A DNA stretch of 63,461 nucleotides, filler included, from Octopus bimaculoides (GCF_001194135.2; 5 parts of 5 records of this genome joined end to end with filler, not necessarily neighbours in it), one strand, 5' to 3'. Counted from the first letter of the whole stretch, positions 1 to 63,461 are shown. The notes: generated by a model from the letters alone, not told the origin. Numbers and translations: made by a program.

Positions 1-26
1 TATATGTATATATATGCATGTATATG

Positions 27-59
<33 letters not shown>

Positions 60-270
60 GTATATATATATGTATGTATATATATATGTATGTATATATA
101 TATGTATGTATATGTATATATATATGTATGTATATATATATGTATGTATATGTATATATATATGTATGTATATATAAGTATGTATATGTATGTATATATA
201 AGTATGTATATGTATATATGTTTGTATGTGTATGTATATATATGTTTGTATATGTATGTATATGTATATG

Positions 271-311
<41 letters not shown>

Positions 312-800
312 ATATATGTATATGTATACTTGTACACGTGTGTACATGTATATATATATGTGTATATGTATATACATCTATATATGTATGTGTATATATG
401 TATATGTATATATATATATGTGTATATATATGTATATGTATTTCGTTAAGACTATTGAAAAGGTTGCAAGACACAACGAAAAGTTTAGGAAAATAAAAAT
501 AAGAAATAAGTGGAAATTTTACCGGTGAGTGTGTTAAATTTTAAGGCACAATAAGAAAATGACTCTCCCCAGACACAACAGAATATGTATATGTATATAT
601 ATATATGTATATATGTATATGCTTATATATGTGTATATATATGTCTATGTATATATGTGCATATATATGTGTATATAGGTGGATATATGTATATGTGTGT
701 GTGTGTGTGTATATATATTTGTGTACATATATGTGTGTGATGTGTATCTATGTATATGTCTGTATGTATGTGATTGTAGACAAAGGAAACTCTATGTTAT
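1..800. repeat. Compound (TA)n/(TG)n/(TATG)n microsatellite field
   Basis: Direct reading; ORFs here are low-complexity Y/I/M/V/C artefacts. Confidence 0.95.
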
Positions 801-1639
801 TAATTTCTTGTATGGTGACATGATAACATGTTATGTTGCCAATTGAACTTTCTGATATCTCTGTTTTGAATACTTGAGCAGCTGTGTCCTGACTAGATGT
901 ATTCAAGTTCATACCTGCCTCATCATGTAGGCCTTGAATATTAAAAGTAACCCCACCAGAAACCTTACTACCATTGTTTAAGAAGAGGAGTGAAACATAA
1001 CTGTTTACTTATCTATTGTTTTGTGTGTTGTTTTTCTTATTCAATAACTGTGGCAAATATCACTGTTTTTCTTAGAGTCGTCCATACAAGTCTTTCACAA
1101 TGATGTTGGTCTTACTGCACCATCAGCTAGCTTCTAGTGTGCTTAGTTACGCAGGATTGTCATTTATTGGAACTGATTGATAAATTAGGTCTATAGTAGG
1201 TAGAAATGTTAGCTACTGATGCAGGGTATGGGCCTGTTATTTGCTGCTCTTCAGTGGCAGAATAAGATGATTGTTGGCTGGGAACTTGTGATCTATAGAA
1301 TTAACTTGGTAAGCCTAGGTAAGTCATCATAGCACTCCTCTTCCACATGTTCCACCAGACTAATTGATAACTCCAGGACAATGGGTAGAATATGTAAGTT
1401 AAGGAATTAAAAATATACTGTTTAGAAGAGCAAATAAATGATAGAAAGGAGTTTTGTGCAAATGGATTCTGAGTTGAGAAATTAACTTAACAATTTCAGT
1501 GATGGGAGGATAACCAGTTGGAAAAGTGTTTAATACACAAGAAGTTACTGTGTATGTGTTTCTCTTTGTAATTTAGAGTAAATTTTGACCAGCCATCTAC
1601 TTGGTAGCAAGGTTGTGAAGGAAGGCATCTTGTTTTGTC

Positions 1640-2640
1640 CAATCTTTAAATCATAAGAAGGTCTGGCAGATTTTCATAGTTCCAGATCCTATGATCATTT
1701 GTAGTGTATGAATTAAGGATTTGCGTTCTCTCACTAAAAACCCAAGTCCAGCCATGCTTTTTGCTCCAGACTAGTTGCTCCAATAATAATAGGTATGAAG
1801 TTGAAAGTGTATCTTGGGTACTGGATTTGCAAACTCCTTACCAATGGTCTATAGGGTCCTCTTTCTTTTGTATTTTCCTAACCACATTGGTGTCCAGAGG
1901 GCTGCTGATTTCTACAACAGATACCATATCTTTTCTTGGTCCCACTCAACAGTATTTTGCTGGTTGTGTTTTAACTTAGTGGCTGTTTTAATTTTTAAAT
2001 TCCACCAATATTCTTTTGACCCATCAGTTTCAATATAGTCAATTTTGTCTGTAGGTGTTTTCGTTTTTTGTTATCCTGTTCCAGACCATTCTGCCAAGTA
2101 CCCATATATTATCTTCTCAGTGAGTTGGTCCACTTTTTTATTTTGTTCTTATAAATAGATTTTACCAATGCTCCTCGGGGAGAGATCTGTATCAGCTCTT
2201 ATTTCATATCACTCCTCAAGTTCATTTGCTATCCTAATTATGTTATTGATTTCATAGTCACAGACTTGGGCAAGAGAGTTACTGGTCTCCTTCATCTGCA
2301 GCAGGTCACAATACATGCTTCAATGTTTTCAATGCTTTCTGTGTCACAATACATGCTTCATATGACATCAATGTGGATTGGAGACCATGACCAACATCCT
2401 TGCATAGAAAGTATAGGCTGTCTACAAATCCATTGATATTGAAGTTTCTTGTAACACTGAGTGGCTCTCAAGATCAAACATCTATCTCACTGTGTTCTTG
2501 TATTGACCAGTTCAGATGGCCAAGCATAGGTATGAGGACAAGCACTGTAGAGGTTTTGTGGGCAGTATGCTTATTGTAAGCTAAAAGTACTGATGACCAT
2601 AATTCCTGTACTCTCCTGAGGACATTCCAGGTCCTCTCCT
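1640..2640 (-). mobile_element. Degraded R4/Dong-like (RLE) non-LTR retrotransposon fragment
   Basis: Manual minus-strand translation gives VDSLYFLCKDVGHGLQ (cf. VDRLYLPRKEGGRGL) near 2400 and FNFIPIIIGATSL (RLE C-terminus) near 1780; many stops and frameshifts. Confidence 0.55.
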
Positions 2641-2659
2641 TATTTTATCAGCTTCTTTT

Positions 2660-2745
2660 GTTGAACCACTAGTTATGGATGTAAAACACCAACATCGGTT
2701 GTCAGGTGATGATGGTGGGGACAAGCACAGGCACACAAACATAGA
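2660..2745 (-). mobile_element. 3' fragment of the abundant tRNA/CORE SINE (family A)
   Basis: Similar to 58440-58500 (acaccaacatcggttgtca...ggggacaa.cacag.cacacaaac). Confidence 0.6.
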
Positions 2746-2757
2746 CATAAATATATA

Positions 2758-2790
<33 letters not shown>

Positions 2791-2847
2791 GTGCGTGTGT
2801 ATATATGTGTGTATATATATGTGTGTCTGTGTATATATATGTGTGTG

Positions 2848-2878
<31 letters not shown>

Positions 2879-2939
2879 AAGGCACGTGTGTATATAAATA
2901 TATATATATGTGTGTATGTATGTGTAATGCATGTGTATA

Positions 2940-4366
2940 CATATGGTGGTACCCAAAAGAAACTGCAGTGTTATTTTATTCACTTAGTTTTACATGTTTA
3001 CACTTTTATCGCCTTCAAAGTATCNNNNNNNNNNNNNNNNNNNNNNNNNNNNNNNNNNNNNNNNNNNNNNNNNNNNNNNNNNNNNNNNNNNNNNNNNNNN
3101 NNNNNNNNNNNNNNNNNNNNNNNNNNNNNNNNNGTGTTATTTTATTCACTTAGTTTTACATGTTTACACTTTTATCGCCTTCAAAGTATCCTCCATTTGA
3201 AGCAATGAATTGGTCCAGATGCGTTTTCCACCGGTTGAAGTAGTTCTGGAACTCTTGTGAAGTGATGCCTTTTAATGCCTCTGTTATTTTTTTCTTCACC
3301 TCTTCCACATCTGCAAGATGTTTGTCTCTAAGAACTTTTGTCATCCAGGGGAACAAAAATAAGTCACAGGGAGCAAGGTTGGGTGAATAGGAAGGATGAG
3401 TAAGCAGGGTCATGCCATTTTTGGTCAAAACTGACCCACGCTCAAGGCAATGTGCACAGGTGCATTGTCATGATGAAACCACTATTCTGCACTTTGCCAC
3501 AGGCGAAGGTGTTTTCATCTCACTGCATTTTGCAAATACTTCAGAACTACCATGTAAAATGTCTGGTTAACAGTTTGATCAGGAGGAACAAATTCAGTGC
3601 ATTGATGAAACAAATCAGCATTGTCTTTATTTCACTTACTTTTTGGAGGCATGGTGACGTTGAATACTTCCATTGATTTGATTGCTGCTTTATTTCTGGG
3701 GTGTAACCATAACACATGCTTTCGCCTCCAGTGATGACCTGCAAAGAAAAGTATGGATCAACTTCCAAGTGGTATTTCAGTTCATGACAAGCATTCAGTC
3801 GTGATTGCTTTTGATCTTCTGTGAGCGAGTGAGGCACAAATTTTGCTGAAACTCTTTTCATTTACAATTCCTTGCTCAAAATGTGTTGGCAAGAGCTCCG
3901 GGATACACCAGTCATATCAACAAGTTTGTCAATTGTTCGGTGACAGTCATGATCAGTTCATGAATTTTCAGGTGGTTGACGATTGCCCTGAACAAGGTTG
4001 GTCTTCAAGCAACTAGTGACCGTTCTTAAAGCATGAAAACCACTCATAAACTTGTTTTCCTCTTGGCAGTATCCTTGTAAGCTGTTTGAAGCATAATAAC
4101 TGTTTGAGCCACTGTTTTCCTCAGTAGGAAACAGAATTTCCCAGAAATACAGTTCCTTTGTTTCAGCCATTGAAAAAATTGAAGAAGAGGGGAGAAGTAC
4201 TGCAAGACAAAGACACCTCATGGCAGTACAACCTCACTGGATGACACCAATGGGCAGATTGATGCCTGAGTGTGGCATCAAGTGGCTTCTCGTGACAGAA
4301 GCCTGAACTACCAAGACCTTGTCCTACAGAAAACGTTTTTCTGTTACTTTTGGGTACTGCCTTGTA
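2940..4366 (-). mobile_element. Mariner (D,D34D) DNA transposon, non-functional, both TIRs present
   Basis: Frameshifted transposase pieces 3958-4221, 3547-3861 (FVPHSL = WVPHEL motif, ITGGES) and 3156-3428 (YSPNLAPCD). Imperfect TIRs ggtggtacccaaaagaaac at left and gttacttttgggtactgcc at right; TA flanks in microsatellite. Confidence 0.9.
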
Positions 4367-4441
4367 TATGTGTAATGCATGTTTATATATATGTGTGTAT
4401 ATATATAATTCATTTATGTATATGTATATATAAGTAATGCA

Positions 4442-4483
<42 letters not shown>

Positions 4484-4608
4484 GCATGTATGTATATATG
4501 TAATGCATGTATGTATATATATGTATGTGAGTAATGCATGCATGTACATGTATATATGTGTAATGCGTGTATGTATATGTGTGTAATGCAAGTATGTATA
4601 TGTATATA

Positions 4609-7600
4609 CAGTGGTGGGCACAGCTAAGCAAAAACTTAGCTTCGCTAACCACTAAAAAGGTGAGCTAAACAGGTAAAATTGGCAGAAGCTGACACTAAAT
4701 GATAATCACTAACTTTTCTTGTATAAATTTAGTTTCAGCTTGGTTTTTGGCTTTAACAGACATAGAACTTTTCAAAAAGGTATAGCAGGCAAAGATCAGA
4801 TGATGATCAGGGTGTTTTTCTCTGGCTGAGCCTTCTCCATTGCCTCGATGTGATGCCTGTTGCCCTTCATAAACATCAGTCGCTCAAAGTTACCATCTAA
4901 CATGGTAGATCTCTTGGCTCTCAAAATATCTTTGCCTATAGAGAAGAGGTGCTCAACTGCAACACTGGATGGGATGGTGTGTTATACTTGGGGAACTGGT
5001 CGATCAAGACCTGTTCATCTAAAACGGTGACTTCAGTCAGAACCTCCTTCGAGACAGCCTCCAGCCAAATCTTCACCAAGTTTTACGCCTTGGACTTCAG
5101 TGACCTGTGACTCCTGCTCTCCTGGAACCGAGTGATGTTGCTGAAGAAATCATCTGCCTCAACCTCATTGCTGGTGGTGCTGCTGCCCTCCTCATTGACC
5201 TCCATTAGAGCTGTTTCTATGATGGTTTTAATGACATTCATTACTCTGCTAACTTGGCTGTTATTATACTGTTCCAACCAGGATAGGTAAAACTTGGCAT
5301 GGAAGGTAGTGGCCAGCTGGCACTCCAGGTCTTCTAGGAAGAGCCCAAACCTTTTTGTGATGCCTGCCAGTATCACGTCTACTAGAGGACTGCAGTACAG
5401 GAGATGTTTGAACTTGGCCTCCTTCAACTTCATGACGGTAGCCACTACAGTTTGCAGAAGGCACTCGAGATAAGCCTGGTCCTCCCACTGAATTCTATCC
5501 AAGGCCTTTACAGCATTAGACATCACCTGGGCATACTCTGTCAAGAAGCCATCATCAGAATCAGTGAAGGTCTGCAGCTTCAGCTGTGTCATCACCTTGT
5601 GGATAGCTCCCCAATTCTTCTCCAGCAGGCTGTTGAGGACAACAGCAGAGTCATAGGTAGAGTTCCATCTGGTACTGTTGGGGACCACCAGCCTCCTCTT
5701 CAATGCGTCCAGTATGCTGTCTGCTGCTACCATGCTGCGGCTCTGCAGATTCCACAGCCACTGTACCTTGGACATGGCCTTCCTGTGGGCTGATTTGATC
5801 GAAGCGCTATCAAGAGCCTTGTCAACATCCATGCTGATTACCAAGTAGAAGGTATAGGGTGTGCACTGCATGTGCACTGGCAGGTTTAGGCCCAGGTCAC
5901 TGGACTCATCAAGGATGGCATCAACAGAGATGTATTCAATTTTGTCCACATCCCCAGCCTAACAATCCATGCCCAGGTCCACATCCTTGACGCCCTCCAT
6001 GTCTAGATTGCCAGCAGCTTCAGGAATGTCTGGCAAGAGATCAACTTCTGTACCAAACTGCATGCATGCCATAACAAAGTTTTTGCTGTTGTCCATCGTG
6101 GTCCTGGTCACTTTGTCTTGGAGATGGAACTTGTAATGGATGTCCACCATGGCCTGGGCAAGAACATCAAAGGTGTGATGTCCTCTGAACTGGCATGTTG
6201 TTTCATGCAGGTCTTGGGGTCCAGCCAGCGTGCCATCATCCTCAGGTAGCTCCTGTTGTGGGTCAACCAAACGTCTGCGGTGGTCACCACGCAGTGGGGT
6301 GGCTAGCAACAGTTTAAAATCAATGAAGAAATAATTCACCGTCACTAAGAATGACAAGGATACAGTGAGCACTAGTATTGCTAGAAATAGGAGTCGTAGA
6401 CTTCTTAACCACAAAAGCACATGGTCTCTTTGTATTGACAGAGTAGAAAACCCTCCCCACTCTGAGCGAGATGCATTAGATTAGCATGCTAATTTCATAT
6501 AGGAAATTAATACTCATCAGTAATGCTCATTCTGTCACAGCTAGTAGAGGCCAACTCACCCTGTAAATATTGAGAGTACCATTGGAATCAGTGACTGATT
6601 TCACAAAATGGCAGCGTGAAAATTATAAAATAATGAAGGTGGCTAGCAGCAATTTAAATCCAACAAGGAAATAATTCACCATCACTATATACAGACCGAT
6701 GCAGAGTATGATGAAGACGTACTAAAAATTTTTTTAAAAACTAGCCTCCCATCTGCATCTCCACACAAGCTGTAATGGTTTATTTGAGCATGTAGTTTGT
6801 ACAATTTTTTGCAGATAGGAAGGAGGCAAGACATTTGATTGCAGTATCTTATAACTATATTTTGTTTAAAGAAATCACACAGATTGTAGTTTAACATTTG
6901 TTACTAGGCTGTTCTAAATTCATGGAAATATTACTTTTAATTTAAAGCCTTGCTATTGAACTTTTGAAAATAGTGACACTACCTCAATAGGTAATGCATT
7001 GGGGGCGATGAATAACCAAGATGAGGGATGGAATGATGGTCAGAACTTGATAAGTTCAGAACTTAAGGTTCGTTTATTTGTTATTTCATTAAAGATTGTT
7101 GTTTTGGCTGTACAAACTTAATCATGAGTGGAATATACTGTATACCGTACATTGTATATAATAACATTTATTTCAATTAGCTGTTATATATTTTATTACA
7201 TTAAGAAAATAATTATTTAATGAATAATAAAATTACATTAAGAAAATATGAAGTATCCCATAATAATAATTTAATAATCTTGTGTAATTTTAATTTGTAA
7301 ATACCTTGTAAGATATTCCTGCCCAGAGTGCAGAAAACATCAACGTCTTGCTGGGGTTCAGTGTCTTGATCAGGCTGACCAAGGTGGAGAGCTCCACTAC
7401 ATGCAGTAGTAGCATGTTGTCGACAAACAGGTCTACAATCCTTCTGTCCACCATAGACTAATGGATGCTAGTGCCAGCAGTTTGGGCAAATGCCTCGCCA
7501 ATGCTGGGCTGGCGTGCTTTCTTTGCATGTGGCTGCAACGACTGGCTACTTGTACTACTACAAGAAGATTGTCTGTGTTTCCACAGAAAGAGCCAGCCTT

Positions 7601-8139
7601 GATCCTCTCCTCAAACTGGATGGCATGCGCTGGGTGTTTCCTCTTGATATGCGACTTCAAGTTGTAGAGGCTCACTGATTTCTACCTCACCCACAGCCGT
7701 TGCAAACTCCTCAACAAAGCCTTTATCCTCAGGCCGAACAAAAACGTCTTCATTTTCCATAATGATAGGTGATAACTTGATAAGCCAATAACGTACACTG
7801 CTGTCCATGACACTGTAAGACTGTCTGTAATGTGAGAGTGTCGCAAGTGAACACAACTCAGAACTGCAGCATCGCACAATGCTGATCAGCTAGCTGCTGC
7901 TGTGTCGACCAATCGCATCTTGTCACATGTACACATAGTCAGCCAATAGTGTGCCTCATGGACTTTTTGAGTCACGTTCATAACAGACAGGAACAAGCGT
8001 ATGAATTTTTTTAGTGGAACTAAATTTAGCAGAAGCTAATTGGTCTACTAACGGTTTCCAAAGTTAGCAAAAATGCTAATCTGCTGAACAAAAAGTTAGC
8101 TTCACTTATCAGCTGTTAGCAGAATTGTGCCCACCACTG
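4609..8139 (-). mobile_element. Full-length hAT transposon (3.5 kb) with disrupted transposase
   Basis: Perfect 14-bp TIRs CAGTGGTGGGCACA (4609-4622) / TGTGCCCACCACTG (8126-8139); 8-bp flanks tgtatata/tgtgtata (7/8). BED-finger remnant LYNLKSHIKRKHP (7433-7675); catalytic motifs TTADVW and TTMDNSKNF; RWNSTY; C-terminal SSVAVEHLFS...FERLMFMK near 4870-4970. Confidence 0.93.
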
Positions 8140-8413
8140 TGTGTATATATATGTAATGTGTATAATGCATGTATGTATATGTATATATGTGTAATGCAAT
8201 GTATGCCAAAAGGTCTGCAAATCTAATGGAGGCCTCAAAAGACATTTTAAGATCCACAAAGATCAGAACTTAACTGCAGCTCTTGGTGGCCAAATCGGAT
8301 GTGCAATCTGTGTGGGTGTCTTTTCAAAGTACAGGAGGTGGTCAGACTCTGCATAAGGAGTAGACAACCAACATATATATACATATATACTTGTAATGAT
8401 ATGTATGTGTGTG

Positions 8414-8453
<40 letters not shown>

Positions 8454-8524
8454 ATGCAGGTATGTATATGTGTATATATATATATTTGTAATGCATGTGT
8501 CTATATATGTGTATGTGTGTGATA

Positions 8525-8565
<41 letters not shown>

Positions 8566-8989
8566 CCATTACACACACACATGTATATATATATAATAAT
8601 TGAATATAGAGCCATGTACAATATTTTACCAAAAAGGAAAACTGTAATTTTTACTAAATATGACAAGGGTGTTCAAATACGCTAGTCCTATTTAATGACA
8701 ATTATATGTAATCAGAAATAAGAAAATAAAACTTAGATATGCACAATGTATATATTCGATTGTTCCTCATTAAAAGCTTTAAAAATAGGAGTAGAAATGA
8801 TGCGTTGAACATGGCTCTTTTTCAGAAAAAGGAAAGAGAGAGAAGATAGGTGAAAGAGTCATGGATAAATTAAAATAATTTACAATCAGTTGTACAGATT
8901 TGATGTACTGCAAGGGATTGTGTGTTTGTGTGTATAACTATGCCTCATGAGTCCTTTGCCACCACAGCTCTATGCGAAGTGATGGCAAT

Positions 8990-10100
8990 TATTGATTATA
9001 TTGAAATAGTGGAAATTGATGTACCATCAGCAATTGATGAAATGGTCTTAAACTCAGCCACAGGGCCTGATATATTTTCAACAACCCTCTAAAAAAATGC
9101 GAAGAGTCTCTAAGTAAGACCACTACAAATCTACTAAAGCTTCCTTGCATACTGCAGGCTTCCCCAGAAAGTTAAAGGGTGGCATATGTTCTGTCCATAG
9201 AAGAGATAGCAGAGTGGATGCTAAAAATTATAGGGCTGTCTCTGTAACCTTACATGTTAGTAAAGTCATGGAATGCATTGTCAGGAGGAAGCTAGTCATG
9301 TTCCTAAATGATAACAACTTGCTCCCTGACACCCAGCGTGACTTCTGCTCAGGAAGATGCTGCCTTATACAGCTTCTACTGTGTTATGACTGGTTATTAA
9401 AACAATGAATGAATCGCTCACAAGTGGGTTCAAAGGCCTTTGATAAGTCTGATCACTAGATGATATGTCACAAGCTACAAAAACTCAGCATAGTTGGAAA
9501 ACTGGGAGAGTGGTCACATGACTTCTTAAAAGACAGTAATCAGGATGTGGCAGCCAATAGGTCCTCTCTAAGAAGACAGTAATAGCAAGTGGAGTGCCTT
9601 AGGAAACTGTCTTGAGGTCGCTGCTGTTTATGGTAGCTCTTCTGGACATGCCATCAGTTGTACAGCCACACTTAATTAGCTTTGCCAGAGACACAAAAGT
9701 AGTAAAGGCAGTCAAGGAACCTTTCAATGTAATTTTCTCCAGCAAGACCTTGATATCATATATAAATGGGCTTAAGAAAACAATATGCAATTTAATGTAG
9801 GAAAATTCCAAGCTTTTGGCTATCAGCTAGCTTGTGCTAACACACTGCAACAAAGATACTTTGGACCAAAAGGAGCAACAATCACAGAGTCAAGTACGGT
9901 GATTGATCTGGAGATTGATATGAGCAATAACTCTTTGTTTCATGTACATATCATGAAGATGGTGGCAATGTGTAGGCAAATGGCTGGATGGATTCTGAGA
10001 ACTTTCATCAACCATCTGGACTTTCAACTGTGATCACCCCACAGTATCTGAATAATAATCAACTTGTGGCAGTTCATTGGTGCTACACCAGGAAGATTGC
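8990..10100 (+). mobile_element. Degraded CR1/L2-type LINE reverse transcriptase fragment
   Basis: KNYRAVSVTLHVSKVME (NYRPISL), KAFD, LLFMVAL..FARDTK (YADD equivalent), FNVGK; multiple frameshifts. Confidence 0.8.
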
Positions 10101-10986
10101 ATCAATGAAAGCTGATCTACTGGGAGAGACTTTAAATGTTACTACTCTACTTCCTGAAATGAAGATGATATGTGGTGGTGTACATATTGAAGCTCTTAGA
10201 GGGTTTGGCATCAAAGGTTATACCAAGTTCACCGACTTATTAAAAAAAAGTAAAAAAAGACGTACTGCTGAATGTTCTTTGATAAACTGTGTTAAAAAAA
10301 AATACATGGGAAAGTCACACTTCAAATGGCTATCTTTTAGCAAAAGAGTAGCTTTGAAGAACTTTTAAATAATTTAAAAATAATTTTAATTTTTTTAGGG
10401 TCATTCATACCTTAATTTTTGTCATTCTTGGTCCTTGTACTTAAGTTTGTCATTGCATATGTTTTATGTGTGTTCTCTATCCTGACATGTATTTAGATTC
10501 CATCTACTACACTTGGGTGACTGAAAAATCAAACTGTCTGATATGAACACCTGCTCTCTTTTGTTTTAATGAGGCAAAGGAAAGAGTAGGAGTGTTACAA
10601 GCATGGACCATTGAATTATTATGGTGTAAAAATAAGTTGTATTGTTTGAAGAAATTGGTTCAGTCAAGTGCTGATGTCTGGGAAGTTGTCTCTGGTATGG
10701 AGTTTCATAGTATTGGTGCTGCAGAGAGAAAGAAAGAGAGGCGTGTTGATGTGCATTTTCTTTGCATCTTTCATTACAGTATAAAATCTTGATGCGTATA
10801 TGTATAATGGGTATGCTTAATGTAGAGTGTATGTACTGATGTTAGTGCTTAACAAATAGGCATAAATATATATATATATATATATATAAATGAGAGATAG
10901 AGATAGAGGGTGTGTATGTCATACTGGCTGGGCATCAGTTATTGCTGTAAAAAGAGTTATTAAAGTTTGTCAATTTTTGTCTACAG

Positions 10987-11193
10987 AAACTGTTACCACC
11001 AGGAGGCACCTCTGTTTCCACACCAACAGCAGAGACCGCCTCTCAACAGAGACTATTACCAACAGATAGCAGTTCAGTCACATCTTCAGCAGTGTCAGCC
11101 TCTCAACAGAGGCTGTTACCAGTAGAGGGCAGTTCAGTTTCCACGACAACATCTGTGGCAGCCTCATCAACGGAAAAACCAAACTCAACCAAA
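10987..11193 (+). CDS. Putative internal coding exon (69 codons, phase 0-0) with ~20-aa Ser/Thr-rich repeats; parent gene unidentified
   Basis: Acceptor tttttgtctacAG at 10986, donor aaa|GTGAGT at 11194. Open frame KLLPPGGTSVSTPTAETASQQRLLPTDSSSVTSSAVSASQQRLLPVEGSSVSTTTSVAASSTEKPNSTK with ~60-bp periodicity. Confidence 0.65.
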
Positions 11194-11384
11194 GTGAGTA
11201 ACACCCATCTAGAATACTGTACACTCACCTGCATGACTGTACATATACTCATATACATGTATGACTATACATACACTTTCAGATGCATGTTTCCTTACAC
11301 AATGCATGATTGTACACATCCCTGCACACGTTTTCACATGGGTATCTCCCTTTAGACTCAGGTACATAACTAAATACACACATA

Positions 11385-11439
11385 CCCAGACCGCCTGACT
11401 TTCACCCAGGCGGTCTGGGCTTGATTCCCGGCATGGGAA
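11385..11439 (+). pseudogene. tRNA-Glu(TTC)-derived fragment with fold-back 5' end
   Basis: cctgactttcacccaggcggtctgggcttgattcccggcatgggaa matches the 3' two-thirds of metazoan tRNA-Glu(UUC); D-arm and 5' acceptor strand missing. Confidence 0.65.
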
Positions 11440-12999
11440 TGCTATATTTTCTAAAAAGGCAGTGCTCCAGCATAGCCACAGTCATATGCCTGAAAGAAAT
11501 AAAAGAATAAAGAAATGTTGTTATATGCATCCACACTTCTTTGCAAGCACATGCTACTATCTTGACACGTGTACATAGGAAACCATGTGCCTACCTCATG
11601 TAATGTGTACAGTGCTGATATATATGTTTACCTCTATATACAAGTGTGGTAACTGTACACATGAACATTTACATAGATGTTGTAATAGACCTATGTATCT
11701 ATACACATGCACACCTGTTTATTTTCAAGCACACACACACACATCATATATTCACCTGTTAATTCACACATGCTCCCACCTGTTGATTTACTGATATTTT
11801 CTCATTCACAGACACACAGACATCGTCATACTTAAGTGAAAGTGAGAGATTTCTTATCCTTGTTCCTGTCTGCCCCTACATTAGTGTTATCTAATTTGGC
11901 AAAGTTATTGAATTCACTCGTTTTCATCCTCTCCTCTTAATCATCTTATGTTTTGTCACTTCTCTGATTTTAATGGTAGTTTTAAAACCACCGCTCCTAC
12001 CAATGGCTGTGAGGTTAATATTTTTCAAATATTGATTACATGCTTATGAATTTAAACTTTGTTAGATTCATGACCCTTGTCAGAGAATAGTTGTCCTTTT
12101 CAACTTTGTTGTTTGGTTAATGAGAGGCAAGTATCCATTTCTCCAATAATAAATATGTAACTTCTAAATTTTTAGAACTCAGCCACCCACCCCTTAAGTG
12201 AAAAAAAGTAATTTTTTACTCAAGTGGAATTATAATAAGTAAAATAAGCTCCTCTGATGTCAATTTACCCCACTTAGTTCAGTTCTCTTTCAGTTCTGTC
12301 CCTTCATCCATGCATATTTCCATCACTGTTATAGTATTATTTGTTTATTTTTAACATTTCTTATCACGTTGTTGACCTTATGTATTCCTGTCATTAACTT
12401 TTGTATTGTATGTGAATCTTAAGTATGTTGCTGTCCTATATCTCTCTCTCCAAGAATGACTTCTCATTTCCCTAGTAATCCAGTATTTGACAGGTCATGA
12501 GAAGAAAAAATAAGAGGTTAGTAATGTTACCACAAATAGATTCATGGCTATTTATATCATTATTAAGTCTTCCATAAAAATGATTTTTCTCTGAACTTTA
12601 GTTTCATCAGTTCTCTCTATTCTGCTATCACTCCTCAACAATCACAACTTTACTTCATCTATAATCCCAAGTTTTCAATCACTTCCTTCCCTTCTACCCA
12701 CAAGGCTTGTTTTTGGCATTGTTCTTAAATGTGAGATTTTGAAACTTTGTCCATGGCTATCAGTTTATTAAACTTTTGATGGCTTTATCAATATCTTGAT
12801 TTGTTCTTGTTTAGTCCAAGTTATCTTGATTGAGCAGCCTTATCAAAAGTCCACCCAGCCCTCATTATTGTCTAAGCTGTTTTGTCATTAGCAACACTTT
12901 ACTATTTGTGGTGTCTGTTGAAGGGCTTCCCAATATCTTTTAAAAACAAAAAAATTTAAGTAATACGTAGCCCAAATGAAAAAAGGTAAAAGAAGTGTG

Positions 13000-13920
13000 T
13001 GTAACACTGTCCATCCACCCACTATTCCTGGGCAGGTTGAGTTGTTGGGGTAGTATCATCAGACACTTCTTCCATAGGGTCCTATCAGAAGCAATCATTG
13101 TTACACTTTGTGACCAGATTCCCAAGTGTGACCAACTGAGACCATGGATATTATTCAACCATCTCATTCTTGGACCACTCCTAGGTCTCCTACTCCTACA
13201 GTTAGCTCTTGCAATTCTTTCCTGTGACATTCTAATCACATGTCCAGTGACATTCTAATCACATGTGGAAAAGTAGCAGTTTGACTTGGAAAAACGCTCT
13301 AGTCTCTGAGCTATGTACCCTGTCAAGTAACATTACTCTAGAGATCCTTTGGAAGAATCCCATTTCTGTGTGACCACAACTCTTTCATTATCTAACATTC
13401 ATGATCGCAGGTGAGGACTGGCACAAAAACCAAAATGTAGGTAGCAAGCTTGGCATTCTTACTAACCTCTCCTCTTTTGAGTGTTGAATGCTGGAGCTGA
13501 TGCACATGCAATTCCAGTATCTAATTCAGCCTCCTGCTTCCCATTACTTGTGAATAAGGCCCTGAGATACTTTAAATTTTTTCACTTGTCTCTGATGTTC
13601 CACTAACATGCAGAGTGCACTGGGAAGACTTTCTTGAGAGGACCAATGTCTCAATTTTCACAACACTGATTCTCATCTCTACCATACAGCATTTGGCAGT
13701 GAACCTATGTAGTAGTATATTGTGGAGATCACCTTCTGATGAACCAAATCGCTCTGCATTGTTTGCAAATATCAGCTGATCACTCCTACACCTACCAATT
13801 GTGGTACCACTTCCATAATAGCTGCACATGTCAATCCAGTTGATAAAATTTATGGAAAGTATTGAGGTGACAATACATTCCCTTGCTGAAGTCTAATGCC
13901 AATATTGAAAAGTTTTGACT
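13000..13920 (-). mobile_element. Degraded RTE-clade LINE fragment
   Basis: LIFANNAERFGSSEGDLHNIL...MRISVVKIETLV (cf. LLFADD...MRISTSK) and C-terminal RPRSGPRMRWLNNI...DRTLWK. Confidence 0.7.
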
Positions 13921-14235
13921 TAGCATCATTCACATGAACCCCCTTTTTTTGGTGATGGGTGCTACTGTTGCTGCCTCTTCTTTTTTATCTTCTTTTACCA
14001 CTTTGTCAGGAAGGGAAGAACAGTGATCATGACCTTTTACTTTTTCAAGGCCACTGAGATATACCAGAGGAAGTTATCCAGAGACTTGGTCTAAATCCTT
14101 ATAGCAAAGTGAACTCTGCTAAAGGCACCCAATAGTAGCCCAGTGGTGGTGTTAACCCTTTTTTATACCAAATTGTCTGAGTTTGCCCTTAGTTTTATGA
14201 TACAAACTTCTTTTAAAGTAATCTAAATTAAAACT

Positions 14236-14574
14236 ATTGCAGCGTGGAAGGTGTTTATAAGCCATTTAAAATAATACACAAAAGCCGTCAGATTCACTTC
14301 AACATTTAAATTTAATTTGTCAAAATATTTTCGTTGCTTTGAGACCGCGACCTGTTCACTGACAAAATTGTGCTGCATCTCAATTTTGTCAGTGAACAAG
14401 TCGCGGTCTCAAAGCGACGAAAATATTTTGACAAATTAAATTTAAATGTTGAAGTGAATCTGACGGCTTTTGTGTGTTATTTTAAATGGCTTATAAACAC
14501 CTTCCATGCTGCAATTGTTTTCGTTCCAGCATACGATCTCAGATCAGGTCACTTGCTATGCAAGTACATTTCCG
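14236..14574. mobile_element. Palindromic Penelope-like pLTR insertion with 12-bp TSD
   Basis: 135-bp inverted arms 14236-14370 / 14381-14515 (4 mismatches). TSD taaattaaaact at 14224-14235 and 14575-14586; empty site in the paralogous MITE near 38604. PLE assignment is inferred from structure and the hammerhead. Confidence 0.7.
14385..14435 (+). ncRNA. Type I minimal hammerhead ribozyme-like motif, G3-C8 core variant
   Basis: TTTGTCA-GTGAACA-A-GTCGC-ggtctcaaa-GCGAC-GAA-AATATT-T-TGACAAA: stem I 7 bp, stem II 5 bp, palindromic stem III, predicted cleavage after 14428. Confidence 0.65.
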
Positions 14575-15839
14575 TAAATTAAAACTGTCCAGTAAAATTT
14601 AATGCTAACTTATATTCTTAACACCAATTTAACTACAACAAAGTTATTTTATTATTTTAAAAATCAATTGAAGCAAAGGCAGTGCATTTCAACAGTTACA
14701 AAAGTGTTAAACTTGGTGATGAATTAAGTCTACTATCCAAGAACTCAGAATGCAAAGAACAAGTACAAATACTACAAGATGTCCTTGTCCTATTCTCTAA
14801 CAATTCTTTGCCATGCTCTAGTACTTTACTTTATCAACTCTGTGAAAGTCAAAATTGACCATGAGAAGATTTGAACTCAGTATGCAGAGGGTCAGAACAA
14901 ATACTGCATATACACATCTGATACTCTTTTCCATGAATCCTCTTCTCTGGACTACTATTTTAGTTTATCAACCCTGAATGGGATGCAATATGTTTTTAAG
15001 GAATGAGGAAAATATTTTTTGAAAGAATACATACACATTGAGAGATGGGTGCAGGACAAGAGGAATTGTTACATTTCTGTTTTCACTGCTTACAGAATCA
15101 TATTAACTGGTACTGTATTATGGCATAATGCCTCTATTAGAAAACAATTAAATGTTGCTGCTGCCCTATAAATGCTGCTACAGACAGTGTCAAGAAGGTC
15201 ACAATTTCTCGTCTCAGTAATTGATTTGGCAGAATTGTTACTATGCCAAGCACAATGCTTAGTGCATTTCTTCTGGCATTATGTTGTGATTTCAAATATG
15301 ACCAAAGTTAACTTAGCCTTTTCTCTTTTTGGGGGTTGTTAAAATAAATAGCTGTTGAGCACTAAGGTCGTTGCAATCAACTAGCCCCCTCCCTCAAAAT
15401 TTCAGGCCTTGTTGCCTACAGAAGGAAGAAACAACAGTTGACTTACAGTCACCTCCCTTGTATATCTATGAATGCAAATGTATGTATATGTACATTATAA
15501 GTATGTTTGTGTGTGTGTGTGTATATCTATAATACATTAAAAGTCAGTTTGAATATTGCTTGCTTGCAGCCCAACTGGTGCATAATGGGAAAATACTATG
15601 AATTAAGTTTACACTGAAATGTTAATATGAACAGAATGAAACCAGTTTTGTGTAAATTGGTAAAGTGGTTTTCAAGATATTAGAGATTTTGGGGGTATAA
15701 ATACCCAAAATGGTGCATATTCTGAAAATAATCTTCATCCCGAAAGGGAAAAAAAATCTTATCTGTCTATTAGAGAGTGAGTTGACAATGAAAAAATACA
15801 ATTTTTGTTTTTTACAGTAAATGTTTCTATTCTCGCTTT

Positions 15840-16410
15840 TGTTAAACACAATATTTTAATCATTTAGAAATATTTTTAAGTGAATGTGATTTCAAAATTG
15901 TAAGTTGTTTGTACAGTAAGGATTTATATTTTAACTTTTTTTATACAGACAATATTTTGATGTTCTTTTAAATTTATTTTCAAGTGAATACTATTACAAA
16001 AATTTTTTTGGCATATTTAAAAAATATTCCGAAGTGAAAATGACTTTAAAATACGGTAAATATTTCGTAAAAGACCCATTCGTAACCTCAATGTGGAATA
16101 GTTTTTCTCCATAGGTTTTTTTTGATTGCATTCGACATATTTAGCTGCTATTTCTAGCATGCTGTGCTACCATGTAACAGCTATTAGTGATAAAGGACCC
16201 AAAACACCTGTTACGTGGTAGTAGGGCATGCAAGAAATAGCAGCCAAATCTTTTCTTTCCTGGGGAAAGGAGCTGTTTACATGTGATTTCGATGTCACAT
16301 TCATTGAAAGCATGTAAAATAACCTGGAAAAGAAAAAAAAAAAAAACCCACGAAACAAAACTCTGTTGTTGGGAAACTCAGAGTTTCCTGGTGACCCAAT
16401 GGGTCATGCA
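15840..16410. repeat. Unclassified interspersed repeat, copy 1 (copy 2 at ~39715-40670)
   Basis: Blocks 15840-15990 and 16120-16410 align by eye with 39715-39857 and 40375-40670. Confidence 0.8.
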
Positions 16411-16452
16411 TAATCTAGTATCTATAGTATATATAGATGCAGCACGGAATTA

Positions 16453-16764
16453 TATCATCATCATCATCATCATCGTCGTCGTTTAACGTCCGATTTCCAT
16501 GCTAGCATGGGTTGGACGATTTGACTGAGGACTGGTGAAACCAGATGGCTACACCAGGCTCCAATCTGATTTGGCAGAGTTTCTACAGCTGGATGCACTT
16601 CCTAACGCCAAACACTCAGAGAGTGTAGTGGGTGCTTTTACGTGCCACCGGCACGAAGGCCAGTCAGGCAGTTCTGGCAACGGCCACGCTCAAAATGGTG
16701 TATTTTATTTGCCACCCGCACAAGAGCCAGTCCAGCGGCACTGGCAACGATCTCGCTCGAAAGT
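16453..16764 (-). mobile_element. RTE LINE 3' UTR with (GAT)n tail
   Basis: Closely similar to the 3' end of the RTE at 34131-34450; contains the ggatgc.cttcctaacgcca motif. Confidence 0.85.
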
Positions 16765-16864
16765 NNNNNNNNNNNNNNNNNNNNNNNNNNNNNNNNNNNN
16801 NNNNNNNNTTAATTAATTAANNNNNNNNNNNNNNNNNNNNNNNNNNNNNNNNNNNNNNNNNNNN

Positions 16865-16923
<59 letters not shown>

Positions 16924-17098
16924 ATGCGTGCACGCGCGTGTCTGCGTGCGCATATGTGTTTGTAAACGAAAAGCGTCAAGAAATGCCACACGAAACTATA
17001 TTGAATATTTGAAAAAAATGTACTGAAATCTTTATGCTGAAATTTTGGTATAAACGAAATGTTTATGTAACCTTTATAAAATCACTCGAAATCTCAGA

Positions 17099-17368
17099 TT
17101 ATATACATTGTTCAAATTGATTTGCCAGTTGTAAAAGGGTTATAAAAAACAGAGTTACGAAACTGATTCGGCTAATTGTACCAGCGTTGCAAAAGAATTG
17201 AATTGCTTCTAACGGCTTTGTGAGTTTGCAGTCCATAGCACGAAGACATGAAATCTTATCGCAATTGTCTTTTTCCCAGCATTTTTCCGTTTCATGCATT
17301 TTGCAATCAGCGTAAGCCGCTGTCACAACAGCAAGCAAAACCAGAACAGTTACAAAAAGTGAATTCAT
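17099..17368 (-). CDS. Uncharacterised small secreted Cys-rich protein with GPI-anchor-like C-terminus (89 aa)
   Basis: Signal peptide MNSLFVTVLVLLAVVTAAYA; six Cys spaced C-x7-C-x5-C-x4-C-x5-C-x12-C; small residues NAG, short spacer, hydrophobic ISFVTLFFITLL tail. Purine at -3; non-repetitive sequence; CRE cluster upstream. Confidence 0.8.
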   Translation of the reverse strand: MNSLFVTVLVLLAVVTAAYADCKMHETEKCWEKDNCDKISCLRAMDCKLTKPLEAIQFFCNAGTISRISFVTLFFITLLQLANQFEQCI

Positions 17369-17409
17369 TCCGAGTTTTTGATTTTCAAAGGCTTTCTTTT
17401 TTCAAAAAG

Positions 17410-17517
17410 ATTGGCTATAACTTTTGTTGCAGGCTTTTTACTTCGTCACTTTTTGGATCATACTAAGTTTGTTTACTAATCGATGACGTGATTACAATTC
17501 AGTTGGAATGACGTCAT
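17410..17517 (-). promoter_or_regulatory. Candidate proximal promoter: CCAAT plus three CRE/ATF sites
   Basis: Palindrome ATGACGTCAT 17508-17517; TGACG half-sites 17484-17488 and 17444-17448 (minus); CCAAT (minus) near 17410; 40-150 bp upstream of the ATG at 17368. Confidence 0.55.
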
Positions 17518-17775
17518 CGTGAAGAGTGATAAGATTTTTTGAGGACTGTAAACTAACAAAAACATTACAAATAAATAAATACAATACCATTGCGACGCTT
17601 CTATAATTAACGAAGCCAATTTCATAATCCTGATTCTTGTTATCTCCTAACAACCTATGAATCAGTTTGAAAAAAAAAAAAAAACATTTAAATAATTTCA
17701 TGCTGCTTAAGACTTTTATAACTTTTCACCTGTTTTTATCATAAACTTTTACCATAGAATTGTCTTCAAACTTTT

Positions 17776-17812
<37 letters not shown>

Positions 17813-17822
17813 NNNNNNNNNN

Positions 17823-17861
<39 letters not shown>

Positions 17862-18099
17862 CTCTCTCTCACTATATACATATGTATGTGTATACGCGCG
17901 TGTGTGCGTATGCGCGAATGGCTGCGTATGAATGTCGGTGCGCACGTGTGTGTGTGTGTGTGTGCGTGCGCGCGCACGCGTGTATGTTTCAACTGATAGA
18001 ACTTCAAATCTCAGACTGTAATTAATCTTGGTTCAACTATCAGGATGAAACCTTTTCACCAATAACACTTGTTATTCATTACTTAACAAACCTAGCCGC

Positions 18100-19790
18100 T
18101 ATACGAGTTGTTCTAATTTCTCTCACGTTAATCTTGAGTGAGATTAAGTCATGCGAACTTAGCAATGGTGAGAAAATAAACCACTACCTGTTTATGGATG
18201 ACTTGAAATTATTTGCCAAAAGTGAGAAAGCTTTAGACTCATTGGTCTAGACTAATTAGAGTTGTGAGTGACGACACTTGTATGAAGTTTGGAAAAGATT
18301 AGTGGGCGGTGTTATAAGGAGAAAAACTATCCAAGCCAAAAGGATTTAAATTCCCATATGAAATATTAATAAAAGCAATGAATGAAGGTAACAGTGACAA
18401 ATAGGTTCAAGAAATGAAGGAGAAGAAATGGATATTGTTGGGGAGTAAAAAAGGCGCTAACTCAAAACGGAGTAGAGAGAAAAGCATCTCTGCTGTAGGG
18501 ACATGGGTAGCGCCTTTAATACGATATTCTCTGCTTTCCTGAATTAGATTAGAGAAGAACTAAGAGACATAGACAGTTAAACTAGGAATACATTGGCCAT
18601 GTATAGATCATAACATGTTGATGGGTTTTGCTTACTACAGAAGGAAGGAAGGAGAGGACTGATATCAATAGAAGATTGCACAGAAATAGCAGGACGTGAC
18701 ATAGAAGTGTATATGAGAAATAGTAGAAAAAAACTGATTTCAGTTGCCAGAGGAGAGGAGAAAGAAACTGTGGTGACCACCAAAGAATAAAAGAAAAGAA
18801 GACAAGAGCGAGGAAGAAATATCTGGGTGGCAGGAAAGGGTTGCAAACACAGGCAAACGCAGGATACTGCAGCAGACGAAATTTTGGATATGGTTGAAGA
18901 ATAGAGATTCTAGAAAGAACCAGAAAGACTCATTATGGCTGCTAAAAGTCAGGCATTATAAACGAATGCAGCGAGCTGGCAGAATCGTTAGCACGCCGGG
19001 CGAAATGCTTAGCAGTATTTCGTCTGTCACTACGTTCTGAGTTCAAATTCTGCCGAGGTCGACTTTGCCGTTCATCCTTTCAGGGTCAATGAAATAAGTA
19101 CCAGCCAAGTGTTGCGGTTGATTTAATCGACTAGCACCCCCAACAAAAAAAATGTCAGGCCTTGTGCTTATAGTAGAAAGGATTATAAACGAATGTCATT
19201 AAGGCAAAAGATGACAACTGCGGAAAGTGTTAAGAGCAGATTGTACAACGACAAAAGATGAGTCCGATGCGCACATAATAAATAATTGTATATCTTTGGT
19301 ACATAAAGAATATAAACACCGATACAATTGAGCAGCCAAAGCATTATACTGGATATATTACATTAAAGAGATTTTGAAGTAAACAAAATGTACCAACACT
19401 AACCGGAGAGTGTGACAAAGAATGATCTGTTTAAGGTTTTATGGGACTTTACTATACAGACTAATTGAGATTCAAAAAAGACGATCAGATATTATCATTC
19501 TAGAAAGATATCAAGAGAGTGCATCCTCACAGATGCGACTGTGTGAGCTGTAGTGCTTAAAGGAAGGAAGAAATAAGAAAATATGAAGACTTAGCAAGGG
19601 AAATGCGAGGATTGTGGATGGTTTCTACAAAATTAATCCCAGTAGTTATAGACGTCCTAGGTACCGTTATCAACTGACTTAGTGGTTCCTTTACTGAGAT
19701 AGAAGTAACTACAAAAATTGCATTAATACAGAAATCTGTTCTAACAAGAAAGAGCAAGGATTGTTTCAAAGGTCCTCGAAATCTAAGGAA
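18100..19790 (+). mobile_element. Degraded R4/Dong-clade retrotransposon (RT C-terminus to RLE), interrupted by a SINE
   Basis: NHYLFMDDLKLFAK near 18180 and IRKYEDLAREMRGLW...IPVVIDVLGTV near 19570-19670. Confidence 0.8.
18969..19181 (+). mobile_element. tRNA-derived SINE (family C, Deu/Nin-like central motif), full length with TSD
   Basis: A-box-like gctggcagaatcg, B box gagttcaaatt, central ttcatcctttc.gggtc.at.aaataagtaccag; 14-bp direct repeat attataaacgaatg at 18955-18968 and 19182-19195. Confidence 0.85.
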
Positions 19791-19900
19791 ACGAGTCGAG
19801 ATGCGATATCAAGAATATTGATTCCAAATGTAACACATCTATGCACACCGTTATAGATAAATAAATATATGGATTTTATGTTTTTTTTAATTTCCAATTT

Positions 19901-20100
19901 TTTTTTACTTGTGTCAGCCATTTGACTGCGCATGCTGGAGCACCGCTTTTAGTCGAACAAATCGATCTTAGGACTTATTCTTCGTAAGTCTAGTACTTAT
20001 CCTATCGGTTTCTTTTGCCAAGCCGCGAAGTTATGGGGACGTAAACACACCAACAACGGTTGTCAAGCGTTGGTGGGGAGACAAACACAGACACACAAAC
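19901..20100 (-). mobile_element. 3' half of SINE family A
   Basis: Matches 58302-58505. Confidence 0.85.
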
Positions 20101-20132
20101 ACATACATACATACATACATACATACATTCAT

Positions 20133-20170
<38 letters not shown>

Positions 20171-20377
20171 TTGAAATTTACAAACAAACAGAAGACGAAG
20201 ACAGGTGTATAAACAACAAACAGGTGTATTAGTTTGACGTTCGGGAAGGTCAGAAAGTCTTTTACGCTCTTCAACAGACAGGAACACGATAAAATAAACA
20301 GAGAGAGAATGAATAAAGAGAGAATGAAAAGAGAGAGAATATAAAAACTTGTGGATTTAGCGGTCAATATATATATA

Positions 20378-20781
20378 TCGTAAATCTTCGAGTATAATCC
20401 GCACTTTTTCCCAAAATTTAAAGGTCAAAATTTCTAGCTCGTACTATATACGAGGTTAAAAATGAAAAATTTTCTAAGTGATAAATATGTAAAGGCAATT
20501 TACTTAATATTTATTTTTCAATGACGTTCTTACTGTTATTTCTTTATTTTCTGCAAAGTGCACAAAAAAAAGCTACACGTTTGCATTATGTTATATATAC
20601 AGTAATAATAAAGGACGTTACCGTATATACGTTTACAAACCAAGGACGTTATATTGACCTCATTGACTCAAGTTAGAGAAGGGGTGCGCATTATACACAA
20701 GATTTAAGTTTTTCAGAGGTACAGCCCCCTAAAAATCCCCTGCGTATTATACTCAAGGGCGGACTATACTCGAGGATTTAC

Positions 20782-20783
<2 letters not shown>
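20378..20783. mobile_element. Tc1/pogo-type MITE, 406 bp, TA flanks
   Basis: TIRs tcgtaaatcttcgagtataatccgc / gcggactatactcgaggatttacgg, both bounded by TA. Confidence 0.85.
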
Positions 20784-20818
<35 letters not shown>

Positions 20819-21539
20819 TAAGGGCATTATTACAGAAAATAATAACGCCACACAGTGGACTTCTCAAAATAACCACATTTAGTACCTAATGCGAGGAAAA
20901 ACAACCAACAGAAGACGACCAACTTTCTTTTAAATAAACTTAACTGTGTATCNNNNNNNNNNNNNNNNNNNNNNNNNNNNNNNNNNNNNNNNNNNNNNNN
21001 NNNNNNNNNNNNNNNNNNNNNNNNNNNNNNNNNNNNNNNNNNNNNNNNNNNNNNNNNNNNNNNNNNNNNNNNNNNNNNNNNNNNNNNNNNNNNNNNNNNN
21101 NNNNNNNNNNNNNNNNNNNNNNNNNNNNNNNNNNNNNNNNNNNNNNNNNNNNNNNNNNNNNNNNNNNNNNNNNNNNNNNNNNNNNNNNNNNNNNNNNNNN
21201 NNNNNNNNNNNNNNNNNNNNNNNNNNNNNNNNNNNNNNNNNNNNNNNNNNNNNNNNNNNNNNNNNNNNNNNNNNNNNNNNNNNNNNNNNNNNNNNNNNNN
21301 NNNNNNNNNNNNNNNNNNNNNNNNNNNNNNNNNNNNNNNNNNNNNNNNNNNNNNNNNNNNNNNNNNNNNNNNNNNNNNNNNNNNNNNNNNNNNNNNAAAT
21401 CGGCCGATACACAGTTAAGTTTATTTAAAAGAAAGTTGGTCGTCTTCTGTTGGTTGTTTTTCCTCGCATTAGGTACTAAATGTGGTTATTTTGAGAAGTC
21501 CACTGTGTGGCGTTATTATTTTCTGTAATAATGCCCTTA

Positions 21540-21574
<35 letters not shown>

Positions 21575-21738
21575 CGATGAGCTTCTTTCAGTTTCCGTCA
21601 ACCAAATCCACTCACGAGGCTTTGGACGGCCCGAGGCTATAGTAGAAGCCACTTTCCCAAGGTGCCACACAGTGGGACTAAATCCGGAACCATGTGGTTG
21701 GGAAGCAAGCTTCTTACCACACAGCCCCGCCTGCCCCT
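21575..21738 (-). mobile_element. 5' half (tRNA head plus CORE-like domain) of SINE family A
   Basis: Matches 58561-58725; contains the ccttgggaaagt CORE-like motif on the minus strand. Confidence 0.85.
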
Positions 21739-23053
21739 GTATGTATATGTTTAATAGATATACATTTTGCTGCCCCGCATAGATACACTACAGTAGATTT
21801 GGTACAAAAATTTGAGAATCAGTCCGATTAGTATCTACGTAAACAAACTCTGACGGCTCTTATGAAAAAGGAAACTAGTCGGTCTGTTCCTCACTTTTAG
21901 CTGCCGAAGCTCTTGTGCTTTGTTCACGGTATATATTTTCACAGCAAGTCAAAGTATATGTTTATTAGATATATCGCAATATAATTTCTCTTGTTTATGT
22001 ACGTGTGTGTGTAATTGCGCCTATTTGTGTATGTGTATGTGTGTGTATGTGTGCGTGTGCATGCGCGCGCGCCTGTCTCTGCGTCTTTTCTACGACCGTG
22101 GATATGTATGATTCTGTAAGAATTTTTCTTGCCCTAAAGTTACAAAACATTCTTAAAAAGAGACTATATAAAAAATAAAAAAATATCCATCATCACAGAA
22201 TAATATGTTTCGTTTGTTTATGAAAAATAAAAGGTTTCCTGTCATAGAGTTTCTTAAATGAAGTTTTCATTTGACTTTTGTCTTTAATTACTAATGGCGC
22301 CTATAAATACCCGAAAGGTTTCGTGAGTTTCAAAGGTTTTGCTTTCTCCAAGCAGGCGGCTTTATTAAAATTTTCCTTTGATGTGGTTAACAGTTTAGAA
22401 GTAGTCCGTTTCTCAGGATTTTCTAAATGTTTTAAATAAATGAGTAAACTCACAACTTTTTTTTCTCATGAAGAATATCAATTCCTTTTCTTTTGCATAT
22501 TGGTACAAGAGCTGACATTTGTAGAGAATAGTTATAAAAGACTAAATCGAAATCCAGTAAATTACTGGTATTTGTTTTATCAACCCGTAAAAAAGGAAGA
22601 AAGACATATTAAAAAAATAAACGACGTGATATAAAATAAAAGCAATTAAATAATTAAATACTGCACAGCAAGTAACATGATTCTGTTAAAAAGCTTTCAC
22701 TTTTCAGAGGTATTTGACGGTGTAAATAGAACAGGAAATACCAATTTCATTTGTTAATACCATTTTGGCCCTTACATACTAATATTAATGCTTAAGGTGT
22801 ATTTCATAGAGATACACTTCTTACTGCTTCACCATTATGTAATGAATAAATTCCTATAAAAAGATGTACTACTGTAAATACTTGTATTAATTTCTGTTGA
22901 TGGCGCTGCAATTTAAAATGATAACTTCTTGGCATCTCAAATACAACTGTCAAATCTCTAATCATATCTGAAAAATAAAAATGTCTGATTAAAAATCAGT
23001 GAATCAAAAACCAAAGTAATCTTTGTTAACTATTTGAATTTTACAACCATATA

Positions 23054-23235
23054 CTGTATTTTAACGTGTATAAGGGACCCTCATGTATAAGGACTCCCCT
23101 AATTTTTAGGACCTAAAATTTTAGAAAAAAAGGTTTTGTAAGGGATTATAATAGTATCCATGTATAAGAAACTCCCATATTTTTCTAACCTAATTTTTGA
23201 CAAAAAAGGGGTTCCTTATACACGTTAAAATGCGG
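23054..23235. mobile_element. Tc1/pogo-type MITE, 182 bp, TA flanks
   Basis: TIRs ctgtattttaacgtgtataaggga / ttccttatacacgttaaaatgcgg. Confidence 0.85.
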
Positions 23236-23636
23236 TATATCGCCTTTGGAGGCAAACTACCTCATGTCACAGACTGTTCGTATTTTGGATGTGACTTGTC
23301 AGACAGTAGAGATATTCCTGGACTCCAGAAGTCAAGAAGGCGGAATACTGGATTGAGCAATATTTTCACGAATTGGTTTGCATTAGGTGTAACAAGAGGA
23401 AAGTGTATCGAGTGACATCAGGGTGCAAGCAAGGTACAGATTGGAAGTTTAGAATATTAAAAGACTTGTTGCCGTCGCAGTTAATCGAGACAAGAGAGAG
23501 GAGAGAAGGAGAGAAAGAGAAAGAGGAATGTGTATGCGTGTGTGTGTGTGTGTGTATAATTTAGATTTCGCTCAGGTATAGCAATACTAATAATTTGTTG
23601 TTAGAACTCAAATTCAGTATCATATAATTATATTGT

Positions 23637-23885
23637 GTGGAGGCGCGTGGCCTAGCGGTTAGGGTGTCAGCACCATGATATAAGATTGTGGTTTCGATTC
23701 CTGGACCGGGTGACGCGTTGTGTTCTTGAGCAAAACATTTCATTTCACGTTGCTCCAGTCCACTCAGCTGGCAAAAATAAGTAACGCTGCGATGGACTGG
23801 CGTCCCGTTCAGCTGGGGAACACATACGCCATTGAAACCGGGAAACCGGGCCCATGAGTCTGGCTAGGCTTTAAAAGGGCGCATT
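23637..23885 (+). mobile_element. tRNA-derived CORE-type SINE (family D)
   Basis: A box tggcctagcgg, B box ggtttcgattcc, then gttcttgagcaaaaca CORE-like segment. Confidence 0.8.
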
Positions 23886-23939
23886 TATTTTATATTTTTT
23901 ACGTATGTATGTTTTATCTTTGAGTTTAATTTAAGTTCT

Positions 23940-25600
23940 TCTTGAGAGAGTTCAAGCCGGTTGCTAACAAAGCGGCAAAACATTTTGAGTTAAGAGTATG
24001 TGTGGGAACCTGAATATCTAGAAGAAGATAGATGAGGAATAAATTCGCAAAGTACGTGCAGTGTGAAGTTGGCTGCAAAGTGGTTAGCGGAGGCGGAAGT
24101 TTTCGCCACGAAGATACTGCTCATAGAAATTTCGGTGTCGTGAAGTTACTACATAGCTGCTTCGGAGATTGAGTTTTTGCTAAGTACGAGATGTGAAAGG
24201 ATTTATTGAAAAGAATAGTTTCAGTCACTCACCTAATTTTGACGTGTTAGGAGTGAAGCACACATACTGCCAAAGGGTAGTTGGCATAAGACTGGCGGAG
24301 CTCTGGTCAATCGGTTGACTTGAGGAAGGTACCATAGCATACAGGGCTGAGGGAGCGTTATGTGTTATGTTGATGCATGTTGGGTAATTGCGATGAGGTA
24401 GTTATCGAACGACCCTATAATTGCAGAGACAAATTACAGTAAGGTAAAGATTAAGCCTGGAGTTGAGAAAGATATCAATGGTGTTTGCGGCATCATTGTG
24501 TCGATCTGGGAGGCACACACGAACGTGAGTAGCACTGGGGCTTTGTTAAGCGTCAGCAACTTTTGAGATCTATTATATGTACATTCGCTGTCCTTTGCCA
24601 TTATCGTTGGTGTCCCAACGTGGTTTGAGTTAAGGCTATTGATGCTGTAGCCGTTTCCGTGTGCGCGCTCTCATTTTCTCTGCTGATTGGAGACTATAAG
24701 ACTTTTAGATTAGTGTTGTAATAGAGTGCAGAGGTATTACTGCAGATGTGCCAGCAGGTTTAAAGATAACTGCGTATATAGTAGAGGGTATTCTTTTGGT
24801 TTAGAGTTTTCTACACGTTGTCCTTTAAATATTCAGTTGGTCCTTCATTATTAGTATTCTGGTGGCCTTCTTAGTCTGAAGCGACCAAAAGTATATTTTA
24901 CCACTTGGCATATGCGTATGAAAGACAAAAACCTGGAAAGGTTGAAGAAGATAGTGAGTTGTGAAGGCGAATGAAGTCTTTCTCCGCTGAGATATTGCTC
25001 ACAGAACTATCGCTGGTGTAAAGTAGAAAGCTAGAGATTTCTGCAAAGTTGGCGGATATCCCTTTGGTAAAGGAGCAACAGGACCAGCTATAGTCTTGGA
25101 AGACTTGAACTAAGGTTACTGATACTATAAATATTCCTTCCTTCCTTCCTTCCTTCCGTCCTTCCTTCCTTCCTTCCTTCATTCCTTTCTTTCTTTTTTC
25201 TCCCTCCTCTCTGTTTATATGCAGTTTCTGTTGACTGAGGAGCGATAATGTTTTTAGGATAGTGTTGTAGGAGACCTGAGTGTAGTTGCAGATGTGTCTG
25301 GGCATTTAAAATATAATTGCGTATTTTGGCTAGAGTTTTCTAGGACAACAAACTTTTCTTCAAATGTCCAGTTTGCTATTCATCTCTCAATATTTTGTTT
25401 CGTTGCATAGATGATCTCTGACTTTTGCCCGAGTGCAACCAAAAAAGAAACAAAATAGTCTTTTTTTGAGTTACTTGCTGTCCATTGAGATTTGTTGCAG
25501 AGGGATTTAAGAAATAGACAGGGTAAGTAATGAACTTGATACCGTAAGTTCAGTACTTAAAATACAATAAAGTAATAAATATATAATTAAATCAAGTTAA
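23940..25600 (-). mobile_element. Heavily decayed LINE-like fragment (possible ORF1/APE remains)
   Basis: Only short protein-like runs with many stops; (GGAA)n inserted at ~25135-25190. No diagnostic motif secure. Confidence 0.3.
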
Positions 25601-25739
25601 GTGTTGGTAAATTGATATAGGAATTATAAAGAAATGTTTGTTCACGTTAAAGCAGCTGCAGTAGTACTTATTGACAGCCGAGTGTGTTCCTGTCAGTTTC
25701 TTATTTTACAACAGCAAAAACAACAATAATCGAACAAGT

Positions 25740-25768
25740 AATAATAATACTAACTATAACAACAACAG

Positions 25769-25867
<99 letters not shown>

Positions 25868-25883
25868 CAACAACAGCAACAAC
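25740..25883. repeat. (AAC)n/(AAT)n microsatellite
   Basis: Direct reading. Confidence 0.95.
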
Positions 25884-26880
25884 TCAATAGGCATGATGGA
25901 TCAGCACAATATATTCACTTGGTAATTTGCAAAAACCTGAACCTGCCCCATGAAATTACTGATAAATGGCAAGAAAAACCTCTCAGTGGCAAATACCCGA
26001 AGAGAGCTAATAGTGCCGAGATTGACAAAGCCCTTACCCATCAATGGTCAGTGTCTTCTGGCTTAAAATCAGAAACAGAAGGGTTTACCATAGCATCCCA
26101 AGATCAATGCCTACCTACAAGAAACTACCAGGCCAACATATTAAAGAACGGCAGCTTCCCAACATGTCATGTATGTCAACAACAAAATGAAACCATTGAT
26201 CATGTTATCTCCATGTGCAGTCTTCTTGCGCCTACAGAGTATCTCAACAGGCATGATAGAGCAGCACAGTATATTCACAGGNNNNNNNNNNNNNNNNNNN
26301 NNNNNNNNNNNNNNNNNNNNNNNNNNNNNNNNNNNNNNNNNAGGGTAATTTGCAAAAACCTGGACCTGCCCCATGATAAAAACTGGTGGGAACACAAACC
26401 ACCACCAGTGCTTAAAAATGATCACATCTCACTCCTCTGGAACTTCACCATTCAAACTGACAGAACGACAGCTTCGAATAGGCCAGACATAGTATTGAAA
26501 GACTTCAGACAAAAATCATGCCTCCACATTGATATGACTGTCCCAATCGACATAAATGTATCTGTCAAGACCTACCAAAAACTGAGCAAGTACAACAATC
26601 TTGAAATAGAAATTGGCAAAATGTGGAACCTCAAGACTAAAACAATACCTGTTGTCATAGGTGCCCTAAGAATGATAGCAAAAGGGGATGATTGCTACCT
26701 AGCTCAGATACCAGGAAACCCCAAAATAGTAGAAATTCAAAAGATAGTTCTAATGGGAACTACCCATATCCTACGTAAAATACTGTCTGTGTAATTTCAA
26801 ATTTTAAAACAAACTCATAATTTTTTTATGTTTTCTTAAACACTCTCCAGAACAATACTATGTGCAAAACCAAATATATG
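25884..26880 (+). mobile_element. 5'-truncated R4/Dong-clade retrotransposon (zinc knuckle plus RLE endonuclease)
   Basis: ETEGFTIASQDQCLPTRNY; CHVCQQQNETIDHVISMC (CCHC); RHD; NRPDIVLKD...IDMTVP...KLSKY...IPVVIGAL. Confidence 0.92.
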
Positions 26881-27029
26881 ACACCCTATTAATTAGTTTA
26901 AATATGTCCAAACACATATAAATATTACTTGATGCTATTAAACATTCTAAAATACTGTTAAAGCATTTACAAAGTGAAAATATAGAAGCCCGGACATTAC
27001 TTATGGGATGACCTGATAGTAACTCCTTT

Positions 27030-28760
27030 GACTGTAGACACAAGGCCTGAAATTTTGTGGGAGGGGTTAGCTGATTACTTCGGTGAAATTTGAACTCAGA
27101 GTGCAAATAGACAGAAGAAATACCATAAGTAATATTTTCCGACGTTATAGCGATTCTGCCAATCCACCGCTCTTTTAAATGGTTCCTGATTTCGGCACAA
27201 AACCAGGAGATCTGAGGCAAAAGGATTAGTCAATACCGTCGACCTAAGTGCTTAAACTTTGATTCTTATTTTAACGCCACTAAAAAGGATGAATGCTAAA
27301 GTTGAACTCAATGCTATTTGAAATACGTATGAAAAGTGCCGAAAGAAATACTGGAAAGCGTTTCATCCAATGCCTTACTGATTTTACTACCTCGAGGCTT
27401 TTAATGATGGTTTCTTCTATATGCACAGTCCTGAAAGTCTTTATAGGGAGGGGGATAGTCGATAACATTCACCCCAATGTTCAACTGGTACCTATTTATT
27501 GACCTCGAAAGGATGAAAAGTAAAGGCTACCCCGGCAGAATTTGAACTTAGAATGTAAAACCGGAAGAAGTGCCTGTATGCATTTTGTTCAAAGTTCAAA
27601 TTCTGCCGGGGTAGCCTTTATTTTTCATCCTTTCGAGGTCAATAAATAGGTACCAGTTGAACATTGGGGTGAATGTTATCGACTATCCCCCTCCCTATAA
27701 AGACTTTCAGGACTGTGCATATAGAAGAAACCATCATTAAAAGCCTCGAGGTAGTAAAATCAGTAAGGCATTGGATGAAACGCTTTCCAGTATTTCTTTC
27801 GGCTCTTTTCATACTTATTTCAAATAGCATTGAGTTCAACTTTAGCATTCATCCTTTTTAGTGGCGTTAAAATACGTGCTAACAATACTGTTAGCTCACC
27901 GCCTTCGCCACTTTTGGTAAACCATCCTACTACAGACACAAGGCCTGAAACTTGGGGGAGGGGATAGTTGATTTCATCGACCCCAGTGTTTCACTAGTAC
28001 TTCATTTATCGACCCCGAAAGGATATAGGGTAAAGCTGACCTCGGCGGAATTTGAACTGAGAACGTAAAGACGGGTGACATACCGCTAAGCATTTTGCTC
28101 GGCGTACTAACGATTCTATCAGCTCGCTGCCTTTCTACCACTTTTAATAATAGTTTCCAATTTTGCCACAAGGGCAGCAATTTGTTGGAAGAGGATGAGT
28201 CGATTACATCGACTCTAGTACCCAACTGGTACTTAATTTATCAACCCAAAGTCAACCTCGGCGGAATTTGAACTCAGAACGAAATACCACTAAGCATTTC
28301 GCCCGGCGTGCTAACATTTCTGCCAGCTCGCCGCCTCCCGTCACTTTTAATAATAACAATGATTTGTCATAGACAGAAGAGCCAACATTTCGAGGAGGCG
28401 TATGGATGGCTGAAACGAACCCAGGCTACATCTGATAATTGTTTCATTGGTCTATGAGAGAAGAAAAGTATCGAAGAAAAAACGACTATAGGATTTTAAC
28501 ACGAACGATGCCTCGAATAATTTGGACTAAGTCTCTATCCGTAGTAACTTCCATCACTTCATCTCTTAAAAAAAAGTAAGAACTCTATATTGCACTACAT
28601 TTTGAAACACCTAATCATACCCACATACCTGGTACTTGGTTACTTTATTTTATACTTTATTTTATTGACCCCCAAAAGGATGCAAGAAAAAGTTGATTAC
28701 GGCTGAAATCAAAACCAATGACTGCGAAAGAATTAGTCCGACACCCCAATGATTCTGGTA
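27030..28760 (-). mobile_element. Cluster of at least four SINE family C copies or fragments
   Basis: Recurrent reverse-complemented B box (gaatttgaact.aga) at ~27085, 27540, 28050 and 28265, and the acaaggcctgaaa tail motif. Confidence 0.8.
27267..27874. repeat. Near-perfect 283-bp inverted repeat with 42-bp spacer
   Basis: 27267-27549 vs 27592-27874, about 3 mismatches by eye, no N gap. Confidence 0.95.
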
Positions 28761-29217
28761 TTCTAGTATACATAACCCCTTAACCTAACTAAACATTGTC
28801 GTCAAAACCAATAGTTTATTACACAGCACGTAAAGATCTGAACACCACCACAAAAATTTTGAACGCAGTCCTTTAAATGACTTAAATTATTAAATAAAAA
28901 TTGAATCACTAGAATTTATTAGTAAATTGATATATCAATTATAAGCAAATTTGTTTTAATATAACGTGACGTAATTGGTGAGCCACTTTTTTTCCAGCTG
29001 CACTGCTACCACCACCGCCGCCGTACTTATATTCAAATAAACGTAAAGGCCCTTCACAGAAGTAAATTTTTGTTACCCTAATTAAAACAAATAACAATAA
29101 TACACTTCAAAATACATAACAAAAAAATTATAACCCCTCACAATTAATCAAGATATTCCTAACTTTATAAATTTCATCTCCATTATCTTTATGCTCTCAT
29201 CCTTGCATCTAATAATA

Positions 29218-29248
<31 letters not shown>

Positions 29249-29301
29249 CAATAATAATGATAATACAGTTCTATACCACTACGCCATATGCCCCCCCCCC
29301 C

Positions 29302-29531
29302 GGCCTGTGGCGTAATGGTTAAGAGCGCGGGCTACTAACTTCAAGATTCCGAGTTCGATTCCAAGCAGTGTCATGAATAATAATAATAACGATAATAATA
29401 ATAATGATAGTAATAATAACATCGAAAAATACCTTAGGAATGAGAACCCAGATTCGAAATTTCCCCAAGGCATCTGATGAAAGCTGGAGGGTATATCAAC
29501 CGAAACGTTGTGTTAACAACAAATAAGATGA
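29302..29531 (+). mobile_element. tRNA-headed element: Pol III boxes, (AAT)n, hammerhead-like motif; truncated by gap
   Basis: A box TGGCGTAATGG 29308-29318, B box GTTCGATTCC 29353-29362; CTGATGA 29474-29480 and GAAACGT-T 29502-29509. Confidence 0.65.
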
Positions 29532-30004
29532 NNNNNNNNNNNNNNNNNNNNNNNNNNNNNNNNNNNNNNNNNNNNNNNNNNNNNNNNNNNNNNNNNNNNN
29601 NNNNNNNNNNNNNNNNNNNNNNNNNNNNNNNNNNNNNNNNNNNNNNNNNNNNNNNNNNNNNNNNNNNNNNNNNNNNNNNNNNNNNNNNNNNNNNNNNNNN
29701 NNNNNNNNNNNNNNNNNNNNNNNNNNNNNNNNNNNNNNNNNNNNNNNNNNNNNNNNNNNNNNNNNNNNNNNNNNNNNNNNNNNNNNNNNNNNNNNNNNNN
29801 NNNNNNNNNNNNNNNNNNNNNNNNNNNNNNNNNNTATCTGGAAATACGGGCGCTCCGTTCACCGTCTCTAAACAAACCTTATTCAGGGACCTTTTGAGCG
29901 GGATGGGTTACTCGACCTGAAGGAAATTGTAACTGACGAGTACATTGGGCTTTGTATATTTGTACCCCAGTGTCACTTTGATGGCATGCGCTGCTCTCTC
30001 ACTC

Positions 30005-30060
<56 letters not shown>

Positions 30061-30099
30061 GTTCTTTCGCTATTGGCCACAAAGCCTGAAAAATACTTA

Positions 30100-31070
30100 G
30101 GACAATATAAAGACAAAGACAGTGGGGACATAGATAAACATGTGTAAACAATATAAAAACAGTAACACTCAACATGAAACTTATACTAACAACATCTTTA
30201 AAAGCAGAGAAACGCCACCCTGGGGCAACTAAGGAACCACACAGATTCGAGCCACCCTACTCACTGGGAGTACTATAGCAAGTGCTATTCTCTTCTCTGT
30301 ACTCCTCAGGTAATAGACGCTAGCTTACAGTAGGCCCACTTGGACCGTACTCACCATATCAACCCACCTTTCAATAAATTTACAGCTCATCTCTTTCCAC
30401 TCACACTTTCCTTTTGAAATGGAATCTTAAAAAGCCGATGAGAGCTTGGCACAAGAGGAAAGTATCTTCTTTCGCCAAAAGCACTAGAAAGAGGGAAATT
30501 GCTAGCCCTTCCCGACCACGTGAAAGTGGCGAGACGATCTTCACTATGGTATTGGTCAATAAGTGGATCCGTTTTACGCGTGAGAGCAGCAGTTCGACAT
30601 GAAAGTCAGCAATGCTCGAGCACCTTACGAGCGACTGCAAGATAGTCTCCTTGCTCTGGTGCATCTCCAAGTGACTCGACTAATGGCACTACTATACCAG
30701 TACACTTTATCTTGAATAGTCAATAGTCCTCGGTAGCTCTGCCTTGTTAGAGATTTCTGGAAATTATCTGAGGGCTCCGGAGCAAAAGTCCTCCGGAAAA
30801 GACCAGCCAGTTGATTTTCAGCGACATCTAGATTTTTCCCGAAGACCTAGTCAATTTATCCACCATAATCTTCTATAGAACGCTATGGTGAAACTAACTG
30901 CATTGCTCGACTCGCAGAGGGGTGTGAGCACCTGATGACACTAAAAATGCCAGGTTCTCTGCATCTGTGTACGCCTGATACAAGGTTGCAGCTCTGTCAA
31001 ATGGACGAGTTTCAGAAAAGCGCGTCTAACAAACGGTGACCACATCTGCTTAGCGTTGAGAAAAAGCTGG
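30100..31070 (-). mobile_element. Degraded L1/Tx1-clade ORF2 C-terminal fragment
   Basis: LFRRTFAPEPSDNFQKSL...LTIQDKVY..., zinc-knuckle remnant ETILQSLVRC, and FLRFHFKRKV; frameshifted. Confidence 0.7.
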
Positions 31071-33099
31071 AAATGTCTTAGACCCAGCGCATATCTGTGC
31101 ATCACTAGCCTCATCATGTATGTATGTATATATATATACAAATAGTAAATGAGTATATGCATATATACGTACAGGTATGTGCATACCGACATCCACCTGT
31201 ATGTATAGGTGCATATCTGGGTACAGGACATTGCAAACAAAACGTAGACGAGAAAACACACAAGCCACATAGAAAACATTCTACTCCATCAGCTACCCCC
31301 GTTTTAACACCGGCGTTTCGAAGAGCTGGGCAGGACGCATCGTTAAAACGGCTCTTCCCATGGACCGCAACTTAAATTTGTATACACAAATTAAATCTTG
31401 CCATGGAGGAATGTAGTGGCGGACAAAAAACAAGACAGGAAAACAAACAGAAAAGGCTTNNNNNNNNNNNNNNNNNNNNNNNNNNNNNNNNNNNNNNNNN
31501 NNNNNNNNNNNNNNNNNNNNNNNNNNNNNNNNNNNNNNNNNNNNNNNNNNNNNNNNNNNNNNNNNNNNNNNNNNNNNNNNNNNNNNNNNNNNNNNNNNNN
31601 NNNNNNNNNNNNNNNNNNNNNNNNNNNNNNNNNNNNNNNNNNNNNNNNNNNNNNNNNNNNNNNNNNNNNNNNNNNNNNNNNNNNNNNNNNNNNNNNNNNN
31701 NNNNNNNNNNNNNNNNNNNNNNNNNNNNNNNNNNNNNNNNNNNNNNNNNNNNNNNNNNNNNNNNNNNNNNNNNNNNNNNNNNNNNNNNNNNNNNNNNNNN
31801 NNNNNNNNNNNNNNNNNNNNNNNNNNNNNNNNNNNNNNNNNNNNNNNNNNNNNNNNNNNNNNNNNNNNNNNNNNNNNNNNNNNNNNNNNNNNNNNNNNNN
31901 NNNNNNNNNNNNNNNNNNNNNNNNNNNNNNNNNNNNNNNNNNNNNNNNNNNNNNNNNNNNNNNNNNNNNNNNNNNNNNNNNNNNNNNNNNNNNNNNNNNN
32001 NNNNNNNNNNNNNNNNNNNNNNNNNNNNNNNNNNNNNNNNNNNNNNNNNNNNNNNNNNNNNNNNNNNNNNNNNNNNNNNNNNNNNNNNNNNNNNNNNNNN
32101 NNNNNNNNNNNNNNNNNNNNNNNNNNNNNNNNNNNNNNNNNNNNNNNNNNNNNNNNNNNNNNNNNNNNNNNNNNNNNNNNNNNNNNNNNNNNNNNNNNNN
32201 NNNNNNNNNNNNNNNNNNNNNNNNNNNNNNNNNNNNNNNNNNNNNNNNNNNNNNNNNNNNNNNNNNNNNNNNNNNNNNNNNNNNNNNNNNNNNNNNNNNN
32301 NNNNNNNNNNNNNNNNNNNNNNNNNNNNNNNNNNNNNNNNNNNNNNNNNNNNNNNNNNNNNNNNNNNNNNNNNNNNNNNNNNNNNNNNNNATTTTGTTCG
32401 CCTTTGCGTTTTGAGTTCAAATTCTGCCGGGGTCGACTTTGCGTTTCATCCTCTTGGGTTCGATAAAATAAAAAGATGTAATCGACTTGTCCCTTCCCAC
32501 TCAAATTTCTATCCCTGTGCCTATAATAGAAATGATTAATCTTGTAGCTGTTGTTTTGGTTTAGCTCTAAGCAAATCATGATTGAAGGTTCCATGCAATG
32601 TGTATACTCCCTTTTCAAAACGATGAAATGTAGTTTGACAGAGATTTTACTGAAGTTTCCATCAGGTCTCACGACCATATGGGAGCTCCTTGGTTGGCTC
32701 GTGGTTTTGTTTTACGAGTTGAAGGCATGTGTACATATACTAGCGTAAGTTGAATGCTGTCAAGCAGCTACATAGACTCCTGCATATATCTGTACGTATA
32801 TGTGTATATATGGCTATGTGTAGATACGATTACACACACACACACACACACATGAATGTAAGTGTGTGTGTGTGTGTGTGTGCGTGCGCGTATGTTTGTG
32901 TGTACATATATGCGTGCATGTGTGTGTATGTTTATAGACATGTGGTTTCATACAAACTCAAAAAGCATGAGGGTCACTCTTGAATGGGGAAAGAGAACAC
33001 ATTCCCGCATGCAATGCACGCATACAGGAATACGTCATTGTTACATCACGTACACGCCATTTATTCATATATGTATGGACATGTATATATGCATACATG

Positions 33100-33131
<32 letters not shown>

Positions 33132-34130
33132 AACACACATATATACATACATATATATGTATATATATGTATGNNNNNNNNNNNNNNNNNNNNNNNNNNN
33201 NNNNNNNNNNNNNNNNNTTAATTAATTAANNNNNNNNNNNNNNNNNNNNNNNNNNNNNNNNNNNNNNNNNNNNACTTCTTTTCATGTTTCTTCCGGTCTT
33301 TCCATGCATTGAATTCATTACACAGCTGATAGCAGTGTATTTTATGACTATGGCCTTATCTGCTGATAGCCTCAAAAATAATATCCTTCCAGATAAACTT
33401 GTGTTAATAGTCCCAAAGACAGAAACCAAATGGTCTCCATAATACAACCACAATTTCTAATGCTATGTCAAATGGCTGATTCACAGTTTATGCCAAGACA
33501 TATTTTCCAAGTCACTATAGATTCATCTTATCCGCAAAACACTTTCACATTTTGTTGTGTCTGGGGAAAGTCATTCTTATTACTGATTTGATTTCCACTC
33601 ATTTACTTATTTATTTTTTCTAAAATTTTCATTACATATTGCAATCTTTTCAATAGTTGTTGACTATCCGTTATCAGAGCTGCGTTCATTTTGTGTGCTT
33701 GTTTGTGTGCATGTGTATACACATATGTATGTATGTCTGTATGCATGTATATATGCATGTATGTATGCCTGTATGTGTATGCATATATCTATGTATGCAT
33801 GTGTACGTTTGTATGTATGTATGCATTCTGCATATTCATGTTTGTGCGTGTGTGTATTTTTGTGTTTCCCTCTGTCTCCTTGTGTGTGTCTATGTGTATG
33901 GGTTTGTGTGACTATGTATGTGCATCTGTTATGTATGGATGTGTGTCTCCATATGTGTCCTTGTATGTGTGTGTGTGTGTGTGTGTGAAGTGTGCATGTA
34001 TGTCTTTGGTCATGTGTTTCAGTCTGCATTTATGTATGTGTGCATGAGCTTGTCTGTCCATATTACCTATGTACCCATCTATCTGTTTACTTACATATCC
34101 ATTTATCTACACACACATATATATATATAT

Positions 34131-36510
34131 ATCATCATCATCATCATTTAACGTCCGCTTTCCATGCTAGCATGGGTTGGACGATTTGACTGGGGACTGG
34201 CGAACCAGATGGCTACACCAGACTCCAATCTGATTTGGCAGAATTTCTACAGCTGGATGCCCTTCTAACGCCAACCACTCCAAAAGTGTAGTGGGTGCTT
34301 TTTATGTGCCACCAGCACGAGGACCAGTCCGGCAGTACTGGCAACGGCCACGCCCAAATGGTGTTTTTTACGTGCCACCTACACGAGTGCCACTAAGGTG
34401 AAGCTGGAAACGATCATGCTCAAATGGTGCATTTTACGTGCCACCGTCACAGAAGTGAGACCACTGCTCTGGCAGTGATCCCGCTTGGATGGTGCTGTTA
34501 GCACTCCACTGGCACAGGTGCCAGTCATCAGATCGATCTCACTTGCCCCAACAGGTCTTCGCAAGCTGAGTTTAGTGTCCAATGAAGGAAGGTTGGCATG
34601 GGTACCAGTCAACAAATTTAGTTCAATTTTCGATTTCGATTTCACTTGCCTCAACAGGTCTTCATAAGCAGGGTTTTGTGTCCAAAGAAGGAAAAGTATG
34701 CATAAGTGGGCTGGCAACACCCCTGGTAAAGGCCACAGGTTATGGTCTCACTTGTCTTGCTGGGTCTTCTCACACGCAGCATATTTCCAAAGGTCTCGGT
34801 CACAAGTCATTGCCTCGGTGAGGCTTAATGTTCCAAAGTTGTGCTTCACCACCCCATCCCAGGTCTTTCTGGGTCTACCTCTTCCACAGGTACTCTCAAC
34901 CGCAAGGCTGTGGCACTTTTTCACACAGCTATCCTCATCCATTCTCGTCAAATGACCATACCAGCACAATCGTCTCTCTTGCACACCACAACTGATGCTT
35001 CTTAGGTCCAACTTTTCTCTCAAGGTANNNNNNNNNNCTGATGCTTCTTAGGTCCAACTTTTCTCTCAAGGTACTTATACCCTATTGAGTATGCACACTG
35101 ACATTACACATCCATCGGAGCATACTGGCTTCATTCTTTGTGAGCTTACGCATGTCCTCAGCAGTCACGGTCCATGCTTCACTGCCATGTAGCATGGCTG
35201 TACGTACATATGCGTCATAGTCTGCTTTTTACTCTGAGCGAGAGGCCCTTTGTCACCAGCAGAGGTAAGAGCTCTCTAAACTTTGCCCAGGCTATTCTTA
35301 TTCTAGCAGCTACACTTTCAGCCCCCCCCCCCCACTACTAACTTGGTCACCCAGATATCGGAAACTATCAACCATGTCCAGTTTATCTCCCTGGAATGTG
35401 ACAGAAGTTGTTCTTTGCACATTTCCAGTGTTTATTGCTCCTGAGCATCTGCCACATACAAAATCTATCTTGCTGGTTAGTCTTCCTTTGATATTGCTAC
35501 ACCTCTTATGTGTCCATAGCTTACACTGGGTACATCTTATAGAGTTTCTACCTATACCTTTTCTACAGATCGAGCAGAGCCATCTACCTGAAGGGGTTTG
35601 TGGTTTGTCTACCTTCCTACTTATTAGGATTTTGGTTTTAGCTAGGTTGACTCTAACCTCCTTCGATTCTAATCCTTGCTTCCACACCTGAAACTTCTCC
35701 TCTAGTTCTGATACTGACTCAGCAATTAGAGCAAGGTCATCAGCATAGAGGAGCTTACAGGGGCATCCTGTCTTGAATTCCTGTGTTATTGCCTGGAGGA
35801 CTATGATAAATAGGAGTGGGGGGGGGCTAAGGACTGAACCTTGGTGGACCCCTACCTCTACCCAGAATTCTTCACTGTACTCGTTGCCAACCCTCACCTT
35901 ACTGACAGCATCTCTGTACATGGCTCACACAGCTCTCACTAACCATTCATCTATCCCTAGTTTCCTCATTGACCACCAGATAAGGGATCGGAGGACCCTG
36001 TCAAAGGCTTTCTCCATGTCAACAAAAGCCAGGTACAGAGGTTTATCTTTCGCTAGGTTCTGCAGCTGTCTTACCAGAAATATAGTATCAGTGGTGCTTT
36101 TTCCTGGCACGAATCCAAACTGCATCTTGTCTAAACTGACTCTCTCCCTAATTAGTTGGGCTATGACCCTCTCCATTACCTTCATTACTTGGTCCAACAA
36201 CTTGATACCTCTGTAATTGTTTGTGTCTAAAGTGTCACCTTTACCTTTGTAGCAGTTAACTATAGTGCTGCTACACCAGTCATTGGGTATGACTCCTTCG
36301 TGCATCACCTGGTTAACTATATGGGTGACTAGGCTATAGCCAACACTGCCAGATATTTTGAGCATCTCTGCAGTGATTCCTGATGAGCCGGGGGCCTTCC
36401 CTGTCTTCATACTCTTGATTACTTTATCTACCAAGGTACTGTCAATTAGGATAGCGGGCCCCTCTGTTGGGTTGACATTCAGCAGACTCTCTTCCTCCCA
36501 TTCATTCTCN
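34131..36510 (-). mobile_element. RTE-clade LINE, RT plus 3' UTR, 5' end lost in gap
   Basis: NYRGIKLL, QFGFVPGKSTTD, AFVDMEKAFDRV (35925-36434); GVHQGSVLSP, LLYADDL, SFRYLG (35310-35921); GRGRPRKTW (34748-35023); (GAT)n tail. Confidence 0.95.
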
Positions 36511-36699
36511 NNNNNNNNNNNNNNNNNNNNNNNNNNNNNNNNNNNNNNNNNNNNNNNNNNNNNNNNNNNNNNNNNNNNNNNNNNNNNNNNNNNNNNNNNN
36601 NNNNNNNNNACTTAAATAAATCTAATCCTTATTCAATTAATATTATTTAATTAGCCCATGTGGTATTTAATTATTTAATTAGCCCATGTGATATTCTCA

Positions 36700-37850
36700 A
36701 AGGGGTATGTCCTACATAGTTGCAATTTGATGGAGCTCCTTGGCTTTTCAACGATGTTAATGCTGAGTTTGGCCTCCTTCAGAGCTTTCCTAAATCTTCG
36801 GGCTAGTTCTCCATGGGCTGTGGCCTCTACAAACATCATTCCTTGATATTTGTCGGTCTTGTATCATGTGTTCACCCTGTTTGCTTTGTCACAAACTCTT
36901 TGTATCCTATTCCAGTCTTTACTTCTATATCTACGGAAGGTACCACTAGTTTCATTACATATAATGCTGACTTCTTTCTAGCTCCCTTGTATACCCGAAC
37001 CTTATCTTTCTGGTCATATCCAGAGAATTGCATGCAATGCATGAAGTTCTGTATATGTTTCTTTGTTTCATAGGGTTTGCATAGTGGGGACATGTTTATT
37101 ATCCTAAGTCTACTATCAGTATGTTGATTTTCATGTTTGTGACAAAGCTATGGGTTTCGTGTAATAGGAGTGGAGGAGCTGCACACTGTTGTTCATAGTC
37201 TCTAACCAAAATTCAATATCAAGGACAGGGGGTCTATTGTTAGGGTGCCTATTGGAGTAATTTGTAGTTACCATGATACTTTGGTGGATGGAGTTAGCTA
37301 TGTGCTGGATGTTCTCCATTACATTCCTCTCAGTTTCTATATTACAGTTGCTAGAGTTTGTCCTAACTAGAATATTAATGTCATCTACACACCTACAGCA
37401 AAGCAAAACAGTTGTCAATTGTTTTTCAAAGAATTGTTTAAGCTTTCTGTCCCACCAGGTCATAAAGACACTGGCCACATCTCCAGCCACACTGACACAC
37501 AGACATCTGGAAGCATTTCAATGAGTGGTCATAATACCTGAGAGGAAGTAGGATAGCCTATAATTGCTGGAGATATTCGCTCCGCAAACTGGTCAGGTTG
37601 GGGGCCCCATAATAGGGTATATGGTCCTTACGTAATCTGTATATCATAGGAACATTGTTGTTGAATGTTTGGAAATTTTGTGCAGTCTGTTTCTTGGGTT
37701 AGTATGTTGCACCACATTCCCACATGTGAATGTTCCTGTGGTGCAATTTCTCTTATGCTACTGATGTGCTTTTGCATAGTCTGGACATAGTTCTGTGGGC
37801 TGTCTATTGACAGTCTGCCAGATTTGTCTGTAGGGAAGCACACTAATTCC
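36700..37850 (-). mobile_element. Degraded Penelope-like element RT fragment
   Basis: AGDVASVFMTWWD...RCVDD...PVLDIEFW...YYTKP and MQFSGYD motifs. Confidence 0.75.
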
Positions 37851-37904
37851 CTGTTCCTAATTTGCTATTTCAGTTTTTGTAGGCCTTTGGCAACAGAATG
37901 TATG

Positions 37905-37938
<34 letters not shown>

Positions 37939-39714
37939 NNNNNNNNNNNNNNNNNNNNNNNNNNNNNNNNNNNNNNNNNNNNNNNNNNNNNNNNNNNNNN
38001 NNNNNNNNNNNNNNNNNNNNNNNNNNNNNNNNNNNNNNNNNNNNNNNNNNNNNNNNNNNNNNNNNNNNNNNNNNNNGGAGAGAGAGAGAGAGAGAGAGAG
38101 AAGTTATGAGAGGTAATGGTGCCAGTAAGATCCACAAGGTGTCAGGTAATGCTGAGTAAGTGCTATGGATAGACCACAGTTAAGCTCCAGGTTCAGTAAT
38201 GATGTGAATAAGGAGTCCAATGTAGGTCATATATCAGCGTGTGTATATATTAAAACAATTTTCAGAATGAGATAAAAAACCAAGACTGTGAAGATTTCAG
38301 AACATTTATAAATAGAAGATCTTACAGCTGTTTCCAGGATATTTATTATATTCCTTAATTGGAGACGGTGTGAGAAAATGGTTAAGCAATAGTTAATTTA
38401 GATAAGATACGAAATAGAGAGTGAAGTGGAGGAATGAAAATAGATGTGAAATATGCAGGGATATTGCATTTGTAGATCCATTATTCAGGCAGAATGGTAT
38501 ACATATAAGATTCCAATACCTTGTGAGTAAAATCCAATAGTATCTAAAATTGGTCATTCCAAGTATAGGTTCTATGATACAAATTTCTTGTTTTAAAGTG
38601 ATCTAAATTAAAACCATCCATCAGAATCTCATGTTAATTTATGTTTCAAACACCAGTTTAAGAATGGCAAAGTTATTTTAATAAATTCTTCATTGCTTTC
38701 TAAATTAATTGAACAGAAATAGGTAACAAAAAAGGTTAATAGAAACATATTGTTTTTATCACCCAAACATGTCATGTTTAGTAATTTTTAAATCTTTTTA
38801 TCCAAAGTTCTACTTATTAAACAAATAAGGGAAGTTTGCTACAGTAGCTTGTTCTGTTATAAATATTAGTCAAGTCTCTCTCAAATTAAATCCTAGCACC
38901 TTAAAAACATGGACACATTAGATAATGTATCCTGATATGAAAAAAAAAAAGAGTGGATGGCTATGGTCAAACTCTCTTTCATCATAGCTCTGCTAATGAG
39001 ATTAACAATAACTTGAATACCAAAAGTCGACAAGGAAACATCTAGAAATAGTAGTCAAGTCTCTCTTAAATCTTTAATACTGTCTTTAAAAAAAATTAAG
39101 GATGTATTAGATAATGTATCTCTGATATACAAAAAAAAAAAGATGGGATAGCCATGGCTGGAATACCATTGGTCATTCATCTGCTCAATCAGGATAAGTT
39201 TTGCTTTTTATTGTGATTTGAAATTATCAATGGTTACCAAGTAGCCTTATGTTTGATTAGGTTTAAAGATTAAAAGTGATTTTCCTTTTAATCTATTAAC
39301 TTAAAATATGCACTTCCATGGAGCATAATCATATTATATCTCATCTATCAATCTTAATAATGCTAAAACTCTAGAGATGTTTGTGTGTACCCAAAATATC
39401 TCAGAAATAGTATATTTTATCTTAATTTCTTTTGCATATTTACTTTCATACTTACCTTCGATAGTGTAGTACAAATTTTTGTGATATTTGGACCTCTATT
39501 TATTAATGAAAACGATTAAACACAATTTCTGTTTTTGTTATTTCTTGATGCAAAAAAACATGGTTTCTGTGATGTCAACACACATATAATGAATGTCATA
39601 TATAATGAATGGCTTGTCAATCAACACAAACACACATTTACTATCTGTGACATATTCACACAAATAGCTTTCGCATTCTCTAAGAAAAAAAAAAATGTCG
39701 AGTTTTTGACTTAC

Positions 39715-40670
39715 ACAATATTTTAATCATTTAGAAGTATTTTTAACTGAATGTTATTTCAAAAATGTAAATTGTTTGTACAGTAAGTTTTTATATTTTA
39801 GTTTTCTTTAAACAGACAATATTTTAATGTTTCTTTTTAATTATCTTCAAGTGAATAGTGATCTTTCGCTTTGACTCTCAGAACTGTCATCTGGAGTTTG
39901 TTAATTTCTGTAAAAAATTTTCATTTATTTACTTATGTTTTAAAGTGAAAGAGAGGAGAAAATGAAAGATGTGTATATGAAATGGACATGTATGTGTGAA
40001 AGAGAGAGAGAGAGAGAGAGGAAGAGAGAGAGTGAGGGGGCGTGTTGTCATGCATATGTACATATATCAATACATATGCATACATCATTTTTGTATGTAC
40101 GTGTGCATGTGTGTGAGAGTGAGTGAATGAAAGTGTTCTCATGTATGTGTAAGTGGCACACTCTCTCTCTCTCACACACACACACACGTCCATTCCATAT
40201 ACACATTCATACATCTTTCACTTTCTCCTCTCTTTCACTTAAAAAAAAAGTAAATAGATAAAAAATCTTTACGGAGATTAATGAAGAAAACCAGCTGATC
40301 CAGATGACAGTTCTGAGAGTCAAAGTGAAATATCACCCCAAGGGAATACCATTACAAAAAATTTTTTCAAGTGCATTCAACATATTTCAGCTCCAAAGAT
40401 TTGGCTGCTATTTCTAGCATGCCCTGATACCACATAACAGCTATTTGTGATAAAGGATCTGAAATACTTGTTACATGGTAGCAAGGTGTGCAAGAAATAG
40501 CAGCCAAATCTTGCCTTTTCTGGGGAAAGGAGCCGTTTACGCGTGATTTCGATGTCACATTTGTTGAAATCATGCAAAATAACCTGGAAATGAAAAAAAA
40601 AAAAAACCCACGAAACAAAACTCCGTTGTTGGAAAACTCAGACTTTCCAGGTAACCCAATGGGTCACGGG
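39715..40670. repeat. Unclassified interspersed repeat, copy 2 (interrupted by a foldback element)
   Basis: Aligns with 15840-16410. Confidence 0.8.
39857..40337. mobile_element. Foldback/MULE-like non-autonomous element with long TIRs and 9-10 bp TSD
   Basis: Termini gtgatctttcgctttgactctcagaactgtcatctgga / tccagatgacagttctgagagtcaaagtgaaatatcac; imperfect arms ~160 bp. TSD caagtgaat(a) 39848 / caagggaat(a) 40338; empty site at 15981-15990. Confidence 0.8.
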
Positions 40671-42847
40671 GAGTTCAGTCATACCTTAAAATGCATTGAA
40701 AACTTCTATAACTAATGGCATAGTTCTAGAGTTCATATTCCACATTTTTAATATTTCAGCTTTATGTGTGGAGTGCTTTTCAGCCTCATGTGCTTGGATG
40801 TTACTCGCCACATCCATCAGTGTACAATACCTGGATAGGCTGTCTTATGTGACAATATCAGAACAGTAAGCTTTTTCCAAACCACTATATGAAGACCTTA
40901 TCAAGATTTGATAAGATCTGTGTGCATTGTCATTTGTAACAATACCAGGGTGGTTCGCTTTTCTTTCCCTGGGCTCACAATTGTTTGTTTATAGGTTCAA
41001 TTCCCAGAATGTTATGTCCCTGAGCATAGTGCTTCATTTCACATTGCTTCTGTTCACTCTATTGAAAATGAGTACCATCAATAGAAGGTTGTGACAGATT
41101 TGCATCTCATTCAGGAGTAAGTATTGTACACTCAGTTGCTTAAACTCCTTGGAAACTGGGAGAAACTTCAGCCTAATGGACCTGTAAGCTCAAGGCAGAC
41201 AATATGCTCTAAGTCCCAAATCTTAAGATAATGGGAACACAATGGAAATAGTATGGTGATGACACAAAACACTGATCCTTCCATCCTTTAGCTCCCTGTA
41301 ATAATCTGAGGAAGCAAACATAACCAAATCTACTAACAACTATAACGTCAAAGGAATCTCTACATGATCAGTTGATCTGCTAAATATAGCAGTTAAATCT
41401 CACTTAAATTATATCAAGTATTGTTGAAATGGTAGGATCACATTGGACAATACAGCTTTACACACATAATACTTGAGAGAAGGACTGCTTGGTCATGGCT
41501 GGAATACCTTTGAATAGTTTGCTCAGTTGGGGTTGACATAAGCTCAAACATCAACAATATCAACAACAACACTGCTATTATATAAAAATAGCTGTAACAA
41601 ACTTACCATTTTCTTTCAATGATTTCTGAGATAATCCTAATGCTTGTATGTGTGTATTTATGGAGATGAATTTAGATTCAACCTGGGACATTTGCTTAAC
41701 ATGATGATCGGCTATCATCAGTTGTAATTCTATTTTCTGTTCTTGATCTTTAATTTGCTTTTGATAACCAAAGTTTTCAAGCTGAAAAATATGTTATAAG
41801 CTTCCTTTCATTTGAGTTGTCACAATAAAATGCACTGTAATATGGTGGCAAATAAGAACTGATGGCCCGTCTAAACCATACCAGCATGGACAGAGGGAGT
41901 AAAATGATGATGATAATTATATGTGCATGTGTGTATACACACACAGAGATTCACACATACAAACATATATATCTTGCACACCTGAATTCCTTTACAAGTA
42001 GGGATTCTAAACAATTTACTTCCCTTCTCACCCATATATACCATTTCAAGACTTAGGGCACACCCTGTACCATGTCCTAGTTTATAATCTGTGGTGGAAC
42101 TCCAACAATGCATATTGTTACATCTGTAAATTATGTTGCTAAGAGTTGTTCACTATATTATACCAGAATGAGCCTCTTTGTTTAATTGATTCTCTGACAT
42201 AACTTATGCTTGTAGGACATAAATTCTATAAGACCTTTGCTCATTATGTAAAATCATTATTATTTGTTATTATCTTAATTAAACTTCTCTTTTACTTATA
42301 TCTTCTTTTTCTACTCCCTCCACTCCCCACATTGTTCTTAGCTACTTTGTCTTGTCTGTAAATTATTACTTTGTCCCCAAACCACCACTATATCGCTGAC
42401 AACACTATTTCTTTGGCCAGCTTTATCTCCTCTGCTTTTAGTCAAGTAGAACCTTCATCTTGTGTCACTCCTTAACCTACCCTTCTATTTGATTATTTCC
42501 TCTGCTTCATCCAACACTTCCTTCACTACCCCACTCTGTTCTCTTTAAACCTTTATATTTATAAACACTGCTTGGAAATACACATTTGGAACCTTGCTGT
42601 TGAGAAGAGATGCCCAACTTGTTTTAACATTTTCAGAGGACTTGTTGCAAAGCATACATCTACAACATCAAGCACATATTACATTTTAATATGATTATTA
42701 CATAAGTTATGGATGTCTTGAATCAGGTGTTGAGATAAAACTTTACATAATTCTTCTGTTCTGTTTTCTTTTTTCTTTATTCTGTAATCTGCATTTTGTG
42801 CTCTACATAAATATACATATCAAGCCTACCTGTATTTATCTACCTTA

Positions 42848-42909
<62 letters not shown>

Positions 42910-43100
42910 ATATATATATATATATATATAACAATTCTGGAGTGGATCTAGAGAGGTGTGTATAACAACCAAAGTATTGTGGTTATGATCTCTGTGAGTC
43001 ACATCAGCTTGAGTACTAAGATAAACCTAATTAAATGGAAATTATGCAGAATTTTGCCAGATGGTCTGGACATGTTATTAGATGGTAGTTCTAATCAGCT

Positions 43101-43466
43101 ACTCTTCTACTTGTTTCAGTCATTTGACTATGGCCATGCTGGAGCACCAACTTTAGTTGAACAAATCGCTCCCAAGACTTATTCTTAGTGAGCCTAGTAG
43201 TTATTCTATCAGTCTCTTATGCTGAACTGCTAAGTTATGGGGACATAAACACACCAACATCATTTGTCAAGCGATAGTGAGGAGGCTAACAGATACACAA
43301 ACACACATACGACAGGCTTCTTGCAGTTTCTGTTCATCAAAACCACTCACAAGGTTTTGGTCAGCCTGTAGCTATAGCAGAAGACACTTGCCCAAGATGC
43401 CACACAGTGGGACTGAAGCCAGAATCATGTGGTTGGGAAGCAAGCTTCTTACCACACAGCCACCAC
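43101..43466 (-). mobile_element. SINE family A, full-length older copy
   Basis: Colinear with 58302-58725. Confidence 0.9.
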
Positions 43467-43681
43467 AACTACTCAGATTTTTTGGTGTCTGTAGCAGAGG
43501 TTATTCTGTTACAAGTATTTAAATTAAATCTCAAAATATCTGATATAACTTGCTGTCTTCATGCACTGATTCCTATTGTAGCAACCCATGTGTGATTGTA
43601 GTTTTTTTAATCCAAACCACTTGTCCTGGAGTACCTGTAAAAGATAATGGGTGCTACTCTTCATTCTCAGACTAGAATATA

Positions 43682-43870
43682 AAACATCATCATCCTCCTC
43701 CTTTTATTGTCCACTTTTCCATGATTGTATGAATCAGAAAGAATTTGGTGAATTTTCTATGGCTGATGCCCTTCATGTCACCAACCTTCACCTGTTTCCA
43801 AGAAAGATAATATTTCATCATGACTAGACATGTTTTCATGGCAGACTGAAAGGAAAAAAAACACTGCTTG
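43682..43870 (-). mobile_element. RTE-related 3' UTR fragment
   Basis: catcatcat tail plus ctatggctgatgcccttc.tgtcaccaacc motif. Confidence 0.6.
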
Positions 43871-44187
43871 CATGATGGTGACACTCACAACTATCACTGG
43901 ATATCAAGGCAAGGAGATGGTAATACACAAACATAAGCACACACACACGCACGCATGCACACACACACACACACACGCATGCACGCGTGTACACACACAC
44001 ACACACACACAAAATAATGGAAACATCTAGCATCAGAGCATCATGATTTTGAAATATCTATAAAATCGTCAAAAGCTTGTTTATTTTTATGTTTTTTGAT
44101 TTATTATTAGTGTTGCTTAATATGTTTTACTAAAATTGCTGTTTCTTTTCAGATATCATCAGAAAAAGGTAATTAAAATTCATTAAA

Positions 44188-44746
44188 ATGACAGATCTAT
44201 CAGACTTTCAAAGAGGTCAAATTGTTGGTGCTTGTACAGCAGGCGCTAGCTTAACAAAAACAGCCTAAATGTATCAAGAAGTATTGTCTTGAAAGTAATG
44301 ACAACCTTTGAGAAAGGGGAAAAATCCTCCTCGTCGAAACAAAACTCCAGAAGAAAACCCAAACTTTCAGACAGGGACTGTCAGACTCTTACGCAAATTG
44401 TTAGAAAGGATCACAAAAGTACAGCTCCCAAAATTACTGCAGCGCTTAATGACCACCTCGAAAACCCAGTTTCCATGAAAACTGTTCAAAGGGACCTGCA
44501 CAATGCCAGATTTCACGGGCAGGATGCAATTAGAAAACCATTACTTTCAAAAACAAATGATGCAAAGCATTTAGAGTGGAGTAAAAACTTACAGAATTGA
44601 TCCCTAGAGCAGTGGAACAGTGGAAAAATATTTTCTTGGACAAGTCATCCTTTACCTTATTTCCAACCTCCAGCCGAGTATATGTGTGGAGACAGCCAAA
44701 AGGAGCATTTGACCCAGACTGCCTTCTTTCAACTGTTGAACATGGA
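44188..44746 (+). mobile_element. Tc1-family transposase N-terminal half (pseudogene), truncated by gap
   Basis: MTDLSDFQRGQIVG...RRKPKLSDRD...RKPLLS...FLDKSSF...VWRQPK; stop and frameshifts. Confidence 0.9.
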
Positions 44747-45202
44747 NNNNNNNNNNNNNNNNNNNNNNNNNNNNNNNNNNNNNNNNNNNNNNNNNNNNNN
44801 NNNNNNNNNNNNNNNNNNNNNNNNNNNNNNNNNNNNNNNNNNNNNNNNNNNNNNNNNNNNNNNNNNNNNNNNNNNNNNNNNNNNNNNNNNNNNNNNNNNN
44901 NNNNNNNNNNNNNNNNNNNNNNNNNNNNNNNNNNNNNNNNNNNNNNNNNNNNNNNNNNNNNNNNNNNNNNNNNNNNNNNNNNNNNNNNNNNNNNNNNNNN
45001 NNNNNNNNNNNNNNNNNNNNNNNNNNNNNNNNNNNNNNNNNNNNNNNNNNNNNNNNNNNNNNNNNNNNNNNNNNNNNNNNNNNNNNNNNNNNNNNNNNNN
45101 NNNNNNNNNNNNNNNNNNNNNNNNNNNNNNNNNNNNNNNNNNNNNNNNNNNNNNNNNNNNNNNNNNNNNNNNNNNNNNNNNNNNNNNNNNNNNNNNNNNN
45201 NN

Positions 45203-45250
<48 letters not shown>

Positions 45251-45251
<1 letters not shown>

Positions 45252-48200
45252 TAGCTGACGTACCCGGTAAAGTGGGGCTTATCCCTTTGTTCCATTCTCA
45301 TAATTGTTTCGCTAATCTAATAAAAACAATACAAAGTATGTAACCCTTAAAATGGTTTTTGTGCATTTACAGAGAATACAAAACTGTCTTACATAGGATC
45401 TTGTTTTTAGGAATTCCGAATAAGTTATGAATACCCAAATTGTGAAGTCAGTTATGTAATAATTAGTTACCCGATAGTAAGAATTCAAATAAAGTAGCCC
45501 TGAAAATGGCTTTAAAGCATTCCCAGAGTATATAGAACATAGGAGGAAATACCAATACGGTATGTATACCAAAATCATGAAGCATGTTATGTAATAACAG
45601 GCTAATCAGGTATGAGATAATAACAATTTAAAGTAAATAACTCTGAAAAGGGCTTTTGTGCATTCCCAGAGAATATTACCCTCAGGGGTGCTAGTGTTGA
45701 AATAGATTTGCAATGAATGTAGAAACAGACTGACATTTAGTTTTACAGTAGACATACAAATAGATTTGCATATAGATTTAAAAATAAAATAATATGTAGA
45801 TTATTAATACATTTACAACACTTACAAATATTACAGTTAAATAATAAATACCTGATGATTTGGTGAATCTTATTAAGTTTGCAGAGCTTCTTTCTAAAAA
45901 AACCTTTTTGGTCTTTCCTTGTGGGGCAAAAATAAACAAATGATTAGGATTGCCAACTCTTGAGCATCCCACATAAAGTTGGCCATGGGACAAAACTGGT
46001 TCTAAAAGGTTCAAACCTACCACATTCAAGGACTGTCCCTTAGCCTTCTTAATGCTAATTTCAAAGCTGTTTCAATGGGAATTGCAGGTGCTTGTACTGG
46101 AAAGGTATATCCGAGGGTATAAGTGGAATTTTAGGAATGAATACAGGTTTGCCACTTGCTTTACCAGTCAAAATTGTTGTCTCCAAGGCTGTTGGCATCA
46201 TCTCCTTTATTATAAGTCATGTGCCATTGCAAAGCTTTGGTGGATCAACGTTTCAAAGCAGCATAACTGGTGCCCCAATTTTGATGTGCAAGTTGTGAGG
46301 TGGGAGGCCAGGTGGTGTTAGACTATTCAAGAATTTAACTGGATAATTCACAGCTTCATCGATGTTGTAGATGTGACACTCACCTGGCAACTGTTTCAGA
46401 AGTTTAAAGTTCAAATCATCAATGCTATATTCTTTGGAGCTAAAATGGCACAGGTTTTCAGCCAGTTGTGGTCTGTAAACTAACTCTTCAGTTTAGGAAA
46501 CACCTTATTCATTAGTTCCTTTAAATCAGATATCATACACCCAGAAGGCAAGCTTACCTGGCCATCCTTCTTGCCAACCGAAGTGCCATTACCGATGCCC
46601 AACAGTTGCTTTGAAAAGGTTCTGTCCACATCATCACCACTGAGCTACACTTTCTGTTGGTTGTGTGTCTTAGCTGTTGCACACTACTCCATAGGTAGGA
46701 TGAGTTTATGTTGGCATTTACTTCATCAGCTCTTGTCCCCTTTGGAACCACTGGAAGGGTTTGTCTAAAGTCTCCTATGTGATGGTTGGAGGCGAATACT
46801 GTATCTTATTTTTAATGTTTTTGATTGCAAGGTATAACAAATATTATTATTTCTTAAGTAAGAAGCTATGATGGTAAACTCGTCACTTGTAACTTAATTA
46901 TAAGTATTTATCACCATGCATAACTCTTAATTCAGGCTGCGCAAATGTTATGATGAATTATACACATCAAGACGCTGAACGTGCGTTTTATGCGTGCATG
47001 TATGTTGAAGATATGGAATCATATTCTATTAACCGTTACATAAAAAAATTACAGTTTCATAAATACAGAAATAAAATTAACAAGTTGAAAGAACGTGAAG
47101 TAAAAGAAAATAATTTCTACATTAGTTTATTTATGTACATTTGGCATTTATAGTGCAATTGGAAAGTAAGGTCATTTCGTCGTAGAGAATTACGACTTAA
47201 AATTCACACTAGCTAATCTTTCATACTAACTACTAGAGTTCACAACAATTCAATCTCGTTGGATTTGAGTTATGAACATGGCATAAAGATTAGCCGATAC
47301 TCAAAAGTGTCGTGGATTTGAGTGACAATCAACGATCACTGGAGAATTTCCCAAAAAATCAGGGTTTTTATAACTGCTCATACACGAATTCTAAGAACCG
47401 CACTTCATGAAAGATTTCTTTAATGAAAGTTCAGAATTCATATATGGGCAGTAATTTTTAATCAATGAGAAATCAACAATTTCTCCTGTTCGAGCAAACG
47501 AACCTATGTTCTCTCCTCGCCTCTTATGAATTTGCTACACCTGCAAGCAAAACTGTTGCACCTCCCATGAGCCTGGTGTTGTGTCTCAGATCCTGAAGGG
47601 CCACGTGAAGAGCTTCAAAGGAAACCCTACGGCTCATTGTTGCTTCATCCCAGATGATCAACCTGCGTTCACCCAGAAGTTTGCCGTTTATAGATTCACA
47701 ACTGATGTTGCCGTTTGCCTTCTGTTTCTCGGACAGGTCCAAAGGGAGTTTGAAACTTAGCAGGGTTGCAGGTATTCCACTTGACACCACTGCTATGGCA
47801 ATGTGTTTAATTTGGCGCAGTTTAGCCAGAAGAAGGTTGATGACAAATGTTCTGCCAGTTCCACCTGGAGCATCCAGAAAGAAAAGACCACTTATTTCAT
47901 TTATCAATGCTCGAAATAACGGTGTTATAAACACCCAGCTGGTCCTCCATCAGTTTGTGTTCTTTACCAGTTATATATGCTGTCATTTCCTCGATGTCAG
48001 AGCTGATTTCTTGAAGGTACTCAATTGAGAGATTGTTTGCTGCCTGTCCAAATGTGGACTTGTGTTGACTTTCCATAGCTTGCACTCGGGTGTCCAGGTC
48101 AAGTAATGCCTCATTGTAAATGGCATTATTGAACGTGGCAATTTCAGCTGCTGAGGTTTGCCTTTGAATCCTTTGTAGAGTATCCTCTACCATGCTGATT

Positions 48201-48740
48201 TGTGGGTCACTAAAGCTTGAGAGGTTCATGCAAGCCACATGTCATCAACCTGATAGAAAATAGCTGGCGCAGTTGATGTAGTGCTGTGCTGACTGCTGCC
48301 TCCCCCAGCGTCTGGTCCCAGTGAGTATCATCCTCCAGTAGTCCATGTTTGGTGCAGGCTTCTCTGTAGGTCATGAAGACTTCCCCATTGTGTCTTCAAA
48401 AGTCTGCGAACGATGTAGGGCCTCTGACAGTGTGCAGCAGTAGATGCAGAAAGAAGCACTCCTGCTGATTAGGGTGCAGTGTACACCCACCTGATGGCCC
48501 CACTTCTGAAGACAGCAGCTTCTTCCCAGCCCTCAATGCATGCTCCTTGCTTGCGTCTGTTCCATCTATTGTGTGCCCAGGTATAGTACTCGGGGATCTC
48601 TACATACAACAGTGTTCAGGCATTGGCATAATTTGAAGAAAGCTGTGAAAGTGGTTTCTGGTGAATTCAGAACTATGTTTCGAGCACTGTTTTCTGTGAA
48701 ATATACAAGCTGGCCATTTTCAAGATGTACAGATAGATTT
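45251..48740 (-). mobile_element. Degraded Helitron (Rep C-terminal part plus PIF1-like helicase) with 3' CTAG end
   Basis: FLDAPGGTGRTF, IWDEATM, GDFRQTLPVV, HGQLYVGCSRV; Rep remnants (VHLENGQ, VHPNQQECF). CTAG-T terminus at 45251-45254. Confidence 0.88.
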
Positions 48741-48779
48741 TAAGATGTTCCTACATGTAAACAGGGTGTGACCTTTGTG

Positions 48780-49245
48780 ATGACAGTGCATTTATCTAAA
48801 AGCAGAACAGTTCTTCATGCAGTGCTTGTCAATTGGCTGAAGTGACACGAAAGGGTATATTCATGAATAAGTCACTAACTGAAATAAGTGGATCTATTGT
48901 TTAGGAAAATACTATTTACTTGTTTTAAGGGTTGTACCGGATTAATTGCGAAAATAACTCTAACAGTTCAAATACTAAGAAATAGACATATTCAACTTGA
49001 TTTATACCAAATAATATAGGAAAATGAATGGGTTATTTCCCTTGGCTGTTAATAGTTATATATGTGGATCCCTTCCAGGGGCTCTAGCCACCCAATTATA
49101 GATTTTTATTAAACTTCGAATGAGCTTAGTAACAAACTGGATGTTACTTTAGCATATTTGCAAAGTTTCATGAAAATTCATTAACAGGTGTAGACACAAA
49201 CAGACAAACAAACAGACAACTTCATTTTATGTATGTATAAGATAT
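48780..49245 (+). mobile_element. Possible Helentron-associated non-autonomous (DINE/HINE-like) element
   Basis: 3' pattern caaagtttcatgaaaat...acaaacagacaaacaaacagacaacttcattttatgtatgtataagat; boundaries approximate. Confidence 0.35.
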
Positions 49246-49617
49246 AATAAAGGTTCAAGAGCTTCATGTTTTGGCATTTATCAAGCTAGTTACAAGGCAA
49301 AGAGCTGTGAATTAATATAACTGGCAATAAATAGATTTCCCTCTGGGTTGTTGTAGATCAAATTTTAAAATCATAATAATGGCTCATGGACAATTCATAT
49401 TTTTTCAAGTAACTTGCCTGTTATGTTGTTCAATAAGCAAATACATAAATAAATAAATGAGTAAAGAAATAAAGAGAGAAAGAAAAAACCTTACGTGTGT
49501 TATCACATACACACACATGCAAAAACAAGTTCTGCACACACATATATGAGAGAAAGTGCATATAAATTAGGTGTATAGATATACATGCGGAAACATGTAT
49601 ACATGTACACAAATGCA

Positions 49618-49651
<34 letters not shown>

Positions 49652-49751
49652 NNNNNNNNNNNNNNNNNNNNNNNNNNNNNNNNNNNNNNNNNNNNTTAAT
49701 TAATTAANNNNNNNNNNNNNNNNNNNNNNNNNNNNNNNNNNNNNNNNNNNN

Positions 49752-49782
<31 letters not shown>

Positions 49783-50068
49783 AAAACATGTTTATACACA
49801 TGTATGCATAACCATAAATACATACACATGTACATACATAAATTTACATACACATATGCATATATACATGCATACACAGATACTTACTATGCATACTTAT
49901 TTATATATATACACCTATACATTCATAAATATACGCATATCCATCTATTTATCTATCCATACATACACGCACACATACATATATACCTACATACCTACCG
50001 ACATACATTGTTACAGGCATACCTATACATACATACATACATACATACATACATACATACATACATAC

Positions 50069-50248
50069 ATCGCTTCTCGGCCTTTTGGCTAAGATCAAAA
50101 TGTAGTATCTGTTCTTATCAGCTGATACGGCCCCTATTTGGGGTCATCGATATTAAACTGTTTTTTAGAACGAGGCGAAGTGTTAGGGGCTTGCTCCGCT
50201 TTTGCGACAGGTTGGCCTGGTATAGCAGTACTTCCAGGATTCAGCCCA
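50069..50248 (+). pseudogene. U2: U2 snRNA pseudogene (near full length)
   Basis: ATCGCTTCTCGGCCTTTTGGCTAAGATCAA...TGTAGTATCTGTTCTTATCAG...GGCTTGCTCC...CCTGGTATAGCAGTACTTCCAGGA. Lesions: ~8-nt deletion in stem IIa, altered Sm site (GTTTTTTA), AA instead of G before TGTAGTA; preceded by (TACA)n rather than a recognisable PSE. Confidence 0.9.
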
Positions 50249-50264
50249 TATTCAGAAGAAAATA

Positions 50265-50429
50265 TAGGCGTAGGAGTGGCTGTGTTGTAAGTAGCTTGCT
50301 TACCAACCACATGGTTCCGGGTTTAGTCCCACTGCGTGGCACCTTTGGCAATTGTCTCCTACTATAACATCGGGCCGACCAAAGCCTTGTGAGTGGATTT
50401 GGTAGACGGAAACGGAAAGAAGCTCGTCG

Positions 50430-50430
<1 letters not shown>
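50265..50430 (+). mobile_element. SINE family A 5' half
   Basis: Reverse complement of 58561-58725. Confidence 0.9.
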
Positions 50431-50479
<49 letters not shown>

Positions 50480-51689
50480 AAAAGTGGAGGGAAGGTNNNN
50501 NNNNNNNNNNNNNNNNNNNNNNNNNNNNNNNNNNNNNNNNNNNNNNNNNNNNNNNNNNNNNNNNNNNNNNNNNNNNNNNNNNNNNNNNNNNNNNNNNNNN
50601 NNNNNNNNNNNNNNNNNNNNNNNNNNNNNNNNNNNNNNNNNNNNNNNNNNNNNNNNNNNNNNNNNNNNNNNNNNNNNNNNNNNNNNNNNNNNNNNNNNNN
50701 NNNNNNNNNNNNNNNNNNNNNNNNNNNNNNNNNNNNNNNNNNNNNNNNNNNNNNNNNNNNNNNNNNNNNNNNNNNNNNNNNNNNNNNNNNNNNNNNNNNN
50801 NNNNNNNNNNNNNNNNNNNNNNNNNNNNNNNNNNNNNNNNNNNNNNNNNNNNNNNNNNNNNNNNNNNNNNNNNNNNNNNNNNNNNNNNNNNNNNNNNNNN
50901 NNNNNNNNNNNNNNNNNNNNNNNNNNNNNNNNNNNNNNNNNNNNNNNNNNNNNNNNNNNNNNNNNNNNNNNNNNNNNNNNNNNNNNNNNNNNNNNNNNNN
51001 NNNNNNNNNNNNNNNNNNNNNNNNNNNNNNNNNNNNNNNNNNNNNNNNNNNNNNNNNNNNNNNNNNNNNNNNNNNNNNNNNNNNNNNNNNNNNNNNNNNN
51101 NNNNNNNNNNNNNNNNNNNNNNNNNNNNNNNNNNNNNNNNNNNNNNNNNNNNNNNNNNNNNNNNNNNNNNNNNNNNNNNNNNNNNNNNNNNNNNNNNNNN
51201 NNNNNNNNNNNNNNNNNNNNNNNNNNNNNNNNNNNNNNNNNNNNNNNNNNNNNNNNNNNNNNNNNNNNNNNNNNNNNNNNNNNNNNNNNNNNNNNNNNNN
51301 NNNNNNNNNNNNNNNNNNNNNNNNNNNNNNNNNNNNNNNNNNNNNNNNNNNNNCTTTCCTTCCTACGATCTCTTTTGATCGACCCCCCCTTTTTTTCCTT
51401 CCCCCTCCCAAAAAGAAAAGCTCTACATTGTATTTGTCCCATCTTCGTTGAGCCCTGTGTGGCTAATAAAAGAAATGTATCTTAAAGCTTGTGTAATTTA
51501 CGTTGTAGAAAATCCGCCATTTTAGAAACCATGTTTTCATGTTAAACTTACGTATGTATCCTTGCATATTATTCCTCTCGCTGTAATTGTTGCTGTTGTT
51601 TTAATAAATATACATCGATGCCATTTTCTCCTAATGCAATAATGCCTGGTGTCACGTTTAATTTGTTCTCTTCTTGTTTCAGAGTTAAT

Positions 51690-51704
51690 AAACGATTATT
51701 ATTG

Positions 51705-51766
<62 letters not shown>

Positions 51767-51800
51767 GTTGTTGTTGTTGTTGTTATTATTATTATTGTTT
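51690..51800. repeat. (TTA)n/(TTG)n microsatellite
   Basis: Direct reading. Confidence 0.95.
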
Positions 51801-52310
51801 TTCATGTATCGCCTTTTTTTTTTCTTTTTACACCGTTGCTAATATATATTTATTTACAAAATTTGAGGTTTGTAATAAAAGCGGTTTTCAAAAATATAGC
51901 TACATTCCATTTTACAAGAATAATATTGTTTCTTATATATGTTTCTTAATCTCGTACACACACACATGCATATAAACAGAGACACACGCACTTACACACA
52001 CATGCACACACACCCACATGCATAAACACACACGCACACACACATATTAATGGTTGGTTTTATGTCAAGTTATACATAAAACCAATTTAACGCGAAACCG
52101 AAAAATTACGCAATACTTTCTTGCAGAGTAAATATTTATTAACTTCTGCAAGGAAAAGATTGTAAGTGAATTCGAAGGCTTGGCTTGTTCGCCTCCGGGA
52201 AACAGTCTGTTAATAATAATGTTTTCATGCTCTCAACTGCTTTACTAATTTTTGAATTTCATACGACATGTATATATGTATGTATAAAAGTATATGTATG
52301 TCTATATATG

Positions 52311-52344
<34 letters not shown>

Positions 52345-53319
52345 NNNNNNNNNNNNNNNNNNNNNNNNNNNNNNNNNNNNNNNNNNNNNNNNNNNNNNNN
52401 NNNNNNNNNNNNNNNNNNNNNNNNNNNNNNNNNNNNNNNNNNNNNNNNNNNNNNNNNNNNNNNNNNNNNNNNNNNNNNNNNNNNNNNNNNNNNNNNNNNN
52501 NNNNNNNNNNNNNNNNNNNNNNNNNNNNNNNNNNNNNNNNNNNNNNNNNNNNNNNNNNNNNNNNNNNNNNNNNNNNNNNNNNNNNNNNNNNNNNNNNNNN
52601 NNNNNNNNNNNNNNNNNNNNNNNNNNNNNNNNNNNNNNNNNNNNNNNNNNNNNNNNNNNNNNNNNNNNNNNNNNNNNNNNNNNNNNNNNNNNNNNNNNNN
52701 NNNNNNNNNNNNNNNNNNNNNNNNNNNNNNNNNNNNNNNNNNNNNNNNNNNNNNNNNNNNNNNNNNNNNNNNNNNNNNNNNNNNNNNNNNNNNNNNNNNN
52801 NNNNNNNNNNNNNNNNNNNNNNNNNNNNNNNNNNNNNNNNNNNNNNNNNNNNNNNNNNNNNNNNNNNNNNNNNNNNNNNNNNNNNNNNNNNNNNNNNNNN
52901 NNNNNNNNNNNNNNNNNNNNNNNNNNNNNNNNNNNNNNNNNNNNNNNNNNNNNNNNNNNNNNNNNNNNNNNNNNNNNNNNNNNNNNNNNNNNNNNNNNNN
53001 NNNNNNNNNNNNNNNNNNNNNNNNNNNNNNNNNNNNNNNNNNNNNNNNNNNNNNNNNNNNNNNNNNNNNNNNNNNNNNNNNNNNNNNNNNNNNNNNNNNN
53101 NNNNNNNNNNNNNNNNNNNNNNNNNNNNNNNNNNNNNNNNNNNNNNNNNNNNNNNNNNNNNNNNNNNNNNNNNNNNNNNNNNNNNNNNNNNNNNNNNNNN
53201 NNNNNNNNNNNNNNNNNNNNNNNNNNNNNNNNNNNNNNNNNNNNNNNNNNNNNNNNNNNNNNNNNNNNNNNNNNNNNNNNNNNNNNNNNNNNNNNNNNNN
53301 NNNNNNNNNNNNNNNNNNN

Positions 53320-53356
<37 letters not shown>

Positions 53357-53357
<1 letters not shown>

Positions 53358-53640
53358 GACGAGCTTCTCTCCGTTTCCGTCTACCAAATCCACTCACAAG
53401 GCTTTGATCAGCCCGAGGCTATAGTAGAAGTTACTTGCCCAAGGCGGTATGTTGCTTGCTTACCAGCCACATGGTCCCGGGTTCAGTTCCACTGCGTAGC
53501 AGACCGATAGAATAAAAGCTAGGCTTAAAACAATAAGTCTTGGGGTCGAATTGTTCGACGGCAAAAACACTTCGAACTGATGCTGTAGCATGGCCGCAGT
53601 CAAATGATTAAAACATGTAAACGAATAAAAGAAAAGAAAA
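53357..53640. mobile_element. Rearranged SINE family A pieces (inverted core, head, tail)
   Basis: 53357-53445 core on minus; 53446-53500 head on plus; 53501-53635 tail on plus. Confidence 0.75.
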
Positions 53641-53663
53641 AGATTATATATATGTGTATGTAC

Positions 53664-53694
<31 letters not shown>

Positions 53695-54299
53695 TATGTG
53701 TGTGTATGTGTGTGCGTGCGCGCGCGTATGTATACCGGGATACCCTTTAAGTCAACCATGACCGAGCATAACATTTCAATTATGTCACACAATCATGATT
53801 GAAATTACACATACGATTAGTCATTATCCGGTGTTGTGTGGCCATGAAGGGCCGTTGACCTTTTGCATTTACCAACAGTCTGCGAGGCACCAATCTGCAC
53901 CAGACACATTTATTTTCAGTTGAGCGAACTGAATCGACATGAGAATGTAGTGCGTTGCCCAAGCAAACTGCGCACTACACAGTTTGGAAATCGTTAGTCT
54001 AACAAACTTACCACATATTCATACGCCTAAAGGCATACACAAACATTAATACATCTGAAGGGCAAATAACTTTTCTTTTAGAGATGTTGTATTGAAAACC
54101 CCATCGGGCATCACTTTATCTTTCAATTAAGATTTTACATATTTTCGTGTGTGTTTTTCCAGTGTTTGAGACAATAAATTCGAAAATACATCATAGCCAA
54201 TTTCGGAGTTTTATAGTCCCATCTACTGAATGAGGTGATCTTGTGGCATTCTGTTGTCTCTTGAGAGTTCAAAGCACCAACATGATGTATTGTTTTATA

Positions 54300-54535
54300 C
54301 TCTTAGTTCTTTCAGTCATTTGAGTGCGGCCATGCTGGAGCAGCACCTTGAAAAGTTTTTATAGCCAAAAAAAAAAAAATAATAAATAAAGAAACATCGA
54401 CTCCCGTTATTTATTTTTTAAAGCCTAATATTTATTCTATAGTTCACTTTTGCCGAACCGCTACAACACGGGGACGTAAAGACTCCAACACCGGTTGCCA
54501 AGCGGTGATGGGAGAGGAAAAACACAAAGACAAAG
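54300..54535 (-). mobile_element. SINE family A 3' half, diverged
   Basis: cagtcatttgagtgcggccatgctggagca...ttgccgaaccgcta. Confidence 0.75.
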
Positions 54536-54565
54536 GCACTCATAGATAAATACATACATACGTAT

Positions 54566-54597
<32 letters not shown>

Positions 54598-54816
54598 GGA
54601 TTATTTAAGACTTGGCTCTTATTTCTAGCAGGTAGATGCTCATTAAGCATCATTATGATATTTCATAGCTCGATAAAGCTATCATAACTGCGTTCCACCA
54701 ATGCTACTACTGGTGATATCATAAAATTTTGAATTTATCCACAGATGATATGAACAGTAGTGACATCTAACTTCAAATCTCAGTGTTTGAATATTTCATT
54801 TATATATATATATATG

Positions 54817-54853
<37 letters not shown>

Positions 54854-55942
54854 NNNNNNNNNNNNNNNNNNNNNNNNNNNNNNNNNNNNNNNNNNNNNNN
54901 NNNNNNNNNNNNNNNNNNNNNNNNNNNNNNNNNNNNNNNNNNNNNNNNNNNNNNNNNNNNNNNNNNNNNNNNNNNNNNNNNNNNNNNNNNNNNNNNNNNN
55001 NNNNNNNNNNNNNNNNNNNNNNNNNNNNNNNNNNNNNNNNNNNNNNNNNNNNNNNNNNNNNNNNNNNNNNNNNNNNNNNNNNNNNNNNNNNNNNNNNNNN
55101 NNNNNNNNNNNNNNNNNNNNNNNNNNNNNNNNNNNNNNNNNNNNNNNNNNNNNNNNNNNNNNNNNNNNNNNNNNNNNNNNNNNNNNNNNNNNNNNNNNNN
55201 NNNNNNNNNNNNNNNNNNNNNNNNNNNNNNNNNNNNNNNNNNNNNNNNNNNNATATGCAATTGTAACATCCTACATATATTTTCACTTCCATTTTTATTT
55301 CCTTATTTCTCTTTATACTTCAGATATCCACCCTTTTCCAGGATAACTCCTTATATTGAACTTTACTATTTCCTTGAATGTGTTAACATGTACCTCCTTG
55401 AGACAATGCAAACTTTCATTTAATCAAGCTATCCTTGGCATGAAGAATAGTCTGCAGATATTTACCACTTCTGAGGTTCTTATCTACTTCATTCTTGGAC
55501 TCTTGTGTGTATGTATATATGCTAGAAAGAGGTCATCAATGACCCAACTACAAAAGAAAAATCATGTTCTCTAGAAAAAAATTCAGCAAAATACCAGGGC
55601 TTAAGCGGGCAGGACGAAACGAAAAATATATACGAAATAAAGAATTAATTGTGTACCGGTTTCGCCATGAACTCTTTTACTTACGTAAAATCATCCACAG
55701 GTCTTCAGCACAATCGTTCTAAAATCAATATAATTTGCAGAACTATACACGAATTGTCTTCATAAAATTTGACGTGCGTACAGTTCTACCAATTGATGAC
55801 CTCTTTCTAGCATATCGGATGTCCACCTAGTGGTCATCCCTTCTTAATCGCCTGTAATACAATTTTTCTGAATTATCAGATTTTTTTATATGCTAGATCA
55901 CTGGTCTTAAATTGAAATTAATATTCAATTTATCACCCTCAG

Positions 55943-55980
<38 letters not shown>

Positions 55981-56339
55981 ACAACAACAACGTGAGTAAT
56001 CCAAATGACTAACACGCAGGCACGCAAACACACACACACACACACACAGGTATATATATAGATATATAGCAATAGAAACTTCAGCTAAAATATGAAATGT
56101 GCCACTGGGAATGTTGCTATATTTACTGTATATTGAAGGTTTCGACGTGTTGTACAGTTGTGTGTGGGTACAAAATTTCTCGAAATAGTTTGTCTCCATC
56201 GTTGATAGAACTTTCTTACTGTTTACGTGTTTACCCTTTACAGGTGTTTTGCAATATCTCAACTCTTTCTTTCTTTCTTTTAGCGGGTTTTTTCAGCAAA
56301 TTTTATTCAACAAAAACAATAACAATATTCAGCTAAAAA

Positions 56340-56422
56340 ACATCTTTAAATGACAGTCTGACCGTCTGCCAGGCAAATGGGAAGCTGTAATTGAATTAGA
56401 TGGTGAATATGCTCCGGAATAA
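56340..56422 (+). mobile_element. Mariner transposase C-terminal remnant
   Basis: DRLPGKWEAVIELDGEYAPE-stop resembles the mariner L..RW..CI...G.Y tail. Confidence 0.5.
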
Positions 56423-56448
56423 TCATTTAAAGATATTGTTTCCCCATG

Positions 56449-56481
<33 letters not shown>

Positions 56482-57108
56482 TTTTGTTAAAAAAAACTGT
56501 CCGACGAACGGGAACGTAAAACTCAGAGTAACAGTCTTTTGTTATATTTCTGCTGCTTTTAAATAAAGCATATTACTCTACCTCTGGTATTTGAGTACTC
56601 GTTTTTCCACCTTGTGTCACATTTATGTACTTACCACGGTATATATATATATATATATATATATATNNNNNNNNNNNNNNNNNNNNNNNNNNNNNNNNNN
56701 NNNNNNNNNNTTAATTAATTAANNNNNNNNNNNNNNNNNNNNNNNNNNNNNNNNNNNNNNNNNNNNAAAGAAACCCAGCTGTTTCTTGCAATACATACCA
56801 ATACATACATCTAAAGAAACATTTCCCCAGGGGCCTTGAAAATATCACTGTGGATCCGCAATTTAATATTTTATTGCATCGACCCCGCGAAAATCTTATA
56901 TGGGTCCTCAGGGGCCATTTGTAATCTTGATTGAGAGCCACTGGTGTAGCCAAAAGAATTTCTACTGAGTTCTAGATCCAAGACATTTAGTAAACGCTGC
57001 CGGTGAGCTGGGTGGCGCGTTATCTCTGCGGTTCCTTGGGCGCCCTCGAAGACATCCTGCATCAGGAAGATCGCATCGTTGTCATCCCAGCTCTGACCAT
57101 CATAGTCA

Positions 57109-57465
57109 CATAGTGTATCTTGGACTACATTATCTTAATGTACAGTATAGTAGTTAGCATTAGTGGCTATAGCTGTTGTTGTTTAACCCCAGGTCAGGCC
57201 TGATCAAGGCAGACCTATGATCAAAGATGTTCCACCAGTGATCATTCCCATCTTTTATTCAGGCATAGTGTATCTTGGACTACATTATCTAATGTATAGT
57301 ATAGCAGTTAGTATTTGTGGCTATAGTTGTTGTTTTTGTTTAACCCCAGGTCAGGCCTGATCCAGGCAGACTTATGATCAAAGATGTTCCAGCCGTGGCC
57401 ACCCCATCTTTTATTCAGGCACAGTGTATCTAGGACTACATTATCTAATGTACAGTATAGTAATT
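57109..57465. repeat. Tandem array, ~155-bp unit x 2.3
   Basis: Unit starts ca(t/c)agtgtatct(t/a)ggactacattatct at 57109, 57264 and 57420. Confidence 0.9.
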
Positions 57466-57820
57466 TAGCCCCAGGCCAATGATGTTCTATACATACACGC
57501 ATACATACATGCATACATACATACATATATACACACATACATAGATGCATGCATACATACATACATACATACGTAGATGCGTACATACATACATATATAT
57601 ATACACACATACCTACATACATTCATACATACATAGATGCATACATATATATATACACACATACCTACATACATTCATAGATGCATACATACGTATGCAC
57701 ACACACACAGGAGCACGAACATATGCATTTTTACATACACACACACACATTCACATACACACACACTCACACACATACACACTCCCTCTCTCATTCTCTC
57801 TCTTCCTCTCTCCCTCTACG

Positions 57821-58140
57821 GCTCAGGAAGTATAAAACAACCAGCTCAGGAAGTTTATTTAAATAAACGGTGACGGGACGGAACGGGAGAGGTGGGTAGC
57901 CATAGTAAAACATTACGCATTGTTTGAAAATAAAACTGGAAGAGAGCAGACGACAGTTTATCTGCCGCCATTGGCATTCAACTGTCATCGAAACAAGCTA
58001 AATCTCGGTAGTATGGTGTCATAAATATTCATTTTATACACACTAACCTCACCCAGACCTCTTTCTAAATTGACTCGCTCCCTTGTTTGAGTTATTTCAG
58101 TTTATTGTTCCAAAAAAATCTTCGTAACACTTCCTGTTCT
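57821..58140 (+). promoter_or_regulatory. Candidate noggin promoter region: TATAAAA and ETS-type sites
   Basis: TATAAAA 57831-57837; gctcaggaagt repeated at 57821 and 57844; acacttcctgtt near 58127. Motif matching only. Confidence 0.35.
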
Positions 58141-58301
58141 TGGCTGTTTGTCGGACGAATCGGCCATTAAACTATTGTTGCTTCCGTCACCACGGAGTTG
58201 TTACTGCTGTTGTTGTTGATCTTGTTCTTGTATGTATTTTCGGCGAAGAAAGGATGGACTATTGGGGTGGGATAGCGTTCTATCTATCTATCCATCTATC
58301 T

Positions 58302-58505
58302 TTTACTCTTTTACTAGTTTCAGTCGTTTGACTGTGGCCATGCTGGAGCACCGCCTTTAGTCGAGCAAATCGACCCCAGGACTTATTCTTTAGAAGCCCA
58401 GTCCTTATTCTATCGGTCTCTTTTGCCGAACCGCTAAGTTACGGGGACATAAACACACCAGCATTGGTTGTCAAGCGATGTTGGGGGACAAACACAGACA
58501 CACAA

Positions 58506-58558
<53 letters not shown>

Positions 58559-58725
58559 TACGACGGGCTTCTTTCAGTTTCCGTCTACTAAATCCACTCA
58601 CAAGGCTTTGGTCGGCCCGAGGCTATAGTAGAAGACACTTGCCCAAGATGCCACGCAGTGGGACTGAACCCGGGACCATGTGGTTGGTAAGCAAGCTACT
58701 TTACCACACAGCCACTCCTACGCCT
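58302..58725 (-). mobile_element. SINE family A, full-length low-divergence copy (tRNA head, CORE-like domain, internal TA tract, tail)
   Basis: Head with ggttcagtccc B-box-like motif, cttgggcaagt CORE-like motif, internal (TA)n 58510-58560; many partial copies in the window. Confidence 0.92.
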
Positions 58726-58753
58726 ATCTATCTATCTATCTATCTATGTATCA

Positions 58754-58794
<41 letters not shown>

Positions 58795-58835
58795 TCGTAC
58801 TAAAATCTGCTTTCTTTCTTTATTTTACCACCAGG

Positions 58836-59594
58836 ATGCGCTCTGATCCGGATATGTTGAGTTCGAAGCTTGCTGGATTCCTTCTTCTTCTTCTTCTCTG
58901 TGTGGTATGTGTTGCCGGCAGCGGGAGCAGTAGTTTCAGTGATTACAATCTATTGCGAAAAAGTCCTCATGAAAAGAGTGTCGTCACAAAACGGCCTAAA
59001 TTTCCCATAGTGCCTTCTGACTCACTTCCTGTCAACCTGAACGAGAAACCCGACAAAAAACACGATCCGAGGGCTGAAAACCTAAAACCGGAGATTTTAC
59101 GCAAACTACTCGGACGGTTTTTCATCGAGGAATTCATGTCCGTCAAACGACCGAACGAAAGTATAACAAAGCCTAACGGGACCCTCGCCTTGCGCTTTCA
59201 GAGGGGTTACCCTGTAGGGAGACGGCCCCCATTTCTAGCTCGATTCGGGCGCATTAATCTCAAAGATGAAACCGGGAGACGTTTCCGGCAGTTGGATTTG
59301 AACGTTGAGACAGAAGCGAAGAGAAAAGTGGCTAAGTTTATCCGGACTTACACATATTGTCCCGTCATATATACATGGAAGGACCTGGGTATACGCTTCT
59401 GGCCCCGCTGGATCAAAGAAGGCCAGTGTCACCAGCGGGGACGGTCGTGTTCTTTACCGCCGGGCATGCGCTGTAAACCTAGCTATTCACAAACTATTAT
59501 TCTACTTCGTTTCCATTGTTGGCCCGATGCTAAAATCTGTAACTGGATTCATGCCCAGTATCCTATAATTAGTGCCTGTAAATGTAAATGTTAA
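58836..59594 (+). CDS. nog: Noggin (secreted cystine-knot BMP antagonist), 252 aa, single coding exon
   Basis: Signal peptide; PSDSLPV..E.PD...DP clip; LRKLLG..F...FMS; CPVIYTWKDLGIRFWPRWIKEGQC...SCSLPPGMRCKP...C...C.WI..QYPIISACKCKC with all nine Cys. The ORF-track start at 58680 lies in a SINE; ATG 58836 follows a 3' splice-site-like tract. Confidence 0.97.
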   Translation: MRSDPDMLSSKLAGFLLLLLLCVVCVAGSGSSSFSDYNLLRKSPHEKSVVTKRPKFPIVPSDSLPVNLNEKPDKKHDPRAENLKPEILRKLLGRFFIEEFMSVKRPNESITKPNGTLALRFQRGYPVGRRPPFLARFGRINLKDETGRRFRQLDLNVETEAKRKVAKFIRTYTYCPVIYTWKDLGIRFWPRWIKEGQCHQRGRSCSLPPGMRCKPSYSQTIILLRFHCWPDAKICNWIHAQYPIISACKCKC

Positions 59595-59604
59595 TTAGCT
59601 AATC

Positions 59605-59610
59605 AATAAA
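59605..59610 (+). terminator. Candidate polyadenylation signal AATAAA
   Basis: Starts 11 nt after the noggin stop; usage unverified. Confidence 0.35.
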
Positions 59611-59864
59611 ACAAAAACAAACATTAAAATGAACGGAGAAAAAGTAAAGATCGAACACATATTAACCTCTTCCCATCATACTCAACACCCCACGTTGTTA
59701 TACACTGATGATAACAACGCAGCATCAGTCTTCACGCTTCATCCTTCCTCTTTCAACAAGTTTACAGTTGAACCTAAGACATTACTGATATTTAGAATAC
59801 ACTGGCCAAACTGGACAGAGTTTAGCAATTGTATTCATCGAAATTCACCACTGACTAAAATTTG

Positions 59865-61265
59865 TTGACCTAAATTCACCCCTGATCAAAATATGTTAAC
59901 CTAAATTCACCCCTGGTTAAAATGTCCTGATCAAACTTCGCAGAGGGTTAAAATATATTGGCCTAAATTTACCATTGGTTAAAGCGTGTTGACTTAAAAT
60001 TCACCCTTGGTTAAAATATTTTGACCTAAATTTACCCCTGGTTAAAATATTCTGACCTAAATTCACTCCTGGTTAAAACATTTTAACTTAAATTCATTCC
60101 TGGTTAAAATATTGTGACCGAAATTCACCCCTGGTTAAAATATTTTGATTGAAATTCACCCCTGGTTAAAAGATTTTAACTTATATTCATTCCTGGTTAA
60201 AATTTTGTGACCTAAATTCACCCCTGGTTAAAATATTTTGACCTAAACTCACACCTGGTTAAATTATGTTGACCCAAATTCACCCCTGGTTGTATTCTAA
60301 TGTTAATACTTCACGAACACACTTTTACCCCTTTCTTTTTCAATTCATTTACCCCAGTTTAGCATCTGTAAAAAATTCAACTATGTATTGGTAACTCTAC
60401 AAAATATGCACACACAATTTTCACCACTGGACTAAAATGTGTTGACCTAACATTACGACAGCTTAAAATTCGTTGACCAACAAATATAGCTGACTCCGGT
60501 ATAATGACCTATTTTAATAAACACACTCCATATATTTATACTAAATATATCAAAATTTTTACTTAAGTTAACCATTGATTAAAATTATTTGGACCAGAAT
60601 TGGCTAAAATGTGTTAGCCCAAGTTAACCCCTGGTTAAAATATGTATTGTCCTAAACTGACCACTGGTTAAAATGTGCAGTGAACAGACTCCACAGACAT
60701 TTAAAATATATTGGCCTCAATTCACACAGGCTTAAATTTACCACTGCTAAAAATGTTGACCTAAATTTACCCCTGGTTAAATTACGTTGACCCAAATTCA
60801 TTTCTGGTCGTATCTTAACTTTACCATTTTGTGAATAAACTTTAGACGCACTTTAAAAAAAAAAAACTCATTCATGAAAGTTTATTACCGGTAAAAACTC
60901 AATTACACATTGGTAACTACGGAATATGCTCACACTATTTTTAGCACTGGATTAAAATGTGCTGCCCCAGGTTAAAATTCGTTGATCCACATTTTCAGTT
61001 AACCCAATTGTACCAATGTTGGCATTCATTGACCTAATTTAATGACCACGCTTCATATATTTGTACCAAATATATAAAATTCATTGACCTAAGTTTACAA
61101 CTGGTTCTGGTTCAAACTATTTGAGTTAGAATTACCATTGGTTGAAATGTGTTAGTCCATGCTTAAAATATATCCATCACTGGTTAACATTTCTTTGTTT
61201 AAATTCACCCTTGGTTAAAATGTGTTAATTTCAATTCACACAGGGTTAAATTTCACCCATGGTTA
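59865..61265. repeat. ~30-bp minisatellite (ttgacctaaattcacccctggttaaaatat) with decayed higher-order duplication
   Basis: About 14 units in 59865-60295; degenerate units and a duplicated ~500-bp block continue to 61265. Confidence 0.9.
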
Positions 61266-61848
61266 AAACATTGACAATAGATTTTTCTATACAACCATGC
61301 GATTGTATAGCGAGCCTTTGAACATGAAAGAAAATATGATTGCCCTAAATAGAAAACAGAATTGACCCCTAAGCCATTTGCGATAAAGGAGAAAAATATG
61401 ACCCCTTTTTTTATGTATCAAGGACAACTGAATAAAACTACACTCCAGCATTGCATGACACAGAGGGACAAAGTTTGGCTCTGGTAATCAACAATCACAC
61501 CTATAAATGTTTGTAAAGCAGTGGTCAGTGATAAAAGACGAAAGATAAAAGACTGTAATGGTCAATGATTAAGGTGTTGTGATTAAAATCAATAATTATT
61601 GGTGACGTCTAATCCGCCTGAGACCGCCATCTGGTTTTCTCATTTGAACTTCTTCGTTTTAAAGTGATTTAAATTTTAAAGAAATAAAAGAAAAAAACAA
61701 AACAAAACCTTCCATTAAAATTTTATGTTAATTTATGTTCCAAACAACCAGATTAATAATAAAAAAAGTTATTTTACAAAATTCTTCGTTTTTATTTTTT
61801 TCTTTCAAAATCTGCGTGACAGTGATAACAGATGAGGCATACACGGAC

Positions 61849-62165
61849 CATCTTTTGTTGTTGGCACTCGGTCGCTTACGACGCCGAGGGTTCCGGTTGA
61901 TACGATCAACGGAACAGCCTGCTCGTGAAATTAACGTGCAAGTGGCTGAGCACTCCACAGACACTACGAATCATCTTTTGTTGTTGGCACTCCGTCGCTT
62001 ACGACGACGAGGGTTCCAGTTGATCCGATCAACGGAACAGCCTGCTCGTGAAATTATCGTGCAAGTGGCTGAGCACTCCACAGACACGTGTACCCTTAAC
62101 GTAGTTCTCGGGGATATTCAGTGTGACACAGAGTGACAAGGCTGACCCTTTGAATTACAGGCACA
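61849..62165 (-). mobile_element. Structured SINE/LINE-like 3' tail with tandem duplication of the terminal 116 bp
   Basis: 61849-61964 repeated at 61972-62087 (period 123); (AAC)-like tail on minus; continues into gap. Confidence 0.7.
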
Positions 62166-63461
62166 NNNNNNNNNNNNNNNNNNNNNNNNNNNNNNNNNNN
62201 NNNNNNNNNNNNNNNNNNNNNNNNNNNNNNNNNNNNNNNNNNNNNNNNNNNNNNNNNNNNNNNNNNNNNNNNNNNNNNNNNNNNNNNNNNNNNNNNNNNN
62301 NNNNNNNNNNNNNNNNNNNNNNNNNNNNNNNNNNNNNNNNNNNNNNNNNNNNNNNNNNNNNNNNNNNNNNNNNNNNNNNNNNNNNNNNNNNNNNNNNNNN
62401 NNNNNNNNNNNNNNNNNNNNNNNNNNNNNNNNNNNNNNNNNNNNNNNNNNNNNNNNNNNNNNNNNNNNNNNNNNNNNNNNNNNNNNNNNNNNNNNNNNNN
62501 NNNNNNNNNNNNNNNNNNNNNNNNNNNNNNNNNNNNNNNNNNNNNNNNNNNNNNNNNNNNNNNNNNNNNNNNNNNNNNNNNNNNNNNNNNNNNNNNNNNN
62601 NNNNNNNNNNNNNNNNNNNNNNNNNNNNNNNNNNNNNNNNNNNNNNNNNNNNNNNNNNNNNNNNNNNNNNNNNNNNNNNNNNNNNNNNNNNNNNNNNNNN
62701 NNNNNNNNNNNNNNNNNNNNNNNNNNNNNNNNNNNNNNNNNNNNNNNNNNNNNNNNNNNNNNNNNNNNNNNNNNNNNNNNNNNNNNNNNNNNNNNNNNNN
62801 NNNNNNNNNNNNNNNNNNNNNNNNNNNNNNNNNNNNNNNNNNNNNNNNNNNNNNNNNNNNNNNNNNNNNNNNNNNNNNNNNNNNNNNNNNNNNNNNNNNN
62901 NNNNNNNNNNNNNNNNNNNNNNNNNNNNNNNNNNNNNNNNNNNNNNNNNNNNNNNNNNNNNNNNNNNNNNNNNNNNNNNNNNNNNNNNNNNNNNNNNNNN
63001 NNNNNNNNNNNNNNNNNNNNNNNNNNNNNNNNNNNNNNNNNNNNNNNNNNNNNNNNNNNNNNNNNNNNNNNNNNNNNNNNNNNNNNNNNNNNNNNNNNNN
63101 NNNNNNNNNNNNNNNNNNNNNNNNNNNNNNNNNNNNNNNNNNNNNNNNNNNNTATATATATATATATATATATTTATATGTATATATATATATGTATATA
63201 CATATATATATATTTATATATATGTATATATACATACATATTTACACACACATAAATATATACATATGCATACACACACACGTATATATACACACCAACT
63301 ACAAACATGCAGTGCATATACATTTGAGAAAGCAAGCTAAAAACACCCTTTCGCACGTGGAGAGGCGCCCCTTTGCCAATCGCCATTGTGCTGCGGAAAG
63401 TGAATTATGTTTGGTAATGCGTGTTCACACAATGGAGCTATTTAGAGAGGAGACGAACGAA

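What the first reader, a model, noticed from the sequence alone, without database searches (positions are those of the whole stretch)
17099..17517. Unrecognised micro-gene: secreted 6-Cys peptide with GPI-like tail behind a CRE cluster
Seen: an intact 89-codon ORF in non-repetitive DNA with a clear signal peptide, a ~40-aa domain DCKMHETEKCWEKDNCDKISCLRAMDCKLTKPLEAIQFFC, an omega-site-like NAG and a 12-residue hydrophobic tail. Upstream lie a perfect ATGACGTCAT palindrome, two TGACG half-sites and CCAAT. Known: CRE clusters mark cAMP/activity-inducible promoters, and neuritin/CPG15 is an activity-induced, GPI-anchored, 6-Cys helical protein. Inference: a very compact, possibly activity-regulated cell-surface ligand family; I recognise no family with this Cys spacing. 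It sits ~41 kb from noggin, and any functional link is speculative.
Basis: partly seen in the sequence, partly recalled or inferred. Interest (0 to 1): 0.85.

Follow-up and report, generated by a model that had tools for sequence, protein, structure and literature searches.

The report
Unannotated small secreted octopus gene
The 89-codon reading frame is very probably a real but unannotated octopus gene for a tiny secreted, six-cysteine, probably lipid-anchored surface protein, with one uncharacterised relative in Octopus bimaculoides; the suggested likeness to neuritin and control by nerve activity have no support.

Summary
The motif cluster upstream of it is also there.

The ORF alone could be chance. 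A Markov null gives about 0.5 ORFs per Mb with a signal peptide and at least 6 Cys. An exhaustive HMMER search of 1.84 billion proteins found one full-length homologue, a 90-aa "Uncharacterized protein" of Octopus bimaculoides (UniRef A0A0L8GFZ5, 36% identity). It shares the start, the signal peptide, all six cysteines at nearly the same spacing, a C-[NS]-A-G motif and a hydrophobic tail ending in LLQLAN. Neutral drift to that divergence would almost never keep this.

So this is an unannotated, single-coding-exon member of a small family seen so far only in octopus. A GPI anchor is plausible but was not tested with a predictor.

No Pfam, PDB-sequence or Foldseek relative was found, so membership of neuritin, Ly6 or attractin is not supported.

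The TGACG cluster is non-random (P about 0.002 across the piece). However, two of its sites lie in a 17-nt inverted repeat, and a decayed inverted copy of the gene's 3' half lies just beyond it (17543-17674). Promoter function, activity regulation, expression and orthologues could not be tested here.

The parts
17099..17368 (-). Complete coding sequence of 89 codons plus the stop codon TAA at 17099-17101, with no intron
   Evidence: It is colinear over its full length with the 90-aa O. bimaculoides protein A0A0L8GFZ5.
17309..17368 (-). Signal peptide, aa 1-20 (MNSLFVTVLVLLAVVTAAYA). Predicted cleavage is AYA|DC
   Evidence: Read from the sequence: an uncharged hydrophobic core with small residues at -1 and -3. 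It is 50% identical to the paralogue's MKSLIVIAVVLLATATVVYS, which has S at -1 and V at -3. No SignalP was available.
17180..17308 (-). Mature domain, aa 21-63. Six Cys with spacing C-x7-C-x5-C-x4-C-x5-C-x12-C, followed by N-A-G
   Evidence: All six Cys align with the paralogue, whose spacing is 7-6-4-5-12. AlphaFold2 on the domain alone gives three helices at pLDDT 81.5 in the best model; the other four models score 37-54.
17102..17179 (-). C-terminal tail, aa 64-89: spacer TISRIS, hydrophobic FVTLFFITLLQLA, then NQFEQCI. Candidate GPI-attachment signal with omega at N61, or alternatively a propeptide
   Evidence: The tail-only alignment to the paralogue scores 42, above the maximum of 40 in 20000 shuffles, and LLQLAN is identical. 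The 7th Cys (C88) lies in this tail and is absent from the paralogue.
17508..17517 (.). Perfect palindrome ATGACGTCAT, a full CRE/ATF-type site, at -140 to -149 from the ATG
   Evidence: one match against 0.17 expected in the window.
17483..17491 (+). ATGACGTGA, matching 7 of 8 positions of the CRE. It also fits the TGACGTG(G/A) type of site bound by XBP1/ATF6/CREB3-like factors (my own knowledge)
17444..17448 (-). TGACG half-site on the gene strand, followed by aagTAAAAAG, which is TATA-like at best
17410..17414 (-). CCAAT on the gene strand, only 42-46 nt before the ATG
   Evidence: This is too close to the ATG for a classical -60 to -100 CCAAT box unless the 5' UTR is very short (inference).
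17481..17519 (.). 17-nt inverted repeat, arms 17481-17497 and 17503-17519, 88% complementary, 5-nt spacer. It contains both ATGACGT sites
17543..17674 (+). Decayed inverted partial copy of the gene's 3' half (aa 45-87), possibly starting at 17525. It has a frameshift and an in-frame stop
   Evidence: tblastn gives DCKLTKTLQINKY and IQYHCDASIINEANFIILILVIS*QPMNQ in two frames. The DNA is 73% identical over 123 aligned nt. Its local score is 38, against a null of 11.5 +/- 1.6 (maximum 21 in 2000) and a maximum of 16 elsewhere in the piece.

Best explanation
Window 17099-17368 (minus strand) is an unannotated protein-coding gene with one coding exon. It belongs to a small family seen so far only in Octopus bimaculoides.

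Shown here:
- Homology to a second locus over the whole length.
- A pattern of conservation that only a translated, constrained sequence would give.

Inferred mechanism:
1. The 89-aa precursor enters the ER through a 20-aa signal peptide, cleaved at AYA|DC.
2. The roughly 40-aa domain folds into three short helices held by three disulfides.
3. The C-terminal 26-28 residues act as a GPI-attachment signal. Omega is N61, with A at omega+1 and G at omega+2, followed by a 6-residue spacer and a 13-residue hydrophobic stretch.
4. The tail is exchanged for a GPI anchor, leaving a very small disulfide-stapled domain on the outer face of the cell membrane.
5. There it would act as a surface ligand or co-receptor, or as a shed factor once released.

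Both targeting ends are better conserved than the non-Cys part of the mature domain, so the exposed surface evolves fast. Transcription probably starts within about 150 nt upstream. It may use the cluster of CRE/ATF-type bZIP sites, but which factor binds and which stimulus acts are unknown.
For: Homologue:
- phmmer against 1.84 billion representative proteins gives one genuine hit, P0003. It is a single domain, query 1-86 to target 1-87, E 7.8e-6 for the whole library.
- P0003 is UniRef A0A0L8GFZ5, an 'Uncharacterized protein' of Octopus bimaculoides.
- The alignment has 31 invariant columns. These include M1, all six Cys, A62-G63 and LLQLAN, with a single one-codon gap.
- The alignment score is 130. 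Shuffles that keep the composition of the signal, domain and tail segments give 32.7 +/- 7.3, and 0 of 5000 reach the observed score. The tail alone beats all 20000 shuffles.

Constraint:
- Simulated neutral substitution to about 37% aa identity keeps the frame open in 0.65% of trials and all six Cys in 0.1%. Both were kept in 0 of 20000 trials.
- A neighbouring inverted copy of the 3' half has picked up a frameshift and a stop, while the gene stayed intact.

Identity by segment (counted):
- Signal peptide: 10 of 20.
- Tail: 9 of 26.
- Mature domain: 12 of 43, of which only 6 of 37 outside the Cys.

Other points:
- The precursor has 7 Cys, but the seventh is in the tail, so the mature domain has an even six.
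- AlphaFold2 predicts three helices for the domain.
- The TGACG cluster is denser than chance, P about 0.002 across the piece.
- The piece is probably O. bimaculoides. A retrotransposon-tail ORF in it hits O. bimaculoides proteins at 80-87% identity.
Against: - No transcript evidence could be consulted.
- No orthologue from another cephalopod was found, although no cephalopod genome could be searched at the DNA level.
- The only homologue is itself a predicted, uncharacterised model. It was listed only under UniRef and MetaClust.
- Because that homologue is in a protein database, its being an open frame is not independent evidence.
- No GPI or signal-peptide predictor was available. The hydrophobic stretch is short (13 and 11 residues) and is followed by 7 polar residues. 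LLQLAN is more conserved than a generic GPI signal needs to be.
- There is no canonical AATAAA or ATTAAA in the 234 nt between the stop and the piece edge. Only TATAAA and CATAAA variants are present.
- There is no canonical TATA box.
- Four of the five AlphaFold2 models are of low confidence.
Confidence: 0.65

Rival explanations
1. It is a real gene, but the product is a soluble secreted peptide of the pheromone, antimicrobial or toxin type. The hydrophobic C-terminal tail would be a conserved propeptide or sorting segment removed by proteolysis, not a GPI signal.
For: - The signal peptide and tail are conserved while the mature region is hypervariable apart from a fixed Cys framework. This is the pattern known from conotoxin and antimicrobial-peptide precursors (my own knowledge).
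- The exact LLQLAN conservation goes beyond the purely physicochemical needs of a GPI signal.
- Seven polar residues follow the hydrophobic stretch in both proteins.
Against: - There is no dibasic or other obvious processing site between C60 and the tail.
- N/S-A-G directly after the last Cys, a short polar spacer and a hydrophobic stretch near the C-terminus fit the omega, omega+1, omega+2 rule in both paralogues (the rule is my own knowledge).
- The unpaired C88 sits in the part a transamidase would remove.
Confidence: 0.2
2. It is not a functional gene. It would be either a chance ORF or a recently silenced copy, and the similarity to A0A0L8GFZ5 would reflect two copies of a duplicated non-coding or dead segment that happen to be open.
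For: - ORFs of this length and general look are expected by the hundred to the thousand in a gigabase AT-rich genome.
- The protein is absent from all annotation-derived collections searched.
- The locus shows duplication debris.
- No canonical poly(A) signal or TATA box is seen.
Against: - At 36% identity, neutral copies would not keep the frame, the start, nearly the same length (89 against 90 aa) and all six Cys. The joint probability is below 1 in 20000 in simulation.
- The truly neutral copy next door is already broken at 73% DNA identity.
Confidence: 0.1
3. The ORF belongs to a mobile or foldback element. The 130-nt inverted arms (17108-17234 and 17543-17674) would be terminal inverted repeats, and the 'family' would be copies of the element.
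For: - Inverted arms of about 130 nt at 73% identity enclose about 310 nt.
- The piece is rich in repeats and retrotransposon remains.
Against: - Only one relative exists among 1.84 billion proteins. The retrotransposon ORF in the same piece returns dozens of O. bimaculoides entries.
- There is no other copy in the piece.
- One arm lies inside a frame whose protein-level conservation extends well outside the arm.
Confidence: 0.04

Closest known systems
UniProt/UniRef A0A0L8GFZ5_OCTBM, an 'Uncharacterized protein' of Octopus bimaculoides, 90 aa
   Same: Homologous over the full length: signal peptide, six Cys at nearly the same spacing, C-[NS]-A-G, and a hydrophobic tail with LLQLAN. The length is 89 against 90 aa.
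   Different: Only 36% identical overall, and 6 of 37 outside the Cys in the mature domain. It has a one-residue insertion before Cys3 and no seventh Cys. It is annotated, whereas the window's gene is not. Neither has a known function, a Pfam domain or a name.
Neuritin/CPG15
   Same: By inference only: a small, signal-peptide-bearing, six-Cys, probably helical protein with a GPI-type C-terminus.
   Different: - No sequence relationship. Pfam gave no neuritin hit at E up to 10, and no neuritin appeared among the HMMER hits.
- The domain is about half the size.
- The Cys spacing differs (neuritin spacing from memory, not tested).
- Activity-dependent expression is untested here.
Ly6/uPAR three-finger GPI-anchored proteins (CD59, PSCA, Lynx1)
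   Same: The last Cys is followed directly by Asn and small residues, then a short spacer and a hydrophobic GPI signal. It is also a very small ectodomain (my own knowledge of that family).
   Different: Six Cys rather than 8-10, no CC doublet, predicted all-helical rather than beta three-finger, and no Pfam UPAR_LY6 hit.
Small helical disulfide-stapled mollusc pheromones such as Aplysia attractin
   Same: A mollusc protein of 40-60 aa with a six-Cys, predicted helical domain (lead from memory).
   Different: No hit to any solved structure by sequence profile or by fold, no Pfam hit, different Cys spacing, and attractin has no hydrophobic C-terminal tail.

Membership tests
Octopus A0A0L8GFZ5-like family (unnamed, uncharacterised) | Significant full-length sequence homology with the same start and end | tested here: met
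   One domain, 1-86 to 1-87, E 7.8e-6 against 1.84e9 proteins. Segment-preserving shuffles: 0 of 5000 reach the observed score.
Octopus A0A0L8GFZ5-like family (unnamed, uncharacterised) | Shared six-Cys framework, C-[NS]-A-G and an LLQLAN tail | tested here: met
   Invariant columns C22, C30, C36, C41, C47, C60, A62, G63 and L78-N83. Spacings are 7-5-4-5-12 against 7-6-4-5-12.
Neuritin/CPG15 | Match to the neuritin sequence family | tested here: not met
   The Pfam scan at E up to 10 returned only a sub-threshold, unrelated HOCHOB hit. There was no neuritin among the exhaustive HMMER hits.
Neuritin/CPG15 | Activity-induced or cAMP-induced transcription | not testable with these tools
   No transcript or expression data were available. 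CRE-type motifs are present but do not show inducibility.
Ly6/uPAR | 8-10 Cys with a C-terminal CCxxxxCN motif, a three-finger beta fold and a Pfam UPAR_LY6 match | tested here: not met
   Six Cys and no CC doublet, predicted all-helical, no Pfam hit.
GPI-anchored proteins (class) | An N-terminal signal peptide plus a C-terminal signal made of small omega/omega+1/omega+2 residues, a polar spacer and a hydrophobic stretch | tested here: inconclusive
   - By inspection both paralogues fit: N-A-G or S-A-G, a spacer of 6-8 residues, and a hydrophobic run of 13 or 11.
- Seven polar residues follow the hydrophobic run.
- No trained predictor (NetGPI, PredGPI, big-PI) was available.
GPI-anchored proteins (class) | Experimental lipid anchoring (PI-PLC release, detergent partitioning) | not testable with these tools
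   This needs an experiment.
CREB-target (cAMP-responsive) promoters | A full CRE within about 200 bp of the TSS, usually with a downstream TATA box | tested here: inconclusive
   A full CRE lies 140-149 nt before the ATG and the TGACG cluster has P about 0.002. The TSS is unknown and there is no canonical TATA box. Two of the sites form an inverted repeat.
Attractin-type mollusc pheromones | Sequence or fold match to attractin | tested here: not met
   No Pfam hit. The PDB profile searches returned only spurious repeat-summed lectin hits and a hit at E 0.77. Foldseek against the PDB returned nothing.

The most novel reading that the evidence does not exclude
The two proteins found a cephalopod-restricted family of unusually small (about 40-residue) GPI-anchored, three-helix, three-disulfide surface proteins with a fold that has no solved relative. 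Their exposed face evolves fast. In this reading the window's copy is switched on through a CREB/ATF-type site cluster, for example in neurons or secretory cells, as a lineage-specific cell-surface signalling or recognition molecule.
Probability: 0.1. Interest if true: 0.6.

Novelty: new member of a known kind. Interest (0 to 1): 0.35.

Why it matters
This is a concrete example of a short, intronless, lineage-restricted gene that standard annotation missed, in a genome where cephalopod-specific genes are of interest for nervous-system and body-plan novelties.

If it is expressed and GPI-anchored, it would be among the smallest folded GPI-anchored ectodomains known, and it belongs to a family with no described fold or function. 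On present evidence it is an ordinary kind of orphan small secreted cysteine-rich gene. Its value is mainly as an annotation correction and as a candidate for expression screening.

Tried and rejected
- **Word-indexed search of 5.8 billion proteins and exact look-up with the ORF.** Nothing was found. The same search with P0003 returned only itself, and its genomic locus is not on record.
- **P0001 and P0002, the top two HMMER hits.** Rejected as artefacts. They are tandem-repeat proteins whose scores are sums of 4-7 weak stretches, with best single-stretch E of 4.8e4 and 1.8e5. The same artefact explains the PDB lectin hits.
- **Pfam.** Only a sub-threshold HOCHOB hit at 14.1 bits against a cut-off of 26.3, and nothing for P0003.
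- **Structure.** The full-length AlphaFold2 model was poor, pLDDT 61.5. The domain-only model was better but inconsistent between models. Foldseek against the PDB gave nothing usable.
- **JGI metagenome scan for relatives.** None found.
- **CRE region as a decayed N-terminal half of a head-to-head inverted full-length copy.** Tested and not supported: the alignment of ORF nt 1-135 to 17391-17542 is no better than shuffles.
- **Codon-position bias of gene-versus-relic mismatches.** Flat at 15, 15 and 11, so uninformative.
- **CpG-island test.** Negative.
- **Rfam.** No RNA family anywhere in the piece.
- **Bacterial promoter and terminator scan.** Irrelevant to an animal genome.
- **Literature.** No paper mentions A0A0L8GFZ5. 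Keyword searches found nothing on such a family. The octopus genome paper is not held.
- **Identifying the species behind ENA contigs that carry related retrotransposon ORFs.** Only anonymous assembly accessions were returned.

Full report
**1. The observation**

The piece (16865-33173) is AT-rich animal DNA. It is 37.5% G+C, has 1748 N in assembly gaps, and carries many microsatellites.

- **The ORF.** On the minus strand an ATG at 17368 opens an 89-codon frame that ends with TAA at 17099-17101. M1 is the first start codon after the upstream in-frame stop.
- **The motifs on the gene strand upstream.**
  - CCAAT at 17414-17410.
  - TGACG at 17448-17444.
  - ATGACGTGA at 17483-17491 on the plus strand.
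  - The perfect palindrome ATGACGTCAT at 17508-17517.

**2. Is it more than chance?**

The ORF by itself is not.
- In 20 Mb generated by a third-order Markov model of this piece, ATG-started ORFs of at least 80 aa occur about 300 times per Mb.
- Those with a signal-peptide-like start occur about 4 times per Mb.
- Those with in addition at least 6 Cys after the signal occur about 0.5 times per Mb.
- That makes such an ORF unlikely in one 16-kb piece, but expected many hundreds of times in a gigabase genome. A scan of many windows would meet such ORFs by chance.

The motifs are mixed.
- A single TGACGTCA is also unremarkable: 0.17 are expected in the window, and 15% of shuffles have one.
- The cluster of four TGACG hits within 73 nt is unusual. 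It was reached in 4 of 2000 Markov resamplings of the whole piece.

**3. The decisive evidence: a full-length homologue**

The word-indexed search of 5.8 billion proteins found nothing, and the exact sequence is not on record. The gene is therefore not in the annotation-derived collections available here.

The exhaustive HMMER search of 1.84 billion representatives gave three hits.
- Two of them (P0001, P0002) are tandem-repeat proteins. Their scores are sums of many individually meaningless stretches, with best single-stretch E of 1.8e5 and 4.8e4. I reject them.
- The third, P0003, is a 90-aa protein matched in one stretch from residue 1 to 87 (E 7.8e-6 for the whole library). It is UniRef A0A0L8GFZ5, an 'Uncharacterized protein' of Octopus bimaculoides.

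The alignment reads:

MNSLFVTVLVLLAVVTAAYADCKMHETEKCWEKDN-CDKISCLRAMDCKLTKPLEAIQFFCNAGTISRISFVTLFFITLLQLANQFEQCI

MKSLIVIAVVLLATATVVYSNCLGTIKDNCINKATVCRQIKCLLESSCPIPDMLKTFTSKCSAGSAVSFSYKTLIVLVLLQLANYLKNYF

- The start, the signal peptide, all six Cys, the A-G after the last Cys and the motif LLQLAN coincide. There is one single-codon gap.
- The score is 130. Shuffles that keep the composition of the signal, domain and tail separately give 32.7 +/- 7.3, and 0 of 5000 reach the observed score.
- The mature domain alone reaches its score in 39 of 20000 shuffles. The tail alone reaches it in none.

A simulation of neutral substitution in the ORF to the same amino-acid identity (about 37%) gave these results:

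| Outcome | Frequency |
|---|---|
| Met and open frame kept | 0.65% of trials |
| All six Cys kept | 0.1% of trials |
| Both kept | 0 of 20000 trials |

One caveat applies. A database protein is open by construction, so openness of P0003 is not independent evidence. The Cys framework, the colinearity and the shared ends are independent.

I conclude that both loci have been under selection as translated sequence. Because the genomic ORF is colinear with the whole paralogue, the hydrophobic tail is coding sequence and not intron read-through, and the coding sequence has no intron.

**4. Source organism**

A retrotransposon-tail ORF in the same piece (25919-26794, weak zf-RVT) has its best hits among O. 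bimaculoides UniRef proteins at 80-87% identity. The piece is therefore most probably O. bimaculoides. The window's gene is then an unannotated paralogue of A0A0L8GFZ5 at 36% identity, not its orthologue.

**5. Anatomy of the protein**

- **aa 1-20, signal peptide.** It has a hydrophobic core, with A or S at -1 and A or V at -3 in the two proteins.
- **aa 21-63, mature domain.** The Cys spacing is C-x7-C-x5-C-x4-C-x5-C-x12-C, followed by N-A-G (S-A-G in the paralogue).
- **aa 64-89, tail.** It consists of a polar spacer, an 11-13 residue hydrophobic run, and 7 polar residues.

Other points follow.
- The seventh Cys (C88) is in the tail and is absent from the paralogue, so the mature domain keeps an even six.
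- AlphaFold2 on the domain alone predicts three helices (residues 4-11, 15-24 and 31-40). The best model has pLDDT 81.5, but the other four have 37-54. The full-length model is poor at 61.5.
- Identity by segment is 10 of 20 in the signal, 9 of 26 in the tail, and only 6 of 37 at non-Cys positions of the mature domain. Both targeting ends are conserved while the exposed surface diverges fast.

**6. Mechanism**

- **Preferred reading (inference from the rules for GPI signals, my own knowledge).** Omega, omega+1 and omega+2 are N/S-A-G, followed by a spacer and a hydrophobic stretch that is too short for a membrane span. This leads to transamidation and GPI anchoring of a tiny disulfide-stapled helical domain on the cell surface. 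Known GPI signals such as those of Thy-1 and placental alkaline phosphatase also end with a few polar residues, so the 7-residue polar end does not exclude this reading.
- **Main rival.** The product is a soluble secreted peptite precursor with a conserved C-terminal propeptide. This fits the 'conserved ends, hypervariable core' pattern and the unexpectedly exact LLQLAN.
- No predictor or experiment was available to decide between the two.

**7. The upstream region**

The motif cluster is statistically real. Three things temper the promoter reading.
1. The two ATGACGT sites form a 17-nt inverted repeat (17481-17497 and 17503-17519, 88% complementary, 5-nt spacer). They are therefore not independent occurrences.
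2. Immediately beyond, at 17543-17674 on the plus strand (possibly from 17525), lies a decayed inverted copy of the gene's own 3' half (aa 45-87).
   - It is 73% identical over 123 nt.
   - It has a 5-nt insertion that shifts the frame, and TTACAA has changed to TAACAA, giving a stop.
   - Its score is 38, against a null of 11.5 +/- 1.6 and a maximum of 16 elsewhere in the piece.
   - The locus has thus undergone a local inverted duplication whose junction abuts the CRE palindrome.
   - I tested whether 17391-17542 is the decayed N-terminal half of that copy. It is not detectably so.
3. There is no canonical TATA box. CCAAT is only 42-46 nt from the ATG, and the TSS is unknown.

TGACGTCA-type sites are bound by CREB, ATF and CREB3-like factors alike. 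The second site, TGACGTGA, also fits the XBP1/ATF6/CREB3 type (my own knowledge). 'Activity-regulated' is therefore only one of several possibilities. The region is not a CpG island.

**8. Comparison with known families**

- No Pfam family matches either protein.
- No solved structure matches by sequence profile or by fold.
- No relative was found in JGI metagenomes.
- Neuritin, Ly6/uPAR and attractin-type pheromones each fail a tested membership criterion. The likeness to neuritin is limited to the generic description 'small, six Cys, helical, GPI-like'.
- The only family it belongs to is the unnamed one defined by A0A0L8GFZ5.

**9. Verdict**

- It is a real, previously unannotated small gene (about 0.85).
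- It encodes a secreted six-Cys mini-protein.
- GPI anchoring is plausible (about 0.5).
- A functional bZIP-site promoter is possible (about 0.35).
- A neuritin-like, activity-regulated ligand is unsupported (0.1 or less).
- Lineage-restricted orphan cysteine-rich secreted genes are common in animal genomes, so the surprise value is modest.
- Expression, orthologues and anchoring remain to be tested with data and tools not available here.

Noticed in passing
window 17543-17674 (+), possibly from 17525: A decayed inverted partial copy of the gene's 3' half (aa 45-87). It is 73% identical at the DNA level, has a frameshift and a stop, and ends in an A15 run. It shows a local inverted duplication at this locus.
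   Followed up: yes
window 17481-17519: A 17-nt inverted repeat with a 5-nt spacer whose arms each carry ATGACGT. The 'CRE cluster' is therefore partly one palindromic unit.
   Followed up: partly
window 25919-26794 (+): A 291-codon ORF, interrupted by an N gap, that encodes the C-terminal tail of a non-LTR retrotransposon ORF2 (weak zf-RVT). Its best hits are many O. bimaculoides proteins at 80-87% identity. CpG o/e here is very low, 0.14-0.3.
   Followed up: partly
window 18968-19097, 27495-27650, 28279-28334, 32391-32471: Copies, in both orientations, of a short interspersed repeat sharing GTTCAAATTCTGCCG...GTCGACTTTGC, at 65-91% identity. It is probably a SINE-like element.
   Followed up: no
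window 27267-27553 / 27588-27874 and 20783-20952 / 21406-21575: Two near-perfect inverted repeats. One is 287 nt at 99% complementarity with a 34-nt spacer. The other is 170 nt at 100% and flanks an N gap. They look like assembly artefacts or very young foldback structures.
   Followed up: no
window 16865-16921, 17779-17862, 17945-17965, 25760-25880, 30004-30060: Microsatellites bracket the gene ((TG)n and (CT)n), and there are long (AAT)n and (AAC)n runs elsewhere. The (CT)n run is broken by a 10-N gap.
   Followed up: no
proteins P0001, P0002 and PDB 7e7u/7e7n: Tandem-repeat proteins reach apparently significant whole-sequence E-values against this short Cys-rich query by summing many weak stretches. 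This is a trap for automated family assignment.
   Followed up: yes
loci L001-L005 (ENA assemblies ERZ25333528, ERZ25067561, ERZ25878469): Contigs labelled as metagenome assemblies, up to 0.9 Mb long, carry retrotransposon ORFs 54-64% identical to the one in this piece. They are evidently from an unidentified animal host.
   Followed up: no
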